A stretch of 64,000 nt of DNA from Gemmatimonadota bacterium (GTDB lineage: Bacteria; Gemmatimonadota; Gemmatimonadetes; Palauibacterales; Palauibacteraceae). Location: NCBI GenBank assembly GCA_046484665.1, contig JAWOIN010000143.1, positions 21,585 through 85,584 of the forward strand, in the 5' to 3' direction. The notes beneath the pieces were generated by a model that searched no databases, was not told the DNA's origin, and worked only from the letters and a program-made list of their open reading frames with translations. Made by a program: the position numbers and the translations under genes. This document shows positions 1 to 64,000 of this stretch, piece by piece (within the stretch, counting starts at the first letter, position 1; each line of letters opens with the position of its first letter).

Positions 1-1113
1 GGCGATCTCCGGCATCCCGTCCTTCTTCACGAGCGGGAAGACGGCCGCCTTGATCGGCGCGAGCCGTGGGTGCAGCCGCAGCACGACCCGGGTCTCGCCC
101 TCGACTTCTTCCTCCTGGTAGCCGTTCACAAGCAGCACGAGCACGAGCCGGTCGAGCCCGATCGAGGTCTCGATCACGTAGGGGACGAAGCGCTTTCCGG
201 AGTGAGCCTCCACGTACTCGAGCTTCTTGCCCGACTTCTCCTGGTGCGCCTTGAGGTCGAAGTCGGTGCGGTTGTGGATCCCCTCGAACTCCTTCCAGCC
301 GAACGGGAGGAGGTACTCGATGTCCACGGCCTTCTTCGCGTAGTGCGCGAGCTCGTCGGGCCCGTGCGGCTGAAGCCGGAGCCGGTCCTCTCGGATCCCG
401 AGCGACCGGACCCAGGCGAGGCGGCGGTCCCGCCACGTCTCGAACCACTCGTCGTCCGTGCCCGGCTCGACGAAGAACTGCATCTCCATCTGCTCGAACT
501 CGCGGGTGCGGAACGTGAAGTTCCCCGGCGTGATCTCGTTCCGGAACGCCTTCCCGACCTGGGCGATCCCGAACGGGACTTTCTGCCGCGACGCGTCGAG
601 CACGTTGCGGAAGTTCACGAAGATCCCCTGGGCCGTCTCCGGGCGCAGGTAGACGACGGAGGTCGAGTCCTCGACCGCGCCCATGAACGTCCGGAACATC
701 AGGTTGAACTGCCGCGGCTCGGTGAACTGGCCGGTCACCCCGCAGGTCGGGCACTGGTCGGACTCGAGGGCGTCCGCCCGGTAGCGCCGGTGGCAGTTCC
801 GGCACTCCACGAGCGGGTCCGTGAAGCCCTCGACGTGGCCGCTGGCGACCCACACGTCCGGGTGCATGAGGATCCCCGCGTCCACCCCCTCGACGTCGTC
901 CCGCCGGTGCACCATCTCCGACCACCACGCGGCGCGCACGTTCTGCTTCAGCTCGACGCCGAGCGGCCCGTAATCGTAGACGGCCCCGACGCCGCCGTAG
1001 ATCTCGGACGACTGGAAGATGAAGCCCCTGCGCTTGCAGAGGGACACCAGCTTGTCCATGACGTCCGCGGGATAATCCTGCGCCGCCGCGGGCGCCTCCT
1101 TCGTCTCGCTCAA
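1..1113 (-). CDS. glyQS: Glycine--tRNA ligase (alpha2 type), 3' end runs off window
   Basis: Minus strand reads MDKLVSLCKRRGFIFQSSEIYGGVGAVYDYGPLGVELK and later LRPETAQGIF. Start is TTG at 1113 or ATG at 1059. Confidence 0.93.
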   Translation of the reverse strand, partial: MSETKEAPAAAQDYPADVMDKLVSLCKRRGFIFQSSEIYGGVGAVYDYGPLGVELKQNVRAAWWSEMVHRRDDVEGVDAGILMHPDVWVASGHVEGFTDPLVECRNCHRRYRADALESDQCPTCGVTGQFTEPRQFNLMFRTFMGAVEDSTSVVYLRPETAQGIFVNFRNVLDASRQKVPFGIAQVGKAFRNEITPGNFTFRTREFEQMEMQFFVEPGTDDEWFETWRDRRLAWVRSLGIREDRLRLQPHGPDELAHYAKKAVDIEYLLPFGWKEFEGIHNRTDFDLKAHQEKSGKKLEYVEAHSGKRFVPYVIETSIGLDRLVLVLLVNGYQEEEVEGETRVVLRLHPRLAPIKAAVFPLVKKDGMPEIA

Positions 1114-1243
1114 CGTTCTCTCGCTTCGTTCCGGGCCCGTGGAAGGGGACCGGAAGGATATCGGTTTGCGCGACAAGGCGGCAAGAAACAGGAGCGCCCG
1201 CCCGCGCCGGCACCGGAAGGGGAGGACCTTCCCGAACCGGTCG

Positions 1244-2638
1244 TCAGGCCCGGTCCCGGCTCGCAAGCCGCGCGCGGCGGCTCGAGGCGACGAGGATCCC
1301 CGTCACCAGCAGGGCGGAGGTGAGGCACCAGGCGCAGGTCGCCCCGATCACGAACGGCTCGAGGAAGGTGAGCCACGCCGAGAAACCGGTCGCCACGATG
1401 GCGAGACTCCACAGCAAGCGGTCCGCGAGGCCGGCCTCTTCGCGCCCTCCGCGGGCGCGGCGCCTCCGCCATCCGAGCCACCAGGCGCCGAGCATCAGCA
1501 GGTAGCCGACGAGGCCCAGCACGCCCACCGGCAGCATCCCGAACACTCGGGCGTACTCGCTCTGCTGGACCGTGTTGCAGTCGCCGACCGGCCCGCAGAC
1601 GGCATCCGAGCCCGTCGTCTCAACCCAGCTCAGATACCCTGCGACGAGGAGCCCTGCGATCGCGAGCCCGGGGATCAGCCACTCCGGGACATGCGGGGCG
1701 CGCCCGCGTCCGGCGACGACGGCGACGCTCCAGGCGAGCACGCCCAGCATCGCGCCGAGCACGAGGACGGAGAGCCCGTTCCCGACCGGGTCCTGCCAGA
1801 ACCGGTCGAGCGGGCCCAGCGTCGCCGTCGGCCCGGACCCTTCGGCGGAGAGCGCCGTCGTCGCGGTGGGAGCCCGTCCTCCGCCGGCTCCCGAGTCCGG
1901 GGCCGGCGCCCCGGGGACCGCGTCGACGGCCGGCGCCGCGTCCGCGTCCGGGTCCGTCAGCGCGGCCGCCACCGGCTCCGGCTCCGCGTCCGACGGCTCC
2001 GCCACCCGACCCGAGTCCGACGCGGACGGTCCGGGATCGGGGCGCCGTTCCGACGTGGCCGTGACCGCCGGCTCCGGCGCCGCATCCGACGGCGGCACCA
2101 CCACCTCCGCCGCCACCCCGATCGGCCCGGCGGCGGGCGCGTCCGCGACCCGATCCTCCGCAACCGGCTTCTCCGGCGTCGCCTCCGGCGGCTCGATGTG
2201 CCCATCCGCCACGAGCATCGCGCGCACGAGCGGGAGCTCGGGCCAGTCGATGCCGCCGGCCGCGAGGCCGCGATCGACGATCCCGGGAAAGCGCTCCGGG
2301 ATCTCGCCGGAGCCCACGAGACTCGCGTCGCCCACCACGAGCAGCGGGACCCCGCTCCGCTGCGGCGGGATGGCGAGCACGCGCACCGCCTCCTCGTACG
2401 CGGCGTTGCCCTCGCGCGTGGCCGCGTTGATGGCGATGATCGTGAGGCGGTCGCCGTGGCGGCCGAGGAGAGACGGAAGGTCCTGGAGCATCACCTGCTC
2501 GCAGTGCGGGCAGGTCGGCGAGAAGAACAGCACGGCCCGGACGGACGACTCCTGGGCCGCGAGCGGGCGCGCGGCGGGAAACCCGGCGGTCGCGGCCACC
2601 GCGAGCGCGGCGATGGCGACCGCCTCAGCTCTCCGCAT
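1244..2638 (-). CDS. Thioredoxin-like (CPHC) domain + Pro/Ala linker + vitamin K epoxide reductase (VKOR) domain
   Basis: Signal-like N-terminus and FFSPTCPHC. The C-terminal TM domain has CGPVGDCNTV and CAWC. ATG at 2638 overlaps the upstream stop. Confidence 0.85.
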   Translation of the reverse strand: MRRAEAVAIAALAVAATAGFPAARPLAAQESSVRAVLFFSPTCPHCEQVMLQDLPSLLGRHGDRLTIIAINAATREGNAAYEEAVRVLAIPPQRSGVPLLVVGDASLVGSGEIPERFPGIVDRGLAAGGIDWPELPLVRAMLVADGHIEPPEATPEKPVAEDRVADAPAAGPIGVAAEVVVPPSDAAPEPAVTATSERRPDPGPSASDSGRVAEPSDAEPEPVAAALTDPDADAAPAVDAVPGAPAPDSGAGGGRAPTATTALSAEGSGPTATLGPLDRFWQDPVGNGLSVLVLGAMLGVLAWSVAVVAGRGRAPHVPEWLIPGLAIAGLLVAGYLSWVETTGSDAVCGPVGDCNTVQQSEYARVFGMLPVGVLGLVGYLLMLGAWWLGWRRRRARGGREEAGLADRLLWSLAIVATGFSAWLTFLEPFVIGATCAWCLTSALLVTGILVASSRRARLASRDRA

Positions 2639-3569
2639 GGATCCGGTGGCAGAAGTACGACTCGCCGCCGTGCTCGACCCGGACCACGCGGCCTCTCGCG
2701 ACCAGCCTCTCCGCCGTCGAGGGGTCGGCACCCGCGTCGGACAGGTAGGCGCGGACCGCCGCGTCGCGCATCGGGTGCACCGCGAGGATCGCGAGCAGGT
2801 CCGCGACCGGGTCCGCACCGCCCCCGAAGCTCCCCTCCGGCTCGTGGATCAGCAGCTCGACCTCCCCGACCCGCGCCCGGAAGATCTCGTGCGCCCGCAC
2901 CAGCGACGCCTCGTCCGGCGGCGCGACTCCCGGCTCGGCCGGCGGCCGGATCGGCGCCGCGAGCCAGGCCCGGGCGGGCGAGAGCTCCGACACGAGGTCG
3001 GCCACCGCCTCCACGTGGTCAGGGCCATCGTTCCGACCGGCGACCAGCATCGTCTCGGTGATGAGCTCTCCCCCGTACTCCCGCGCGAAGCGCCGGACCC
3101 CTTCGAGGTGCGCCTCGAACGAGAGCCGTCCGTGCGGGCGGTTCACGTCGCGCCACGTCCGCTCGTCGGCCGCGTCCACCTTCACCGAGACGACGTCCGC
3201 CGCCGAGAGCTCCTCCCGCACCTCCGGCCTCCACAGCAGAGACCCGTTCGTGATCACCGCGACCGGCACCCCGAGGGTGCGGACGCCCCGGATCTCCTCT
3301 CCCAGGTGCAGATCCAGCGTGGGCTCGCCGTCCGGGACGAAGGTGACGAAGTCCACCGGCTCCCTCTCCTCCCGGCAGCTCGCGATGCGCCGCGCCACCG
3401 CGTCGACGACCTCGGCCGGGTCGAGGAACCGGCTCCGGTCGATCCGCATCCGGTCCGTCGCGCCGACCTGGCAGTACACGCAGGCGTAGCTGCAGTTCTT
3501 CGGGGGGACGTGGTTCACCCCGAGGCTGCGGCCGAGCCGGCGGGACGGGACCGGTCCGAACGTGATCAC
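2625..3569 (-). CDS. Radical SAM protein (COG0731-like)
   Basis: FGPVPSRRLGRSLGVN, CSYACVYC (CxxxCxxC), GEPTL, VITNGSL. GTG start at 3569. Confidence 0.88.
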   Translation of the reverse strand: MITFGPVPSRRLGRSLGVNHVPPKNCSYACVYCQVGATDRMRIDRSRFLDPAEVVDAVARRIASCREEREPVDFVTFVPDGEPTLDLHLGEEIRGVRTLGVPVAVITNGSLLWRPEVREELSAADVVSVKVDAADERTWRDVNRPHGRLSFEAHLEGVRRFAREYGGELITETMLVAGRNDGPDHVEAVADLVSELSPARAWLAAPIRPPAEPGVAPPDEASLVRAHEIFRARVGEVELLIHEPEGSFGGGADPVADLLAILAVHPMRDAAVRAYLSDAGADPSTAERLVARGRVVRVEHGGESYFCHRIHAES

Positions 3570-3961
3570 GATCTCCGCGACCCGTCGCCGTGCGCGACGT
3601 CGTAGTGGTCTCCCCGGCAGGCGGAATCCGGCGTGACGGCCTTCACCCGCCCCTCGTTGTAGGCGTGCAGGGCCTCCGTGACGTCGAACGCGTCCGCGAG
3701 GAAGACCCCGATCCCGAGCTCCCGACACCGGTCGAACGCGCGGCGGCCGATGCCGCGGCAGACGAGGGCGTCGGGCGAGCGGTCGCGCAGCGCGTCGAGC
3801 GGGCGGCAGGCGCCGTGCTCGTGCCGTGCCGTCGCGTTCGGGAGCGTCTCCACCCGGCCGGTCCGGCTGTCCACCAGCGTGAACCAGGGCGCGCGTCCGA
3901 AGTGCGGCGAGAGCCGCGCCGAGAGGCCGCCGTCATCCGTGGTCGGAACGCAGAGCAACAT
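3566..3961 (-). CDS. NifB/NifX-family (FeMo-cofactor-binding-like) protein
   Basis: LSPHFGRAPWF and CRGIGRRA motifs. ATG at 3961. Confidence 0.85.
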   Translation of the reverse strand: MLLCVPTTDDGGLSARLSPHFGRAPWFTLVDSRTGRVETLPNATARHEHGACRPLDALRDRSPDALVCRGIGRRAFDRCRELGIGVFLADAFDVTEALHAYNEGRVKAVTPDSACRGDHYDVAHGDGSRRS

Positions 3962-4244
3962 GATCTCCCTCCGGTGCGATGCGAAGCGCGGCGTTCGAGA
4001 GCAGGGCGGCGAGGAGCTTCGCGCGCCCCGACTTGAGGAGACGCTGTACGGTGCCCCGCGACACGCCCATCCGCTCGCCCGCCGCCGACTGGTCGTGGCC
4101 CTCCAGGTCGCACAGCCGCATCGCCTCGACCTCATCGAGCGCGAGGTCCACGATCGCGAGATCGGTCATCGGGATCGAGCGCGGCTTCCAGATCGCGTCG
4201 CCCTCGAACCGGCGGCAGCTGCGCGTCTTCCGGGGTCGGGCCAC
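3933..4244 (-). CDS. DUF134 HTH DNA-binding protein
   Basis: MARPRK...EVEAMRLCDLEG.DQ..AGERMGVSRGTVQRLL..GR.K. Confidence 0.88.
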   Translation of the reverse strand: MARPRKTRSCRRFEGDAIWKPRSIPMTDLAIVDLALDEVEAMRLCDLEGHDQSAAGERMGVSRGTVQRLLKSGRAKLLAALLSNAALRIAPEGDHVALRSDHG

Positions 4245-4257
4245 GGCGCCTCCATTC

Positions 4258-4271
4258 TGTGCATATGCACA
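4258..4271. promoter_or_regulatory. Perfect 14-bp palindrome TGTGCATATGCACA, putative operator of the DUF134 operon
   Basis: Lies directly downstream of the minus-strand TTGACC...TGcCATAAT promoter and upstream of the GGAGG SD. Confidence 0.65.
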
Positions 4272-4293
4272 TTATGGCATCCGGAACCGCCGG

Positions 4294-5370
4294 TCAACCG
4301 GCGCCGGCCGTCCGCAGCGCCTCCTCCACGAGCCGCGCCAGGCCTCCCGCATCGAGCCGCGCGCCTCCTCCGTCCGCGGCGTGCACCTCCGCCGGCGCGG
4401 CGCCCTCGATCCGTCCACAGGCGAGCAGGGCCGGCACGCCCGCGTCGCGCGCGCGCTCGAGCACGCGGGCCGTGATCTTCCCCAGGCCCGAAGTCGGATC
4501 CCAGGCGCCCTCGCCCGTGACCACCAGGTCGGCGCCGTCCAGCTCCCCGTCGAAGCCCGTCCGCTCCAGGACCCAGTCCGAGCCGTCCGCCAGCTCCGCC
4601 CCGGCGAAGGCCACGAGGCCGTATCCCAGCCCTCCCGCCGCGCCCGCCCCGGGAAGGTCGCGCGGATCGCGGCCCGCGTCGCGCGCCACGCGGTCGGCGA
4701 GGCGGGCGAGTCCGCGCTCGAGCGCCTCGACCAGGGCGGGCGTCGCTCCCTTCTGCGGCCCGAACCGCCGCGCCGCCCCGTCGGGGCCGAGGAGCGGGCT
4801 GCGGACGTCGGCGAGGGCCGTCACGCCGAGGGACGGCGGAGACGCCGGGACGATCCGGGCGAGACGCTCCAGCGGCGCGCCGCCGGGCGGCAGATCGTTT
4901 CCGCCTGCGTCCAGGAAGCGCCAGCCGAGCGCGCGCGCGAGGCCGCATCCCCCGTCGACCGAGGCCGAGCCGCCGAGCCCGACGAACGCGCGTCGCGCCC
5001 CGCGGTCCGCGCAGGCGAGGAGAAGGGTGCCGACGCCGCGCGTGTCGGCTCCGGCTGGGTCGCGGGCCGGTCCGGGGACGAGGTGCAGCCCGCACGCCTC
5101 CGCCGCCTCGATCACGACCTCGTCGGGAGCGGTCCACAGGGTCTCGGCGCCGACCGGTCCTCCCAGCGGGCCCGTCGTCCGGAAGCTCCGCCGCTCGCCG
5201 CCGATGACGGCTCCGATCGCGTCGAGCAGGCCGGGCCCGCCGTCCGAGAGGGGCAGGACCCGCGTGGTCGCACCGGGCAGCGCGCTCCGGACGCCCCCGT
5301 CCATCGCCGCCGCGGCCGCGGCGGCGGTCAGGGTCCCCTTGAAGCCGGTGGGGCAGACGAGGACGTGCAC
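4294..5370 (-). CDS. Glycerate kinase (GlxK/GarK family)
   Basis: PTGFKGTL, PLSDGGPG, GLGGSASVDGG, FGPQKGA, GAGAAGG, VVTGEG. Confidence 0.9.
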   Translation of the reverse strand: MHVLVCPTGFKGTLTAAAAAAAMDGGVRSALPGATTRVLPLSDGGPGLLDAIGAVIGGERRSFRTTGPLGGPVGAETLWTAPDEVVIEAAEACGLHLVPGPARDPAGADTRGVGTLLLACADRGARRAFVGLGGSASVDGGCGLARALGWRFLDAGGNDLPPGGAPLERLARIVPASPPSLGVTALADVRSPLLGPDGAARRFGPQKGATPALVEALERGLARLADRVARDAGRDPRDLPGAGAAGGLGYGLVAFAGAELADGSDWVLERTGFDGELDGADLVVTGEGAWDPTSGLGKITARVLERARDAGVPALLACGRIEGAAPAEVHAADGGGARLDAGGLARLVEEALRTAGAG

Positions 5371-5453
5371 GCGACCTCCGCTCGGGTTCCGCCGGGAAAG
5401 CTACGGCGGCCCGCGGCGTCGCGCAGTCCGACCGGAGCCCGTACTCTTGGCGC

Positions 5454-6272
5454 ATGTTCGGAGCGGGTGGCGGCATACGGGTGATCGGGCACCGGGGCGG
5501 CGCCGGAAGCGCCCCCGAGAACACCGTGGCGGCGATCCGGCACGGCGTCGAGGCGGGCGCCGACGCGATCGAGTTCGACGTACACGCCACGCGCGACGGG
5601 CGGATCGTGCTGTTTCACGATGACACCCTCGAGCGCACCACGGACGGGACGGGCGCGGTCGAGGCACGGACGCTCGCGGAGCTCCGCCGGCTCGACGCCG
5701 GATTCCGCTTCACGCCGGACTTCGGCCGCAGCTTCCCGTTCCGCGGGGCGGGCGTCCGGATCCCGACGCTCGAGGAGGCGCTCGAGGCGACCGCCGGGCT
5801 CCCCGTGGTGTGCGAGGTCAAGACGGCCGCCGCGGGCGCGCGGCTCGCGGAGTGGCTGCCCGGCCGGCCGGAGCGGGACCGGATGATCGTGGGAGGGTTC
5901 GACGCCGCCGCGCTGGCTCCCGCGGCGGCCGCGGCGCGCTGGCGCTGCGCCGGCCGGGAGGATCTCGCGCCCCTGGTCCTTCTGGGGCGGCTCGGGCTCC
6001 CCGCTCGCCTCCCGCCCGACGTCGGCGCCGCGATGGTGCCCGTGCGACGGGGCGCGATCCGGGTCGTCACCCGCGGCTTCGTGCGGCGCTGTCACGCGAC
6101 GGGGGCCGGGGTCCACGTGTGGACCGTGAACCGGCCGGACGAGATGCGTTCCCTGCTCGACCTCGGCGTGGACGGCGTGATCAGCGACTTCCCCGCGCTG
6201 GCCCGCCGGATCGTCGAGGAGCGGCTCGCGGCGGGCGGTGCCGGGAGCGAGGCCACGTCGGAGGCGGAGTGA
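5454..6272 (+). CDS. Glycerophosphodiester phosphodiesterase
   Basis: GHRG, PENT, EFDV, HDDTLERTT, VWTVN, GVDGVISDFP. Confidence 0.92.
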   Translation: MFGAGGGIRVIGHRGGAGSAPENTVAAIRHGVEAGADAIEFDVHATRDGRIVLFHDDTLERTTDGTGAVEARTLAELRRLDAGFRFTPDFGRSFPFRGAGVRIPTLEEALEATAGLPVVCEVKTAAAGARLAEWLPGRPERDRMIVGGFDAAALAPAAAAARWRCAGREDLAPLVLLGRLGLPARLPPDVGAAMVPVRRGAIRVVTRGFVRRCHATGAGVHVWTVNRPDEMRSLLDLGVDGVISDFPALARRIVEERLAAGGAGSEATSEAE

Positions 6273-6296
6273 CGTCCGGCGCGAGCCCGCGCGGGA

Positions 6297-6686
6297 TCAA
6301 CCCGTCACGAAGGCGTCCGCCTCGATCTCGACGAGCATCGCCGGGTCGATCAGCCGGCTCACCTCGACCATCGAGGTGGCCGGCAGGATCCCGCCGAAGA
6401 CCTCGCCGTGCGCGCGGCCGATCTCTTCCCAGTCGGCGATGTTGACGACGTACATGCGCGTGCGGACCACGTCGGCGAGCGAGGCGCCGGCCCGCTCGAG
6501 CGCCGTGGCGATGTTCTCCAGGCAGCGGGCCGTCTGGGCGTACGCGTCGCCGGCGCCGGCGACCGTGCCGTCCGGCCCGGTCGCCGTCGTGCCCGACACG
6601 TGCACGTGCGGCCCGACGCGCACGGCCCGGGAGTATCCGACGATGGGCTCCCAGGGCGCGCCGGACGAGATGTTCTTCCGGTCCAC
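6297..6686 (-). CDS. RidA/YjgF family protein
   Basis: [19 protein letters not shown]...VSGTT...[11 protein letters not shown] start at 6686. Confidence 0.9.
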
Positions 6687-6857
6687 CGGTCCTCCGATCC
6701 GTTGGGGCCTGGTCCTTCGAGCGCGACGGGGAAGATAGCGACGACCGCGCCGCGCCGGAGAAAACGGTGAACTCCCGCCCAGAGCGTCGGTGTATGCAGA
6801 CGACGGGACGACGGGACGTCGGATGGCGAGCTTCGGGAGCGACGCAGGAGGCGGGGG

Positions 6858-7250
6858 ATGGAGCGAGAGGCCGAGATCTCGACCGGAGGCGGCCTGACGG
6901 GACGGGGATTCGGCGAGATGGGACTCGCCGGCTTCTCGGACGGGGCCTCCTGCGCGCTGTCGCTCGGGCTCTCGAGCGGCGACCTGTTCCCGCGCTTCGT
7001 CGGGCACTCGGCGGGCTTCCTCGCGCCGGGCGAGCCGATCGTCGGCATGCCCCGAATCTGGATGTCGCACGGGACCGGCGACGCCGTCTTCCCCGTCTCG
7101 GCCGGACGGCAGGTCGAGCTCCGCCCGCTGAACGACGGCTACGACCTCGCGTTCACGGAGTTCGACGGCGGCCACGCGATCCCTCCCGCGATCGCCGGGG
7201 CCGCGCTCGACTGGTTACCGGCCCGGGACCGGGACGGGATGCGCGCATGA
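6858..7250 (+). pseudogene. Truncated phospholipase/carboxylesterase (C-terminal half only)
   Basis: GFSDGAS nucleophile elbow, SHGTGD and FDGGH are present, but the N-terminal half of the fold is missing. Confidence 0.55.
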
Positions 7251-8476
7251 CCCCTCGCACGATCCTCCACGTCGACATGGACGCGTTCTTCGCGGCCGTC
7301 GAGGAGCGCGAGGACCCGTCGCTGCGGGGCAGGCCGGTGGTGATCGGCGCCGACCCGAAGCGCGGGACGGGGCGCGGCGTCGTCGCCACCGCGAACTACG
7401 AGGCGCGGAAGTACGGGATCGGCTCGGCGATGCCGATCGGCCAGGCCTGGCGCCGCTGCCCCCACGCCGTCTTCCTCCCGCCCCGCGGGCGGCTGTACCG
7501 GGCGGCCTCGGAGCGGGTGTTCGCGATCCTCGGGAGCTTCACGGACCTGGTCGAGCCGCTGAGCATCGACGAGGCCTTCCTCGACGTCACCGCGAGCCTC
7601 CGCCTCCTCGGGGACGGCGCGACGATCGCGCGCGCGATCAAGGACCGGATCCGGAGCGAGGAGTCGCTCACCGCCTCGGTCGGGGCCGCGGGCTCGAAGT
7701 ACGTGGCGAAGGTCGCGAGCGACCTCGAGAAGCCGGACGGGCTCGTGGTGGTCGCGCCGGGGACCGAGGCGGAGTTCCTCGCCCCGCTCTCCGTGAGCCG
7801 ATTGTGGGGCGCGGGGCCGAAGGCGCAGGAGGGACTCCGCGCGCTCGGCTGCCGGACGATCGGCGACGTGGCGGCGCTCGACCCCGCCGTGCTCGTCCGG
7901 CGCTTCGGCGAGGCGACCGGCGAGCACTTCGCCCGGCTCGCCCGCGGGATCGACGCCCGGAGCGTGAGGCCTGACCGGGAGCGGAAGTCGCTCGGCAAGG
8001 AGGTCACGTTCGACGAGGACGTCGCGGACCGGGAGGTCGTCGAGCGGACCCTGCTCGGCCTCTGCGAGCGGGTCGCGGCCTCGCTCCGAAAGCGACGGCT
8101 CGCCGGCACGACGGTGACGGTGAAGCTCCGGTTCGAGGGGTTCGAGACCCACACCAGGCAGCGGACTCTGGACGCGCCGGTGGACACGCTCGATGCGCTG
8201 TGGCCGGCGGCCCGTGCCTTGTTCCGCGAGGTGGACCGGACGAAGCGGAAGGTCCGCCTGATCGGCGTGACGGTGTCGGGGTTCGAGGCCGGCGCGGCCC
8301 AGCTCGGGCTGTTCGAAGGTGGCCGTCCCGAGGTCGACCGGCGCGTGGCCGCGGTGGTGGACCGCCTCTCGGAGCGGTACGGTCGGGGTGCGGTGACGCG
8401 CGCGGCGCTTCTCGAGGACCGCGCGGAAGGAGAGGGGGGGGAGCACGAGAGGGGCGAAAGGGGGGCGGAGGAGTGA
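7247..8476 (+). CDS. dinB: DNA polymerase IV
   Basis: ILHVDMDAFFAAVE, YEARKYGIGSAMP, SIDEAFLD, AKVASDLEKPDG. Confidence 0.95.
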   Translation: MTPRTILHVDMDAFFAAVEEREDPSLRGRPVVIGADPKRGTGRGVVATANYEARKYGIGSAMPIGQAWRRCPHAVFLPPRGRLYRAASERVFAILGSFTDLVEPLSIDEAFLDVTASLRLLGDGATIARAIKDRIRSEESLTASVGAAGSKYVAKVASDLEKPDGLVVVAPGTEAEFLAPLSVSRLWGAGPKAQEGLRALGCRTIGDVAALDPAVLVRRFGEATGEHFARLARGIDARSVRPDRERKSLGKEVTFDEDVADREVVERTLLGLCERVAASLRKRRLAGTTVTVKLRFEGFETHTRQRTLDAPVDTLDALWPAARALFREVDRTKRKVRLIGVTVSGFEAGAAQLGLFEGGRPEVDRRVAAVVDRLSERYGRGAVTRAALLEDRAEGEGGEHERGERGAEE

Positions 8477-9567
8477 AGGGGACGGACATCGTTCGGATCG
8501 GGAGACGGACCGTCGCGGGGGCGCTCGTCGGACTGCTCCTGTCAGTTCCGTGGAAGGGCGCGCACGCACAGCCGTCCGCGGCGGACGGCTCGCGGCTCGA
8601 GGTCCGCGTGGACTTCGAGGAGGCCGAGGCGGCGCTCGCGATCCTCGAGAAGCAGGCCGCGGGGCTCGCGGTGACGGAGGAAGACTGGGCGCGACTCGAG
8701 TCCTCCGAGGGCTGGCTCCGGATGCGACAGCGGAACGCGGAGTTCGGGCGGACCTCCTTCCCCGCGGACGTCCGCGCCTACCTGACCTCCGGCGAGACCG
8801 TGGCCCGGGCCGGAGCCCTTCGCGCGGCGGTGGAGTCCTGGCGAGGTCTGGACGCCCGGGCCGCGGCGTCCCGGGCGCTGGCATACCTCCCGGACGAAAC
8901 CTTGCTCCGCGCCACCATCTACCCGGCCGTGAAGCCGCGCCCGAACAGCTACGTGTACGAGCTGGAGACGGACCCCGCGATCTTCTTCCACGTCGACCCG
9001 GACCGTTCCCCGGGCCAGCTCGAGAACACGCTGGCGCACGAACTCCACCACGTGGGGTCGGCGACGTGCCCCGAGCCTCCGGGCCTCGACACGCTGCCCG
9101 AGGAAGCGCGACTCACGGTCTCCTGGCTGAGCGCGTTCGGCGAGGGAATGGCCGTGCTCGCGGCGGCCGGGGGGCCCGACGTCCACCCGCACGCGACGAG
9201 CGCCGCCGGTGAGTGGCTCGTATGGGAGCGGGACGTCGCCAACATCGCGAGCGACGTCGGCCGCGTGGAGGCGTTCTTCACGGCGATCCTCGACGGGAGG
9301 CTGGCCGGGGACGAGGCGCGCGCGGAGCTGTTCTCCCTGATCAACGCCGAGGGAGTGCCGCAGGGCCCGTTCTACACGGTCGGCTGGAAGATGGCCGCGA
9401 TCGTCGAGCGGGCGTTCGGACGTCCCGCGGTGGTCGCCGCCGTGTGCGACCCGCGGCGGCTCCTCGTGCGCTACAATGCAGCGGCACGTGCGTACCCGCG
9501 GCCCGACGCGACCCCGCTGCCCCTGTGGAGCGAGGCGTTCCTGCGGCGAATCGACGCCGCCGACTGA
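8473..9567 (+). CDS. Exported putative Zn-dependent protease (DUF5700-like)
   Basis: Signal peptide, AHELHH followed by EG, QGPFYTVGWKMA. Confidence 0.7.
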   Translation: MKGTDIVRIGRRTVAGALVGLLLSVPWKGAHAQPSAADGSRLEVRVDFEEAEAALAILEKQAAGLAVTEEDWARLESSEGWLRMRQRNAEFGRTSFPADVRAYLTSGETVARAGALRAAVESWRGLDARAAASRALAYLPDETLLRATIYPAVKPRPNSYVYELETDPAIFFHVDPDRSPGQLENTLAHELHHVGSATCPEPPGLDTLPEEARLTVSWLSAFGEGMAVLAAAGGPDVHPHATSAAGEWLVWERDVANIASDVGRVEAFFTAILDGRLAGDEARAELFSLINAEGVPQGPFYTVGWKMAAIVERAFGRPAVVAAVCDPRRLLVRYNAAARAYPRPDATPLPLWSEAFLRRIDAAD

Positions 9568-9579
9568 CGAGAGGAGACC

Positions 9580-10167
9580 ATGGCGAACCTTCCCTCGCGC
9601 GAGGAGGCCCTCGCGCTGATGCACGAGCACACGGAGACCGCGAGCCTCCGCAAGCACATGTACGCCGTCGAGGCCGCGATGCGCGCCTACGCCCGGAAGT
9701 ACGGCGAGGACGAGGAGCTGTGGGGAATCGCCGGTCTCATCCACGACTTCGACTACGAGCGCTTCCCGAACGAGGCGCGGAGCCCCACGGAGGAGCACCC
9801 GTCGAGCGGCGTGGCGATCCTGCGCGAGCGCGGCTGGCCCGACGAGGTGCTGCACGCCGTGATGGCGCACGCGGAGCACACCGGCGTCGCGCCCGAGACG
9901 CGGATGGCCCGGGTGCTGCGCGCCGTGGACGAGCTGACGGGCTTCGTGATCGCCTGCTCCCTCGTGCGACCGACCGGGATCACGGACCTCGGGGCGAAGT
10001 CGGTGAAGAAGAAGCTGAAGGACCGCGCCTTCGCCGCCGCCGTGAACCGGGAGGAGATCGTCGAGTACGCCGGGGCGATCGGCGAGGACCTCACGGAGCA
10101 CATCGACTTCGTGATCGAGGCGATGCGGGGGATCGCGGGGGAGCTCGGGCTTCAGGCCAGGACCTGA
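9580..10167 (+). CDS. HDIG/HD-domain hydrolase
   Basis: LRKH, GLIHDFDYE, DELTGF, SVKKKLKDRAFAAAVNRE. GAGGAG SD. Confidence 0.9.
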   Translation: MANLPSREEALALMHEHTETASLRKHMYAVEAAMRAYARKYGEDEELWGIAGLIHDFDYERFPNEARSPTEEHPSSGVAILRERGWPDEVLHAVMAHAEHTGVAPETRMARVLRAVDELTGFVIACSLVRPTGITDLGAKSVKKKLKDRAFAAAVNREEIVEYAGAIGEDLTEHIDFVIEAMRGIAGELGLQART

Positions 10168-10209
10168 TTGTCGGCCCTGGCGAGAGGACCGCTTCGGTCG
10201 GAGAGGATA

Positions 10210-11385
10210 GTGAACTCTAAGTCAGGAATCGGCGGTCACGGACCTGCCCTGAGAGCTCGATCCCCGCTTCTGCCGCGTCAGGCACTCGCGGTCGCCGTGG
10301 CGCTGCTCTCCGCTCGTGTTCCACCTCCAGCCTCGGCGGCGAGCCAGCAGGCAGTAGAGCTGGATCGATCGGCAAGCTGTGAAACCTGCTCGGTTGTTCT
10401 GGAGAAGCTCCTGACGATTGGCGATTCACACGGCCGCGGGGCCTTCCATACCCCTCCTGACCCGCCGACGCGCGATTCTCGAGGAAGATACTACGTGGTG
10501 AGCCGTCTCACTCGTGGCGAGACGGCGGCCGTCTTCGACAGCTACGGGAGGTTCCTGACTCGAATTGGAGCCGTGGGCGAAGGCCCCGGGGAATACAGGA
10601 ATCCCGTGCATGACCTCATCGGGCCCTCTGACACCGTGTACATGCTCGACCGCGGAAACGCCCGGGCCACGGTCTTGTCCCCGGAACATGAACTCGTCCG
10701 GACATTCAGCATTCCGCCGAGCGTCTGGGACGCGGCGCTGGTCTCGAATGACCTCTACCTGAACGCCCAGTACTTCGGTGCGGACCTCATCGGCAAGCCG
10801 CTCCATCAGTACTCGCCCGATGGCAGACGCCTTCGTTCGTTCGACGAGCATCTGGTGCGACTTGACGACATCTCACGATACACTCGTCAGTTGGCGCCAT
10901 CTACGAAAGGAGTCTGGTCGGCTCTCCACACGCACGAATACGAGCTGACCCTGTGGGACCACTCGGGCGCTCCCCAGCAGCGGCTCCGAAGTACGTCGGG
11001 CTGGTTCGCGAGCGATGAGCACCTCACGAGTCCTTCTCCGAGCGTGCCACCATCGTCGCTGATTCGCAATCTGTACGAAGACGAGGAAGGCCGACTCTGG
11101 GTGTTCGGGCAGGTCGCTGCTGATTCGTGGTCAGAAGGTCTCGGCGAGCGACGGGACGCGGAAGGAACAGAGTTCTACCCTGTCGAGAGCGAGCACTCGC
11201 TCTACGACGGAGTCATCGACGTGATCGACCCGGCTGCGGGGAGGATCGTCGTGTCCGCGAAGATCCCCTTCGTCGTCGCCGGGGTGGTTTCACCAGGCGT
11301 GGTGGCGTCCGTTCGGCAGGATGAGCTAGGGTGGTTCTATCTGGACTTGTATTCGGTGACCCTGATGACTCGGACAGATGGCTGA
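10210..11385 (+). CDS. Exported 6-bladed beta-propeller (NHL-like) protein
   Basis: Signal peptide, VFDSYGRFLTRIGAVGEGPGEY motif, lower GC than neighbours. GTG start uncertain. Confidence 0.72.
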   Translation: MNSKSGIGGHGPALRARSPLLPRQALAVAVALLSARVPPPASAASQQAVELDRSASCETCSVVLEKLLTIGDSHGRGAFHTPPDPPTRDSRGRYYVVSRLTRGETAAVFDSYGRFLTRIGAVGEGPGEYRNPVHDLIGPSDTVYMLDRGNARATVLSPEHELVRTFSIPPSVWDAALVSNDLYLNAQYFGADLIGKPLHQYSPDGRRLRSFDEHLVRLDDISRYTRQLAPSTKGVWSALHTHEYELTLWDHSGAPQQRLRSTSGWFASDEHLTSPSPSVPPSSLIRNLYEDEEGRLWVFGQVAADSWSEGLGERRDAEGTEFYPVESEHSLYDGVIDVIDPAAGRIVVSAKIPFVVAGVVSPGVVASVRQDELGWFYLDLYSVTLMTRTDG

Positions 11386-11586
11386 TTGCTCACGTGCCCG
11401 TAGGTGCAGAGCAGATGGTGTCGTTGGCAGACCGGGCGATACACCGTCTGGCAGCCCAGTAGCCCTTGCTTCCCACAGCCGCGTCGGTCCGCTGCGGATC
11501 GAAGCTGCGCAGGTACCCCATGCTGCCTGGTGCTCACTCGGTCCTTCGCGCAGGTGGTATCTTCTCCTGGCCTGAGCTCGATAACC

Positions 11587-12984
11587 ATGCGTAGACCCCG
11601 CCCGATTCACACCGTGATCGAGCCGTTCCGGATCAAGAGCGTCGAGCCGATCCGGATGACGACGCCGGAGGAGCGGGAGGAGAGGATCCGCGAGGCCGGC
11701 TGGAACGTCTTCCTGCTCCACGCCCGCGACGTCCTGATCGATCTGCTCACCGACAGCGGCACCGGCGCCATGAGCGCGGCGCAGTGGGCGGGCGTGATGC
11801 GCGGGGACGAGTCCTACGCCGGCAGCGACAGCTTCTACCGCTTCCGCGACGCCGTTCAGGACATCACGGGTCTCGTGCACGTCATCCCGACCCACCAGGG
11901 GCGGGCCGCGGAGCGGATCCTGTTCTCGACCGTCTGCCGCCCGGGCGACGTCGTCCCGAACAACACGCACTTCGACACGACGCGCGCGAACATCGAGTTC
12001 ACGGGCGCGAAGGCGCTCGACCTGCCGTGCGCCGAGGCGAAGGACCTCGGAAGCCGCGGCCCGTTCAAGGGAAACATGGACGTGGAGGCCCTGGAGCGGC
12101 TGCTCGCCGACCCGCCGGGCCGCGTCCCGCTCTGCATGATCACGGTCACGAACAACTCGGGCGGCGGGCAGCCCGTGTCGATGGGGAACGTCCGGGCCGT
12201 GTCGGAGGTCTGCCGGCGGCACGGCGTCCCGCTCTACATCGACGCCTGCCGGTTCGCGGAGAACGCGTACTTCATCCAGCAGCGGGAGGAGGGCTACGGC
12301 GACACCTCGCTGCTCGAGATCGCGCGGGAGATGTTCTCGTTCGCGGACGGGGCGACGATGTCCGCCAAGAAGGACGGGATGGCGAACATCGGCGGCTTCC
12401 TCGCCACGAACGACGACGCGCTCGCCGCCCAGGAGAAGGACCTGCTGATCCTCACGGAGGGCTTCCCGACCTACGGCGGGCTCGCGGGCCGGGACCTCGA
12501 GGCGGTGGCGATCGGGCTGTACGAGGCGCTCGAGCCGGACTACCAGCGCTACCGGATCGCCTCGACGGCCTACCTCGGGAACCACATCGCCGACCACGGC
12601 GTCCCGATCGTGCAGCCGCCCGGGGGACACGCCGTCTACATCGACGCGGCGGCGATGCTGCCGCACGTGCCGCCGCTCGAGCTCCCGGGGATCGCGCTGT
12701 GCGTGGAGCTGTACCGTGAGGCCGGGATCCGCGGGGTGGAGATCGGGAGCGTGATGTTCGGCTCGCGGGACCCCGACACGGGGGACCCGGTCGCGGCCCG
12801 GAACGAGCTGGTGCGGCTCGCGATCCCGCGGCGGGTCTACACGCAGAGCCACATCGACTACGTCGTGGAGGCGATCCTCAACGTCTACGACCGGCGGGCG
12901 GAGATCGGCGGCTACCGGATCGTCCACGAGCCGCCGTTCCTGCGGCACTTCACGGCGACGTTCGAGCCGGTCGGTACACGCTGA
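11587..12984 (+). CDS. tnaA: Tryptophanase
   Basis: EPFRIKSVE, DLLTDSGT, HQGRAAE, the PLP-lysine motif MSAKKD and LRHFTA. The last two favour TnaA over tyrosine phenol-lyase (MSGKKD/LRFFTA). Confidence 0.9.
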   Translation: MRRPRPIHTVIEPFRIKSVEPIRMTTPEEREERIREAGWNVFLLHARDVLIDLLTDSGTGAMSAAQWAGVMRGDESYAGSDSFYRFRDAVQDITGLVHVIPTHQGRAAERILFSTVCRPGDVVPNNTHFDTTRANIEFTGAKALDLPCAEAKDLGSRGPFKGNMDVEALERLLADPPGRVPLCMITVTNNSGGGQPVSMGNVRAVSEVCRRHGVPLYIDACRFAENAYFIQQREEGYGDTSLLEIAREMFSFADGATMSAKKDGMANIGGFLATNDDALAAQEKDLLILTEGFPTYGGLAGRDLEAVAIGLYEALEPDYQRYRIASTAYLGNHIADHGVPIVQPPGGHAVYIDAAAMLPHVPPLELPGIALCVELYREAGIRGVEIGSVMFGSRDPDTGDPVAARNELVRLAIPRRVYTQSHIDYVVEAILNVYDRRAEIGGYRIVHEPPFLRHFTATFEPVGTR

Positions 12985-14170
12985 CGTAGGAAACGCCCAG
13001 GCTGTCGCGCTCGATGCCCACGACCTCGTTCCCGAGGATGTGGGTGGGCCGGAACCCGGCCGGAAGCCGGACGACGCCCTCGAAGTCGCCATCGGCAGTG
13101 TAAGCATGCCACCGCGCCGGGGCAGCGTCGTCACCCGGAGCCGTCTCGGGACGGACCCAGATCCCGCCGCCGTCGGTCGCAATCAGCTGGCGAAGCGCCG
13201 GTCGAAACTCAGGAACGTCAAGTTCGCTGCGGTTCCGCCGCAGTCGCCGCCGAGCGTCCTCGCCCAGGTCCGGACGGTCGAGAACCTCGTAGAATGTGCG
13301 TCGCTCCTCGTCGGTGATCGGCACGGGGTCCAGCTTCGCCTCGATCTCGAGAATCTCCTCGCCGGCGGGCGTCAGGCGTCGGATACGATACTCGCCCGAG
13401 TCCGCGTGCCAGACGTCCCCTTCCGGACCCACGGTCCAGAGCGGTCTCCGCCCGTACGGTCGATCCGTAAGCCCGCCATCGGCGAAGTACACCTCGATGC
13501 TCGGGACCTGCAGTAGATGTCGCCACGCGCCGTTCTCTTCTTCGAACCTGTCGATCCAGACAAGGCCGCGTACAACGGCCCTGGCCCGCCCGCCGAGGGA
13601 CTCGAGCAACGTCTCCCGGAACTGGTCGAAGCTGAGACGAAGGAGGTGCCCGTTTCCGTCGTAGCGAACCTCGTACGGCTGTCCGATATCGACGAGCGGC
13701 CTGGGGGGTGAAAATACGTGGAGCAGACTCCCTTCAGCGTCGAACAGCGTCTCTCGCCAGAGCCGTTGGTCGAACGCCCTTACCCCTCCGCGCTCGCCCG
13801 GCCCCAGCTTGAGTATGCCGGAGAATTCGCCCGGTCCCTCGCCGCTCCGACCCAGCCGGTAGAGCAGCATCTCGTTGGGGCCGAAGACCAGCACGGTGTG
13901 CGCGAGTACGTCCGCCACGAAGATCCGTCCGTCGTGACCGAGGCGAGCGTCGGTGACGCGCCCGAATGCGTCCTCGGCCCCACCATCCGTCCTTCCGAGG
14001 CGACGTGCGAGCTCGAAATCAGTCACCGGAGCCTCGATGATCGACTCGCGTGTCACGACACCGAGAGCGCGGCCGTCCCTGTCGGCCCGGGACTCTCCAC
14101 AGGCCAACAGCAGGAGCGGGATCGACAGCGGGAGAAGTCGGAAGGTCAACGAGAGTATCCTAAGCATCAC
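12950..14170 (-). CDS. 6-bladed beta-propeller lipoprotein
   Basis: Lipobox LLAC, FGRVTD...GRIFVAD...GRSGEGPGEF, C-terminal RDSLGVSYV. Confidence 0.8.
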   Translation of the reverse strand: MMLRILSLTFRLLPLSIPLLLLACGESRADRDGRALGVVTRESIIEAPVTDFELARRLGRTDGGAEDAFGRVTDARLGHDGRIFVADVLAHTVLVFGPNEMLLYRLGRSGEGPGEFSGILKLGPGERGGVRAFDQRLWRETLFDAEGSLLHVFSPPRPLVDIGQPYEVRYDGNGHLLRLSFDQFRETLLESLGGRARAVVRGLVWIDRFEEENGAWRHLLQVPSIEVYFADGGLTDRPYGRRPLWTVGPEGDVWHADSGEYRIRRLTPAGEEILEIEAKLDPVPITDEERRTFYEVLDRPDLGEDARRRLRRNRSELDVPEFRPALRQLIATDGGGIWVRPETAPGDDAAPARWHAYTADGDFEGVVRLPAGFRPTHILGNEVVGIERDSLGVSYVSVYRPARTSP

Positions 14171-14171
14171 A

Positions 14172-14738
14172 CTACCCCGGATTGTTGCGGCTGTCGGCAG
14201 CCCTGCACCAACCCAGATCGCGCGTCAGGTCCTCGGGGGAGGTTGAGGAGACTCCCGTGCGATGAAGGAGCACGCGGCCGTTGTCTACTCCCCACACTCC
14301 TGGAACCGATCCGACTCCCACGTCGGAGATTGTCAGCTTGGGCGATAGTCGCAGCACTCGCCCCCGGAGACCGAATCGTTCGACGAAGGCCCGGACGGCA
14401 TGAGACTCGCCGAAGCCGAGCCACAGCATCCGGATGTCGCGAGGCCCGAGCGATTCCTGATCGCGCCATGCTTCTGCTGCACGGTCACAAGCGGGGCATG
14501 CCGGGTCGAAGAAGTAGAGAATGTAACACCCAGATGTGGCTAATTCGTGAAGCGGAGCGAGAGAATCTGACCCGTCAACGGAAAACGTACCAATGTGATC
14601 GGGAATCGAGTCGCCGACGTTCACGAATGATCTCGCTCTCCCGCCGGCGTCCGCGACACCATGTGTCACCCGAGACCTCACCTGGTAGATGAGCCCCGCT
14701 ACGAGCAGGACAATCATGCACGTGGTGAGACGCGACAT
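14172..14738 (-). CDS. Membrane-anchored thioredoxin/redoxin-like protein
   Basis: N-terminal TM, VGDSIP, FFDPACPAC (CxxC), cis-Pro motif GSVP. Confidence 0.75.
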   Translation of the reverse strand: MSRLTTCMIVLLVAGLIYQVRSRVTHGVADAGGRARSFVNVGDSIPDHIGTFSVDGSDSLAPLHELATSGCYILYFFDPACPACDRAAEAWRDQESLGPRDIRMLWLGFGESHAVRAFVERFGLRGRVLRLSPKLTISDVGVGSVPGVWGVDNGRVLLHRTGVSSTSPEDLTRDLGWCRAADSRNNPG

Positions 14739-14776
14739 TTCGAGCCCCTGTACAAGAGAATCTGCGCAACTGGTGT

Positions 14777-14806
14777 GGAAGGGGACACCGCGCTAGCTCC
14801 CCTTCC
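14777..14806 (-). terminator. 9-bp stem-loop downstream of the Cys-rich peptide gene
   Basis: GGAAGGGGA-N12-TCCCCTTCC. Confidence 0.5.
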
Positions 14807-14841
14807 TCACCGTAAGTCCGAGGTCGGGCCGGCAGGGAGAA

Positions 14842-15054
14842 CTAGACCTCGGAACAGTTTCGACCGCACTTCCAGCAGATGCACCCCGTGCAGTCCTTGC
14901 ATTCTTCGACGCCGCTCGTGCAGTCAGAGCGTTCGGTTGGACATGCTTGCTCCGCAACTGCGGGACCTGGTGTGGACAGCGCCAGACCGAGATTTGCAGC
15001 AGCGAGCACGGCGGCGATGAGGAGTGATCTGCGCGTACTCAGTCGAATTCGCAT
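14842..15054 (-). CDS. Small secreted Cys-rich peptide (70 aa, 8 Cys in the mature part)
   Basis: AAGGAGG SD, signal peptide ending AVA, mature EQACPTERSDCTSGVEECKDCTGCICWKCGRNCSEV. Confidence 0.8.
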   Translation of the reverse strand: MRIRLSTRRSLLIAAVLAAANLGLALSTPGPAVAEQACPTERSDCTSGVEECKDCTGCICWKCGRNCSEV

Positions 15055-15140
15055 GGCTGCCTCCTTCGCGAGTCGGACTATCCGTTGGGGGGCACGCGAC
15101 CAAGAGGAATGGTCGTGCATGTGGCCGCGCCCCAGCAATC

Positions 15141-15168
15141 GGACATTTCTTCTAGGCCATCTGTTCTA
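15141..15168. promoter_or_regulatory. Tandem 14-bp repeats containing a TAG-N10-CTA dyad, putative LuxR-type binding site
   Basis: GGACATTTCTTCTA / GGCCATCTGTTCTA (11/14 identical), between the LuxR and peptide genes. Confidence 0.45.
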
Positions 15169-15202
15169 TGACACCCCACGGCAGAAGGCACCTGACGCGG
15201 TA

Positions 15203-15448
15203 TCATTCTCCACGGATCGGTCGATCCTCACGAAGCGCGAGGTAGCGCACGGCGGCTTCCGTACGGTTGCTCGCGCCGAGCTTGAGGAAGGCGGAGTGCA
15301 GATGCGCACGCACGGTTCCTCGCGACATTCGAAGCTGTGCCGCGATCTGCTTGTTGGAGAGTCCGAGCACGACGTGCTCGAGCACTTCGCGCTCGCGAGC
15401 GGTCAGCGATCGGGCAACATGTCCCGAGGAGTCACCTGCCATCACCAT
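15203..15448 (-). CDS. Stand-alone LuxR-family HTH regulator
   Basis: LTAREREVL...GLSNKQIA..L..S.GTV..HL..AF.KLG..NRTEA. Confidence 0.88.
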   Translation of the reverse strand: MVMAGDSSGHVARSLTAREREVLEHVVLGLSNKQIAAQLRMSRGTVRAHLHSAFLKLGASNRTEAAVRYLALREDRPIRGE

Positions 15449-15532
15449 GCCCCCATGCAGTACTCGGGCGAACGGGCAGGCTCCGACGGGTCGGGAGGGT
15501 CGCGCAGCCTGCGTGACAGGGGGCGCAGGTGT

Positions 15533-15570
15533 TCTGAAATTCAGACTACCCCCCCCGTCGAGTATGTCAA
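15533..15570 (-). promoter_or_regulatory. Sigma70-type promoter of luxR with overlapping palindrome
   Basis: TTGACA-16 nt (includes G8)-TAGTCT. TCTGAA-A-TTCAGA overlaps the -10. Confidence 0.55.
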
Positions 15571-15854
15571 GTCGTTCGGGGGTGGGCGGTAAGGGACGTG
15601 AAGCGTCCTGCGGTCGCGCCGTTTCTCACGCGGAATGAGACGATCCCATGCGGCGCGGGCGAGCCTGTTCGGGGACGTGCACACCGCACTTCCGGGCCGT
15701 GCATCTGCGCCGGGGCACGATGGACGGAGACAACCGGGTGGCCCGGAACGCCGGACACGAGCAGATTCTCCCGCACCGCGAGACGGACGAGGCGATCGTC
15801 CGCTCCCTGCGCGGGGGGGGAGACGAGGAGCCCGATCGAGAGGAGTGGACCACG

Positions 15855-16376
15855 GTGAGTCATCAGCCGACCGCAGACCCCCGCAGCGTCGTTCGTACCG
15901 CTACTCGCGCCGCACTCTTCCTCGCCGCGGTTCTCCTCGCGGCTCCGTCGACGGCCCGCGCGCAGGCCGAGTCCGAGCTCGACGCGTACTGGGACGAGGT
16001 CTCGCGGACGGTCGCCGAGGGCGACTTCGAGGGCTACGCCCGCCTCTACCACCCGGACGCGGTCCTCGTCGTCGGGGGGACGGGGACCTACCCGATCGAG
16101 TCCGCGCTGGCGGGCTGGAAGCAGGGGTTCGTCGACACCCGCGAAGGCCGGGCCGAGGCGGGCGTCGCGTTCCGGTTCACGGGGCGCCTGAGCGGCGAGG
16201 AGACCGCGTTCGAGACGGGGATGTTCCGCTACGCGCTCGAGCCGGACGAGGGGGACGACGTGGTCGCCCTCGTCCGCTTCGAGGCGCTTCTCGTGAAGAA
16301 GGACGGGCGGTGGCTCATGCTGATGGAGAACCAGCAGGGGCCGGCGACGGACGAGGAGTGGGAGGACGCCCGATGA
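15855..16376 (+). CDS. Exported NTF2-like (DUF4440) protein
   Basis: Signal peptide, EGDFEGYARLYHPDAV, DGRWLM. GAGGAG SD. Confidence 0.75.
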   Translation: MSHQPTADPRSVVRTATRAALFLAAVLLAAPSTARAQAESELDAYWDEVSRTVAEGDFEGYARLYHPDAVLVVGGTGTYPIESALAGWKQGFVDTREGRAEAGVAFRFTGRLSGEETAFETGMFRYALEPDEGDDVVALVRFEALLVKKDGRWLMLMENQQGPATDEEWEDAR

Positions 16377-16492
16377 CCACTCGGGGCATCGTGACCATGA
16401 CGCTCGTGCTCCTGTTCGTGTGGGGCGGCTTCGCGCTGTTCGTGGCGACCGCCGTGCGGAAGGAGCGGGGAAAGAAGGGAGGCGGGGCATGA
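16373..16492 (+). CDS. MetS-family small membrane protein (NSS transporter small subunit-like), 39 aa
   Basis: MTTRGIVTMTLVLLFVWGGFALFVATAVRKE with the WGG motif. ATGA overlaps on both sides. Confidence 0.65.
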   Translation: MTTRGIVTMTLVLLFVWGGFALFVATAVRKERGKKGGGA

Positions 16493-18180
16493 GGGATAGC
16501 CGAAGACCGGGATCCACGCTCGCCGTGGCCGTCGCGTGCGGCCTATTGGCGGGTTGTGGAGGCGGCGAGCCCGCGGCGGGCGAAGGCGAGCTGATGATGC
16601 AGGAGCGCCTGGCGCGGTTCGCGCCGGTCGAGCTCTCGTTCGACGCCGCGCGGCTCGACGACCGCCAGAAGCGGGTGGTGCGGCGCCTCGTGGAGGCGTC
16701 CGACCACCTGGACTCGATCTTCGCGCTCCAGGTCTGGCGGGGAAACGCGACGGCGGAGTCGCTGCTGCCGGAGGGCGACACGCCCGAGGCACGGGCGACG
16801 CGGGCGTACTACGACATCATGTACGGCCCGTGGGACGCGCTCGAGGAGAACGAGCCGTTCCTCCGGGGCGTCGGGCCGAAGCCGCCGGGCTCGGGGTTCT
16901 ATCCCGAGGAGATGACGAAGGCGGAGTTCGAGGAGTGGCTCGGGCTCAACCCGGCCGACCGTCCCGCGTTCACGTCCTACTACACGATCATTGAAAGAGA
17001 CAACGGAGGGCTCGAGGCGACGCCCTATTCCGCGGCCTATTCCGGGCACCTCGAGGCGGCCGCGGACGCGCTGCGCGACGCGGCGGAGCACGCCGACAAC
17101 GAGTCGCTCGCGCGTTTCCTGCGGTTGCGCGCCGACGCGTTCCTCTCGGACGACTACTACGAGAGCGAGATCGCCTGGATGCGGCTCGAGGGAAACCTGA
17201 TCGACCCGACGATCGGGCCGTACGAGGTCTACGAGGACGGCCTGTTCGGCTACAAGGCGTCGTTCGAGTCCTTCATCGGCTTCCGGGACCCCGCGGCGAG
17301 CGCGCAGCTGGCGGGGCTCGCGGCGGATCTGCCGCGGCTCGAGCGGGCGCTCCCGATTCCCGACGAGCACAAGTACCTGGACCGGGACTTCTCCTCCCCG
17401 ATCTCCGTCGTCGACCTGATCTACGCGTCCGGCGAGGCCTCGGTCGGCATCCAGACGATCGCCTTCGCCCTCCCGAACGACCCGCGGGTGCGGGAGACGG
17501 AGGGGTCGAAGAAGGTGATGCTCCGCAACGTGATCCGCGCGAAGTTCGACACGAACCTGAAGCCGATCGCGGCGGAGGTGCTGGTCCCGGAGCAGGCGGA
17601 GCGGATCGGGTTCGAGCCCTACTTCACGCGGATCCTCGTGCACGAGCTGTCGCACGGGCTCGGGCCCGACTACGTGACCGGCCAGCCCGACCTCACCGTG
17701 AACCAGGCCCTGCAGGAGCACTACTCGGCGCTCGAGGAGGCGAAGGCGGACGCGGTCGGCACCCACAGCCTCGGCGTGCTGCTGGAGCGCGGCGTCTACG
17801 ACCGCGCCTTCCTGGAGGAGGTCTGGATCGACCACGTGGCGGACATGTTCCGCTGCGTCCGGTTCGGGGCCACCGAGGCGCACGGACTCGGCTGCCTCAC
17901 CCAGTTCAACTTCCTACGCGACGCCGGCGCGATCGCCTACGACGAGGCGTCGGGCCGGTTCGCGGCGGACTTCGAGCGGATGCCCGCCGCGATGTCGGAC
18001 CTCGCCGCCCAGTACCTGCTGCTGCAGGCCACCGGCGACCGGGCGGGAGCGGGGGCCTTCCTGGAGCGGTACGGGACGATGTCGCCGGAGATGCGGGCGG
18101 CGATCGACCGGCTCGCGGGCGTGGTGCCGGTGGACATCCGGCCCTCGTACGCGGTCAAGGGGATGGTGGCGGACTGGTAG
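16489..18180 (+). CDS. Dipeptidyl-peptidase III (M49)-like lipoprotein
   Basis: Lipobox LAGC, IGPYEVYED, QTIAFALPND, HELSHGLG, LEEAKAD. Confidence 0.85.
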   Translation: MRDSRRPGSTLAVAVACGLLAGCGGGEPAAGEGELMMQERLARFAPVELSFDAARLDDRQKRVVRRLVEASDHLDSIFALQVWRGNATAESLLPEGDTPEARATRAYYDIMYGPWDALEENEPFLRGVGPKPPGSGFYPEEMTKAEFEEWLGLNPADRPAFTSYYTIIERDNGGLEATPYSAAYSGHLEAAADALRDAAEHADNESLARFLRLRADAFLSDDYYESEIAWMRLEGNLIDPTIGPYEVYEDGLFGYKASFESFIGFRDPAASAQLAGLAADLPRLERALPIPDEHKYLDRDFSSPISVVDLIYASGEASVGIQTIAFALPNDPRVRETEGSKKVMLRNVIRAKFDTNLKPIAAEVLVPEQAERIGFEPYFTRILVHELSHGLGPDYVTGQPDLTVNQALQEHYSALEEAKADAVGTHSLGVLLERGVYDRAFLEEVWIDHVADMFRCVRFGATEAHGLGCLTQFNFLRDAGAIAYDEASGRFAADFERMPAAMSDLAAQYLLLQATGDRAGAGAFLERYGTMSPEMRAAIDRLAGVVPVDIRPSYAVKGMVADW

Positions 18181-18321
18181 ACACACCCGTCGCGGCCGCC
18201 TCTCCCGGCCCGTTGCGCGGGGGCGCCGGCGGGCGGGATTGACGCGGTCGTCGGCTCCGGCGAGGTTGCAGGGGTGGGCCCCGAGCGGACCCACCCCCTT
18301 TTTCCCATCTGGAGGCAGTAT

Positions 18322-18849
18322 ATGCGTACTCGCACGTCCCTCAGTTCAGCACTCGTCCTCGTCGCCGCGGCGGCGTTCATCTCCTGCCAGCCGCCGGCCG
18401 AGGAGGCCGCCGTCGAGGAGACGACACCCGCCGTCGACCTCGCGGCCGAGGCCGATGCCGTCGAGTCCATTTCGATGCGCTGGGCGCAGGCCGCCCAGGC
18501 CCGCGACCTCGACGCGGTCATGGCCGTGTTCGCCGAGGACGCGGTCACGTTCCCCGATGGCCAGGCGCCCGCCGAAGGGCCCGCCGCGATCCGGGCCGTG
18601 ATGCAGGAGCAATGGTCCGCGATGCCCGATGCGACGATCGACTGGGCCACGAAGTCGGTCGAGGTCTCGGATGCCGGCGACATGGCGTGGGAGCGCGGCA
18701 CCTGGACCTTCGACCCCGACGGCGTCGGCGAGTCCGCTCCGGAGACGGGTGAGTATCTGACGGTCTACGAGAAGATCGACGGGGAGTGGAAGGTCGTGGC
18801 CGACATCGGGACGGATACGCCGGCCGCCGCGACCGAGGAAGCGATGTAA
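18322..18849 (+). CDS. NTF2-like (DUF4440/YybH) lipoprotein
   Basis: FISC lipobox, GDMAWERG, GEYLTVYEK.DGEWKV. Confidence 0.8.
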   Translation: MRTRTSLSSALVLVAAAAFISCQPPAEEAAVEETTPAVDLAAEADAVESISMRWAQAAQARDLDAVMAVFAEDAVTFPDGQAPAEGPAAIRAVMQEQWSAMPDATIDWATKSVEVSDAGDMAWERGTWTFDPDGVGESAPETGEYLTVYEKIDGEWKVVADIGTDTPAAATEEAM

Positions 18850-19064
18850 CGTACGACGCTGGATGGAGTTCGGCGGCGCGGCCGTCGAGCTCCGTGCGCC
18901 CGGCGGCTGGAGCGGGCGGGGACCGCGGGTGGCGGGACCCCCGCCCGCTTTCCGCTTCGAGGGCCGGCGATCGGGACCTCACTCGCCGTCGAGCTTCCTC
19001 TCGTGGGCTGGCAGTCGGGCAAGCAGGGGTCCATCCTTGACTCCCTCGGGACGCGAGGGCATCG

Positions 19065-19721
19065 ATGGGTCTCGTGCCCGGCTTTCCAGTCCACGGAGGG
19101 AGCCCATTGCGAGCGGAGCGCGGCGATTCTCCCGGCACCCGGCCGCCTCGCGACGGGCCTGACGCCGCGGGCGAGATCACCGGCATCCTGGCACGCTGCG
19201 CGAACGGCGATCGGGCGGCGTTCGACCGGCTCGTCCCGCTCGTCTACGAGGACCTCAGACGGATCGCGCATCGACGGCTCCGGGCGGAGCGGACGGACCA
19301 CACGCTGGACACGACGGCCCTCGTCCACGAGGCGTACCTGGAGCTCGTCGACCAGGCGACGGCGACCTGGAACGACCGGGCCCACTTCTTCGCGGTCGCG
19401 GCCCGGGTGATCCGGAACGTGCTGGTTGACTACGCCCGGCGGCAGGGCGCCGAGAAGCGGGGCGGGGACCGGGTCCGGGTGCCGCTGGGGCCGGAGGCCG
19501 CGCGCACGGAAGGCGGGCCCGGCGCCGTGGAGCTGATCGCGCTCGACCGGGCGCTCACCCGGCTCGGACTGCACGATCCGGAGCTGGAGAGAATGGTCGA
19601 GTGCCGGTACTTCGCCGGGATGACCGTCCCGGAAACGGCGGAGGCGCTCGGCACGTCGGAGCGGACGGTCGCGCGGAACTGGACACGGGCTCGGGCCTAC
19701 CTGTTCGACGCGCTCTCCTGA
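19065..19721 (+). CDS. ECF sigma factor (STK-associated type)
   Basis: LVPLVYEDLRRIA, HTLDTTALVHEAYL, AEKRGG, VECRYFAG. Start uncertain. Confidence 0.9.
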   Translation: MGLVPGFPVHGGSPLRAERGDSPGTRPPRDGPDAAGEITGILARCANGDRAAFDRLVPLVYEDLRRIAHRRLRAERTDHTLDTTALVHEAYLELVDQATATWNDRAHFFAVAARVIRNVLVDYARRQGAEKRGGDRVRVPLGPEAARTEGGPGAVELIALDRALTRLGLHDPELERMVECRYFAGMTVPETAEALGTSERTVARNWTRARAYLFDALS

Positions 19722-19764
19722 GCCGCGCATCCGCTCCGAGCGCGCTACCTCCACGGGAGGACGA

Positions 19765-22287
19765 ATGGCGGACCGGCTCCCCCCGGACGACTGGCGCCGG
19801 GTCGACGATCTGTTCGCCGAGGCCCTCGACTGGCCGGCCGAGGAACGGGAGGAGCGGCTGTACGTCGCCTGCGCGGGAGACCCGGCCCTCCGCGACGCCG
19901 TAGCCGCGCTCCTGGCCGCCGCGAGCGACTCCGAGGGTTTCCTCGAGCGCCCCCCGACGCTTCCCGCCGAGGCCCTCGAGAGCATCGAGCGCCTCGGCGA
20001 CCCGGACTCCGACCTGATCGGAAGCGTCGCCGGGCGATACCGGATCCTCGAGCGGATCGGGCGCGGCGGGATGGCTTCCGTCTGGCTCGCGGAGCGGACG
20101 GACGGACTGTTCCGCCGGCGTGTCGCCCTCAAGATCGTCCGCCCCGGGCTCGACACGGAAGACGTGCTCGCGCGCTTCCACGCCGAGCGGCGCATCCTCT
20201 CCTCGCTGGAACACCCGAACATCGCGAGGCTCTACGACGGGGGCTCCACGCAGGACGGCCGGCCGTTTCTCGCGCTCGAGTACGTCGAGGGCCTGCCGAT
20301 CGACGAGTACTGCGACGCCCGGAGCTGCACGGTGGAGGAACGGCTTCGGCTGTTCCTCGAGGTGGGGCGCGCCGTGCAGTTCGCGCACGGCCGGCTCGTC
20401 ATCCACCGCGACATCAAGCCGTCGAACATCCTGGTCGGAGAAGACGGGGTACCGAAGCTGCTCGACTTCGGGATCGCGAAGCTGCTCGACTCGACCGACG
20501 AGGAGTCGCATCAAACCCGCACCGGGCTCCAGCCACTCACGCTCCGGTACGCGAGCCCGGAGCAGGTCCGCGGGGAGCCCGTGACCACGGCGTCCGACGT
20601 ATACCAGCTCGGCGTGCTGCTGTACGGTTTGCTGACGGGCGTCTCGCCTCACGACGTGGGAGACGGCTCCCGGTGGTCGATCGGGGAGGCGATCCTCGCG
20701 ACGCCCCCGCGTCCGCCGAGCCGCGCGGCGCGCACCGCTCCGCCCGAGGCGGGCTCCCGGAGAGGCGCGACCACCGATCGGCTTTCACGCCGCCTCGCCG
20801 GCGACCTCGACACGATCGTGCTCCGGGCCCTCGAGAAGGACCCCGCCGACCGCTACTCGACGGCGATCGAGCTCGTGGAGGACGTGCGGAGGCACCTCGA
20901 GGGCCGGCCGATCGCCGCCCGCCGGGCGAGCGTGCCCTACCGGGTCCGGAAGTACTTCCGCCGGAACCGGTGGGCCGCGCCGGCGCTCGCCGCCGCGACG
21001 CTCGCGCTGGCCGGATACGTGGCGACGGTGGAGCGGCACGGCCGGCAGCTCGAGCGGGAGCGGAACCTGGCCCGGGCCGAAGCTTCTCGCGCGGCCGCGG
21101 TCCGTGACTTCCTGACGGACATCTTCGAGACGGCGCGACCGAACGCGGGCGGCGACACCATGACGGTCAGCGCCCTGGTCGACGGGGCCGCCGACCGCGT
21201 GGACGCGGACTTCTCCGCTCACCCGTCCGTCCTCGCCGAGCTCTCGGGCACGCTCGGCGCCATCTACCTGTCGCTCGGGCGGTACGAGCAGGCCAGGGAA
21301 CATCTCGAGCGGGCCGTGTTCCTGCTGGAGGGGGAGCCCGCCGATCCGGGACGGGACGTGCGGCTGGCCGCGGCGCTGCGGAGGCTCGGCGCGGCCCTGC
21401 GCGGCGTGGACGTGGACAGCGGGTCGCGGCTCCGCGCGCGGGCGTACCAGGTCGCGAGCGCCATCCGTCCCACGACGCCGGAAGCTGCCCTCGTGATCCT
21501 GGAGACGGCGCACGAGGCGCTCCCCGCGGACCGCGACTCCGCGCAGCGGGCGCGCCTCGCCGCGGTCGAGGTCCTGCGCAGCGACCCGGAGGGGCGCGAA
21601 CGGCTGGCGACGGCGCTGCAGGACGTGGCCCACGACGGCGGCGAGAACGCGCTGCCGTTCCAGGAGGAGGCGCTCCGGATCCGTCGCGAGCTGTTCGGCG
21701 ACTGGCACTTCGCCGTCGCGGCGAGCCTGAACGACCTCGCGATGATCCACGACGGGCGCGAGACGGGATCGGGGGACTCGCTCATGCTGCGCGCGATCGA
21801 GATCGACCGCGAGGTGCTCGGTCCCGCGCACTCGACGACGCTCTCAATCCTCAACAACTACGCCTGGATGCTCGTCGAGCGCGGCGACCTCGAGGGAGGG
21901 GTCCGCGTGTTCCGGGAGGTGCTGGCGGAGCGGGACCGGGCCTATCCGAACGAGCGGTGGCGCCTGTCCTATCCGCTGCACGGCCTCGGCGTGACACTCA
22001 TGGAGCTCGGCGAGCACGCGGAGGCGGAGGAGGTCCTCCGGGAGACCGTCCGCGTCCTCGAGCAGCACGGAGGGGACGAGGGTCGGCTCACCCGGATTAC
22101 GGCGACGTCCTGGACGAGCCTCGCGCGCTGCCTCCTCGCGCAGGGACGGCTGGACGAGAGCGAGAGCCTCGCGTGGAAGGTGCTCGACGAGACGTCGTCG
22201 AGCCCGCAGCTCGCGAGCCTCTCGAAGAGCGCCAGCCGGCTGCTCGAGCAGATCGCCGTGGCCCGCAGCGAGGCCGCCCTCCGCTGA
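19765..22287 (+). CDS. Ser/Thr protein kinase with TM and TPR repeats
   Basis: GRGGMASV, VALK, HRDIKPSN, DFG, ASPEQ, a TM segment and TPR-like repeats. Confidence 0.93.
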   Translation: MADRLPPDDWRRVDDLFAEALDWPAEEREERLYVACAGDPALRDAVAALLAAASDSEGFLERPPTLPAEALESIERLGDPDSDLIGSVAGRYRILERIGRGGMASVWLAERTDGLFRRRVALKIVRPGLDTEDVLARFHAERRILSSLEHPNIARLYDGGSTQDGRPFLALEYVEGLPIDEYCDARSCTVEERLRLFLEVGRAVQFAHGRLVIHRDIKPSNILVGEDGVPKLLDFGIAKLLDSTDEESHQTRTGLQPLTLRYASPEQVRGEPVTTASDVYQLGVLLYGLLTGVSPHDVGDGSRWSIGEAILATPPRPPSRAARTAPPEAGSRRGATTDRLSRRLAGDLDTIVLRALEKDPADRYSTAIELVEDVRRHLEGRPIAARRASVPYRVRKYFRRNRWAAPALAAATLALAGYVATVERHGRQLERERNLARAEASRAAAVRDFLTDIFETARPNAGGDTMTVSALVDGAADRVDADFSAHPSVLAELSGTLGAIYLSLGRYEQAREHLERAVFLLEGEPADPGRDVRLAAALRRLGAALRGVDVDSGSRLRARAYQVASAIRPTTPEAALVILETAHEALPADRDSAQRARLAAVEVLRSDPEGRERLATALQDVAHDGGENALPFQEEALRIRRELFGDWHFAVAASLNDLAMIHDGRETGSGDSLMLRAIEIDREVLGPAHSTTLSILNNYAWMLVERGDLEGGVRVFREVLAERDRAYPNERWRLSYPLHGLGVTLMELGEHAEAEEVLRETVRVLEQHGGDEGRLTRITATSWTSLARCLLAQGRLDESESLAWKVLDETSSSPQLASLSKSASRLLEQIAVARSEAALR

Positions 22288-22418
22288 CCCTTCGGCAGGC
22301 CGGCGCGCCGCGGACCCGCGCCGTCCCTGCCACCGGTGGCAGTTCCTTCTCTCCGATTCCGCTCTACGGGTGCAGGTCCTTGCACAGGCCCCCGACCGGC
22401 ACCCGAAGGAGACGGAAC

Positions 22419-23756
22419 ATGCGCTCGACTCCACTCGCCCGCGTAGTGGCGATCGCGGTCGCGGTCGCGATCGCGACACCCGCCACCGGGCACGCCCAGA
22501 TCTTCAAGAAGCTGAAGGAGACCGCGAAGCAGGCGGCCGAGGAAGAACTGCTCGGCCAGACGGACCGGCTCGTGCGGGAGGGGGTCGCCTGCCCGTTCAA
22601 CGACTTCGAGTGCATCGACGGCGCGAAGAGCTCGGGCGACGACTACTACCTGACGGACGAGCAGGGCGAGATGCTCGTCGACGAGGAGGGCGAGGCCGTC
22701 ACCGACCCCGGCGAGGCCGCGGAGATGATGGGCGGCGGGGCCGTGCCTCCCCCGCCGGGCGCCGCGGGCGCCCCGCCGCCGGCCGATTTCAGCACCGCGT
22801 ACTCGAACTACGACTTCGTGCCCGGCGACCGGGTTCTCGTGGACGAGGACTACGCGAGGGACAACGTGGGCGACTTTCCGCGTCGCTTCTCGCTCGTCCA
22901 GGGGAGCTTCGAGGTCATCGAGTGGCAGGGCGAGCGGTACGTCCGGGCGCTGTCGGGCGGCTCCTTCGCGATCCCGCTCCCGGAGACGCTGCCCGACCAG
23001 TTCACGGTCGAGTACGCGGTCAACCTTCAGCACGGAAACGCGTACGCCCGGTTGACCACGGGTCGCGCCTACTTCGGGCAGCCCAGGGACTTCCGCGGCT
23101 CCGCCGTCTCGATCGAGTTCGCCCGGGCGGGGATCCGGCCCTCGGGCGCCGGCCCCGAGGCACTCGCCCACATCGATCACAAGACCGTGAAGGACGCGAT
23201 CACGCCCGTCCGCGTGATGGCGGATGGCGAGCACATGAAGATCTACCTGGGAGAGGAGCGGGTGGCGAACGTACCGAACGCCGTCTTCCCCCGCTCCGAC
23301 ACTCTGTACGTCTCCGTGGGCTCGGCGACCCCCGAGCACCCGATCCTGGTCGGCGGGTTCCGCATCGCGGCCGGCGGCCTCGACCTCTACGACCGTCTCG
23401 CCGCCGACGGGAGGGTGGCCACGCGGGGCATCCATTTCGACGTGGCCAGTGCCACGATCCGGCCCGAGTCGAGCGGCACGCTGGAGGAGATCGGGACGAT
23501 GCTCCAGGAGCACCCCGAGCTGCGGATCGCGATCGAGGGGCACACGGATTCGGACGGCGATGACGCTTTCAACCAGGACCTTTCCGAGCGCCGCGCGGCC
23601 TCTGTGAAGGACTACCTCGTGGCCAACTACGGCATCGAGGCCGGCCGGCTCGAATCGGTCGGCTTCGGGGAGTCGAGGCCCGTCGCTCCGAACGACACGG
23701 CCGAGGGCAAGCAGCAGAACCGGAGGGTCGAGCTCGTGAGGCTGGGCGGCGCCTGA
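22419..23756 (+). CDS. OmpA-family protein
   Basis: Signal peptide, YDFVPGD, IEGHTD, LSERRA, NRRVE. Confidence 0.9.
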   Translation: MRSTPLARVVAIAVAVAIATPATGHAQIFKKLKETAKQAAEEELLGQTDRLVREGVACPFNDFECIDGAKSSGDDYYLTDEQGEMLVDEEGEAVTDPGEAAEMMGGGAVPPPPGAAGAPPPADFSTAYSNYDFVPGDRVLVDEDYARDNVGDFPRRFSLVQGSFEVIEWQGERYVRALSGGSFAIPLPETLPDQFTVEYAVNLQHGNAYARLTTGRAYFGQPRDFRGSAVSIEFARAGIRPSGAGPEALAHIDHKTVKDAITPVRVMADGEHMKIYLGEERVANVPNAVFPRSDTLYVSVGSATPEHPILVGGFRIAAGGLDLYDRLAADGRVATRGIHFDVASATIRPESSGTLEEIGTMLQEHPELRIAIEGHTDSDGDDAFNQDLSERRAASVKDYLVANYGIEAGRLESVGFGESRPVAPNDTAEGKQQNRRVELVRLGGA

Positions 23757-23844
23757 TCGCCGGCTGGGCGCGCATCACTCGAGCGGGACAGGACCGGAAC
23801 GGGCGTCGTGAGCCCGTGGAACGACACCACAAGGGAGAATCTCG

Positions 23845-24894
23845 ATGTTGAGCAGCTTCGCCGCACCCGCACTCGCCCTGATTTCCGCTCTCACGGCGGG
23901 CATGCCGCAGGACGCGCAGGGAATCCTGATGACGGCCCGGGAGATGAAGGTCGGGCGCGAGGCCGCCGTCCAGAACTACACCGTCGACCAGCGGTCTGCC
24001 GGGAGCCGCCACCTCCTCTACTACGAGCGGGCGCCGGGCACGGACGTGTTTCGAATCGTGCCGCCGGATGAGCTCGCGGCCGAGGAGAGCGGCTACACGC
24101 AGGAGGAGGCCGCCCTCATGGCCTCGGGCATGGCCACCGGCCTTCGAATGCTCGGACCCGCCCTGGCGAGCGAGATGGGACCGGGAGCGGCGGCGCTCGG
24201 GATCGACGGGATGATGGCGGACATGGCGTACTTCCTGGACGAGGCGGCGGCGGCCTCGCGGGAGACGGATGATCCGACTGCAGAAGCGATGCAGGATGAG
24301 TTCGAGATGGCGGCGTTCGCGGCCGCGGCGCGGTACGTGGGCCGGGAGTCGGTGGACGGCAGGGAGGCTTTCCTGCTGCGGGCCGAGGGCGGCACGGTCC
24401 AGGCCTTCGCCCAGTCCACTCCCGAGGGCGGGACGTTCACGCCGAAGACGGTGAGCCTGTGGATCGATACGCAGTACTACGTCCCGCTCCGACTCCGGGT
24501 CGAGGGAACGATGTCGGACGGAGCGCGCACGAGCCCGATCACGATCGAGAAGATCGACTCGGGCTACGAATTCTTCGGCGGAATGGGCGGCGGCGTCCTG
24601 CTTCCGAAGCTCCAGACGATGCGGATCGACGGCCTCACGGGAGCGGGGATGACCGAGAAGGAGAGGGCCGAGATGGAGAAGGCCCAGGCGGAGCTGGCGA
24701 AGGCCAAGGCGGAGCTCGACAAGCTGCCGAAGGAACAGAAGGACATGATCATGAGCCGGATGGGCAAACAGTTCGAGCAGCTGGAGAGCATGGCCTCCGG
24801 CGGCGCGATCGAAGCCACGATCGAGATCCTGAACGTGAAGGTCAACGAAGGCCCGCCGGACGTGGAGGACTACGCGGAGGTCATCGGTCAGTGA
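23845..24894 (+). CDS. Exported hypothetical protein
   Basis: Long high-GC3 ORF with SD, signal-like N-terminus and C-terminal helical segment. Confidence 0.75.
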   Translation: MLSSFAAPALALISALTAGMPQDAQGILMTAREMKVGREAAVQNYTVDQRSAGSRHLLYYERAPGTDVFRIVPPDELAAEESGYTQEEAALMASGMATGLRMLGPALASEMGPGAAALGIDGMMADMAYFLDEAAAASRETDDPTAEAMQDEFEMAAFAAAARYVGRESVDGREAFLLRAEGGTVQAFAQSTPEGGTFTPKTVSLWIDTQYYVPLRLRVEGTMSDGARTSPITIEKIDSGYEFFGGMGGGVLLPKLQTMRIDGLTGAGMTEKERAEMEKAQAELAKAKAELDKLPKEQKDMIMSRMGKQFEQLESMASGGAIEATIEILNVKVNEGPPDVEDYAEVIGQ

Positions 24895-24987
24895 CCCCGA
24901 GGACCTGCAAGCTCGCGAGCAGGGCGACGAAGGGGTCGTCAGACCACACCGTCGACTTCGGCAATCCCTCGACTCGAGGTATGTAGG

Positions 24988-25410
24988 ATGTTCGAACAGC
25001 GATCGTCGACGGGACGACGCGGCTTTCTCCGGCATGTTCCGGGCTTCCTGGCGGCCCTGGCGGGCGGCGCCGCCCTGTCGGGCCTGCGGCCCGCTCGCCT
25101 GCCCGCCATCGGACCGGCGGTCACGCCGGAGAAGTTCGGCGGGGAGAACTGGATCGGAGAGATCGTCACGGTTCCGTACAGTTTCGCGCCGCGCGGCTTC
25201 GCGTTCTGCGAAGGCCAGGAGCTGCCCGTCCAGCAGTACCAGGCCCTGTTCTCCCTGATCGGGACGTACTTCGGAGGTGACGGCCGCACGACGTTCAAGC
25301 TGCCCGACACGCGCCCGCTCGAGCTGGCGCACCAGAAGCAGCTGCGAGCCTCGAGGCCGCCCTTCCGCTACGCGATCGCCCTGACCGGCCTCTTCCCGAG
25401 CCGGTCGTGA
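24988..25410 (+). CDS. Tat-signal phage tail-collar domain protein
   Basis: TGRRGFL, IGEI...FAPRGFAFCEGQ.L...QYQALFSLIGTYFGGDGRTTFKLPD, IALTGLFPSR. Confidence 0.85.
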   Translation: MFEQRSSTGRRGFLRHVPGFLAALAGGAALSGLRPARLPAIGPAVTPEKFGGENWIGEIVTVPYSFAPRGFAFCEGQELPVQQYQALFSLIGTYFGGDGRTTFKLPDTRPLELAHQKQLRASRPPFRYAIALTGLFPSRS

Positions 25411-25512
25411 CCAGACCGCGCTGGAGAAGCCGATGTTCAGCAGCACAGCTGTAGCCACGCTCGATCGTGGGAACGTCCCGACCGACAACGAAACGCGAAC
25501 CGGGTGAGGGCA

Positions 25513-26040
25513 ATGATCGAACGGCGGAAAGTACACGTGGGCTTCGGTGCCCTGGCGACTCTCGCGGCCATCGCCGTCGCAGCGATGCTGCCGCCGCCCG
25601 GCGTGGCGCGTCCCGGTCCTTCCAACCCCTGCGCCACGATCTCCCCTCGCAGCCTGGAGTTGTACGGCCGCACCATCGCCGCGGCGCACAAGTCGGCGTC
25701 CGCCGACGCCGCGAAGAACGGGTCCGCGGGAGCGTACGCGGTCGCGGCGACGAACAGCCGGGATCTCCTGAAGCGGGCGGTGGACCGCAACGCTGCCGCG
25801 ATCGCGGCGCTCCAGAGCTCGAATCCCGCGGTGACCACGGCCGCCGAGGCGGGCACGGTCAAGGAGCACGTCCGCTACATCCTCGAGGTCGTGCCCCAGG
25901 CGGCCCACTGGTCATTGGTCAGCGAGATCTACCACGACAGCCCGGACGCCCGGAGGGCGTTCGAGGGCAGCGTGAAGGTGCTGGAGGAAGGCAACCGCAT
26001 CTTCGCGGAGGCCGGCCGTTGCTACATGGACGGGCTCTGA
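25513..26040 (+). CDS. Exported hypothetical protein
   Basis: Signal peptide, helical composition, one Cys near each end of the mature part. Confidence 0.7.
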   Translation: MIERRKVHVGFGALATLAAIAVAAMLPPPGVARPGPSNPCATISPRSLELYGRTIAAAHKSASADAAKNGSAGAYAVAATNSRDLLKRAVDRNAAAIAALQSSNPAVTTAAEAGTVKEHVRYILEVVPQAAHWSLVSEIYHDSPDARRAFEGSVKVLEEGNRIFAEAGRCYMDGL

Positions 26041-26062
26041 CCGCCGGGGAATGGGTGCACTC

Positions 26063-26326
26063 ATGAGCAGACAGCCGGTGACACGGTTCTCGGGACGGCC
26101 GGTGCGGTGGCCGGTCGTCGCGGAGCAAGCCGGCACCACGGTCACGGCGGCAGAAGTCATGCGCGCCATCGACGTGCGCAAGGTCTCGGCCTTCCTCGAC
26201 TCCCGCACCGCCGCCGGCGCGACCGGGATTCTCCTGGTGGCGATCCCGGCGCTCGACGGCTCGAGCAAGGACGCGGAGAGTACGACCACGAGCCCGAGGT
26301 TCGTCCGGCCGAAAGTATTCGACTGA
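26063..26326 (+). pseudogene. Fragment paralogous to the C-terminus of 26481..27077
   Basis: MRAID...SAFL...AA.ATG..L.AIPALDG.SK...S.TT.PRF is shared. No signal peptide. Confidence 0.6.
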
Positions 26327-26480
26327 ACCCGGCGCCGGTCCGAAAACGGAGTGGAGAGGCCATGTCCGCTCGATCCAATCTCGCATGCGTGGTGTTCGTG
26401 CCCGCCCTCGGAGTCGCGGACGGCGGGGCCGGCGCAGGTCCCGACGTCGCCGCGGGCTCACCAACGAAGGGGAGCGAAGG

Positions 26481-27077
26481 ATGAACGTGAAGACGCTGGC
26501 CGGCATGCTGGCCGGGCTCGGAGTACTCGCATCTGCCCCCGCGGCGCAGGCGCAGATGCAGTTCACGCTGACCTTTCCGGACGTGTGCCTGCGTGCCATC
26601 CACGGCGAGGAAGGGGCTGCGTGGGACCTGGTCCGCCGCTACGGACTGGTGCTGACCGCCGAGGGCGAGCTCAACCTCGCCGGGACCGTCACGCGCTCTT
26701 CCAGCGGCGGCGTCGACGTCGTCGTGGTCGCGCTGGCGGTCGACAAGGGGAAGGTCGTGAACGTGTGGCGGTCCCGGTCGCAGGTGCCGGCGGGAGACGG
26801 ATCCGTCCCGCTGTCGGGGAAGGACTTCCTTCCCGGCTGGCCGTTCCCCGGTCCGGCGGGGACCGTCACGTCCGAGCTCGCAGGCACGCCGATCACCGTC
26901 GCCGACGCCATGCGGGCGATCGACTCGGGCTCCGCGTCGGCTTTCCTCGGCCGGACGGCCGCCGATGCCACAGGACTCGTCCTGATCGCGATTCCGGCCC
27001 TGGACGGGGCGAGCAAGGCGGCGGCGAGTTCCACGACCAACCCCCGGTTCGCCCGCACCGAGAGGTTCACGGACTGA
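26481..27077 (+). CDS. Exported hypothetical protein
   Basis: SD, signal peptide AQA, ends TERFTD. Confidence 0.75.
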   Translation: MNVKTLAGMLAGLGVLASAPAAQAQMQFTLTFPDVCLRAIHGEEGAAWDLVRRYGLVLTAEGELNLAGTVTRSSSGGVDVVVVALAVDKGKVVNVWRSRSQVPAGDGSVPLSGKDFLPGWPFPGPAGTVTSELAGTPITVADAMRAIDSGSASAFLGRTAADATGLVLIAIPALDGASKAAASSTTNPRFARTERFTD

Positions 27078-27101
27078 CCCCACTGAACCGAAGGAGGAGA
27101 C

Positions 27102-27584
27102 ATGTTCGTTCGGACCATCATCGCCTGCGCGATTCTCGTACCTGCACTCGCAGTCGTGGCGGGTTCGGAGGCCTCGCACCCCGACGCAGCCCGGGCCGCC
27201 GTGACGATCGAGGAGATCGACACCCCGATGGGCTGCCAGGTGAACGTCACGGCCAAGAACGGCGGCAGCAGCGGAGACATCTGGTTCTGGAGCGAGGAGA
27301 GCCGGGTCCGGACCCGCCAGGGCGTGGTGAAGTTCTGGGGCCCGTGGAAGAAGCCGCTCCCCATGTCGAACCGACGGATCCGGCCCGGCGAGCTGGCCAA
27401 GATGACGATGGAACTGGACCTCGGCTGCGACTTCGCGCGGCAGTACGAGTTCCGTCTGTGGAAGGGCACGAAGACGAACGCCGTGACCCGGTGCTACGGC
27501 GGCGACAAGGGCACGACGCGCAGGGACATCCCCCTCAGCGACGTGGACCGGCTGTTCAGCACGAGCACCAACGTCGGGTGCTGA
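27102..27584 (+). CDS. Exported hypothetical protein (4 Cys in the mature part)
   Basis: AAGGAGG SD, signal peptide, beta-rich, ends in Cys. Confidence 0.75.
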   Translation: MFVRTIIACAILVPALAVVAGSEASHPDAARAAVTIEEIDTPMGCQVNVTAKNGGSSGDIWFWSEESRVRTRQGVVKFWGPWKKPLPMSNRRIRPGELAKMTMELDLGCDFARQYEFRLWKGTKTNAVTRCYGGDKGTTRRDIPLSDVDRLFSTSTNVGC

Positions 27585-27708
27585 GGCGTGACGCCGCTCC
27601 CTCGTCGGGGTGGTCGGTCCTCGCGGCGCTCCGTCGAGCCCGGGTGGGTCTTGCGCATCGTCTGGTTCCGACGGGGGAGCCGCGATCACCAGGATCGGAG
27701 CAACCAAG

Positions 27709-28353
27709 ATGCAAATGCACAATTGTCACCAAGTATGCGAACGGAGCGCCGGTCGTCCTCTCGTCGCCCGCGTGGCCCTCGCCCTCGTATTCGGGCTCGT
27801 GTCCGTGCACGGGCTCGGCGCGCCAAAGCGCGTCGTCGCGCAGACGAGCGCCGCGATCAGCACCTCGATCACGCTCGATGCGCGGCGTGGCGCCGAGCTC
27901 GCGAACCGCACGAAGGGCAGCGTCGATTTCTCGGAGCTCCTCCGCCAGACGGGGAGCGTGGAGCTGCGCGGCGCGAAGGCGCTCTCACTCGTCCTCCACG
28001 TGCACCAGATGCAGGGAACCAGGATCGTCCGCACCTACCGGTCGTCTCCGTTCACGGTGCCGGAGAATGGTGCGCTGCCACTGCGCGAGGCCCTGCAGCC
28101 CGGGCAGCCCGAGTACGGCAGCATCGTGTACGATCCCGAGCTGATCCGTCAGGCCGAGGAAGCCGTCCCGGCCGGCTACGCGGTCACGGATCCCGGGCGG
28201 TTCGTGATCAACGGCGTCATCCCGTACAAGCCGAAGAACTGGGAACGCATGGACGCGTTCTATCTCGTCGCCGTTCCCGCCGACCGCCGGGTCGCCGCGG
28301 AGGCGACGGCGCGCTTCAGCGTGCTGTTCGCGATGCCGGAGCGCTTCGACTGA
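27709..28353 (+). CDS. Exported hypothetical protein, distant paralog of 26481..27077
   Basis: Hydrophobic N-terminal segment, G.LPL...QPG, LVAVPA, ends PERFD. Confidence 0.7.
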   Translation: MQMHNCHQVCERSAGRPLVARVALALVFGLVSVHGLGAPKRVVAQTSAAISTSITLDARRGAELANRTKGSVDFSELLRQTGSVELRGAKALSLVLHVHQMQGTRIVRTYRSSPFTVPENGALPLREALQPGQPEYGSIVYDPELIRQAEEAVPAGYAVTDPGRFVINGVIPYKPKNWERMDAFYLVAVPADRRVAAEATARFSVLFAMPERFD

Positions 28354-28446
28354 CACGGGATCCAGGGGGGGCGCGGACCGGGGGACGGGTCGCGCGCCAC
28401 GCTCCGGCGTCCGCGGCGGCGGCCAGGCGAGAGGGGGGAGCCCTGC

Positions 28447-28474
28447 TTGACTCCCAGGTTCCCCGGCGTATAGT
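28447..28474 (+). promoter_or_regulatory. Sigma70 promoter for leaderless carB
   Basis: TTGACT-16-TATAGT, 6 nt before the ATG, no SD. Confidence 0.65.
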
Positions 28475-28480
28475 CCCGCG

Positions 28481-31780
<3,300 letters not shown>

Positions 31781-31801
31781 CCGGGATGGGCCAGGTCTCC
31801 G

Positions 31802-32569
31802 TCAGTCGTCGGAGGCCTCGAGCTCCTCGATCGAGCCGAACCTCGTCAGCTCCTCCGCGAGATGGGCCAGACGCTCCCCGACCCGCCGGAGCCTGGCGAC
31901 ATCGTCCCGCAGCTCCGCGTCGCGGGAGCCGGCGTCCGCTGTGCAGCTCTCGAGGCTGCGGACGACGGCGTGCAGTTCCGCAGCGGGCCCCTGCAGGTCC
32001 TCGGTCGCGGACTGCGCGAGGCGCTCCAGGCGTTCGTTCACGAGCTCGAGCTCCGACAGGAGCCGGGCGCGGTCCATCTCCGCCTGGCGCCGCGACGTGA
32101 CGTCGCGGACGCCTCCCACGACGTGCATCGAGCCGCCGTCGTCGCTGTGCATCGGACGGGCGTAGTCGCGGATCCACCTCGTCTCGCCGCTTCGCGTCAC
32201 GATGCGGTACTCGACCGTGTCGGACCGGCCCGCCTGCAGCGCCGCCAGGTGCGCCCGCATCACGCCGCGATCGTCGGGGTGGAGCAGCCGGAGCCAGCCG
32301 TCGATCGCGCCGAGCTCGTCGGGCGCGAAGCCGCTCACACGCTGAATGCGGCTGCTCGTCCAGTCCGCCACGGCGCGGCCGTCGGGCTCGATGTGCAGGG
32401 AGTAGGCCCAGTCCGCCGTCACCTCGGAGATGGCGCGGTACTGCTCCGCCGCGCTCTCCCGGGGAGCCTCCGCGGGGGGCGGCGCGGCACGACCCGGCAC
32501 CGCGCCCGCTTCGTGCGGCGGGTGCGGCGGCCTCGCGTCTTGTCGGATCGGCAGGTCCATCGTTCTCAT
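31802..32569 (-). CDS. PAS-domain protein with degenerate HisKA-like helix
   Basis: WLRLLHPDD, EYRIVTRSGETRWIRD, RDVT.RR.AE. Confidence 0.75.
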   Translation of the reverse strand: MRTMDLPIRQDARPPHPPHEAGAVPGRAAPPPAEAPRESAAEQYRAISEVTADWAYSLHIEPDGRAVADWTSSRIQRVSGFAPDELGAIDGWLRLLHPDDRGVMRAHLAALQAGRSDTVEYRIVTRSGETRWIRDYARPMHSDDGGSMHVVGGVRDVTSRRQAEMDRARLLSELELVNERLERLAQSATEDLQGPAAELHAVVRSLESCTADAGSRDAELRDDVARLRRVGERLAHLAEELTRFGSIEELEASDD

Positions 32570-32931
32570 GCGTCCGTCACCCGGGCCCCCGGACTCCGAC
32601 CCGCTGCTCCCGACGGGAGACGGCCTGCGGGATCGGCCCGTGCGGGGCCCTGCAGTCCGCCGGGCAGGGAGGCAAGAGGCGAACCAGCGGGACCGGGGCG
32701 CGGCGGCGGCAGGCGACCGGCGCTTCCCGACGAGTCCGCCCGCGACTCCATCCCGTTGAGAATCCTTCGCATCGATCCGTGCGGGTTCGCCCGCGGCCGA
32801 CGGCGGTCGGTCGGGGTCCAGGGGCCGCGGCGCGCGACCCGGCGGCGCAGGGGCGACGTCATTTTGGCCCAATGTCGGACAGCGCCGGGGAGTGCCTGTC
32901 GGCACGCTCCGCCGGTCCATAGCGTGCCGGC

Positions 32932-33831
32932 ATGAGCCACCCGCACTGGCACGGCCGGAGCCGGAGAGCGCTCCGTACGGCGATCGCGGCGCTCGGGCCG
33001 CTGCTCGTCGCGCCTCCGGGCGGGCCTCCGGCGGTCGCGGCGCAGGAGGTCCCCGCGGCCGGGCCCATTACGCTGCGGATCGGCCCGCGCGCGGGCGCGC
33101 GTGCCGAGTACCGGTACGAGAAGCACCTCGACCTGCGGATGCCCCCGGAGCTGGGCGGCGACGTGACCACTCGCACCTCGCTCCGTCTCGCGCAGGAGGT
33201 CGAGGAGACTTCGCTCGATTCCGTCGCGCTCCGGGCGGAAATCCTCGAGGTCCGGTTCGAGGTCGAGCCGGCCCCGGCGGACCCTCCCGATCTCCGCGCC
33301 CTGGACGGCCTGCGGTTCCGGCTCGTCACGACCCCCGCGGGCCGTCTGCTTCGGGTCGAGATGCCCGGCGCCTCAGGGCCGCTCGGCCGGGCGCTGCGGG
33401 AACAGGTCGAGTCGTGGTTCCGGGAGCTCGGCTTCCCGGCGCTTCCGGCGGGCCCGGCCCGAGTCGGCGACGCGTGGACGGACACGACCCGGGTTCCGCT
33501 CGCGTCCCTGCTCGGACTCCGGAGCGAGGCGCAGGTGCTCGAGATCCGGACCACCACCCTGACCGGATTCGAGCGGGGGCCGGGCGGGCGCACGGCCCGG
33601 CTCGAGGTGCGGACGGAGTGGAGCGGGACGCAGGGACCCGTGGAGGCGCCGGACCTGCGAGTGGAGGGGTCGGGGACCCAGACCGTGGAGTTCGAGGCGG
33701 ACGCGGGCCGGTTCCGGCGAGCCGCCGGAACGAGCCGGGTCGTCGTGCTCCTGTTCGACGGAACCGGGGCCCCCGCCCGCCGGATCGAGGCCGCGGGCCG
33801 GCACGAGACGCGGCTCGTGAACGGCGGCTAG
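32932..33831 (+). CDS. Exported hypothetical protein
   Basis: Signal peptide, LPAGPARVGDAW motif, beta-rich. Confidence 0.7.
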   Translation: MSHPHWHGRSRRALRTAIAALGPLLVAPPGGPPAVAAQEVPAAGPITLRIGPRAGARAEYRYEKHLDLRMPPELGGDVTTRTSLRLAQEVEETSLDSVALRAEILEVRFEVEPAPADPPDLRALDGLRFRLVTTPAGRLLRVEMPGASGPLGRALREQVESWFRELGFPALPAGPARVGDAWTDTTRVPLASLLGLRSEAQVLEIRTTTLTGFERGPGGRTARLEVRTEWSGTQGPVEAPDLRVEGSGTQTVEFEADAGRFRRAAGTSRVVVLLFDGTGAPARRIEAAGRHETRLVNGG

Positions 33832-36134
33832 GGGACGATCCGCTCCGCCAGCGCGAACAGCCGGGTTCCGCGCTCGTAGGCCCGCTCCGCCTCGTCCGGC
33901 TCATCGCGCAGCCGGTGCGCTTCCCCGAGAGCGAGGTGCGCGATGTAGTACTGGGCGGGGATGCTCGCACGCGTCGACGGATCCGGCCACATCTGCCAGT
34001 CGAGCAGGTAGTCGAGCTGGAACACGTTCCACAGGAGGTCGTGCGTCCGCTCGAGGTCCACCCAGCGGACGCCGAACTGGGGATCGAGCGCCACCCGGTC
34101 GGCGGTCTCCTCCAGCGGTGCGTCCACCAGCTTGTACGCGAGTCCCTGCCTGACCATGTGGTCCTCGAGCTCCCAGACCTGGTAGACGGGCGGGGCCGTC
34201 GCCGCGAAGTAGACCGGGCGGTCGCCCAGCGACTCGCGGACGATCCGCAGCACGAGCAGGTCCGGATGGGTGAACACGCGGTCGTCCGGGTACGACTTCG
34301 GGAGGTTCTCCGAGAACCGGATCGTGAAGCCCGCCGGCGCCACCTCGTAGATCGGGATCGCGTCGATCTGCGCGTCGGTCAGCGAATGGATCGCCCGGCT
34401 CGGCGGCGTCGCCTCCGCGTCCCCGTACGGCTCGATCGCGCGGTCCCGGTCGAACGGGCGCTGACAGATCATCACCGTGGCGTCCGCGAACGAGCCCAGC
34501 GGATCCTCCCCCTCCGCGCACGGCGCCGTCAGCTGCCGGAGCTGCTTCGGATACCACTTCGTGCCGAGATAAGAGTGGACGATCACGGTGACATCGCGCC
34601 GGATGCCCTCCACCTCCTGGAGATACCAGAGCGGGAAGGTGTCGTTGTCGCCGTTCGTGAACAGAACCGCGTAGGGCTCGACCGACTGCAGCAGGTTGTA
34701 CGCCCAGTCACGCGCCGCGTAGTCCCCGCGCCGGTCGGCGAGCGGGAAGTTCAGCAGCAGCGGGATGAGGGCGACGCCCAGCAGCGGTGACGCGAGGCGC
34801 AGCCCGCTCCGTTCCGCAAGCGCCGCCTCGCCGGCGGCGTCCCCGGCGGCGTCCCCGGCGGACCGTCGGCCGAGCCGCCGGCCGAGCCGCTGCCACAGCG
34901 TCACGACGCCCATCCCCGCGTAGAGCCCCCAGAGGTTGAAGCTGAGGATGAAGAAGTAGTCCCGCTCGCGGACCTCGTGCCTCTCGATCGGAAGATCGGG
35001 CGCCTGCGAGTACCCGTACTTGAAGTTCAGGTAGTAGATCAGCAGGAGCGTGACCGTGAACAGCAGCACGGCGAAGTACACGAAGCTGTCGGGGTCCCCG
35101 CGCGCGTGCCGCCACAGTCCGACGAGTCCGAGCGCGACGAAGATCAAGGTGATGAAGTGCCGGGCCGGCGGCATCAGCGGGCGGGCCCACTGCCAGTCGA
35201 AGTACTGGAGCCAGTTCGCGACCTGCGCCGAGAACGGCGCCTGCCGCTCGGAGAGCGGCGGCTTCTGGTACTGGTCCCGCTTGATCGAGGCCGCCAGCGC
35301 GTCGCAGCGCGGCACCGGCGCGAGCGCCGAGACCGTCTCGCCGAAGTCGGGGACGAGGGCGGTCACCAGGCTCGAGCACTCGGGGTCCGCCTCGTCGATG
35401 ATCGGATTCTGCGCCGACCGGATCGGCACGAACGCCAGCTGCACCGTGTAGCCGGCGAGTAGGAACAGCACGCCGATCGCCAGCAGTCCGGGCCGGAGCA
35501 GCGTCCGCCACTGGTGCCACGCGAGGAAGACGAGCAGGGCGAGGGCCGGCATGATCGACATCTGGTGGTTCGTCCACCCGAGGCCGAGCAGGAACAGGAC
35601 GAGCACGAAGATCCGGTCGCCGCGCCAGCTGTCGCTGTGGTCCTCCCACAGCATCGCGAGGTAGGTGATCACGGCGACGAACAGCAGCGAGACCGTGTAC
35701 ACCTTCTCGTTCACGTTCGACTGTGTCCACACCGTGTACGCGGTCGCGCCGAGCAGGACCGAGAGGAACCCGGCGGCGAGCGCGATCCCGCGGTTCTCGG
35801 TGAAGTGCGCCCAGATCCGCATCACGGCGAGGAACCAGAAGCCCGCCGCCGCCGCCGACACCGTCGCGCTGAGCAGGTTGATCCGGGTCGCGACCTCGAG
35901 CCCGGTCCAGGCGGTGAGCAGCAGCCAGGTGCGGCCGATCAGCACGAACAGCGGGTTCCCCGGAGGGTGGGGAAGCCCGAGGATGTACGCCGTCGCGATG
36001 TACTCGGACGTGTCCCAGAACGCCGTCGTCGGCCCGAGCGTGAGCGCGTAGAGGAGCCACACCGCCGCCGAGGAGACGAGCGCCCAGGCCCAGACGGGAA
36101 GCCCGCCCACCCGCTGCCGTTCGATGCCCTTCAT
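33828..36134 (-). CDS. DUF2723/TMEM260-like GT-C membrane glycosyltransferase
   Basis: FWDTSEYI, LPHPPGNPLF, EVRERDYFF, FTNGDNDTFPLWY. Confidence 0.88.
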   Translation of the reverse strand: MKGIERQRVGGLPVWAWALVSSAAVWLLYALTLGPTTAFWDTSEYIATAYILGLPHPPGNPLFVLIGRTWLLLTAWTGLEVATRINLLSATVSAAAAGFWFLAVMRIWAHFTENRGIALAAGFLSVLLGATAYTVWTQSNVNEKVYTVSLLFVAVITYLAMLWEDHSDSWRGDRIFVLVLFLLGLGWTNHQMSIMPALALLVFLAWHQWRTLLRPGLLAIGVLFLLAGYTVQLAFVPIRSAQNPIIDEADPECSSLVTALVPDFGETVSALAPVPRCDALAASIKRDQYQKPPLSERQAPFSAQVANWLQYFDWQWARPLMPPARHFITLIFVALGLVGLWRHARGDPDSFVYFAVLLFTVTLLLIYYLNFKYGYSQAPDLPIERHEVRERDYFFILSFNLWGLYAGMGVVTLWQRLGRRLGRRSAGDAAGDAAGEAALAERSGLRLASPLLGVALIPLLLNFPLADRRGDYAARDWAYNLLQSVEPYAVLFTNGDNDTFPLWYLQEVEGIRRDVTVIVHSYLGTKWYPKQLRQLTAPCAEGEDPLGSFADATVMICQRPFDRDRAIEPYGDAEATPPSRAIHSLTDAQIDAIPIYEVAPAGFTIRFSENLPKSYPDDRVFTHPDLLVLRIVRESLGDRPVYFAATAPPVYQVWELEDHMVRQGLAYKLVDAPLEETADRVALDPQFGVRWVDLERTHDLLWNVFQLDYLLDWQMWPDPSTRASIPAQYYIAHLALGEAHRLRDEPDEAERAYERGTRLFALAERIVP

Positions 36135-36288
36135 GTCGTCCGCAGATCCGTGGAGGTCTCCAGCCGGCCCCCCGGAGGCGCGCCGGCGCGCGGCGAAATC
36201 TCTCCCGGGGGTACCGGAAAGCCGCGCAAGCTAACGCGGAAAGGGAGGCGGGGCCAAGCGCGCGAGGGAAGTGCGGCCGAACGCCCGC

Positions 36289-37785
36289 TCAGGGCCATAC
36301 GCGCGCGTCGACGACCGCGACGGAGCCGGCCGCGACGGAGAGCGAGCCGAGCGGGATGATCCGGGTCGCGGCGGGGCCCGCCTGGTCGAGGACGACCGAC
36401 AGCTCCACGGGTCCCGCCGGGACTCGGATGCGCGCGATCCGGAGGGCCCCCGGCAACAGGTGCCACGAGCGCAGGTCGGCGTGCTCGCTCGCGATCGCGG
36501 CCACGTTTCCGAGCAGGCCGACGACGTCCCCGAGCGTCTCGTCCTCTTCCTTCACGGCCTTCTTCGTGGCCTCGACGACGAGGTATTTCGTCGCGGCGCG
36601 GGCGACGGCCTTCGCCACGGTCCCGCCCAGCCTCCCCTCGAACTCCGCCGCATAGGCGGACGAGAGGTCGAGCGTCAGGCCCAGCGGGACGCTGTCGGCC
36701 CAGACGGCCGTCGCGGGGCCGGACGCGGGCAGCGACGCCAGGGGACCGGCCGGGTCCGGACCCCGCGCGCTCAGGCGGCCGCCCGTCACGCCGTCGCTCC
36801 GGCCCTGCAGCGCCGGCCATGCCGCCGTCACGACGAAGAGCGAGGAGCCGCGAGGCCTGTAGCAGCGCGAGGCGCGGTCGCCGACGTAGGACGCGCCCAG
36901 CACCCGGGCGGCCACGCACAGCCCGGCGTCGTACCTCGCTCCTTCGTCGCCGAACCCGAACGCGTCCCGGTCGCGACGGTAGATCGGGACGGCCGCGGAT
37001 CGCTGGACCCGGTGGGCGATGAACCCGGACTCCAGGATCAGGACGACCTCGGCGGAGTCCGTGCCGAGCGGCGCGGACCGATCGAGGCGCGCGGGGGTGA
37101 TGCCGACGAGGGCCCGGGCGAGCTGTCCGTCTCCCGTCAGGGTGTCGGGGTCGATCGGGGGGGCGGCCGGGTCCCAGCCGATCCAGGCGTTCCGGTAGGC
37201 CACCTCGGCGTCGTTCCACTCCCGGGCCGCCTCGAACACGGCGCCCGTGAAGTAGCGGAGAGCCCGCCGAAGATAGGTCTCCCCCGGATCGAACTCCATT
37301 TCCTCGCTGCCGTCGAGCAACGCGGCCAGCCGCCGCGCCTCGACCGCGGCCTCGTCAGGCTCCCGCAGCGCGAGGTAATTCAGGGCGCCGTAGTAGTGGA
37401 CCATCAGCCGCTCGACCCGCGGCGGACGGTAGGCGAGGATGCGATCGTTGGCGAGAAGCGAGAGCGCCGCGCGGGAAACGCTCCGGGTGTACCGCTCGTC
37501 GATCTCGAGCTCCGCCTCCTGCAGGAGCCGGTTGCTCTCGGCGTGCTCTCCCGCGTAGCGGAGCACGGCGGCACGGTGAAGGAGGCGGAGCAGGTCGTCG
37601 CCGGCGGCTCCCCCTGCCCCCTCCTCCGTCAGCTCGAGCGCGCGTTCGAACTCACCGGCGCGCGCGAGCCGCCGCAGGTCGGTGTCGAACCCGGTCATCC
37701 CCTCCGGCCCGGTGCCGTAGGGGCCGAACACGGCGCAACCGACGAGCGGAAGGCACGCGCAAAGCCAGAGGGCGTGCCTCGGCAT
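36289..37785 (-). CDS. COG3014-family lipoprotein
   Basis: LVGC lipobox, SNRLL..AE, YY.ALNYL...EAAVEARR, ADLRSWHLLP. Confidence 0.8.
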   Translation of the reverse strand: MPRHALWLCACLPLVGCAVFGPYGTGPEGMTGFDTDLRRLARAGEFERALELTEEGAGGAAGDDLLRLLHRAAVLRYAGEHAESNRLLQEAELEIDERYTRSVSRAALSLLANDRILAYRPPRVERLMVHYYGALNYLALREPDEAAVEARRLAALLDGSEEMEFDPGETYLRRALRYFTGAVFEAAREWNDAEVAYRNAWIGWDPAAPPIDPDTLTGDGQLARALVGITPARLDRSAPLGTDSAEVVLILESGFIAHRVQRSAAVPIYRRDRDAFGFGDEGARYDAGLCVAARVLGASYVGDRASRCYRPRGSSLFVVTAAWPALQGRSDGVTGGRLSARGPDPAGPLASLPASGPATAVWADSVPLGLTLDLSSAYAAEFEGRLGGTVAKAVARAATKYLVVEATKKAVKEEDETLGDVVGLLGNVAAIASEHADLRSWHLLPGALRIARIRVPAGPVELSVVLDQAGPAATRIIPLGSLSVAAGSVAVVDARVWP

Positions 37786-37791
37786 CGGTCC

Positions 37792-38595
37792 TCAGCGGGC
37801 CTGCCGCTCCAGGATCACGATCCGCTGCTGCGCCAGCGCGATCGCCTCGGCCATCCGGGCGGCCGCCTCCCCGCGCGCCTCGATCTTCTCGATCTCGAGG
37901 CGGTGCAGGAACAGCTCGTACTGGATCAGGGCGTCGTACGGCCGGAGGGCCTTGTCCAGCGCCTGGGCGATCTTGTAGTCGACCATCGGGTCGCCCGGCG
38001 TCAGGATGCTGACCCGGTCGTACCGGTTCAGCGCGCCCTCGAAGTCGCCGCGCGCGGCGAGCTCGTCACCCTCCCGCATCAGCTGATCGGCGACGGCGCG
38101 CGCGCGTCCCTCGGTGGTCGCGTCGAACGGCTCGTTCACGAGCCGCACGCCCTGGGCCTCCTCGTAGCCGTAACGGCTCACTCTCTCGTCCGCGAGCTGC
38201 ACCATCGCGACGTTGCCGACCGCGTCCCCGGGCACCGCCCGGACGTCCTTCGGCACCATCACGACCGAGCCGCCGGCCCGGCGGACCGACCAGGCGTCCT
38301 GCGTCGTGCCCGTGGCCGCGAGGACCTGCACTTCGTTCATCCCGAGGGCGATCTCGCCGCGCACCACCGCGTCGCAGATCTCGGGCGCGCAGTCCGCCAG
38401 CGCCTCGGCCCGCAGCGCATCGCGGCTCGCGTTCGCCTCGGCGCGCCTGCGATCCGCCTCCGCCGCGGCCGCCGCCACGGTGGCCGACGCGTCGGGCACG
38501 ACCTGGTCGTTCTCCATGATCGGCTGTTCGTGAACCTTCTTCGGCACGCACCCGGCGAGGAGCGCGAGCGCCGCCAGCATCGCAATGCGATTCAT
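37792..38595 (-). CDS. Lipoprotein with C-terminal TPR-like helices
   Basis: LAGC lipobox, IALGMNEVQV, TPR-like segment. Confidence 0.7.
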   Translation of the reverse strand: MNRIAMLAALALLAGCVPKKVHEQPIMENDQVVPDASATVAAAAAEADRRRAEANASRDALRAEALADCAPEICDAVVRGEIALGMNEVQVLAATGTTQDAWSVRRAGGSVVMVPKDVRAVPGDAVGNVAMVQLADERVSRYGYEEAQGVRLVNEPFDATTEGRARAVADQLMREGDELAARGDFEGALNRYDRVSILTPGDPMVDYKIAQALDKALRPYDALIQYELFLHRLEIEKIEARGEAAARMAEAIALAQQRIVILERQAR

Positions 38596-38635
38596 CTCAT
38601 CCTCCCTCGAGGAGGCCGCGGGTTTTCATGGTCCG

Positions 38636-39277
38636 TCAGAGGCCGAACGGCTTCCGCTCGATGTACTTCTTGATCTTGTGCTGTCCGGCCCAGACGACCG
38701 CGTTGCTCTCCAGGTCCACGAGGCGGGCGTCCACCTGGTAGAAGACGATCTTCTCCTTCCGGGTCGCGCCGACGCGCATCGTCTCCTCCTCGTCCTCGAT
38801 CGACTGGAGCTCTCCCTGAAGGATGTAGTCGGCCCCCAGTTCCTGCCCGAGGCGGGCTCGAGTGTCCGCGCGGGCGAATTCCTGCTGATCGTCGCGCTCG
38901 CCGCGGATCTGTGAGCGGTCGTCCCCGCTCGCCACGACGGTGACCGCCCCGGAGTTGATGTAGGCCGACTCCAGGTCGTTCACGAAGGTCTGGACGGGAA
39001 TGTGCTCGCTCGACCGGTTCCGGAAGTCGCCGACGATCACGGTCGGCGCCGCGCCGCCGCGAGCGCCGGAGTACCGCGAGAGCCAGGGCCCCGTCAGGCT
39101 CTGTTCGGTCAGCGCGTTGGCGACGAGGCGCGAGTCCGTGTCGTTCCAGCGGCCCGACAGGTCGGTGACCGTGCCCGGGTCGATGCGCGTCACCTGCTTG
39201 TTGGAGCAGCCCGCCGCCCCGAGCACGAGCAGGACGAGAGCCCCGGCCCAGCGGCCGGGAAGGTGAAACCTCTTCAT
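38636..39277 (-). CDS. lpoB: Penicillin-binding protein activator LpoB family
   Basis: AAGC lipobox, DLSGRWNDTDSRLVA, NRSSEHI, GADY. Confidence 0.8.
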   Translation of the reverse strand: MKRFHLPGRWAGALVLLVLGAAGCSNKQVTRIDPGTVTDLSGRWNDTDSRLVANALTEQSLTGPWLSRYSGARGGAAPTVIVGDFRNRSSEHIPVQTFVNDLESAYINSGAVTVVASGDDRSQIRGERDDQQEFARADTRARLGQELGADYILQGELQSIEDEEETMRVGATRKEKIVFYQVDARLVDLESNAVVWAGQHKIKKYIERKPFGL

Positions 39278-39522
39278 GATCCCTCCGGTCATTGCCCCGG
39301 AGCGCCGGGAGTCGGGGCGCTCCGGACGGTTACCGTCGCGAGCGGGTGCGGGCCGCGGCGGGCGAACGCTTCGCTCGAACGCGCGCTCCCTTGCACTTTA
39401 CACGCCGGGACCGGACGGGGATCCCGGCGTCCGGCGCGGTCCCGACCCGCCGGTCGCCGCCGCGGACGCGCGGAGGACACCGCGCGTTGACACCCGCGGC
39501 CCGGCGCGGAACACTTCGCTCC

Positions 39523-40263
39523 ATGCAAGAGCGAGACCTCGGCGCGCGGATCCGCGGGCAGATCGTGGACCCGGAGGGCAAGCGCCGGTACGTCCAGCGC
39601 CTGTTCGGCCGGATCGCGCGGCGCTACGACGTCACGAACGACATCATGTCGGCCGGCCTCCACAGGCGCTGGAAGCGGCTGGCGCTCCGGATCTCGGACG
39701 TCCGCGAGGGCCACGTGCTGCTCGACCTCGCGGCGGGAACCGGGGACTTCGCCCTCCGCGCGGCGCGGCAGGGGCGCGCCGGCCGGATCCTCGCGGGCGA
39801 CCTGACGGTCCCGATGATGCGGTCCGGGCAGCGTCGGCAGGGCGCGGACCGGGTGGCCTGGATCGGGTGCGACGCGCTCGCCCTCCCGCTGGCCGACGGG
39901 AGCGTGGACCGGGTGCTCGTGGGCTACGGGCTCCGGAACTTCGCCGACCTTCCGGCGGGCCTCGCGGAGATCCGGCGCGTGCTGCGGTCGGGGGGACGCT
40001 TCGTCTCGCTCGACTTCGGGCGCGCCGAGCCGGGCTGGCTCGACCTCGCCTACCTGCGCTGGCTGGAGCTCTCCACTGCGGCGGCGGGCTGGCTGCTTCA
40101 CCGGGACGTGGAGTCCTATCGCTACATCTCCGAGTCGCTGCGGCAGTACCCCGCCCAGCGCGGCGTCACCGAGCTCATGCAGCGGCTCGGATTCGTGCAC
40201 TGCGGGCACATCGATCTCGTCTACGGCGCCATGGCGATCAACTTCGGCGAGGCGCCGGCCTGA
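39523..40263 (+). CDS. Ubiquinone/menaquinone biosynthesis methyltransferase (UbiE/MenG)
   Basis: FGRIARRYD..NDIMS.GLH..WK, LDLAAGTGD, GYGLRN, YRYISES. Confidence 0.88.
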   Translation: MQERDLGARIRGQIVDPEGKRRYVQRLFGRIARRYDVTNDIMSAGLHRRWKRLALRISDVREGHVLLDLAAGTGDFALRAARQGRAGRILAGDLTVPMMRSGQRRQGADRVAWIGCDALALPLADGSVDRVLVGYGLRNFADLPAGLAEIRRVLRSGGRFVSLDFGRAEPGWLDLAYLRWLELSTAAAGWLLHRDVESYRYISESLRQYPAQRGVTELMQRLGFVHCGHIDLVYGAMAINFGEAPA

Positions 40264-40288
40264 TCCGCCGGCCTGATCCGCCTCCGCG

Positions 40289-40471
40289 TCAGCTTTCCCG
40301 CTGCTTCCAGATCGTCAGCTGCTTCTGCCCGGTCTCGCTGGCCTCGAGCCGCGCCGTCAGCGTGTCGCCGTCGTGAAGCCCGAGCTCGTCGCGCATGTCC
40401 TGGGGAATCGTGATCCTGCCGCCGCTTCCGACGGTGACGGTGGAGTAGGTCATGACGCGGTAGATGGCCAT
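40289..40471 (-). CDS. AbrB/MazE/SpoVT-family DNA-binding protein
   Basis: VTVGSGGRITIPQDMRDELGLHDGD. GGAGG SD. Confidence 0.85.
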   Translation of the reverse strand: MAIYRVMTYSTVTVGSGGRITIPQDMRDELGLHDGDTLTARLEASETGQKQLTIWKQRES

Positions 40472-40767
40472 GCTCGTTCCCTCCGGGGGGTATGCTCGGG
40501 GCGGGCCGGTCTCCCCCCTGGCGCGACGAGGGGCTCCCGGCGGTCGATACGCGCCGTGGCCGGTAGTATAGCACCGGATCCGTCCGCTCGGGAACCTCGT
40601 CCCCGTGAGTTCGCCCTTCCGGAACGTCGCCGTCGCTCGCCGGGTCCCGGATCGGTCGCATCGCTTGCCGGGCCCCGGAGCGGCGCCGAAGATGCCGGGC
40701 GGACGGGGGCCGGATCGCGCGGGCGCCGGCCGCGGGCCGACGTCGGACGAGGGACACGGAGGGACGT

Positions 40768-41706
40768 GTGAGCGATCTGGCGGTCCGGATGCGGGGGGTG
40801 GAGAAGAGCTACGGCGACACGCGCGCCGTGGAGGACCTCTCCTTCGATCTCCCCCTGGGAACGATCTGCGGCCTCCTCGGCCCGAACGGGGCCGGCAAGA
40901 CGACGACGATCCGCATCATCCTCGACATCGTCGGGCCGGACGCCGGGACCGTCGAGGTCCTGGGGCATCCCGTGAACCCCGACGTCCGAGACCGCGTCGG
41001 CTACCTGCCCGAGGAGCGCGGAATGTACCAGCGGATGCGGGTCGCCGAGCACCTCGCCTTCTTCGGCGCGTTGAAGGGGATGCGGCACGCGGAGGCCCTC
41101 CGGGAGGCGCGAGTCTGGCTCGAGCGCCTGGAGCTCGCCCACCGCGCCGACGACCGGGTGGAGACCCTCTCGAAGGGAATGCAGCAGAAAGTCCAGTTCA
41201 TCGCGACCGTGCTCCACCGCCCGGATCTCCTGATCCTCGACGAGCCGTTCGCCGGGCTCGACCCGATCAACGTGGACCTGCTGCGCGAAATCGTCCTGGA
41301 GCGGAAGCGCGACGGGGCGACGGTCCTGTTCTCCACCCACGCGATCGAGGACGCGGAGAAGATCTGCGAGCGGGTCTGCATGATCGCCGGCGCACGGAAG
41401 GTGCTCGACGGGAGCCTGCGGGAGGTGAAGGAGGCCTCCGGACGGCGACACGTGATCCTCTCGTACGAGGGCGACCCCGGCTTCCTGGACGACCCCGCGG
41501 TCGAGTCGGCGACGGACCACGGCCGCTGGGTGGAGATCCGGCTCGTCCCGGGGGCGGACCCGCAGTCGATCCTGCGCCGCGCGGTGGAGTCCGGCGTCCG
41601 GGTCGAGCGGTTCGAGCTCGCCGAGCCCTCGCTGCGGGAGATCTTCCTCGAGCGGGCCGGCCGGCGACGCGTCGCCCCGGGCGCCGGGGACGGAGGCGCG
41701 GCATGA
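40768..41706 (+). CDS. ABC transporter ATP-binding protein
   Basis: GPNGAGKTT, LSKGMQQK, ILDEPF. Confidence 0.93.
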   Translation: MSDLAVRMRGVEKSYGDTRAVEDLSFDLPLGTICGLLGPNGAGKTTTIRIILDIVGPDAGTVEVLGHPVNPDVRDRVGYLPEERGMYQRMRVAEHLAFFGALKGMRHAEALREARVWLERLELAHRADDRVETLSKGMQQKVQFIATVLHRPDLLILDEPFAGLDPINVDLLREIVLERKRDGATVLFSTHAIEDAEKICERVCMIAGARKVLDGSLREVKEASGRRHVILSYEGDPGFLDDPAVESATDHGRWVEIRLVPGADPQSILRRAVESGVRVERFELAEPSLREIFLERAGRRRVAPGAGDGGAA

Positions 41707-43051
41707 GCTTCGCGAGCCCCTGGAACCCGCGCGTCCGGACGATCGTCCGGCGGGAGTACCTCGAGCGCGTACGGAGCCGGTGGTTCCTGTTCTCGACGCT
41801 CGTCGTGCCCCTGCTGTTCCTCGCGCTCTCGGTGCTCCCGGTCCTGCTGGCCGGAACCCTCCCGGTCGGACGCCGCGCGGTGGTGGTCGTCGATGCCACG
41901 CCGGAGGAGCTCGGACACGAGCTCGTGGAGCGGCTCCGGCAGGCGGAGGTTCCGGCCGAGCGGCTGACGCAGCCGGGTCCCGGCACGCTCGACCTGGAGG
42001 CGCTCCGCGCGTGGGTGCGGGCGCCGCGCGGAGGGACGGAGACGCAGGATCTAGGGACGGGCGACGCTTCCGCCGACGACGATCGGGAAGCCGAAGCCGG
42101 CCCGTCCGCATGGCTCTACCTCGGCCCCGACGCGGTGCAGAGCGGCGAGGCCCTGCTTGTGGAGGCCCGCGAGCTGGATCCGATCGCGCGCGGCGCGCTC
42201 GACGCCGCGCTCGACGGGGCCGTGAGGACGGCCCGGCTCGAGAAGGCCGGAATTGAAAGGCCCGCGATCGAGGACGCGCTCCGCCCGACGTCGCTGAAGC
42301 GGGCACCGCTGCGCGCGGAGGACGGCCCCTCCGGCTTCCGCACCGGGCTCGGGCTCGTGTTCGCGCTCGTGCTCTACATGATGTTCATGATCTACGGGCA
42401 GATGATCGCCCGCGGGGTGCTCGAGGAGAAGACGTCGGACATCGTGGAGATCCTCGTCTCCTCGGCACGGCCCTGGGAGATGATGCTCGGGAAGATCGTG
42501 GGAATCGGCGCCGTGGGCCTCACGCAGGCGGGAATCTGGGCCGCCCTGCTGCTCGGCATCTCGGCGCTCGGCATCGGAAGCCTGGACCGGCCCTGGCCGA
42601 GCTCGGGATCGACACCGCGGCCCTCTCCGTGCCCTGGGAGCTGATCGGCTGGTCCTTCGTCTACTTCGTGATCGGTTACCTGCTGTTCTCGGCGGTGTTC
42701 GCGGCGGCGGGCGCGATGGTGACGACGGAGCAGGACGTGCAGCAGGCGCTGTGGCCGGTCATGATCCCCGTCATCCTGCCCATGATGCTGCTCCCGATCG
42801 CGATGCAGGCGCCCGACGAGCCGCTCGTGGTGGGGCTGTCCCTGCTCCCGTTCTTCAGCCCCATCTGGATGCCGATCCGGATCGCCGCCACGGAGGTCCC
42901 GCTCTGGCAGTCGCTCACGGCGGTGACGCTCCTCCTGGCGGCGACCCTCGCGCTCGCCTGGCTGGCGGGGAAGATCTTCCGGATGGGACTCCTGATGAAG
43001 GGCAAGCGCCCGAACCTGCCAGAGATCGCGAGGTGGCTGCGCCATGGCTGA
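41703..43051 (+). pseudogene. ABC-2 (NatB-like) permease with a frameshift near 42585
   Basis: The N-part (EEKTSDIVEILVSS, GKIVG) and the C-part (PFFSPIWMP.R, AGKIFRMGLL) are in different frames. One added G restores LGPALAELGIDTAALSVPW. Confidence 0.8.
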
Positions 43052-43883
43052 CCGACGGCCGTTCCTCTCCGTCGTCGCACCTCTCGCGGTCACCGCGGCG
43101 GCGGCGCTCGCCGCTGCCGGGTGCAGATCCGGACCCGAGCGGGCGCTCCGCATCGGTTCCACCACGTCCCTGTACGACACGGGCCTGCTCGACGCCCTGA
43201 TCCCGGATTTCGAGTCACGGCATCCGGGCGTCCGGGTGGAGGTGTTCGCGGTGGGAAGCGGCGAGGCGCTCTCGCTCGGCCGGCGAGGCGACGTGGACCT
43301 CGTGCTCGTACACTCCCCTGCGGAGGAGGAGCGGTTCCTCGAGGAAGGGCACGGGCGGAGCCGCAGGACGTTCGCCCGCAACGACTTCGTGCTCGCCGGG
43401 CCGACTCCGGACCCGGCGGGCGTCCGGGGGCTCGGCATGGCCGAGGCGTTCCGGCGAATCTCGGAGACGGGTGCGCGCTTCGTGTCGCGCGGCGACGACT
43501 CCGGGACGCACCTCCGCGAACGGCGGATCTGGGAGACGGCAGGCCTCTCGCCCGGGTGGGACGGGTACGAGGACGTCGGTCAAGGCATGAGTGCCGCGCT
43601 CCTGATCGCGGGCGAGAGGAACGCCTACGTTCTCACCGACCGCGCCACGCTCGTGACCGTCGGCGGGGGAGTCGCGCTCGCTCCGCTCGTGGAGGAGGAC
43701 CTGCTGCTCGCGAACCACTACTCGGTCATCGAGGTGACGCGGGGGGCGAACCCCGACGACGCACGCGCGTTCGCGGACTGGCTGCTGGAGCCCCGGATGC
43801 TCGAACGGCTCGGCCGCTTCGGGACCGAGCGGTACGGGGCGTCGCTGTTCCGGCCGGTCGTGCCGGGGGCAGGCGTTCCGTGA
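43044..43883 (+). CDS. tupA: Tungstate ABC transporter substrate-binding lipoprotein
   Basis: STTSLYDTGLLD, VGSGEAL, SRGDDSGTH, GQGM, LTDRAT. Confidence 0.85.
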   Translation: MADRRPFLSVVAPLAVTAAAALAAAGCRSGPERALRIGSTTSLYDTGLLDALIPDFESRHPGVRVEVFAVGSGEALSLGRRGDVDLVLVHSPAEEERFLEEGHGRSRRTFARNDFVLAGPTPDPAGVRGLGMAEAFRRISETGARFVSRGDDSGTHLRERRIWETAGLSPGWDGYEDVGQGMSAALLIAGERNAYVLTDRATLVTVGGGVALAPLVEEDLLLANHYSVIEVTRGANPDDARAFADWLLEPRMLERLGRFGTERYGASLFRPVVPGAGVP

Positions 43884-43932
43884 GCGGCCCCGTCGCGGCG
43901 GGCGCCGGACGCGGCGGACCGCACCGGGCCGC

Positions 43933-44655
43933 GTGAACCCGTTCGCGGAGGCGTGGCGGCTCCTCACCGCCGGCGACCTCTACGTCCGCGAGGTCGTCCT
44001 CCGCTCGCTCGCGATCTCCGGCTCGGCGCTCGTCCTCGCCACGGCCGTCGCCGTCCCGATCGGGATCGCGGTCGCCCTCGGGCGATTCCGGCTGCGCCTT
44101 CCCGTCATCCTGCTGCTCAACACGGGGCTCGCCCTTCCCCCTGTGGTCGTAGGGCTGGCCGTATACCTGCTGCTCTCCCGGTCGGGGCCGCTGGGCGTCC
44201 TCGAGCTCCTCTACTCCCCCGCGGCGATGGTCCTCGCGCAGGTCATCCTGGCCGGGCCCTACATCGCGGCCGTCACCCTGGCCGCCGTCGACGCGGTCCC
44301 TGCGGACGTCCGGCTCCAGGCACGCGGGATCGGCGCCTCCCGGCTCCGCGCCCTCGCCCTTCACGTGCGCGAGGCGCGCTGGTCGCTGGTCGCGGCCGTG
44401 GCCGCGGGTTTCGGGGCGATCGTGAGCGAAGTCGGGGCGGCGATGATCGTCGGCGGCAACATCCTCGGGCGGACCCGCGTCATGACCACGACGATCGTGC
44501 TCGAGACGCGGCGCGGGAACTTCGGGGTGGCGATCGCGCTCGGCGCGATCCTGCTGCTGCTCGCGCTCGCCGTGAACGCGGGCCTCCTGGCGATCGCGGG
44601 CCGCCGCCGCGGGCCGCGGCCGTTGTGGCGGACGGGGAGGCCGCCCACCTCGTGA
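43933..44655 (+). CDS. tupB: Tungstate ABC transporter permease
   Basis: LPPVVVGL, SEVGAAMIVGGNI.G.TRVMTT.IVLET. Confidence 0.88.
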   Translation: MNPFAEAWRLLTAGDLYVREVVLRSLAISGSALVLATAVAVPIGIAVALGRFRLRLPVILLLNTGLALPPVVVGLAVYLLLSRSGPLGVLELLYSPAAMVLAQVILAGPYIAAVTLAAVDAVPADVRLQARGIGASRLRALALHVREARWSLVAAVAAGFGAIVSEVGAAMIVGGNILGRTRVMTTTIVLETRRGNFGVAIALGAILLLLALAVNAGLLAIAGRRRGPRPLWRTGRPPTS

Positions 44656-45716
44656 GCGCGCGAGAGCTGCTCGTCGGCGCGTCGCTCCGGCGCGACGCCG
44701 GGGGGCGCAGGATCCTCGACGTCGAGCGGATCGCCGTCCACGAGGGGGAGCTCCTGGCGGTGCTCGGGCCGAACGGCGCGGGCAAGTCGACCCTGCTCCT
44801 CACGCTCGCCCTGCTCGAGCGACCGACCACCGGGTCCGTGCGGGTGGGCGACCTGCAGGGGCCCGCCGCGGAGCGGGCGCTTCGCGAGCGCTCGGCGTTC
44901 GTCTTCCAGCGGCCGCACATGTGGGACGGAACGGTGCGCTGGAACCTCGAGCTCGGACTCCGGCTGCGCGGCCGGTCGCGAGAGGGAGTCGAGGCTATGG
45001 CCGCCTCGCTCGGACTCGAACCGCTGCTCGAGGCCCGGGCGAGGACGCTTTCGGCCGGCGAGGCCCAGAGAGTGGCGCTCGGTCGGGCGCTCCTGCTCGC
45101 GCCCGAGGTGCTGTTCCTCGACGAACCGACGGCGAATCTCGACGCCGAGGCGCGGAACGCGATCCGGGAGAACCTGGACCGCGTCGCGCGGACGCGGGCG
45201 CGCTCGATCGTGCTCGCGACGCACGAGCGCTCCGAGGCCTTCTACCTGGCCGACCGCGTGGCCGTGCTCAGGGAGGGCCGCATCGTCCAGGTGGGCCGTC
45301 CGTCCGAGCTGTTCGAGAACCCCGCCGATCCGTTCATCGCGGGCGTGACCGGTGCCGAGCTCTCCCTCCGCGGACGGGTGGAAGCGGCCGATGGCGAGGT
45401 GCTCGGGGTCCTCGTGGAGGGCGTGCGACTGACCGCCGTGGGACAGGCCGGGGTCGGCTCCTCCGTGCGGATCGGGTACCGGCCCGAGGACCTGCTGCTC
45501 TCGAACGAGGAGCCGTCCGGGAGCGCGCGGAACCGGATCCGGTCCCGAGTCCGGGAGATCCGCTCCCTCGGCGGGCTCGTGCGGGTGCGGCTCGACGGAC
45601 CACCGGAGCTTGCCGCGGTGGTCACCCGGGCCTCGGCGGCCGAGCTCGGTCTCGCGGAGGGGCGTGAGGTCTGGGTGCAGGTGAAGGCCACTGCCCTGCA
45701 CGCGTTCGAAACCTGA
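44652..45716 (+). CDS. tupC: Tungstate ABC transporter ATPase with TOBE domains
   Basis: GPNGAGKST, LSAGEAQR, DEPT, C-terminal VTRAS..LGL..G...VKA. Confidence 0.82.
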   Translation: MSARELLVGASLRRDAGGRRILDVERIAVHEGELLAVLGPNGAGKSTLLLTLALLERPTTGSVRVGDLQGPAAERALRERSAFVFQRPHMWDGTVRWNLELGLRLRGRSREGVEAMAASLGLEPLLEARARTLSAGEAQRVALGRALLLAPEVLFLDEPTANLDAEARNAIRENLDRVARTRARSIVLATHERSEAFYLADRVAVLREGRIVQVGRPSELFENPADPFIAGVTGAELSLRGRVEAADGEVLGVLVEGVRLTAVGQAGVGSSVRIGYRPEDLLLSNEEPSGSARNRIRSRVREIRSLGGLVRVRLDGPPELAAVVTRASAAELGLAEGREVWVQVKATALHAFET

Positions 45717-45783
45717 CGGCCGGTCGGTCGGCGCAGGGTCGGAGCGCGCGGCGGCCGGACGGCCGGACGACGGGCGCACCGCG

Positions 45784-46428
45784 TCAGTCCCTTCCGGCGG
45801 CGGTCTCCTTGCCGTGCACATCGGAGATCAGCGCCATCTGCTCGTCGAGCGTCGACGGCACCTGATGGTGGCGCCGGCAGCGCGCCTCGTAGCTCTCCGA
45901 CCCGCCCACCTGGATCGTCGGGCCCTCGGCCGGCGCCGGCTTCCCGTCGATCAGCCGCTGGTTCCGCGTGGCCAGCTCGCCGCAGATGACGCAGATCGCG
46001 TGCAGTTTGTCGATCCGCTCCGCGACGGCGAGCAGCGGTCCGAGCGGTCCGAACGGCCGGCCGCGAAAGTCCATGTCCGTGCCGGAGACGATCACCCGGA
46101 TCCCGCGGTCGGCCAGGTCGTTGACCACGTCGACGACCCCGTCGTCCAGGAACTGCACCTCGTCGATCGCCACCACGTCGACGTCGTCCTCCACGAACTC
46201 CGCGATCTGGCGCGAGTCGGAGACGGACCGCGCCTCGATCTTCCTGCCGTCGTGGGAGGCGACCAGGTGGATTCCCGAGTAGCGGTCATCCAGGTGAGAC
46301 TTGAACACCTGCACCTTCTTGCGGGCGATGACCGCGCGGCGGACGCGCCGGAGGAGCTCCTCCGACTTGCCGCTGAACATCACGCCCGTGATGACCTCGA
46401 TCGAACCCTCTCGTCCGTCGTGCGCCAT
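45784..46428 (-). CDS. tdk: Thymidine kinase
   Basis: [28 protein letters not shown]...YEARCRRH. Confidence 0.95.
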
Positions 46429-46457
46429 GCGAGTCCTGGATCGCGGTCGGTCGTCCG

Positions 46458-46694
46458 CTACTCGTTGGCGAGGCTGCGGGCCAGCATCTCCCGGAGCTCG
46501 TCGTCCGTGGCCGCGAGCAGGGTCCGCTCCGCCGCGACCACGCTCCGGCCCTCGTGGGAAACGAACCGGGCCGGGTTCATGGGGGCGTCGAGACACAGGA
46601 AGAAGATCCGGGCGGTCTCCGGCGTGTCCGGCTGCCCGCCGGACACGTAGACCTCCCAGGTCATGAAGTTCTCGTCGACGATCGATCTGGCCAT
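46458..46694 (-). CDS. Small hypothetical protein (78 aa)
   Basis: [24 protein letters not shown]...[11 protein letters not shown]. Confidence 0.7.
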
Positions 46695-46705
46695 CGTCCC
46701 GCTCC

Positions 46706-47011
46706 TCACACTTCGACGGACTCGGCGAGCAACTCCCGGAGATCTTCCTCGGTCAGCTCGTCGGCGGCCTCTTTCGGGACTTTCGAGTATCCGGGCGGGA
46801 CCAGCGTGTAGCGCTGCCGGGCGCGCACGTCCGACTTGTTCCGGAACAGGATCATCAGGTTCGGCGACTGCGGGCCCGTCCCGGAGTGGAGAGAAAGCTC
46901 CGCCTCCCAGGGAGTTCCCCTGGCGCTCGTGAACCGGACCTTCCGGCTGTCCGCCGCGCCGTCGAGGCGCCAGATCAGCTTCCTGAGCAGGCCGGAATCG
47001 CTCTTGGCCAT
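46706..47011 (-). CDS. Small hypothetical protein (101 aa), similar to its downstream neighbour
   Basis: [13 protein letters not shown]...[13 protein letters not shown]. Confidence 0.72.
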
Positions 47012-47489
47012 GTCCCCCTGCCGTGTCTGTCGGGCTGTGCGAATCGTCGCCGGCCGTCGCCGGCGGCCCATCGCGCGGAGCGTCCCGCGCCGGAACGCCG
47101 GACAAGCTAGGCGCGACACCGGGCGCGAACAACTGCGCATCCGGTGCCGTTCGATCCGGCCCGTTCGGGCGGGCCGGGAGGAAGGCGTGTGGGGGGCGCG
47201 CGCCCCATTTTCGGGGTCCCCGTTGCCGGGGTGCCACACGCTCGGGGTCGTCCCTCGCCCGGCCGCCCGGCGGACCCTTTCCCTCCTCTGAAGTCGCACA
47301 CACGGATAAGATACGAATCGGCAAACAATTGCAGGACCGTGACGCGATCCGGGGCGGCGGACGGACGTTTCCCGTTCGCGGCATTCTCCGGTATGTTTCT
47401 TGAACCCGGGGATGGTTCCCGGCGTTCGTGCGAGGCTCCGGGGGGATCAGGTCCCGTCGCATTCCGAACCAGGCGAGCGTAGCGCAATC

Positions 47490-49220
47490 TTGGGTCTTCG
47501 GTTCTCGATCAACGAGAAGTGCACGTCCTGCATGGCGTGCGTCCGGGTCTGCCCCGTCGAGGCGATCTCTGTCTCCGGGCAGGAGGTCCGGATTGTCGCG
47601 AGCTCCTGCATCGAGTGCGGCCTCTGCGTCCCGAGCTGCCATCACGACGCGATCGACGTGGTGGGCGAACTCGACCGCTGCCTGGACTCGATCGTCGCCG
47701 GGCGCGCCGTGCTCGTGCTTCCGGCGGAGGTCACGGTCTACTTCTATCCGGCCATTCCCGAGCAGATCCTGAACGCGTGCTTCGCCGCCGGCTTCGCGTC
47801 CGTGTACTTCGAGACGCTCGGTGACGAGCTCGTGGCGCACGAGTACCTCCGGATCTGGCGGGAGTCCGGCGAGCGAACGTGGCTGCGGTCCACGAGCCCG
47901 ATCGTCGTGAACTACTGCCGGATGCGGCTGCCGGAGCTGCTGCCGTTCCTGGCGCCCGTCGTGACCCCCGCCGTGGCGCTCGCCCGGTACATCCGTCGCA
48001 CGAAGAGCGAGGAGTTCGACCTGATCTACGCGGGAGTCGGCGCTCCGGGCGCGAACGGCGATCGCGGCTCGTTCGACGCCTGCATCTCGTTCGACGAGCT
48101 CGAGCGCGTGTTCGAGCGCGCCGACGTGAACCCGCTCAGCCAGCCCGTCACGCTGTCGCGAATTCCGCCCGAGCGTCGACGCCACCTCTCGCTCGCGGGC
48201 GGCCTTCCGCGCCCGCTGCTCGAGGAGCAGCGCCAGACCTCCCGGCGCTTCAAGAAGGAGCGGGGTCTCTACTCGCTGTCGGCGGTCGCCCGGGCGGTGC
48301 TGGGGGACGAGGGCTCGCTGGGATTCGTCGACATCCTCCCGTTCGACGGGAATCTCGGACATCCGGCCTACGGTCCGGCCGAGGACCTGTTCTGGCGGAA
48401 GGACATCGCAGAGCTGACCGAGCCTCCGCGCGCCGGGGAGCCGGTGGTCGAGAGCGAGGCTCTGCCGAGCCTCAAGGCGACATTCATGCCGGCCCGCGAG
48501 ACCGTTCCGCCGGCGGATCCGCACGAGGTGCAGCGGATCCTCGATGCGATCGGAACGACTCCCGACGGTCGGCACTGGAACACCGGCTCCTGCGGCCACG
48601 CCACGTGCATCGAGTTCGCGACCGCCGTGGCGCGCGGTCGGAGCACCCTGTCCCTGTGCCCGATCTACCTGGCCCGCCAGTACGAGCGCGCCTCCCGCGA
48701 CGCCCTGCACGACGCGCTCACCGGCGTCTTCACGTTCCGGGTGCTCACGGAGCGGCTCGACGAGGAGCTGTCGCGCGCGAGTCGGACGGGCACGTCGATC
48801 GCCCTGCTGTTCGTGGACATCGACAAGTTCAAGCCGATCAACGACACGTACGGCCATGCGACGGGAAACGCGATCCTGCGGGGGATCGCCGGGATCCTCC
48901 AGCGCGCCGTCCGGAGCACGGACATCGTGTGCCGCTACGGCGGCGACGAGTTCGTCGTGATCCTGGTGAACCCCGACAGGCGCGGCGCGGCGCGCGTCGC
49001 CGAGGAGATCCGGGCGCACGCGGAGGAGTTCCGGGTCTCGGTACCGGGCGGCGATGTGGGGGTTACGCTGAGCGTTGGGGTCGCATATCATTCGGGCATT
49101 ACGCGCACGAATCTCACACGTGAGGAGCTGATGGCGGAGGCGGACGCCGCTCTTTACGTGGCGAAGGCTCAGGGTGGGAACACCGTTCACCCGGCGATCG
49201 GAGGGCAGCTCGTTCGATGA
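47490..49220 (+). CDS. Diguanylate cyclase with 2x[4Fe-4S] ferredoxin, degenerate [FeFe]-hydrogenase-like and FeS domains
   Basis: CTSCMACVRVCP, CIECGLCVPSC, GSCGHATC...CP, DALTG, DIDKFK.INDTYGH, RYGGDEF. TTG start uncertain. Confidence 0.85.
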   Translation: MGLRFSINEKCTSCMACVRVCPVEAISVSGQEVRIVASSCIECGLCVPSCHHDAIDVVGELDRCLDSIVAGRAVLVLPAEVTVYFYPAIPEQILNACFAAGFASVYFETLGDELVAHEYLRIWRESGERTWLRSTSPIVVNYCRMRLPELLPFLAPVVTPAVALARYIRRTKSEEFDLIYAGVGAPGANGDRGSFDACISFDELERVFERADVNPLSQPVTLSRIPPERRRHLSLAGGLPRPLLEEQRQTSRRFKKERGLYSLSAVARAVLGDEGSLGFVDILPFDGNLGHPAYGPAEDLFWRKDIAELTEPPRAGEPVVESEALPSLKATFMPARETVPPADPHEVQRILDAIGTTPDGRHWNTGSCGHATCIEFATAVARGRSTLSLCPIYLARQYERASRDALHDALTGVFTFRVLTERLDEELSRASRTGTSIALLFVDIDKFKPINDTYGHATGNAILRGIAGILQRAVRSTDIVCRYGGDEFVVILVNPDRRGAARVAEEIRAHAEEFRVSVPGGDVGVTLSVGVAYHSGITRTNLTREELMAEADAALYVAKAQGGNTVHPAIGGQLVR

Positions 49221-49957
49221 ATCCCGAGGAGTCGGAAGCCAAGGTCGTCGTCGGACTCGATCCCTGGGGCTTGCGGAGGATCGAGAAGCTCCTGGTCGAG
49301 CTCGACGGCGTCGGCTCCCTCAAGATCGTGCCCGACGGGCACGGCGGGATCGACGAGATCCACGTCCTCAGCTCGGCGGATCTCTCGCCGAAGCAGATCG
49401 TCCGGAACATCGAGTCCGCCCTCCTCGCGCAGTTCGGCCTGCAGGTAGACCATCGCAAGATCTCGGTGGCTCGGCTCCGCGGACCCGATCTTTCGCACGC
49501 GGCCGTGCTCGAGCAGACGGCCGAGGCCACGATGGTGGCGCCGGCGCCCATCACGGCTCCCGCACCAGTGCTCGAACGGAGGCTGGTCCTCAAGGGGCTC
49601 CACATCGATCGGAAGGCGGGCCAGCAGGTCACGTGTCGAGTCGAGATCGAGGACGGGGACGCGGTACACTCGGGCGAGGCGGTAGGACCCGACTTCGAGA
49701 AGGGACGGCTGGAGGTAGCCGCTGCCGCCTTGCTCGAGGCTCTGCAGGAATGCTGCGAGGACGGCGTTCACCTCTCGCTCCAGGGGATCTCACGACTGGA
49801 CTCCTTCGGGCGGTCCTTCGTGGTCGCGATCGTGGGAGCAGCCGAGGGGCGTCGCGGAGTCACCCTGGCGGGCATCTCCTACGTCGAGGACTCGCCCGAG
49901 GAGGCGGCCGTCCTCGCATGTCTCCACGCAACGAACCGCTGGCTTTCCAGCCGCTGA
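49217..49957 (+). CDS. Conserved hypothetical protein; C-terminus resembles the LeuA allosteric domain
   Basis: IDEIHVLS...PKQIVRNIES...DHRKISVA, C-terminal LAG...EAAVLACLHATNR. ATGA coupling to the GGDEF gene. Confidence 0.75.
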   Translation: MNPEESEAKVVVGLDPWGLRRIEKLLVELDGVGSLKIVPDGHGGIDEIHVLSSADLSPKQIVRNIESALLAQFGLQVDHRKISVARLRGPDLSHAAVLEQTAEATMVAPAPITAPAPVLERRLVLKGLHIDRKAGQQVTCRVEIEDGDAVHSGEAVGPDFEKGRLEVAAAALLEALQECCEDGVHLSLQGISRLDSFGRSFVVAIVGAAEGRRGVTLAGISYVEDSPEEAAVLACLHATNRWLSSR

Positions 49958-50175
49958 GCCCGCGCGGCTTGCGCGCGGAGGCCGGAAGCACTTTCTTCAG
50001 GTTAGTTCTAGAGGATCTCTCTATCCCGGGAACAGATCGGCACATCTGACTTTTTGAACAGCACCCCCGAGCCCTTGCGGCGGTCGGAAGCTGAGCGGAG
50101 AGGAACCTCCGAGCGGAGCTGAAGCATACCCACTAGCGGTTGGGTATGACTTTCACGCGAAAGGAGGTAGACTCT

Positions 50176-50220
50176 ATGTGGCTTCTTAGCTTGCTCTTCG
50201 GCGGAACGCTGAGGTGGTAA
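50176..50220 (+). CDS. 14-aa peptide MWLLSLLFGGTLRW
   Basis: AAGGAGGT SD at 50161-50168, 7 nt before the ATG. TAA at 50218-50220, 31 nt before the HD-GYP ATG. Confidence 0.7.
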   Translation: MWLLSLLFGGTLRW

Positions 50221-50251
50221 GCCGCGGGGGACTCGGGGGTTCCTTTTGACC

Positions 50252-51613
50252 ATGCTGCAACGCGGACCGGTCCGGACTGCAATTATCACAGCAGCTTTCG
50301 CTGCAGCGGTCCTGCTCGTCTCCCTCGTATTCTATTACCCGCCGACATTAACCCGTCACTATGTTGTTGCTTTTGTTACTCTTGTTGCACTGAGCGTTGC
50401 GGCGACACTGCTACATCTCAAGTTCACTGAGGCTGGGTCCACGTCCTCGATGGACTTCGTTCCAGAACTTGGTGCCATCCTCTTGCTCGGTCCTTCAGGG
50501 GCCGTTTTGGTCACTCTTGCCTCGGAACTCATCTCAGAGTCACTGCTCGAGCGTACGAAGCCGGCCTACAAGAAGCTGTTCAACGCCTCACAGCTAATCC
50601 TTGCGGTAGGTCTAGCCGGTCTCGCATTCGCGGAGTTCGGCGGCTCGCCAAGCCTAGTTAGCTTTCCAATCGACAAGACATTCGCGCCCTTTGTCGTGGC
50701 TGTTCTTGTCTACTTCGCCGTTAACACGGGTACCGTGTCCTACGTCGTGGCGGCGTCGGAGGACGCTGCATTCCTGACTACATGGAAGAAGTTGACGGGC
50801 GGGCTCATCCTCTTCGATTTAACTATGAGTTCGCTCGCGTTCGCGCTGGCCTGGTTCTATGTCCAAATTGAGAACCCACTCTTCGTACTCTTCGCTATCA
50901 TTCCGCTGATTGGACTGCGGTACTCTTACGGTACGAACTTCGAGCTTCAGCGTCTTAACACGGATCTTCTCCGTCTCATGGTCAAGACCATCGAGGCACA
51001 GGATCCATATACCTCCGGGCATTCCCTCAGAGTCTCAGAATGCGCTCGGGCCATTTGCCAAGACCTAGGTCTTCGCGGAAAACAGCAACGGGATATCGAA
51101 ACGGCAGCCCTCCTTCATGATATCGGGAAGATCGATGTAGCCTACAACGAGATCCTGCGGCAAAAAGGTCCGCTTACGCCCGAGCAGAGACAGTTGATCC
51201 GTGATCACCCTGCGCGCGGCGTGGACATTGTCAGGTCTATCCGGAGCATTCGAAGAGAAGTGCTCGAGTGTATCCGGCATCATCACGAGCGGTGGGACGG
51301 TAACGGTTACCCAGACCAACTCTCCGGTTCTGATATTCCCCTTGGTGCCCGAATAATCATGGTTTGTGACACGATCGACGCTATGACAACAGCGCGGCCA
51401 TACCGTGATCCTCTGCCGATCAGCGTTGTACGCGAGGAGTTGATCAAGCACAGCGATGGGCAGTTTGATCGCAAAATCGTGGATGTGGTCTTCCGTTCGG
51501 GAATCCTCGAGAGAATAGAGGAACACTCGCTCAGCCCGATCAATCGAGCCATCTCACCTCAGACACCGACATCCGAAACCCCAGCGTCTTCCCATTCGCG
51601 AGAAGTCAGCTAG
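50252..51613 (+). CDS. Membrane-bound HD-GYP c-di-GMP phosphodiesterase (multi-TM, MASE9-like N-terminus)
   Basis: Several TM helices, DPYTSGHS.RV, LHDIGK, HHERWDGNGYP, RPYR. Confidence 0.9.
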   Translation: MLQRGPVRTAIITAAFAAAVLLVSLVFYYPPTLTRHYVVAFVTLVALSVAATLLHLKFTEAGSTSSMDFVPELGAILLLGPSGAVLVTLASELISESLLERTKPAYKKLFNASQLILAVGLAGLAFAEFGGSPSLVSFPIDKTFAPFVVAVLVYFAVNTGTVSYVVAASEDAAFLTTWKKLTGGLILFDLTMSSLAFALAWFYVQIENPLFVLFAIIPLIGLRYSYGTNFELQRLNTDLLRLMVKTIEAQDPYTSGHSLRVSECARAICQDLGLRGKQQRDIETAALLHDIGKIDVAYNEILRQKGPLTPEQRQLIRDHPARGVDIVRSIRSIRREVLECIRHHHERWDGNGYPDQLSGSDIPLGARIIMVCDTIDAMTTARPYRDPLPISVVREELIKHSDGQFDRKIVDVVFRSGILERIEEHSLSPINRAISPQTPTSETPASSHSREVS

Positions 51614-54600
51614 GCCTCCACGCCCTCACCATACGACTCCATCTTTGGAGAAAGTGGGGAAACCACGACAACCGGTGTTGAGACATGACTTGCCGAAGGT
51701 CGGGTTCTGGGGTCGCATTCTTCTCAAAGACCATCTTATCGATACACCGAAGCTTCCAACTGCTGACACGATCGAGGTCAGACATAATCAAAGCAGCGTT
51801 CCTAAGCCTTTCGCGCGCGTCTGGTTCGTGCCGACCTATGAAAGCATGAAGCCATTCCAGATGATAAAACTCTTGGGCGCCGCGTGAGTCTTCCATACGG
51901 CGACCCTGCAGGTTCTTCCATGTCCGCATGGCAGACGAAGTGTCTCCGCGCTGCAGTTGCGTTAGTACCAGCCACCCCTGCATTTGGGGCACGAACTCCT
52001 CCGCACCAACGGTCTGCGCCGCATTCAAGGCTCGCGCAAAGAGAGCTTCGGCCTCACGGTTCTTCCCTTGGTAGAAACAAGCAGTCGCACCGTTTAGAAG
52101 TCCCAACAGTGCAACATCTAGAGGATCGGGGAGCTTTCGTTGGGCTTCCTCCACTTTCCCGAGCTGGCGATCGACCTCAACCCAATCTCCCTGCTCCATA
52201 GCCCAGCACGCGAGGTTGTTCCAGACAGCAGTTAGCTGGAGTAGATCGTTTCGCTTCTTTGCCAGCCTTTCTACCTCGGAGAAGTAATAGAACGCCTCGT
52301 CCCAGTTAGCTTGTCTGGAAGATACCATTCCCTGAAGAAGCCTGATTCTCTCACTCCATTCCTGGCCTGCGTCTGCAAGGAAAGGAACTGCTCGCTTCAG
52401 GTATTCCTCAGCGGCCGACGAGGACTCGAAAAAAGTCTTGTATACAGCCTCGCACGAGAGAATGCTCAGATGCGTTTCGATGGAATCCTGATCAGGACCT
52501 TGGTCTCGGCTCGAGAGCTCTTTGAGTGTTGAGGAAATCTCCTCTGCCATCTCCGGATCGCTTTGGCGAATAGCGACTTTCAGGCCCCAGTAGAGTGACT
52601 CTGAAGTTGCGAGGACTTGTGCTGACTTGAGAGAGAGTCCCCTTAGTTCGTCGCGTATGCTCTCTAGGAGCGTCCGACTCTCCTGCCAGTTGGATGTCTC
52701 AGTTAGACAGACCACCATCTTCAGCTTGATCCGAATCACTTCCTCCGGCGGGAGCTCCGGCTGAAGCCGCAGGATCTCCGCGAGGTGCTCGCGGGCGCCC
52801 GCGAGCTGTGCGCTTGCCAGCTCGGACTCGGCCATGAGCCACAGCGCCCCGATCTCCTGCTCGAGGGAGAACGCCGCGGCCCGGGCCAGGCCGGCCATCG
52901 AAGCTGCCTCCTCGTGCCCTCCGGACTCCGCGGCCCGTCGGGCCGCCTCCATCGCGTATCGATACGCCGGCTCCCGGTCGTCCCCGAGCAGGAAGTGACG
53001 CGCCAGCCGTCCCGGGCTCGCGTCCGGCTCCCGCTCGAGGGCGCGTGCCGCCCGGAGATGCAGGGCCGTGCGCCGGAGGCCGCTCATCTCCGTGTAGACG
53101 TACTCGCGCATCAGGTCGTTTATGAAGTCGATCCGGTTCTCGTCGTCGAAGATGATCCCGCGTGCGTATAACTCGGCGCCGTCGTCCGCCGCATCGTCGA
53201 GGTCGATGCCGGACACGGTCGCGAGCAGTCGCGGGGTCGAGTTGCGCTCGAGAACGGCCGCGGACTGAAGGATCCGGTTCGCGCCTTCGGGAAGGCCCTT
53301 GAACCGGACGGCGAGCACGCGGCGCAGCCGCTCGTCGTTCAGGGGGTCCCAGGTCTTCGCGTCCTCCGCCCAGTCCTGGGAGGTCAGCGCGGCGAGAAAC
53401 ACCTCGAGCGCGTAGAAGGGGTTCCCCGCGGCCAGGTGCTTGGCGAGCTCGAGCGCGGGATGATCGCGGCCATCCGGCCTGTAGTGCAGCAGGAGCTTCT
53501 CGATCTGGTCGTCGGGAAGCGGCTGAAGACGGATCTCGGTCGTGTATCCCGAGCCGTCCGGGGGGGTGACGGGAAGGCGGCTCGGCAGCTTCCCCGAGCG
53601 TGGGGCGCGAATCGTCGCCACCAGCAGGAAGCGGCTTCCCTGCAGCCGACGCGAGACGTAGTGAAAGAGGCCGGCGGACGTCGCGTCCATCCACTGGACG
53701 TCGTCGATCGTCCAGATGATCGCCCGCTTCTCCGTCGCGAGGCGGAGCACCGTGGCCACTTCCTCGTACAGCCGCCGCCGCCAGGCGCTCGGGTCCACTC
53801 CCTGGTCCTCGGGAACCGACTTCTGCGGAAAGTCCGGGAGAAGGTATCCCAGTCGAGCGAAGCTCCGGTCTCCGTGAGACGTCGCGAGCACCTCCGCCGC
53901 GATCGGGGCGAGCCCCTCGATGACCGGACCGTACGGCAGCTCCTCCTCTCCGGGATAGCACCGGCTCTCGATCAGCTGCGCCTCTTCGAGGACGAGGCTC
54001 CGGCGAAACTCGCGGAGGAGTCTGGACTTCCCGATTCCGGCCTCGCCGGCGACGAGCACGGCCGTGGCGCGGCCGCGGCCCATGTCGCGGACAGCGCCTC
54101 GCAGGAGGTCGAACTCCGCGTCCCGGCCCACGATCGGGCCCTCGCGATCCAGCGGGCCGCCGCCGGCCGGCTCTCCGAGCGGCGCCGCCCGGATGCGCCG
54201 CGCGAGGTCGCGGGTCTCGTCCGAGACGCCCTCCGACGACTCGTGCCGGAGCAGCTCCACGGCCGCCTCGTAGTGCTCGAGCGCGGCGGCGGGGTCGCCG
54301 TGGAGCCAGAGACCCCGCATCAGCGACCTGTGAGCTTCCTCGTCGAGCGGCGACATGTCGACGAGCTTCAGCGCCGCGACGTACATCTCGCCCCACAGGC
54401 CCTTCGACTCGGACTCGGCCACGTGACGACGGAGCGCGGCTTCGGCCAGCCGCCGCAGCCGGACCCGCTCCGCGTCGAGCCACCGGTCGAACTCCCTGGT
54501 CCCGGCCCCCGTGAGGCTCGGCGCGAACGGGCCACGGTAGATCTCCACCGCCTCCCGCAGCCGGCCTTCACGCACCGCGGCCTCGAAAGCGGCTGCGTCC

Positions 54601-54884
54601 AGACGGATCCGGGTGGGGTCGAGGGCCAGCTGGTCGCCCGGGGCGCGCTCCAGAACGCCATCCGCGTGGTTTCGGAGATCGTAGACGGCCTGGCTCAGGG
54701 AGTGGCGGGCCCGCTCCGGGGCGGAGTCCCAGATCAGCTCGGCGAGGTGCTCCCGCGTGAAACTGCGCCGGCCGGAGGCGGCGAGGTACACGAGCAGCGC
54801 GACGTGCTTCCGGGAGCGGAGCCGCACCGCGGCTCCGTCGGGCCCGCGCAGGTCGATGCCGCCGAGAGACTGGATCTGGATCAT
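51606..54884 (-). CDS. SARP/BTAD + AAA ATPase + TPR transcriptional regulator
   Basis: ALLVYLA..REHLAELIW, PLDEEAHRSLM, Walker A GEAGIGKS, DDVQWMD, GNPFY, TPR-like C-terminus. Confidence 0.88.
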   Translation of the reverse strand: MIQIQSLGGIDLRGPDGAAVRLRSRKHVALLVYLAASGRRSFTREHLAELIWDSAPERARHSLSQAVYDLRNHADGVLERAPGDQLALDPTRIRLDAAAFEAAVREGRLREAVEIYRGPFAPSLTGAGTREFDRWLDAERVRLRRLAEAALRRHVAESESKGLWGEMYVAALKLVDMSPLDEEAHRSLMRGLWLHGDPAAALEHYEAAVELLRHESSEGVSDETRDLARRIRAAPLGEPAGGGPLDREGPIVGRDAEFDLLRGAVRDMGRGRATAVLVAGEAGIGKSRLLREFRRSLVLEEAQLIESRCYPGEEELPYGPVIEGLAPIAAEVLATSHGDRSFARLGYLLPDFPQKSVPEDQGVDPSAWRRRLYEEVATVLRLATEKRAIIWTIDDVQWMDATSAGLFHYVSRRLQGSRFLLVATIRAPRSGKLPSRLPVTPPDGSGYTTEIRLQPLPDDQIEKLLLHYRPDGRDHPALELAKHLAAGNPFYALEVFLAALTSQDWAEDAKTWDPLNDERLRRVLAVRFKGLPEGANRILQSAAVLERNSTPRLLATVSGIDLDDAADDGAELYARGIIFDDENRIDFINDLMREYVYTEMSGLRRTALHLRAARALEREPDASPGRLARHFLLGDDREPAYRYAMEAARRAAESGGHEEAASMAGLARAAAFSLEQEIGALWLMAESELASAQLAGAREHLAEILRLQPELPPEEVIRIKLKMVVCLTETSNWQESRTLLESIRDELRGLSLKSAQVLATSESLYWGLKVAIRQSDPEMAEEISSTLKELSSRDQGPDQDSIETHLSILSCEAVYKTFFESSSAAEEYLKRAVPFLADAGQEWSERIRLLQGMVSSRQANWDEAFYYFSEVERLAKKRNDLLQLTAVWNNLACWAMEQGDWVEVDRQLGKVEEAQRKLPDPLDVALLGLLNGATACFYQGKNREAEALFARALNAAQTVGAEEFVPQMQGWLVLTQLQRGDTSSAMRTWKNLQGRRMEDSRGAQEFYHLEWLHAFIGRHEPDARERLRNAALIMSDLDRVSSWKLRCIDKMVFEKNATPEPDLRQVMSQHRLSWFPHFLQRWSRMVRAWRPS

Positions 54885-54935
54885 GCCGGCACTCCTCTCT
54901 GTTCCCGGGCCCCGATCCGGGCCGGGTCTCAGACC

Positions 54936-54952
54936 ATGATCCGCCGGATCAT
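54936..54952. promoter_or_regulatory. Palindrome ATGATCCG-C-CGGATCAT upstream of the regulator gene
   Basis: Perfect 8-bp arms next to a minus-strand TGaTAAGTT extended -10-like element. Confidence 0.5.
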
Positions 54953-55170
54953 CAACTTATCATCAGATTCTCATCCACGCGGCGGGGGCGGGCAGGAGGG
55001 AGAGCTCGGGGGGAGAAGGCCCAGCTCGTCGCTCCTCACGGAGATGCGCTTGGGCCGACGCTCCGGATCCGCTAGAATGCGGCGTCGTCCGGGACGGCCG
55101 GAAGGGACAATCGGATCGGAGGTATGCGTCGATGCGAGGACGGGTGCGCCCGCTGAGCCGGGGCGATTCC

Positions 55171-56163
55171 GTGAAACGGTGGGGGGCCGTGCTCGTCTTC
55201 GTGCTCGCCGTCGGGGCGTGCACGGGTCCCGAGGGCCCGTCCGAAGAGGAATTCGAGCCCTTCGCGGAGGCCGCGCTGCTGTGGGTCCAGGCGGACGAGT
55301 CGAGGATCCAGATCCTGCTGCCGCTCGACGTGAAGGCGGAGTCGCGGAACGCGGCCTGGATCGTGGACGGCGCGACGAGAGGCCTGTACAGGTTCTCCCC
55401 TCCGGCCGGCGACTACAGGGCGATGGGCGCGCTCGACTTTCCGCCCGAGGAGATCGAGAAGCCCGCCCGGGTGGCCGTGTCGCGGCAGTACGGGCTGTTC
55501 GTGTACGACGAGGAGCTGCGCCTGGTGCAGCTGTTCACTCCGGACGGGGTCCCGGTCCGCGACTTCGCGCCCGATTCCCCGCCGTCCCGGCTCGAGCTCA
55601 CGACCCGGCCGATCGGCCTCGCGATGGCGGGCATCGACGCGACGGCCGACTCGCTGCCGCGGCTCAAGGTGGTCCGCACGGACCTCCGCGGCCTGTCGCG
55701 GGACACCCTCCTGTTCCCGGGCTCGCACGGCCCGGAGGCCCTGTGGGAAGCGATCGCGATCGGCGGCCAGGTCGCGCTCGACGCCAGCGCGGGAGGGATG
55801 TGGGCCCTGGCGCGTGCGGTTCCGGACACGGCCTTCGAGCTCTCGGGGACCCCGGGCGATCGTAAGCGGGTGCTCCGGCCGGAGGACGAGGAGGCGTTCG
55901 GCATCCTCGCAGACCTGGAGCGCGGGATCCTCTGGGTGATCCGCCACGACCCGGAGACGTCGGGCACGCTGCGGTACGCGGCCTACGACCTCGAGCTTCC
56001 CGGCACGGCGACCGCCGACGAGGCGTTCCGCGGCGAGCGCACCACGCCACCGGAATTCCAGCCCCGCGCGGCGGTGGATGGAGTGGTGATCGGGATCCGG
56101 ATGGACGGCGGCCTGCAGAAGCTGGCCGCCTACGACATGCGGGTGCCCGCGCGCGGGCGCTGA
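55171..56163 (+). CDS. Hypothetical lipoprotein (beta-propeller-like)
   Basis: AVGAC lipobox, LFVYD...VQLFTPDG repeat-like segment. Confidence 0.7.
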   Translation: MKRWGAVLVFVLAVGACTGPEGPSEEEFEPFAEAALLWVQADESRIQILLPLDVKAESRNAAWIVDGATRGLYRFSPPAGDYRAMGALDFPPEEIEKPARVAVSRQYGLFVYDEELRLVQLFTPDGVPVRDFAPDSPPSRLELTTRPIGLAMAGIDATADSLPRLKVVRTDLRGLSRDTLLFPGSHGPEALWEAIAIGGQVALDASAGGMWALARAVPDTAFELSGTPGDRKRVLRPEDEEAFGILADLERGILWVIRHDPETSGTLRYAAYDLELPGTATADEAFRGERTTPPEFQPRAAVDGVVIGIRMDGGLQKLAAYDMRVPARGR

Positions 56164-56172
56164 CGGGCGCCG

Positions 56173-56196
56173 GGGCGGCGCGGTGGCGCGCCGCCC
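56173..56196. terminator. GC-rich hairpin between convergent genes
   Basis: GGGCGGCGCG-GTGG-CGCGCCGCCC. Confidence 0.5.
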
Positions 56197-56205
56197 GTCG
56201 CGGGA

Positions 56206-57579
56206 TCAGATCCCGCGGTGCGCGATTTCGTCGTACAGCCGCGCGATCGTCTCGATGCCCTTGTGGTAGACCGAGAGGTCCATCCACTCGTTCGGGGCGT
56301 GCGCGTTTCCGCCCGGGGGCGCGAAGCCGAGCAGCAGGACGGGTCCGCCGAAGATCTCCTCGAACAGCGGCACGATCGGGATCGATCCGCCCTCCCGGAT
56401 GTAGACGGGCTTCCTCCCGAACGACGCCTCGAGCGCGGCGGAGGCGGCCTCGAACACCGGGCTGTCCGGGTCGGCGGCCCACGGGCGACCGCCGTGGTGC
56501 GCCTTCACCCGGACCCGGACGCCGGCGGGCGCCAGCGCCTGCACGTGCTTCGTGAACAGCTCGGCGATCTCGTCGGGGTCCTGGTCCGGCACGAGGCGCA
56601 TCGACACCTTCGCCCGCGCCGTGGCCGGAAGCACCGTCTTCGCGCCCTCCCCCGTGAACCCGGAGATCATCCCGTTCACGTCGAGCGCGGGACGGTACCA
56701 GAGGCGCTCGAGCGTGGTGTATCCGGTCTCCCCCCCGAGGGTGGAGACGCCCGTCTCCTCGCGGAACTCCTCGTCCGTGAACGGAAGCTCGCGGACCGCG
56801 GCGCGCTGGGCCTCGGTCATTGGCCGAACCCGGTCGTAGAACCCGGGGACGGTAACCCGGCCATCGTCGTCCTTGAGCCGGGACAGGATCCCGGCCAGCG
56901 CGAGCGCCGGGTTCACGACGGCCCCCCCGTAGCTCCCGGAGTGGAGGTCGCCGGAAGGCCCGTCGACGAACACCTCCATGTAGGCGATCCCCCGCAGGCC
57001 GGTTCCGATCGAGGGGACGTCGAGGGCCAGCATCCCGGTGTCGCTGATCACCACGGCGTCGCACGACAGCCGGTGGGCGTGGTCGCGCAGGAACCCCTCG
57101 AGGTGCTCGCTGCCGATCTCCTCCTCGCCCTCGAACACGAACTTCACGTTCACCGGCATCCCGACTCCGGTCTTCAGACGCGCCTCCAGGGCCTTCACGT
57201 GCATGTGCACCTGGCCCTTGTCGTCGTTCGTCCCGCGCGCGTAGAGCCGGCCGTCCCGGACCGTCGGCTCGAACGGCGGCGATGTCCAGAGCTCCTCCGG
57301 GTCCACCGGCTGCACGTCGTAGTGCCCGTAGACGAGGAGGGTGGGCAGGTCGGGGTTCACGACGTGCTCGGCCACGACGAAGGGGTTCCCCTCCGTCTCG
57401 ATCACCTCTACCGTCTTCACGCCCGACTTCTCGATCCGCTCCGCCAGCCACCCCGCGCAGCGGGCGACGTCCTTCCGGTAGCGGGTCTCGGTGCTGACGC
57501 TCGGGATCCGGAGGAACTCGGCGAGCTCCGCCTCGAACGCGTCCGCGTGCTCGGCCAGGTACTTCGCGAGTGTGCTCAT
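56206..57579 (-). CDS. M20-family dipeptidase
   Basis: YGHYDVQP, RGTNDDKG, EGEEEIGS, DLHSG, HAPNE. Confidence 0.92.
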   Translation of the reverse strand: MSTLAKYLAEHADAFEAELAEFLRIPSVSTETRYRKDVARCAGWLAERIEKSGVKTVEVIETEGNPFVVAEHVVNPDLPTLLVYGHYDVQPVDPEELWTSPPFEPTVRDGRLYARGTNDDKGQVHMHVKALEARLKTGVGMPVNVKFVFEGEEEIGSEHLEGFLRDHAHRLSCDAVVISDTGMLALDVPSIGTGLRGIAYMEVFVDGPSGDLHSGSYGGAVVNPALALAGILSRLKDDDGRVTVPGFYDRVRPMTEAQRAAVRELPFTDEEFREETGVSTLGGETGYTTLERLWYRPALDVNGMISGFTGEGAKTVLPATARAKVSMRLVPDQDPDEIAELFTKHVQALAPAGVRVRVKAHHGGRPWAADPDSPVFEAASAALEASFGRKPVYIREGGSIPIVPLFEEIFGGPVLLLGFAPPGGNAHAPNEWMDLSVYHKGIETIARLYDEIAHRGI

Positions 57580-58907
57580 TGAACCTGTCTCGTGGAAGAG
57601 TGTGAAACGTCCAGCGCGGCCCCGGGCCCGGTCCCGTCCGGACTCGGTCCTGTGCAGCGCTCCAGCGCGAGCTCGAGCGCGCTCGCGAGCAGGCCCCGCT
57701 CGGCGCTGCCCGACCGGCGGACGGCCTCGTCGACCGCGCCGTCCACGGTGTCGCGGATCGACGCGAACACGGACTCCGGGCGGAGCGGCACGTCGCTCCG
57801 GGCCTGACAGGCGAACGCGTGCGCCGTTCCGCAGCTCGCGATCACGTCCGCGACGACGGCGAACTTCCCGTCCGCCTCCCGCTCGACCGAGGTGTCGCCC
57901 GGCTCGGCCGCCCAGAACGGGTGGTTGGCGCCGGCCACGATCGAGCGGACGCCGGCGGACTCGAGCGCCGCGAGGGCCTCGCGGTCCAGGGTCCCCGAGG
58001 CGGCGGCCGCGACGAACAGGTCGGCCGGCGCCCGCCAGAACGCCTCGTGCGCCCGGGGGGCGTCGACCGCGTCGGGCGTCATCGGGAGCGCGTTCCCCGC
58101 GCGGGACAGCAGCAGGCGCTCGATGTCCCCGGCTCGCAGCCCGTCGGGGCGGAGCATGCCCCGCGCGGCGTCGATGATCCCCACGATCCGGAACCCGGCG
58201 CGCGCCATGTAGAGCGCCGTGGCCCCGCCCACCGCCCCGAACCCCTGCAGCAGCACGCGCGTCTCCCCGGGGGCCCGGCCCTGGTGCCGGAGGAGGCGGA
58301 GCGCCGCGCTCGCGACGCTGTGGCCCGTGACCAGCGCGAACACGCGGGCCTGCTTGCCGGCGAGTCCCAGGGAGTCGGGCACCGGCTGGTCGAGCCCGAC
58401 GTGCATCAGCTCGGAGCGGCGGGCGAGCGCCTCGCCGTCCAGACCGAGGTGACCGCGCAGGATTCCGAGCTGCGGATGCCGGATCCCGATCTCCCGGCAG
58501 CACGGAATGACCTCGTCGATCTCGCTGACGTTCAGGTCTCCCGCCGTTCCGTACCGGGAGAGGAGCTCGTCCCGGATCGACGCGAACCAGCGCCGGAGCA
58601 CCTCGGGCTTGCGGGGATCGGCCGGGTCGAAGTCGATTCCCGACTTCGCGCCCCCGATCGGCGGCCCCGCGAACGCGAACTTCAGCTCCATCGCCTTCGC
58701 CAGGAAGGTCACCTCGTCGCGGGTCACGCCGACCCGCATCCGCGTCCCGCCGCCCGCCGCCCGGCCCTTCAGGCTGTTGATCACGAGCCAGCCCCGGGCG
58801 GCGCTCCGCGGATCGTTCCACGCGAACACGATCTCGGGAGGGGCCCGGAAGAACGCCTCGTAGCGCTCCCAGATCGTCCCAGCGGGGGGGCGGTCGGCCT
58901 GGGTCAT
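57576..58907 (-). CDS. Glu/Leu/Phe/Val dehydrogenase family protein
   Basis: AAGGGTRM, GGAKSGIDFDP, QGFGAVG, AGAN. Confidence 0.87.
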   Translation of the reverse strand: MTQADRPPAGTIWERYEAFFRAPPEIVFAWNDPRSAARGWLVINSLKGRAAGGGTRMRVGVTRDEVTFLAKAMELKFAFAGPPIGGAKSGIDFDPADPRKPEVLRRWFASIRDELLSRYGTAGDLNVSEIDEVIPCCREIGIRHPQLGILRGHLGLDGEALARRSELMHVGLDQPVPDSLGLAGKQARVFALVTGHSVASAALRLLRHQGRAPGETRVLLQGFGAVGGATALYMARAGFRIVGIIDAARGMLRPDGLRAGDIERLLLSRAGNALPMTPDAVDAPRAHEAFWRAPADLFVAAAASGTLDREALAALESAGVRSIVAGANHPFWAAEPGDTSVEREADGKFAVVADVIASCGTAHAFACQARSDVPLRPESVFASIRDTVDGAVDEAVRRSGSAERGLLASALELALERCTGPSPDGTGPGAALDVSHSSTRQVQ

Positions 58908-58974
58908 GCCCCGGACACCTCCGTGGCGCGGGTTCCGGCGCTCCGGGACCGGACCCGGCGCGCCGCGGGACGGT

Positions 58975-61014
58975 TCAGCTGCCGGGACGCTCCCAGTCGT
59001 TGTTCGCGCGGTCGATGTCGGGATACCACATCTCCGGGTCGATCCGGACCGCCCGCACGGTCCCCTCGAACGGGACCGTGCGGGTCACGCTGCGGGTGCC
59101 GGCCCACGCCGACACGGGCCAGCGGACCGTCTCCGTGCGGCCGTCCGCGCCCTCGAGCACGAGCTCGACGGGCATCACGCCGTCGGCCCGGTTCTCCACC
59201 GTGACTTCGACCCCCCCGGCGACCTGGCGCACGCCCGCGATCGCCTGGTCGAGCGTCGCCGTCCCGTGGAACCACGCCTGCCAGAACCAGTCGAGGTCCG
59301 CGCCCGCCGCTTCCTCCATCATCCGAAAGAAGTCCCACGGCATCGGGTGCTTGAACGCCCAGGTCCGCGCGTAGTCCCGGTACGCGGCGTCGAACCGGTC
59401 ATCCCCCATCATGTGGCGGAGCGTGTGCATCAGGGTGCCCGGCTTGGCGTACGCCGCCACGGACCTTCCGAACGGGTTCTCGGCGTAATCCATGTGCCGC
59501 ATGATCGGCACCTCGGCCTCGAGCTGCGCCGCCCGGAGGTAGCCGTTCATGGAGCCGAGCCGGGCGTTGGAGCTCTCGTACAGGTCGTCCATCGCGAGGG
59601 CCGTGTTGAACACGGTGAGCCCCTCGTCCATCCAGGCCCAGGCCATCTCCTTCGTGCCGACGATCATCGGCATCCAGAAGTGGCTGAGCTCGTGAACGGT
59701 GGTCCCGACGAGGCCCCGCCCCGACGCCCGCCACGTGATGAAGGTGATCATCGGGTACTCCATCCCGTTCACCTGCGGCGGCCCCATCGCCGCCGTGGCG
59801 TGGGGGTAGGGGTACGGGAGGATGTAGTCGGAGAAGAACTCGATCGCGTGCTTCGCCGCGAGGGTGGCCTCCGACCAGTGCTCGACATCGGGGTCGAACA
59901 CGTTCTGGATCAGGACGCGCCCCCGCGGGCCGTCCGTCTCCGCCCCCGTCACGTGCCACACGTACCGGTTCGACGCGGCCCATGCGAAGTCGCGCACGCT
60001 GTCCGCGACGAACCGCCAGGTCAGCATCCCGTCCGCGCCCGGCAGCGTCGCGCGGCCCGCGGCGCGGTCCGCCGCCGAGACGACGGCGACGACGGTGTCG
60101 AGCGCCGGGGCGGTCCGCAGCGTCTCGATCTGCCCTGGGCGCAGCAGGTCGCCGGGGTTCGCGAGCTCGCCCGTCCCGACCACGACCCAGCCCTCGGGCA
60201 CCGCGATCTCGACCTCGAACCGTCCGTAGCCGTCGTAGAACTCGCCGTTCCCGAGATAGGGGCTCAAGTCCCAGCCGAACACGTCGTCGTAGACGGCCAC
60301 TTGCGGATACCACTGCGCGATGTTGAACACCTCGTGGTCGAGGTGCCCGTTCCGGAAGCCGCCGCTCCCCGAGACCGTGAAGGACCACTCGACCTCGAGG
60401 GCGACGCTGTCTCCGGGGACGAGGGGCTCGCGGAGCTGGACCGTGGCGATCGTGCCGTCGACTTTGTACCCGGGGCCTTCCGGACGCACCATGCGGCCGT
60501 TCTCGAAGCGCGGCGGGTCGAGCACGCGGAGCCCCGTCCCGCCCAGCGCGACCCGGTGGAGCTCCATGCCCCCGGTCAGGGTCACGTCCCGGTTCCTCGC
60601 GACGCCCTCGGAGAACACGTTCTGATACAGACGCAGCACGAGCACGTCCAGCGCGTCCGGGCTCCGGTTGTGGTAGGTGATCGTCTGCCGGCCCGTGAGC
60701 CGTGCCGTGGAGGGCTCGAGCACGGCCGAGATCCGGTAGTCGGTCCGCTGCTGCCACCAGGCGGGACCGGGCCGCCCGTCGGCCGTCCGCGTGCCCGCCG
60801 CGACGGCTCTCCCGTAGGCCGAGGGCGGCCGCACCGGCGGAAACACCGGCGTCGCGGACACGAGGGCGCCTCCCTCGAGGATCGAGCTTCCGGACGTCTC
60901 CTGCGCGTCGGCCGGCGAACACACGGTCCCGGCCAGGATGATCGTCGTGAGGACGAGACACGCCCGCGTCCACTCCCACCCGCCGTTCCCGCCATCCCGG
61001 GCGATCGTCTTCAT
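58975..61014 (-). CDS. Exported M1-family metallopeptidase
   Basis: AQWYPQVAVYD, GMEYP, HELSH...WMDEG. Confidence 0.9.
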   Translation of the reverse strand: MKTIARDGGNGGWEWTRACLVLTTIILAGTVCSPADAQETSGSSILEGGALVSATPVFPPVRPPSAYGRAVAAGTRTADGRPGPAWWQQRTDYRISAVLEPSTARLTGRQTITYHNRSPDALDVLVLRLYQNVFSEGVARNRDVTLTGGMELHRVALGGTGLRVLDPPRFENGRMVRPEGPGYKVDGTIATVQLREPLVPGDSVALEVEWSFTVSGSGGFRNGHLDHEVFNIAQWYPQVAVYDDVFGWDLSPYLGNGEFYDGYGRFEVEIAVPEGWVVVGTGELANPGDLLRPGQIETLRTAPALDTVVAVVSAADRAAGRATLPGADGMLTWRFVADSVRDFAWAASNRYVWHVTGAETDGPRGRVLIQNVFDPDVEHWSEATLAAKHAIEFFSDYILPYPYPHATAAMGPPQVNGMEYPMITFITWRASGRGLVGTTVHELSHFWMPMIVGTKEMAWAWMDEGLTVFNTALAMDDLYESSNARLGSMNGYLRAAQLEAEVPIMRHMDYAENPFGRSVAAYAKPGTLMHTLRHMMGDDRFDAAYRDYARTWAFKHPMPWDFFRMMEEAAGADLDWFWQAWFHGTATLDQAIAGVRQVAGGVEVTVENRADGVMPVELVLEGADGRTETVRWPVSAWAGTRSVTRTVPFEGTVRAVRIDPEMWYPDIDRANNDWERPGS

Positions 61015-61103
61015 CCCGCTCCTCCCGTTCGAGATCCGTCCACGCGGCGTCGGCCTCCGCCGGTCGTGAAGCTACCCCCCGCCTCGCCACGCTGCCAAGC
61101 GTC

Positions 61104-62525
61104 TCAGGGCCCCATCTCCAGGTCCGTCCATCGCAGGAGCGGAAGGAGCTGGTGACGCCCCTCGTGCCGCCAGTCGGCCGGCGGCCACGCCATCGTTCCG
61201 ACCGGAGCGATGCGGCTCACGCCGAGACGCGCCGCTCCTTCCGCCAGCTCCTCGAGCCCCTCCCGGCCCGCGTAGCCGAGCGCCTGGATCCGCCCCTCGA
61301 ACGGGGCGAGGAGCTCGAGCACGTCCGCCACGCCCTCGACTCCGTAGACCCAGATCGCGCGCGGAAGGGCCCGGGACTCGACGCCCGGCCCGCGCCGCGC
61401 GATCACGGTCCAGGCGAGGTCGTCGGGCCCGAGCGCCACCGACGCCGGAGCGCCCGGCGCGAAGCCCCCGAACTCCGCCTCCGCGCGGACGGCCCTGAGC
61501 GCCACGGCCTCGGGCTCGCTCACGGGCGCCGGCCGCACGCGGCGCGTCTCCCCCGCGAGGGCTGCGTCCAGCCGCTCGGCCACCGCGAGCGGATCGCCGC
61601 CGACCGCGTACGCGATCCGCGGCGACACGCAGCCGCGCTGCTCGTAGGCGCAGAGGTCCCGCGCGAGCCCCGCGAGCGTGTCGGCGGGGGCGTCCGCCAG
61701 CAGCACCGCGACACCCAGGCGCGGGCCGTAGGCCACCACCTCGGTCGCCGGATCGACCCGGGCACGCACCTCGGAGACGGCCGAATCGCCGCCGTACACA
61801 ACGACTTTACTCGCGTGCTTGGCCCACGCGTCCCACGCCGGGACCCGCTCTCCGCCCGGCCACCAGGTCGCCGCGACCGTCCGGCCCAGCAGCGCGTCCT
61901 CCTCGGCGAGGGTCCGCGCGAACAGGGCGAGCAGCCCGGGCTCGTCCTCGGCGGCCTTGGAGAGGACGCCGGAGCGGGCGAGAAGGCCTCGGATCGTGCC
62001 GGTCACCGCGACGCCGGGGACGTTCCCGGCGTGGAGCTGGAGCAGGAGAGGCGGGCCGACGGCGCGGCGGCGGCGGCCGGGTCGCGTGGGATCGGGGCGG
62101 AAGGAGTCGAGCACGAGCGGGTCCCCCAGTTCGGCGGCGAGCAGGGCCCCGAGGGCCTCCGCCGTCCAGCCCTCGGCCATGCCCCGAAGCGTCCCGGCGG
62201 TGCCCTCCGTCGACCAGCCGAGCTCAGCGCGGAGCAGGTCCCTCGCGGCCCGGCCGGCCAGGTCCCCGGCGTCCGCCAGGCGGCCGGCGGCGCGGGCGAC
62301 GACGCGGACGACGTCGTGAATGGAGAGCCGGGCACGCGCCTCGAGCGCCGCGTCCCGCACGGCCCGGGCGACGCGGGCGGCGGAGTCAGGGTCGAGCCGG
62401 GGGGCGCGGAACGCGTCCCCGGAGGCGGTCCGTCCCTCGTGCCAGTCCTGCCCCGCCGGTCGGGGACCGTCGAGGCCGGGCAGGTGCCAGGCCGGGCCGC
62501 TCCACGGCCGGCCGGCGTCACCCAC
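61104..62525 (-). CDS. LuxC-like acyl-CoA/acyl-protein reductase
   Basis: HAGNVPG, VVVYGGD, DLCAYEQRGCVSP, GVSRIAPVGTM..P...W.HEG. Confidence 0.85.
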   Translation of the reverse strand: MGDAGRPWSGPAWHLPGLDGPRPAGQDWHEGRTASGDAFRAPRLDPDSAARVARAVRDAALEARARLSIHDVVRVVARAAGRLADAGDLAGRAARDLLRAELGWSTEGTAGTLRGMAEGWTAEALGALLAAELGDPLVLDSFRPDPTRPGRRRRAVGPPLLLQLHAGNVPGVAVTGTIRGLLARSGVLSKAAEDEPGLLALFARTLAEEDALLGRTVAATWWPGGERVPAWDAWAKHASKVVVYGGDSAVSEVRARVDPATEVVAYGPRLGVAVLLADAPADTLAGLARDLCAYEQRGCVSPRIAYAVGGDPLAVAERLDAALAGETRRVRPAPVSEPEAVALRAVRAEAEFGGFAPGAPASVALGPDDLAWTVIARRGPGVESRALPRAIWVYGVEGVADVLELLAPFEGRIQALGYAGREGLEELAEGAARLGVSRIAPVGTMAWPPADWRHEGRHQLLPLLRWTDLEMGP

Positions 62526-63642
62526 GGGCCTGCGCCTCGAGGAGCTCGGCGGTGGCGAGGGAGCAGCCGCGCGGCGGAGCGCCGGACGTCCGGCCCAGCC
62601 AGGTGAGCGCGTTCCCGTCGACCCGGCCGCGGTCCTCGGTCAGCACCGCCACCACCGAGCCGGCGTTCGCGAGGTCCCAGTGGCAGAGGATGCCCTCCTC
62701 GCCGTCGGGCAGCGGCGCCAGCGTCAGGGGATCGAGGGCCGCGGTGCGCAGCCACGGGGGGCCGTGGAGGGGCGGCGCGGGGTCGTCGACCCCGCGCCCG
62801 TACCGCTGGGAGAGGAGCTCCGTCATCCCGAACTCGTTCACGACGTCCCGCGGTCCCAGCTCGACCCGCGGCAGGAGCCGCTCGAACAGGGTGCGCCGGT
62901 CGAGCCCCGCGGAGCCCTTGGACCCTCCCGTGTCCATGAGCACGGAGCCCGGGGGCAGGCGGTGCCGAAGGTCGGCGGCCTCCAGCCGCCCCGCCCAGGC
63001 GGAGAGGGAGAGGGTAGTGCCGAGGAGGCAGACCGGGGCCCCGTCGGACGAGGCTTCCCGGAGCGAGGCCTCCAGGTCGTCCCACCGGATCCCGTCGGCG
63101 TCCGCGACGCAGCGGGAGCCCGGGTCCCCGAGCCGCGACCGGATCTCCTCGAGCATGAACCCGAGCGAGGAATCCGGGACGGCCGACGGGGCAGGGACGA
63201 GCGTGAGGACGCGGGGCCCGGCGGCCTCCCCGAGCACGAACCGCCGGAAGGCGCCGAGCAGGGAGGCCCGGTACAGCTCCGGCGCGACCACCGGGTGCCG
63301 CCCTCGGACCGCGGCCCCGCGCGTCGTCCCGCTCGTCCGGAACAGCAGGGGAGCCTCCGCGGGATCGCCCACGGCGAGATCCACCGCCCGGAACGCCGCC
63401 GTGGGGACCGGCGGGATCTCCCGCCACGAGCGCACGCGATCCGGACCCGCGCCGCGCGCGAGGCACCAGCGACGGTACGGGAGGTTGCCCTCGAACTGGA
63501 GGGCGAAGACGCGGAGGGCGAGGCTCCCGAACCGATCCTCGGACCAGATGTCGCCTTCCCAGCCCCGGAAGAGCCCGACCAGCTCGTCGATCGTCGCCGC
63601 GAGCCGGGCCTCGAGGCTCGCATCGGAGGGTCGTCCCGTCAT
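62518..63642 (-). CDS. LuxE-like acyl-protein synthetase
   Basis: FRTSGTT, MDTGGSKG, NEFGMTELLSQ, DLANAGSV..VLTEDRG, C-terminal RGCSL. Confidence 0.85.
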   Translation of the reverse strand: MTGRPSDASLEARLAATIDELVGLFRGWEGDIWSEDRFGSLALRVFALQFEGNLPYRRWCLARGAGPDRVRSWREIPPVPTAAFRAVDLAVGDPAEAPLLFRTSGTTRGAAVRGRHPVVAPELYRASLLGAFRRFVLGEAAGPRVLTLVPAPSAVPDSSLGFMLEEIRSRLGDPGSRCVADADGIRWDDLEASLREASSDGAPVCLLGTTLSLSAWAGRLEAADLRHRLPPGSVLMDTGGSKGSAGLDRRTLFERLLPRVELGPRDVVNEFGMTELLSQRYGRGVDDPAPPLHGPPWLRTAALDPLTLAPLPDGEEGILCHWDLANAGSVVAVLTEDRGRVDGNALTWLGRTSGAPPRGCSLATAELLEAQARG

Positions 63643-63754
63643 GGGGCGAATCTGTCGCGCCGACGGCCGCCGCGACACCCGAGCCCCGCCCGGGGCGTCC
63701 GCGCGCCGCGCGGCCGGCCTCCGGGCCACGACCGGGACCTCGCCGCGGCGGCGG

Positions 63755-64000
63755 TCAGGGCGTCGCGATCCGACCCTCCTCGACGGTCCCTTTACGCATC
63801 CACTTTATACTTACAGGTCCGCCGTTCGCGGCCTCGAGCGCCGAGCGGAGCGCGTCGACCGAGTCCACCGGGCGACCGGCCGCCTCGAACACGACGTCGC
63901 CGCCGCGCAGCCCGAGGCGATCGGCCGGCGTGCCGCGGATCGCCCGCAGGACCAGGAGCCCGCTCTCGACGCCGTGGAAGTACTCGGCCAGCTCCGGCGT
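63755..64000 (-). CDS. PDZ-domain protein, C-terminal end (5' part off window)
   Basis: PELAEYF.GVESGLLVL...GTPADRLGLRGGDVV. Confidence 0.8.
   Translation of the reverse strand, partial: TPELAEYFHGVESGLLVLRAIRGTPADRLGLRGGDVVFEAAGRPVDSVDALRSALEAANGGPVSIKWMRKGTVEEGRIATP

What the first reader, a model, noticed from the sequence alone, without database searches (positions are those of the whole stretch)
50161..51613. Unannotated 14-aa Trp-terminated peptide gene directly upstream of a membrane HD-GYP: candidate peptide signal controlling c-di-GMP
Seen: a full AAGGAGGT SD, then ATG TGG CTT CTT AGC TTG CTC TTC GGC GGA ACG CTG AGG TGG TAA (MWLLSLLFGGTLRW). It is too short for the ORF track and lies 31 nt before a multi-TM HD-GYP gene. 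The peptide has a hydrophobic N-part, a GG and a C-terminal xxRW. Established: HD-GYP domains hydrolyse c-di-GMP, and GG is a common leader cleavage site. Inference: the peptide or its TLRW tail is a membrane-associated or exported ligand for the HD-GYP sensor domain, i.e. a minimal peptide quorum-sensing system wired to c-di-GMP.
Basis: partly seen in the sequence, partly recalled or inferred. Interest (0 to 1): 0.88.

Follow-up and report, generated by a model that had tools for sequence, protein, structure and literature searches.

The report
Conserved mini-gene leader before HD-GYP
A real, translated 14-codon mini-gene sits inside a conserved folded RNA leader in front of a c-di-GMP-degrading enzyme gene across the phylum Gemmatimonadota, and most likely acts as a built-in switch for that gene rather than as a proven peptide signal.

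Summary
AAGGAGGT lies at 50161-50168 and the ORF MWLLSLLFGGTLRW at 50176-50220, 31 nt before a MASE9-HD-GYP gene (50252-51613).

It is not chance. An SD-led ORF of 14-31 codons precedes HD-GYP orthologues throughout Gemmatimonadota (79 distinct leaders). The peptide is under selection: Gly at -5 is fixed while its third codon position varies freely, and 66 of 79 end in G-x-x-x-W.

The ORF lies inside a structured leader that matches no Rfam family. A covarying long-range helix joins a C-rich box (50063-50081) to a G-rich box starting right after the stop codon (50221-40). There is also a covarying hairpin and repeated GAGCGGAG motifs.

A 246-aa protein of no known family is the near-constant upstream neighbour.

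- **Best reading (0.45):** a cis-acting leader peptide, of the translation-attenuation or arrest type, that gates HD-GYP expression.
- **Main rival (0.3):** a free micropeptide acting on the MASE9 membrane domain.
GG-cleaved quorum signal. The first Gly is not conserved and no exporter is linked.

No experiment exists, and a simple thermodynamic test of RBS unmasking was negative. I found nothing in print. I rate it a new variant of a known kind, interest 0.65.

The parts
50063..50081 (+). 5' strand of the long-range helix P1 (C-rich box ACCCCCGAG + CCCUUGCGGC)
   Evidence: It pairs with 50221-50240 in the MFE fold of the window leader. The own-locus 5'/3' helix has a median of 13 bp against 8 bp for cross-locus pairs. 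There are compensatory changes in the core, for example CCCUC/GAGGG.
50093..50118 (+). Two GAGCGGAG repeats (50093-50100, 50111-50118) flanking CCUCC (50106-50110), an anti-SD candidate
   Evidence: These are conserved blocks in alignments A1/A2. RNAalifold pairs CCUCC with the sORF's GGAGG. That pairing is kept in the window's family but not in the sister family or in distant clades. Three to four AGCGR repeats are seen in distant clades.
50125..50148 (+). Hairpin with the conserved loop UAGCGG
   Evidence: Five of 7 pairs show changes on both sides and 94.3% of cells are paired. The stem sequence differs between clades while the loop is kept.
50161..50168 (+). Shine-Dalgarno AAGGAGGT of the small ORF
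   Evidence: AAAGGAGG(T), or a close variant, lies 7-9 nt before the start in the related loci.
50176..50220 (+). Small ORF, 14 codons plus TAA: MWLLSLLFGGTLRW
   Evidence: It is conserved as a coding sequence. At Gly(-5) the entropy is 0.14/0.00 at codon positions 1/2 and 1.69 at position 3. Among close pairs, 97 codon changes are synonymous and 43 non-synonymous.
50221..50240 (+). 3' strand of P1 (G box 50235-50239), starting at the first base after the stop codon and followed by the U-rich stretch 50240-50247
   Evidence: Across 78 leaders the G box starts a median of 12 nt (range 5-25) after the stop. The next 12 nt are 40% T against 20% background.
50252..51613 (+). MASE9-HD-GYP c-di-GMP phosphodiesterase gene (453 aa), the gene presumably controlled
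   Evidence: Pfam and invariant catalytic motifs. It lies downstream of the leader in 58 of 68 covariance-model matches; the other 10 have at most 320 nt left before the contig end.
49217..49957 (+). 246-aa protein of no known family (p246), the near-constant upstream neighbour
   Evidence: A tblastn match lies directly upstream on the same strand in 70 of 79 distinct loci. Five of the 9 misses have less than 320 nt upstream. No Pfam or NCBIfam family. AF2 model pLDDT 85.7. The C-domain resembles the LiCMS/LeuA regulatory domain (Z 10.9) and the N-domain a CDF-transporter cytoplasmic domain (Z 10.0).
47400..49220 (+). Fe-S / Fe-hydrogenase-like GGDEF diguanylate cyclase, upstream neighbour in the window's order
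   Evidence: Pfam. It is upstream of p246 in most loci of the window's order and in 1 distant locus, L124.
51606..54884 (-). Convergent wHTH-BTAD-AAA_16-TPR regulator (1092 aa)
   Evidence: Pfam. The same architecture lies convergent downstream in L097, L111 and L120. tblastn finds it in 12 of 30 loci with at least 1700 nt downstream.

Best explanation
The 14-codon ORF is a translated, cis-acting leader peptide gene embedded in a structured 5' leader of the MASE9-HD-GYP mRNA. The leader is closed by a long-range helix (P1) between a C-rich box about 95 nt upstream of the ORF's Shine-Dalgarno and a G-rich box that begins at, or a few bases after, the ORF's stop codon and ends 9-20 nt before the HD-GYP start. 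A ribosome loaded at the very strong SD must invade P1 to reach the last codons. At the stop codon, with the conserved G-x-hydrophobic-x-W end of the nascent chain still in the exit tunnel, it sits against the P1 core. I propose that the time the ribosome spends there decides whether P1 stays closed. That dwell time would be set by the nascent peptide, as in arrest peptides that act at termination, and possibly by a ligand or by charged tRNA. Closed P1 would leave the HD-GYP initiation region occluded or, where a U-run follows, terminate transcription. Open P1 would allow HD-GYP to be made. Shown here: the ORF, its coding selection, P1 and the hairpin by covariation, the fixed geometry, and the exclusive link to HD-GYP. 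Inferred: stalling, the direction of control, and any ligand.
For: (1) The ORF with a full SD is conserved upstream of the HD-GYP. It is complete in 16 of 19 orthologue loci and in 62 of 68 covariance-model matches from 66 of 145 genomes of the order (5 cut by contig ends, 1 masked by N). It is also seen in further clades of the phylum.
(2) Selection is on the peptide, strongest next to the stop. W is the last residue in 53 of 79 distinct peptides and within the last two in 69 of 79. Gly(-5) is present in 52 of 53 with a free third codon position. Position -3 is hydrophobic. Lengths of 14-31 aa differ at the N-terminal side.
(3) No peptide exceeds 31 aa, so all would still lie inside the ribosome tunnel at termination. 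Thirteen of 79 are only 14 aa, too short to span a membrane (tunnel capacity and helix length are general knowledge).
(4) P1 is real. The own-locus helix has a median of 13 bp against 8 bp cross-locus. The structure is 91.2% paired against 83.2% in shuffles (0 of 500 reach it), and 11 pairs have changes on both sides. Slid controls give 33-49%.
(5) Geometry is fixed. The P1 3' strand begins 0-15 nt after the stop in most loci, and the G box starts a median of 12 nt after it. Tandem in-frame duplications of the C-terminal motif in at least 6 lineages leave the stop-to-P1 distance unchanged.
(6) A divergent member (L197) ends in W-P-P-P-stop, and polyproline is a known stalling motif from general knowledge.
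(7) The element is single-copy per genome and always precedes this gene.
(8) There is a precedent: a 14-aa E. coli leader peptide that arrests at its own stop codon and affects the downstream gene (PMC11890864, abstract and passages read).
(9) Contigs of two RNA libraries cover 50090-50240 and 50102-50237 at 3 mismatches each. One runs on into a relative's HD-GYP start. This hint is weak, because DNA carry-over is not excluded.
Against: There is no experimental evidence of stalling or of regulation.
- A nearest-neighbour model with a 28-nt ribosome footprint at the stop codon did not raise the unpaired probability of the HD-GYP initiation window. It went from 0.38 to 0.38 over 69 leaders, rose by more than 0.1 in 2 and fell in 3. 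In the window itself it fell from 0.49 to 0.16.
- The G box lies 9-20 nt from the HD-GYP start, too far to be a standard SD. A terminator-like U-run (at least 5 T in 8) follows it in only 21 of 78 leaders.
- In L008 the 5' half of the leader, including the C box, is replaced, yet the ORF is intact and encodes the identical peptide.
- Distant clades also conserve the N-terminal half (MFSSLFDFFG-like). The composition (L 21%, F 10%, W 9%) would also suit a membrane-active free peptide.
- The anti-SD pairing is not conserved outside the window's family.
Confidence: 0.45

Rival explanations
1. The ORF encodes a free micropeptide that acts in trans on the products of the module. Most plausibly it is an intramembrane ligand or subunit of the MASE9 domain of the HD-GYP. 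Alternatively it acts on p246 or on the TPR regulator. The RNA structure would then only co-regulate the two genes.
For: The peptide is under selection over its whole length in distant clades. Its composition is very hydrophobic and aromatic. It is strictly linked with the MASE9-HD-GYP gene. The paper that defined MASE9 argues that ligand binding occurs within the membrane (bioRxiv 10.1101/2021.11.05.467447, passages read). L008 keeps the ORF without P1. A TPR-containing regulator is a frequent convergent neighbour.
Against: Thirteen of 79 peptides have 14 aa and cannot span a bilayer. Length varies from 14 to 31 aa through N-terminal changes and C-terminal tandem repeats, which is hard to reconcile with a fixed helix-helix interface. 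The stop codon is locked to P1, which a free-standing gene would not need. An HD-GYP homologue at 36% identity (L020) has no such ORF, and neither do 7 of 7 more distant MASE9-HD-GYP homologues.
Confidence: 0.3
2. One reading: the peptide is cleaved after GG and exported, and the TLRW tail is a quorum-sensing ligand sensed from outside by the HD-GYP's membrane domain.
For: The ORF is real, conserved and highly translatable. The tandem C-terminal repeats (GGTVRW x3 in L031, TGKILW x2 in L062-L064, and others) look like multi-copy core peptides. The genome holds one Peptidase_C39 match in a 704-aa frame.
Against: The first Gly of 'GG' is G in only 22 of 53 W-terminal peptides. The sister family has A-G-N-I-T-W-G and distant clades have N-G, R-G, P-G or S-G. 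Only 8-9 residues precede GG. The C39 match is on another contig, and the conserved neighbours are p246, a GGDEF protein and a regulator, not an exporter. The motif is conserved across a phylum rather than diversified. The paper that defined MASE9 describes its periplasmic segments as short and poorly conserved.
Confidence: 0.07
3. The ORF serves only as a ribosome loading site, by translational coupling or 70S re-initiation, for an HD-GYP gene that lacks a good SD. The peptide sequence itself is irrelevant.
For: The ORF has a very strong SD, while HD-GYP has no canonical SD at normal spacing. The stop-to-start distance of 24-68 nt is within the reach of re-initiation.
Against: The peptide is conserved at the amino-acid level with free wobble positions. 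That is not expected if only translation matters.
Confidence: 0.1
4. Chance ORF, or a purely non-coding RNA element.
For: The ORF is very short, and its region is part of a conserved RNA.
Against: The reading frame, start, SD and stop position are kept in 79 distinct leaders. All indels and repeats are in frame. The wobble pattern at Gly(-5) and the hydrophobic second-position pattern at -3 also argue for coding.
Confidence: 0.02

Closest known systems
PepNL of E. coli (14-aa leader peptide upstream of pepN; PMC11890864, abstract and passages read)
   Same: A 14-codon ORF with its own start lies upstream of the gene it influences. Arrest happens at the ORF's own stop codon and depends on the amino-acid sequence, with the whole peptide inside the tunnel.
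   Different: There is no sequence relation. Stalling is not shown here. [quoted passage not shown] The stop codon here is mostly TAA or TAG (73 of 79), not UGA.
TnaC and the erm/cat-type leader peptides (translation or transcription attenuation by nascent-peptide stalling). For TnaC I saw only the search-listing abstracts of PMC8429421 and PMC8450073; the erm/cat systems are recalled.
   Same: A short, often hydrophobic leader ORF with a strong SD. A ribosome paused in or at the end of the leader remodels downstream RNA or blocks termination, so that the next gene is expressed.
   Different: The regulated gene is a c-di-GMP phosphodiesterase, not tryptophanase or a resistance gene. The masking helix is long-range (about 170 nt apart) and encloses the whole leader ORF, instead of being a set of local alternative hairpins. 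No inducer is known.
SecM-secA and MifM-yidC2 monitoring substrates (recalled; SecM seen only in search-listing abstracts)
   Same: An arrest near the end of an upstream ORF exposes the initiation region of a downstream gene for a membrane-related protein.
   Different: Those peptides are far longer and sense pulling force on an exposed N-terminus. A 14-31 aa chain cannot leave the tunnel before termination.
Small hydrophobic pheromone precursors next to their receptors (SHP/Rgg, ComS/ComR of streptococci; recalled, not tested)
   Same: An unannotated 15-25 aa hydrophobic ORF lies next to a signalling gene, with a conserved C-terminal part and a variable N-terminal part. A TPR-containing regulator is nearby in part of the loci.
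   Different: Those systems belong to Firmicutes, use cytoplasmic RRNPP receptors, and diversify between strains. Here the motif is conserved across a phylum of diderm bacteria and is locked into an RNA structure.
Rfam c-di-GMP riboswitches and other Rfam leaders
   Same: A structured 5' leader in front of a c-di-GMP turnover gene.
   Different: No Rfam 15 family matches 49700-50500 at E up to 10. The leader contains a translated ORF.

Membership tests
Leader-peptide attenuation / ribosome arrest peptide systems | A short ORF with its own ribosome-binding site directly upstream of, and on the same strand as, the regulated gene | tested here: met
Leader-peptide attenuation / ribosome arrest peptide systems | The amino-acid sequence, not just translation, is conserved, most strongly near the stall site | tested here: met
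   G(-5), hydrophobic (-3) and W(-1), with free wobble positions. The N-terminal length is variable.
Leader-peptide attenuation / ribosome arrest peptide systems | An RNA structure controlling the downstream gene overlaps the footprint of the paused ribosome | tested here: inconclusive
   The geometry is met: the P1 3' strand starts 0-15 nt after the stop. The thermodynamic model shows no gain in accessibility of the HD-GYP start.
Leader-peptide attenuation / ribosome arrest peptide systems | The ribosome stalls at a defined codon, and downstream expression changes with it | not testable with these tools
   This needs toeprinting, Ribo-seq or reporters.
Double-glycine leader peptides (bacteriocin or quorum-signal precursors) | A conserved GG (or GA/GS) at the cleavage site after a leader of about 15 or more residues | tested here: not met
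   Position -6 is G in 22 of 53. Only 8-9 residues precede it.
Double-glycine leader peptides (bacteriocin or quorum-signal precursors) | A linked C39-peptidase ABC exporter | tested here: not met
   The only PF03412 match in the genome is on contig C116. The conserved neighbours are p246, GGDEF and the BTAD-AAA-TPR regulator.
Any Rfam 15 RNA family (including c-di-GMP-I/II riboswitches) | A covariance-model match | tested here: not met
   No match at E up to 10 in 49700-50500.
HD-GYP c-di-GMP phosphodiesterase with MASE9 sensor (the downstream gene) | HD_5/HD domain with the HD and HHE..DG.GYP motifs, and an N-terminal MASE9 domain | tested here: met
   HD_5 1e-36; MASE9 31.3 bits against a cut-off of 24.3; invariant H288 D289, H343 H344 E345, G351 Y352 P353 in G015 numbering.
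Known small-protein families (Pfam, NCBIfam) | A profile match of the peptide | tested here: not met
   The 31-aa (L031) and 23-aa (L111) relatives have no family. The 14-aa window peptide is below the tools' 20-residue minimum.

The most novel reading that the evidence does not exclude
The released 14-31 aa peptide is the natural intramembrane ligand of the MASE9 sensor domain. It would be made from a leader whose own translation is gated by the RNA structure, and perhaps by the ligand-binding neighbour p246 acting on the repeated GAGCGGAG motifs. The module would then be a self-contained peptide-to-c-di-GMP circuit: the first ligand known for any MASE9 domain, and a dual-function leader peptide.
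Probability: 0.15. Interest if true: 0.85.

Novelty: new variant of a known kind. Interest (0 to 1): 0.65.

Why it matters
What controls most membrane-bound c-di-GMP enzymes is unknown. According to the paper that defined it, MASE9 has no known ligand.

Here a phylum-wide, single-copy module offers a concrete and testable control point for an HD-GYP phosphodiesterase. It consists of an unannotated, translated mini-ORF locked into a covarying RNA helix, next to a protein of no known family built from two ligand-binding-type folds.

If the peptide works as a nascent chain, it adds a new arrest or attenuation family in a barely studied phylum and links translation status to c-di-GMP. If it works as a free peptide, it gives MASE9 its first ligand.

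Either way, the leader RNA and the ORF are missing from Rfam, Pfam and NCBIfam, and automatic annotation does not see them.

Tried and rejected
- **Rfam.** An E-value scan of 49700-50500 gave 0 matches.
- **Local promoter/terminator scan of 49800-51900.** Nothing in the leader, and counts were at shuffle level.
- **Complex prediction.** The 31-aa relative (L031) with residues 1-235 of its own HD-GYP gave 'no answer' (score 0.02, mark 0.32; controls not run). This is no evidence either way.
- **Thermodynamic unmasking test.** No change in accessibility of the HD-GYP start. It counts against the simplest form of my model, but it ignores sterics and kinetics.
- **Fusion by frameshift or read-through.** Rejected, because the stop-to-start distances (31, 33, 30, 29, 48, 26 nt and so on) fall in all three phases.
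- **Special rare-codon enrichment of the ORF.** Rejected. GC3 of the ORF (0.62) equals that of HD-GYP (0.63), and it is lower in only 29 of 63 loci.
- **Paralogous peptides elsewhere in the genome.** None found.
- **Distant MASE9-HD-GYP homologues from the metagenome scan.** Of 80 loci returned, I examined only the 9 whose match reaches into the MASE9 part. Two (L208, L209) have the leader and ORF. Seven at 30-34% identity have none.
- **Pfam and NCBIfam on the peptides and on p246.** Nothing. The protein atlas on p246 returned only unnamed Gemmatimonadota clusters.
- **RNA libraries.** The parts of 49700-51700 without contig cover say nothing. Contigs cannot show transcript ends. The 136-nt contig with adapters at both ends may be PCR copies of one fragment.
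- **Habitat labels.** The labels of runs holding small shares were not used.
- **Ideas considered but not tested.** CsrA- or TRAP-like binding to the repeated motifs was only considered; several hairpin loops lack GGA. A resemblance of G-x-x-hydrophobic-x-aromatic-COOH to the C-terminal signal of outer-membrane proteins is recalled only.
- **Literature.** Searches with MASE9; HD-GYP + leader peptide; small protein + c-di-GMP + phosphodiesterase + uORF; Gemmatimonad + HD-GYP; and Gemmatimonad/riboswitch/leader peptide terms listed no paper describing this element. Supplements were closed, so the MASE9 paper's Figure S5 alignment was not seen.
Full report
**1. The observation**

Reading the window confirms every element of the finding:
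- AAGGAGGT at 50161-50168;
- a 7-nt spacer, then ATG at 50176;
- 14 sense codons giving MWLLSLLFGGTLRW, and TAA at 50218-50220;
- 31 nt later, the ATG (50252) of a 453-aa ORF ending at 51613.

Pfam assigns that ORF MASE9 (31.3 bits against a cut-off of 24.3; residues 37-220) and HD_5 (1e-36; residues 242-409). The HD and HHE..DG.GYP residues are invariant in 13 orthologues. The octamer occurs 4 times in the window against 0.93 expected. Of 817 SD-led ORFs of 10-35 aa in the 3.1-Mb genome, only this one ends G-x-x-x-W.

**2. Conservation of the small ORF**

*Orthologue loci.* A protein search of 41 related genomes returned 20 loci with full-length or nearly full-length orthologues at 36-100% identity. 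Of the 19 that are not the window:
- 16 have a complete SD-led small ORF at the same place;
- L019 has a deletion that truncates it and removes the G box;
- L015 has no upstream DNA;
- L020 (36% identity, preceded by a kinase-like ORF) has none.

*Order-wide search.* I built a covariance model of the 5' leader up to the ORF's ATG (123 positions). It hit 66 of 145 genomes of the order, once each except G088 and G090, which have two copies. I fetched all 68 matches.
- The ORF is complete in 62. Five are cut by contig ends and 1 is masked by N.
- The next gene is the HD-GYP in 58. The other 10 have at most 320 nt left before the contig end.

The model confirmed 76 of them (50 of 80; 26 of 39).
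- Titles were shown for the first 80 only. Of the 50 confirmed among them, 48 carry Gemmatimonadota-type labels, including Gemmatimonadales, Longimicrobiales, Ca. Benthicola and Ca. Kutchimonas. The last two belong to the order Ca. Palauibacterales.
- The two exceptions are labelled 'Phycisphaerales' (L105) and 'uncultured bacterium' (L155).
- The 30 unconfirmed listed stretches come from unrelated taxa, and I take them as chance matches.

*Phylum sample.* In an even sample of the phylum the model hit 13 of 151 genomes. This is a lower bound, because the model is biased towards the window's order.

*More distant homologues.* Seven MASE9-HD-GYP homologues from metagenomes at 30-34% identity have no such leader.

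**3. The ORF is coding**

Pooling gave 79 distinct leaders.
- Peptides are 14-31 aa long.
- Start codons are ATG 67, GTG 9 and TTG 3. Stop codons are TAA 43, TAG 30 and TGA 6.
- 53 end in W, and 69 have W in the last two residues.
- 66 match G-x-x-x-W with at most one trailing residue.

I anchored the 53 W-terminal ORFs on the stop codon. The Gly codon at -5 has entropy 0.14/0.00 at positions 1/2 and 1.69 at position 3. Position -3 keeps its second base (hydrophobic residue) while positions 1 and 3 vary. Among close pairs, 97 codon changes are synonymous and 43 are not; these pairs are not independent.

The window's own family reads ...GGT[LV][RK]W. The sister family reads ...AGNI[TAS]WG. Distant clades have 20-24 aa peptides such as MFSSLFDFFGSLLSLLGNGFVSW. 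The C-terminal twelve residues align across these groups (LLSLL-x-x-G-x-hydrophobic-x-W), while the N-terminal part is present or absent.

In-frame tandem duplications of the C-terminal unit occur in at least six lineages:
- GGTVRW x3 (L031);
- FGGTVRW x2 (L038);
- TGKILW x2 (L062-L064);
- GTIGW x2 (L067);
- GLIRI x2 (L083);
- AGNI-x x2 (L065).

One divergent member (L197) ends W-E-W-P-P-P-stop.

**4. The RNA around the ORF**

The leader is conserved at the nucleotide level. It has no Rfam match.

RNAalifold on 15 leaders predicts three elements:
- a long-range helix (P1) between a C-rich box and a G-rich box;
- a hairpin with the loop UAGCGG;
- pairing of CCUCC with the ORF's GGAGG.

On that structure 91.2% of cells pair against 83.2% in shuffles (0 of 500 reach it). 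Eleven pairs change on both sides. Slid controls give 33-49%.

Over 77 leaders, the best helix between a locus's own 5' and 3' boxes has a median of 13 bp, against 8 bp when boxes of different loci are combined. The core itself shows compensatory variants, such as CCCUC/GAGGG and CCUCCC/GGGAGG.

In the window, P1 is 50063-50081 with 50221-50240: about 19 pairs with one bulge, forming in the MFE structure. Its 3' strand therefore starts at the first base after TAA. Across 78 leaders:
- the G box starts a median of 12 nt (range 5-25) after the stop;
- the following 12 nt are 40% T against 20% background;
- a run of at least 5 T in 8 follows in 21 of 78, mostly in the sister family.

Two to four copies of (G/U)AGCG(G/A) precede the hairpin. 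The anti-SD pairing is confined to the window's family.

**5. The neighbours**

*Upstream: p246.* A 246-aa protein with no Pfam or NCBIfam family (49217-49957) lies directly upstream in 70 of 79 loci. Five of the nine misses lack upstream sequence. L048, L053, L056 and L157 truly lack it. It has 748 database relatives at E up to 0.001; the few of the 120 listed that a source names are called hypothetical protein or MlaB component, and the organisms given are Gemmatimonadota. Its AF2 model (pLDDT 85.7) has two domains:
- an N-domain like the cytoplasmic domain of CDF metal transporters (CzcD; Z 10.0, rmsd 1.8 Å, 67 residues aligned);
- a C-domain like the amino-acid-binding regulatory domain of citramalate/isopropylmalate synthase (Z 10.9, rmsd 2.8 Å, 113 residues aligned).

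*Further upstream.* A Fe-S/hydrogenase-like GGDEF cyclase precedes p246 in the window's order.

*Downstream.* A convergent wHTH-BTAD-AAA_16-TPR regulator follows the HD-GYP in the window, in L097, L111 and L120, and in 12 of 30 loci with enough sequence.

*Composition.* The HD-GYP has lower GC3 than p246 in 62 of 63 loci (0.63 against 0.78). The low-GC island seen in the window is therefore a conserved trait and does not mark recent transfer.

**6. Expression hints**

Two metatranscriptome libraries from different studies hold contigs over 50090-50240 and 50102-50237, with 3 mismatches each. One runs on into a relative's HD-GYP start. These are contigs, DNA carry-over is possible, and the runs were found through this very stretch. 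I treat this as a weak hint only.

**7. Mechanism**

*What the architecture shows.* A very strong SD loads ribosomes onto an ORF that sits inside the loop closed by P1. The stop codon abuts the P1 3' strand. The conserved residues are the ones closest to the peptidyl-transferase centre at termination. No peptide is long enough to leave the exit tunnel.

*What it resembles.* This is the logic of leader-peptide attenuation and of arrest peptides that act at termination. A 14-aa E. coli example arrests at its own stop codon (PMC11890864).

*My reading (0.45).* The ORF is a cis-acting leader peptide whose termination kinetics decide whether P1 stays closed. Closed P1 would occlude HD-GYP initiation or, where a U-run follows, terminate transcription. 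Open P1 would allow HD-GYP to be made.

*What counts against it.*
- The simple thermodynamic test gave no gain in accessibility.
- The G box is not at SD distance from the HD-GYP start.
- L008 keeps the ORF without the C box.
- The N-terminal half is conserved in distant clades.

*The rivals.* The free-micropeptide rival stays at 0.3. It is helped by the argument in the MASE9 paper that ligand binding occurs within the membrane. It is hurt by the 14-aa length, by the length variation and by the stop-P1 lock. The GG-cleaved quorum-signal version gets about 0.07. Pure coupling gets 0.1. Chance or non-coding gets 0.02.

**8. Novelty**

The five literature searches listed nothing on this element. 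The passages of the MASE9 paper that I read do not mention it, and its supplements were closed. The kind (a leader peptide, or a small protein next to its partner) is known. The family, the long-range helix enclosing the ORF, the regulated gene class and the phylum are new. I rate it a new variant of a known kind, interest 0.65.

Noticed in passing
window 49217-49957: The 246-aa protein upstream has no known family. Its predicted structure joins a CDF-transporter-CTD-like domain (residues 13-88) to a LeuA/citramalate-synthase regulatory-domain-like domain (121-246) through a disordered linker. This suggests a soluble small-molecule sensor. It is the most constant neighbour of the leader across the phylum.
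   Followed up: partly
window 51606-54884 (-); L097:2531-5887, L111:1746-5909, L120:2363-5653: A large wHTH-BTAD-AAA_16-TPR (STAND-type) regulator lies convergent to the HD-GYP in several clades. The module may therefore have four or five parts. TPR domains bind peptides in other systems (recalled).
   Followed up: partly
window 50000-52600: The low-GC island (about 55% against 70%) covers the leader, the HD-GYP and the 3' end of the convergent regulator. Low GC3 of the HD-GYP relative to p246 holds in 62 of 63 related loci, so it is an old, conserved property.
   Followed up: partly
many related loci (e.g. G009:C80, G007:C47, G011:C40, G032:C222, G027:C59; L040, L061, L066, L077, L082): MAG contigs very often end inside or just beyond the HD-GYP gene or the leader. 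This hints at assembly or binning trouble at this compositionally odd locus.
   Followed up: no
window 49960-49998: Right after the p246 stop lies a GC-rich hairpin (CCGCGCG-GCUUG-CGCGCGG) followed by CUUUCUUCA. GGCTTGCG and TTTCTT recur at this place in many relatives (output). It is either a terminator of the upstream operon or a promoter-like element; I did not resolve which.
   Followed up: no
L031, L038, L062-L064, L065, L067, L083: The C-terminal peptide unit is duplicated in tandem and in frame in at least six lineages. This is either a mutational hotspot (short GG/TGG repeats) or selection for copy number.
   Followed up: partly
L197:3303-3520: A divergent member from a lower-GC organism has a 28-aa ORF ending W-E-W-P-P-P-stop. 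It sits between a p246 homologue (32% identity) and an HD-GYP whose N-terminal domain no longer matches the window's by tblastn.
   Followed up: partly
L008 (G007:C47): Within the window's genus, one genome has the 5' half of the leader (C box, GAGCGGAG repeats) replaced by unrelated sequence. It keeps the hairpin, the SD, an ORF encoding the identical peptide, and the G box.
   Followed up: no
window 47400-49220: The GGDEF cyclase carries 4Fe-4S ferredoxin-like and Fe-only-hydrogenase-like domains. It is a possible redox or H2-related sensor feeding the same c-di-GMP module.
   Followed up: no
window 50102-50237 (run X19): An RNA-library contig of depth 8.8 has sequencing adapters directly at both ends of this 136-nt stretch. 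Another library's contig ends with an adapter right after a relative's G box. This could be a discrete small RNA or just PCR copies.
   Followed up: no
G088 (C51, C287) and G090 (C116, C83): Two genomes carry two copies of the leader. In G088 both copies are followed by an HD-GYP. In G090 one copy is, and the other contig ends 320 nt after the ORF. This is either a duplication or a mixed bin.
   Followed up: no
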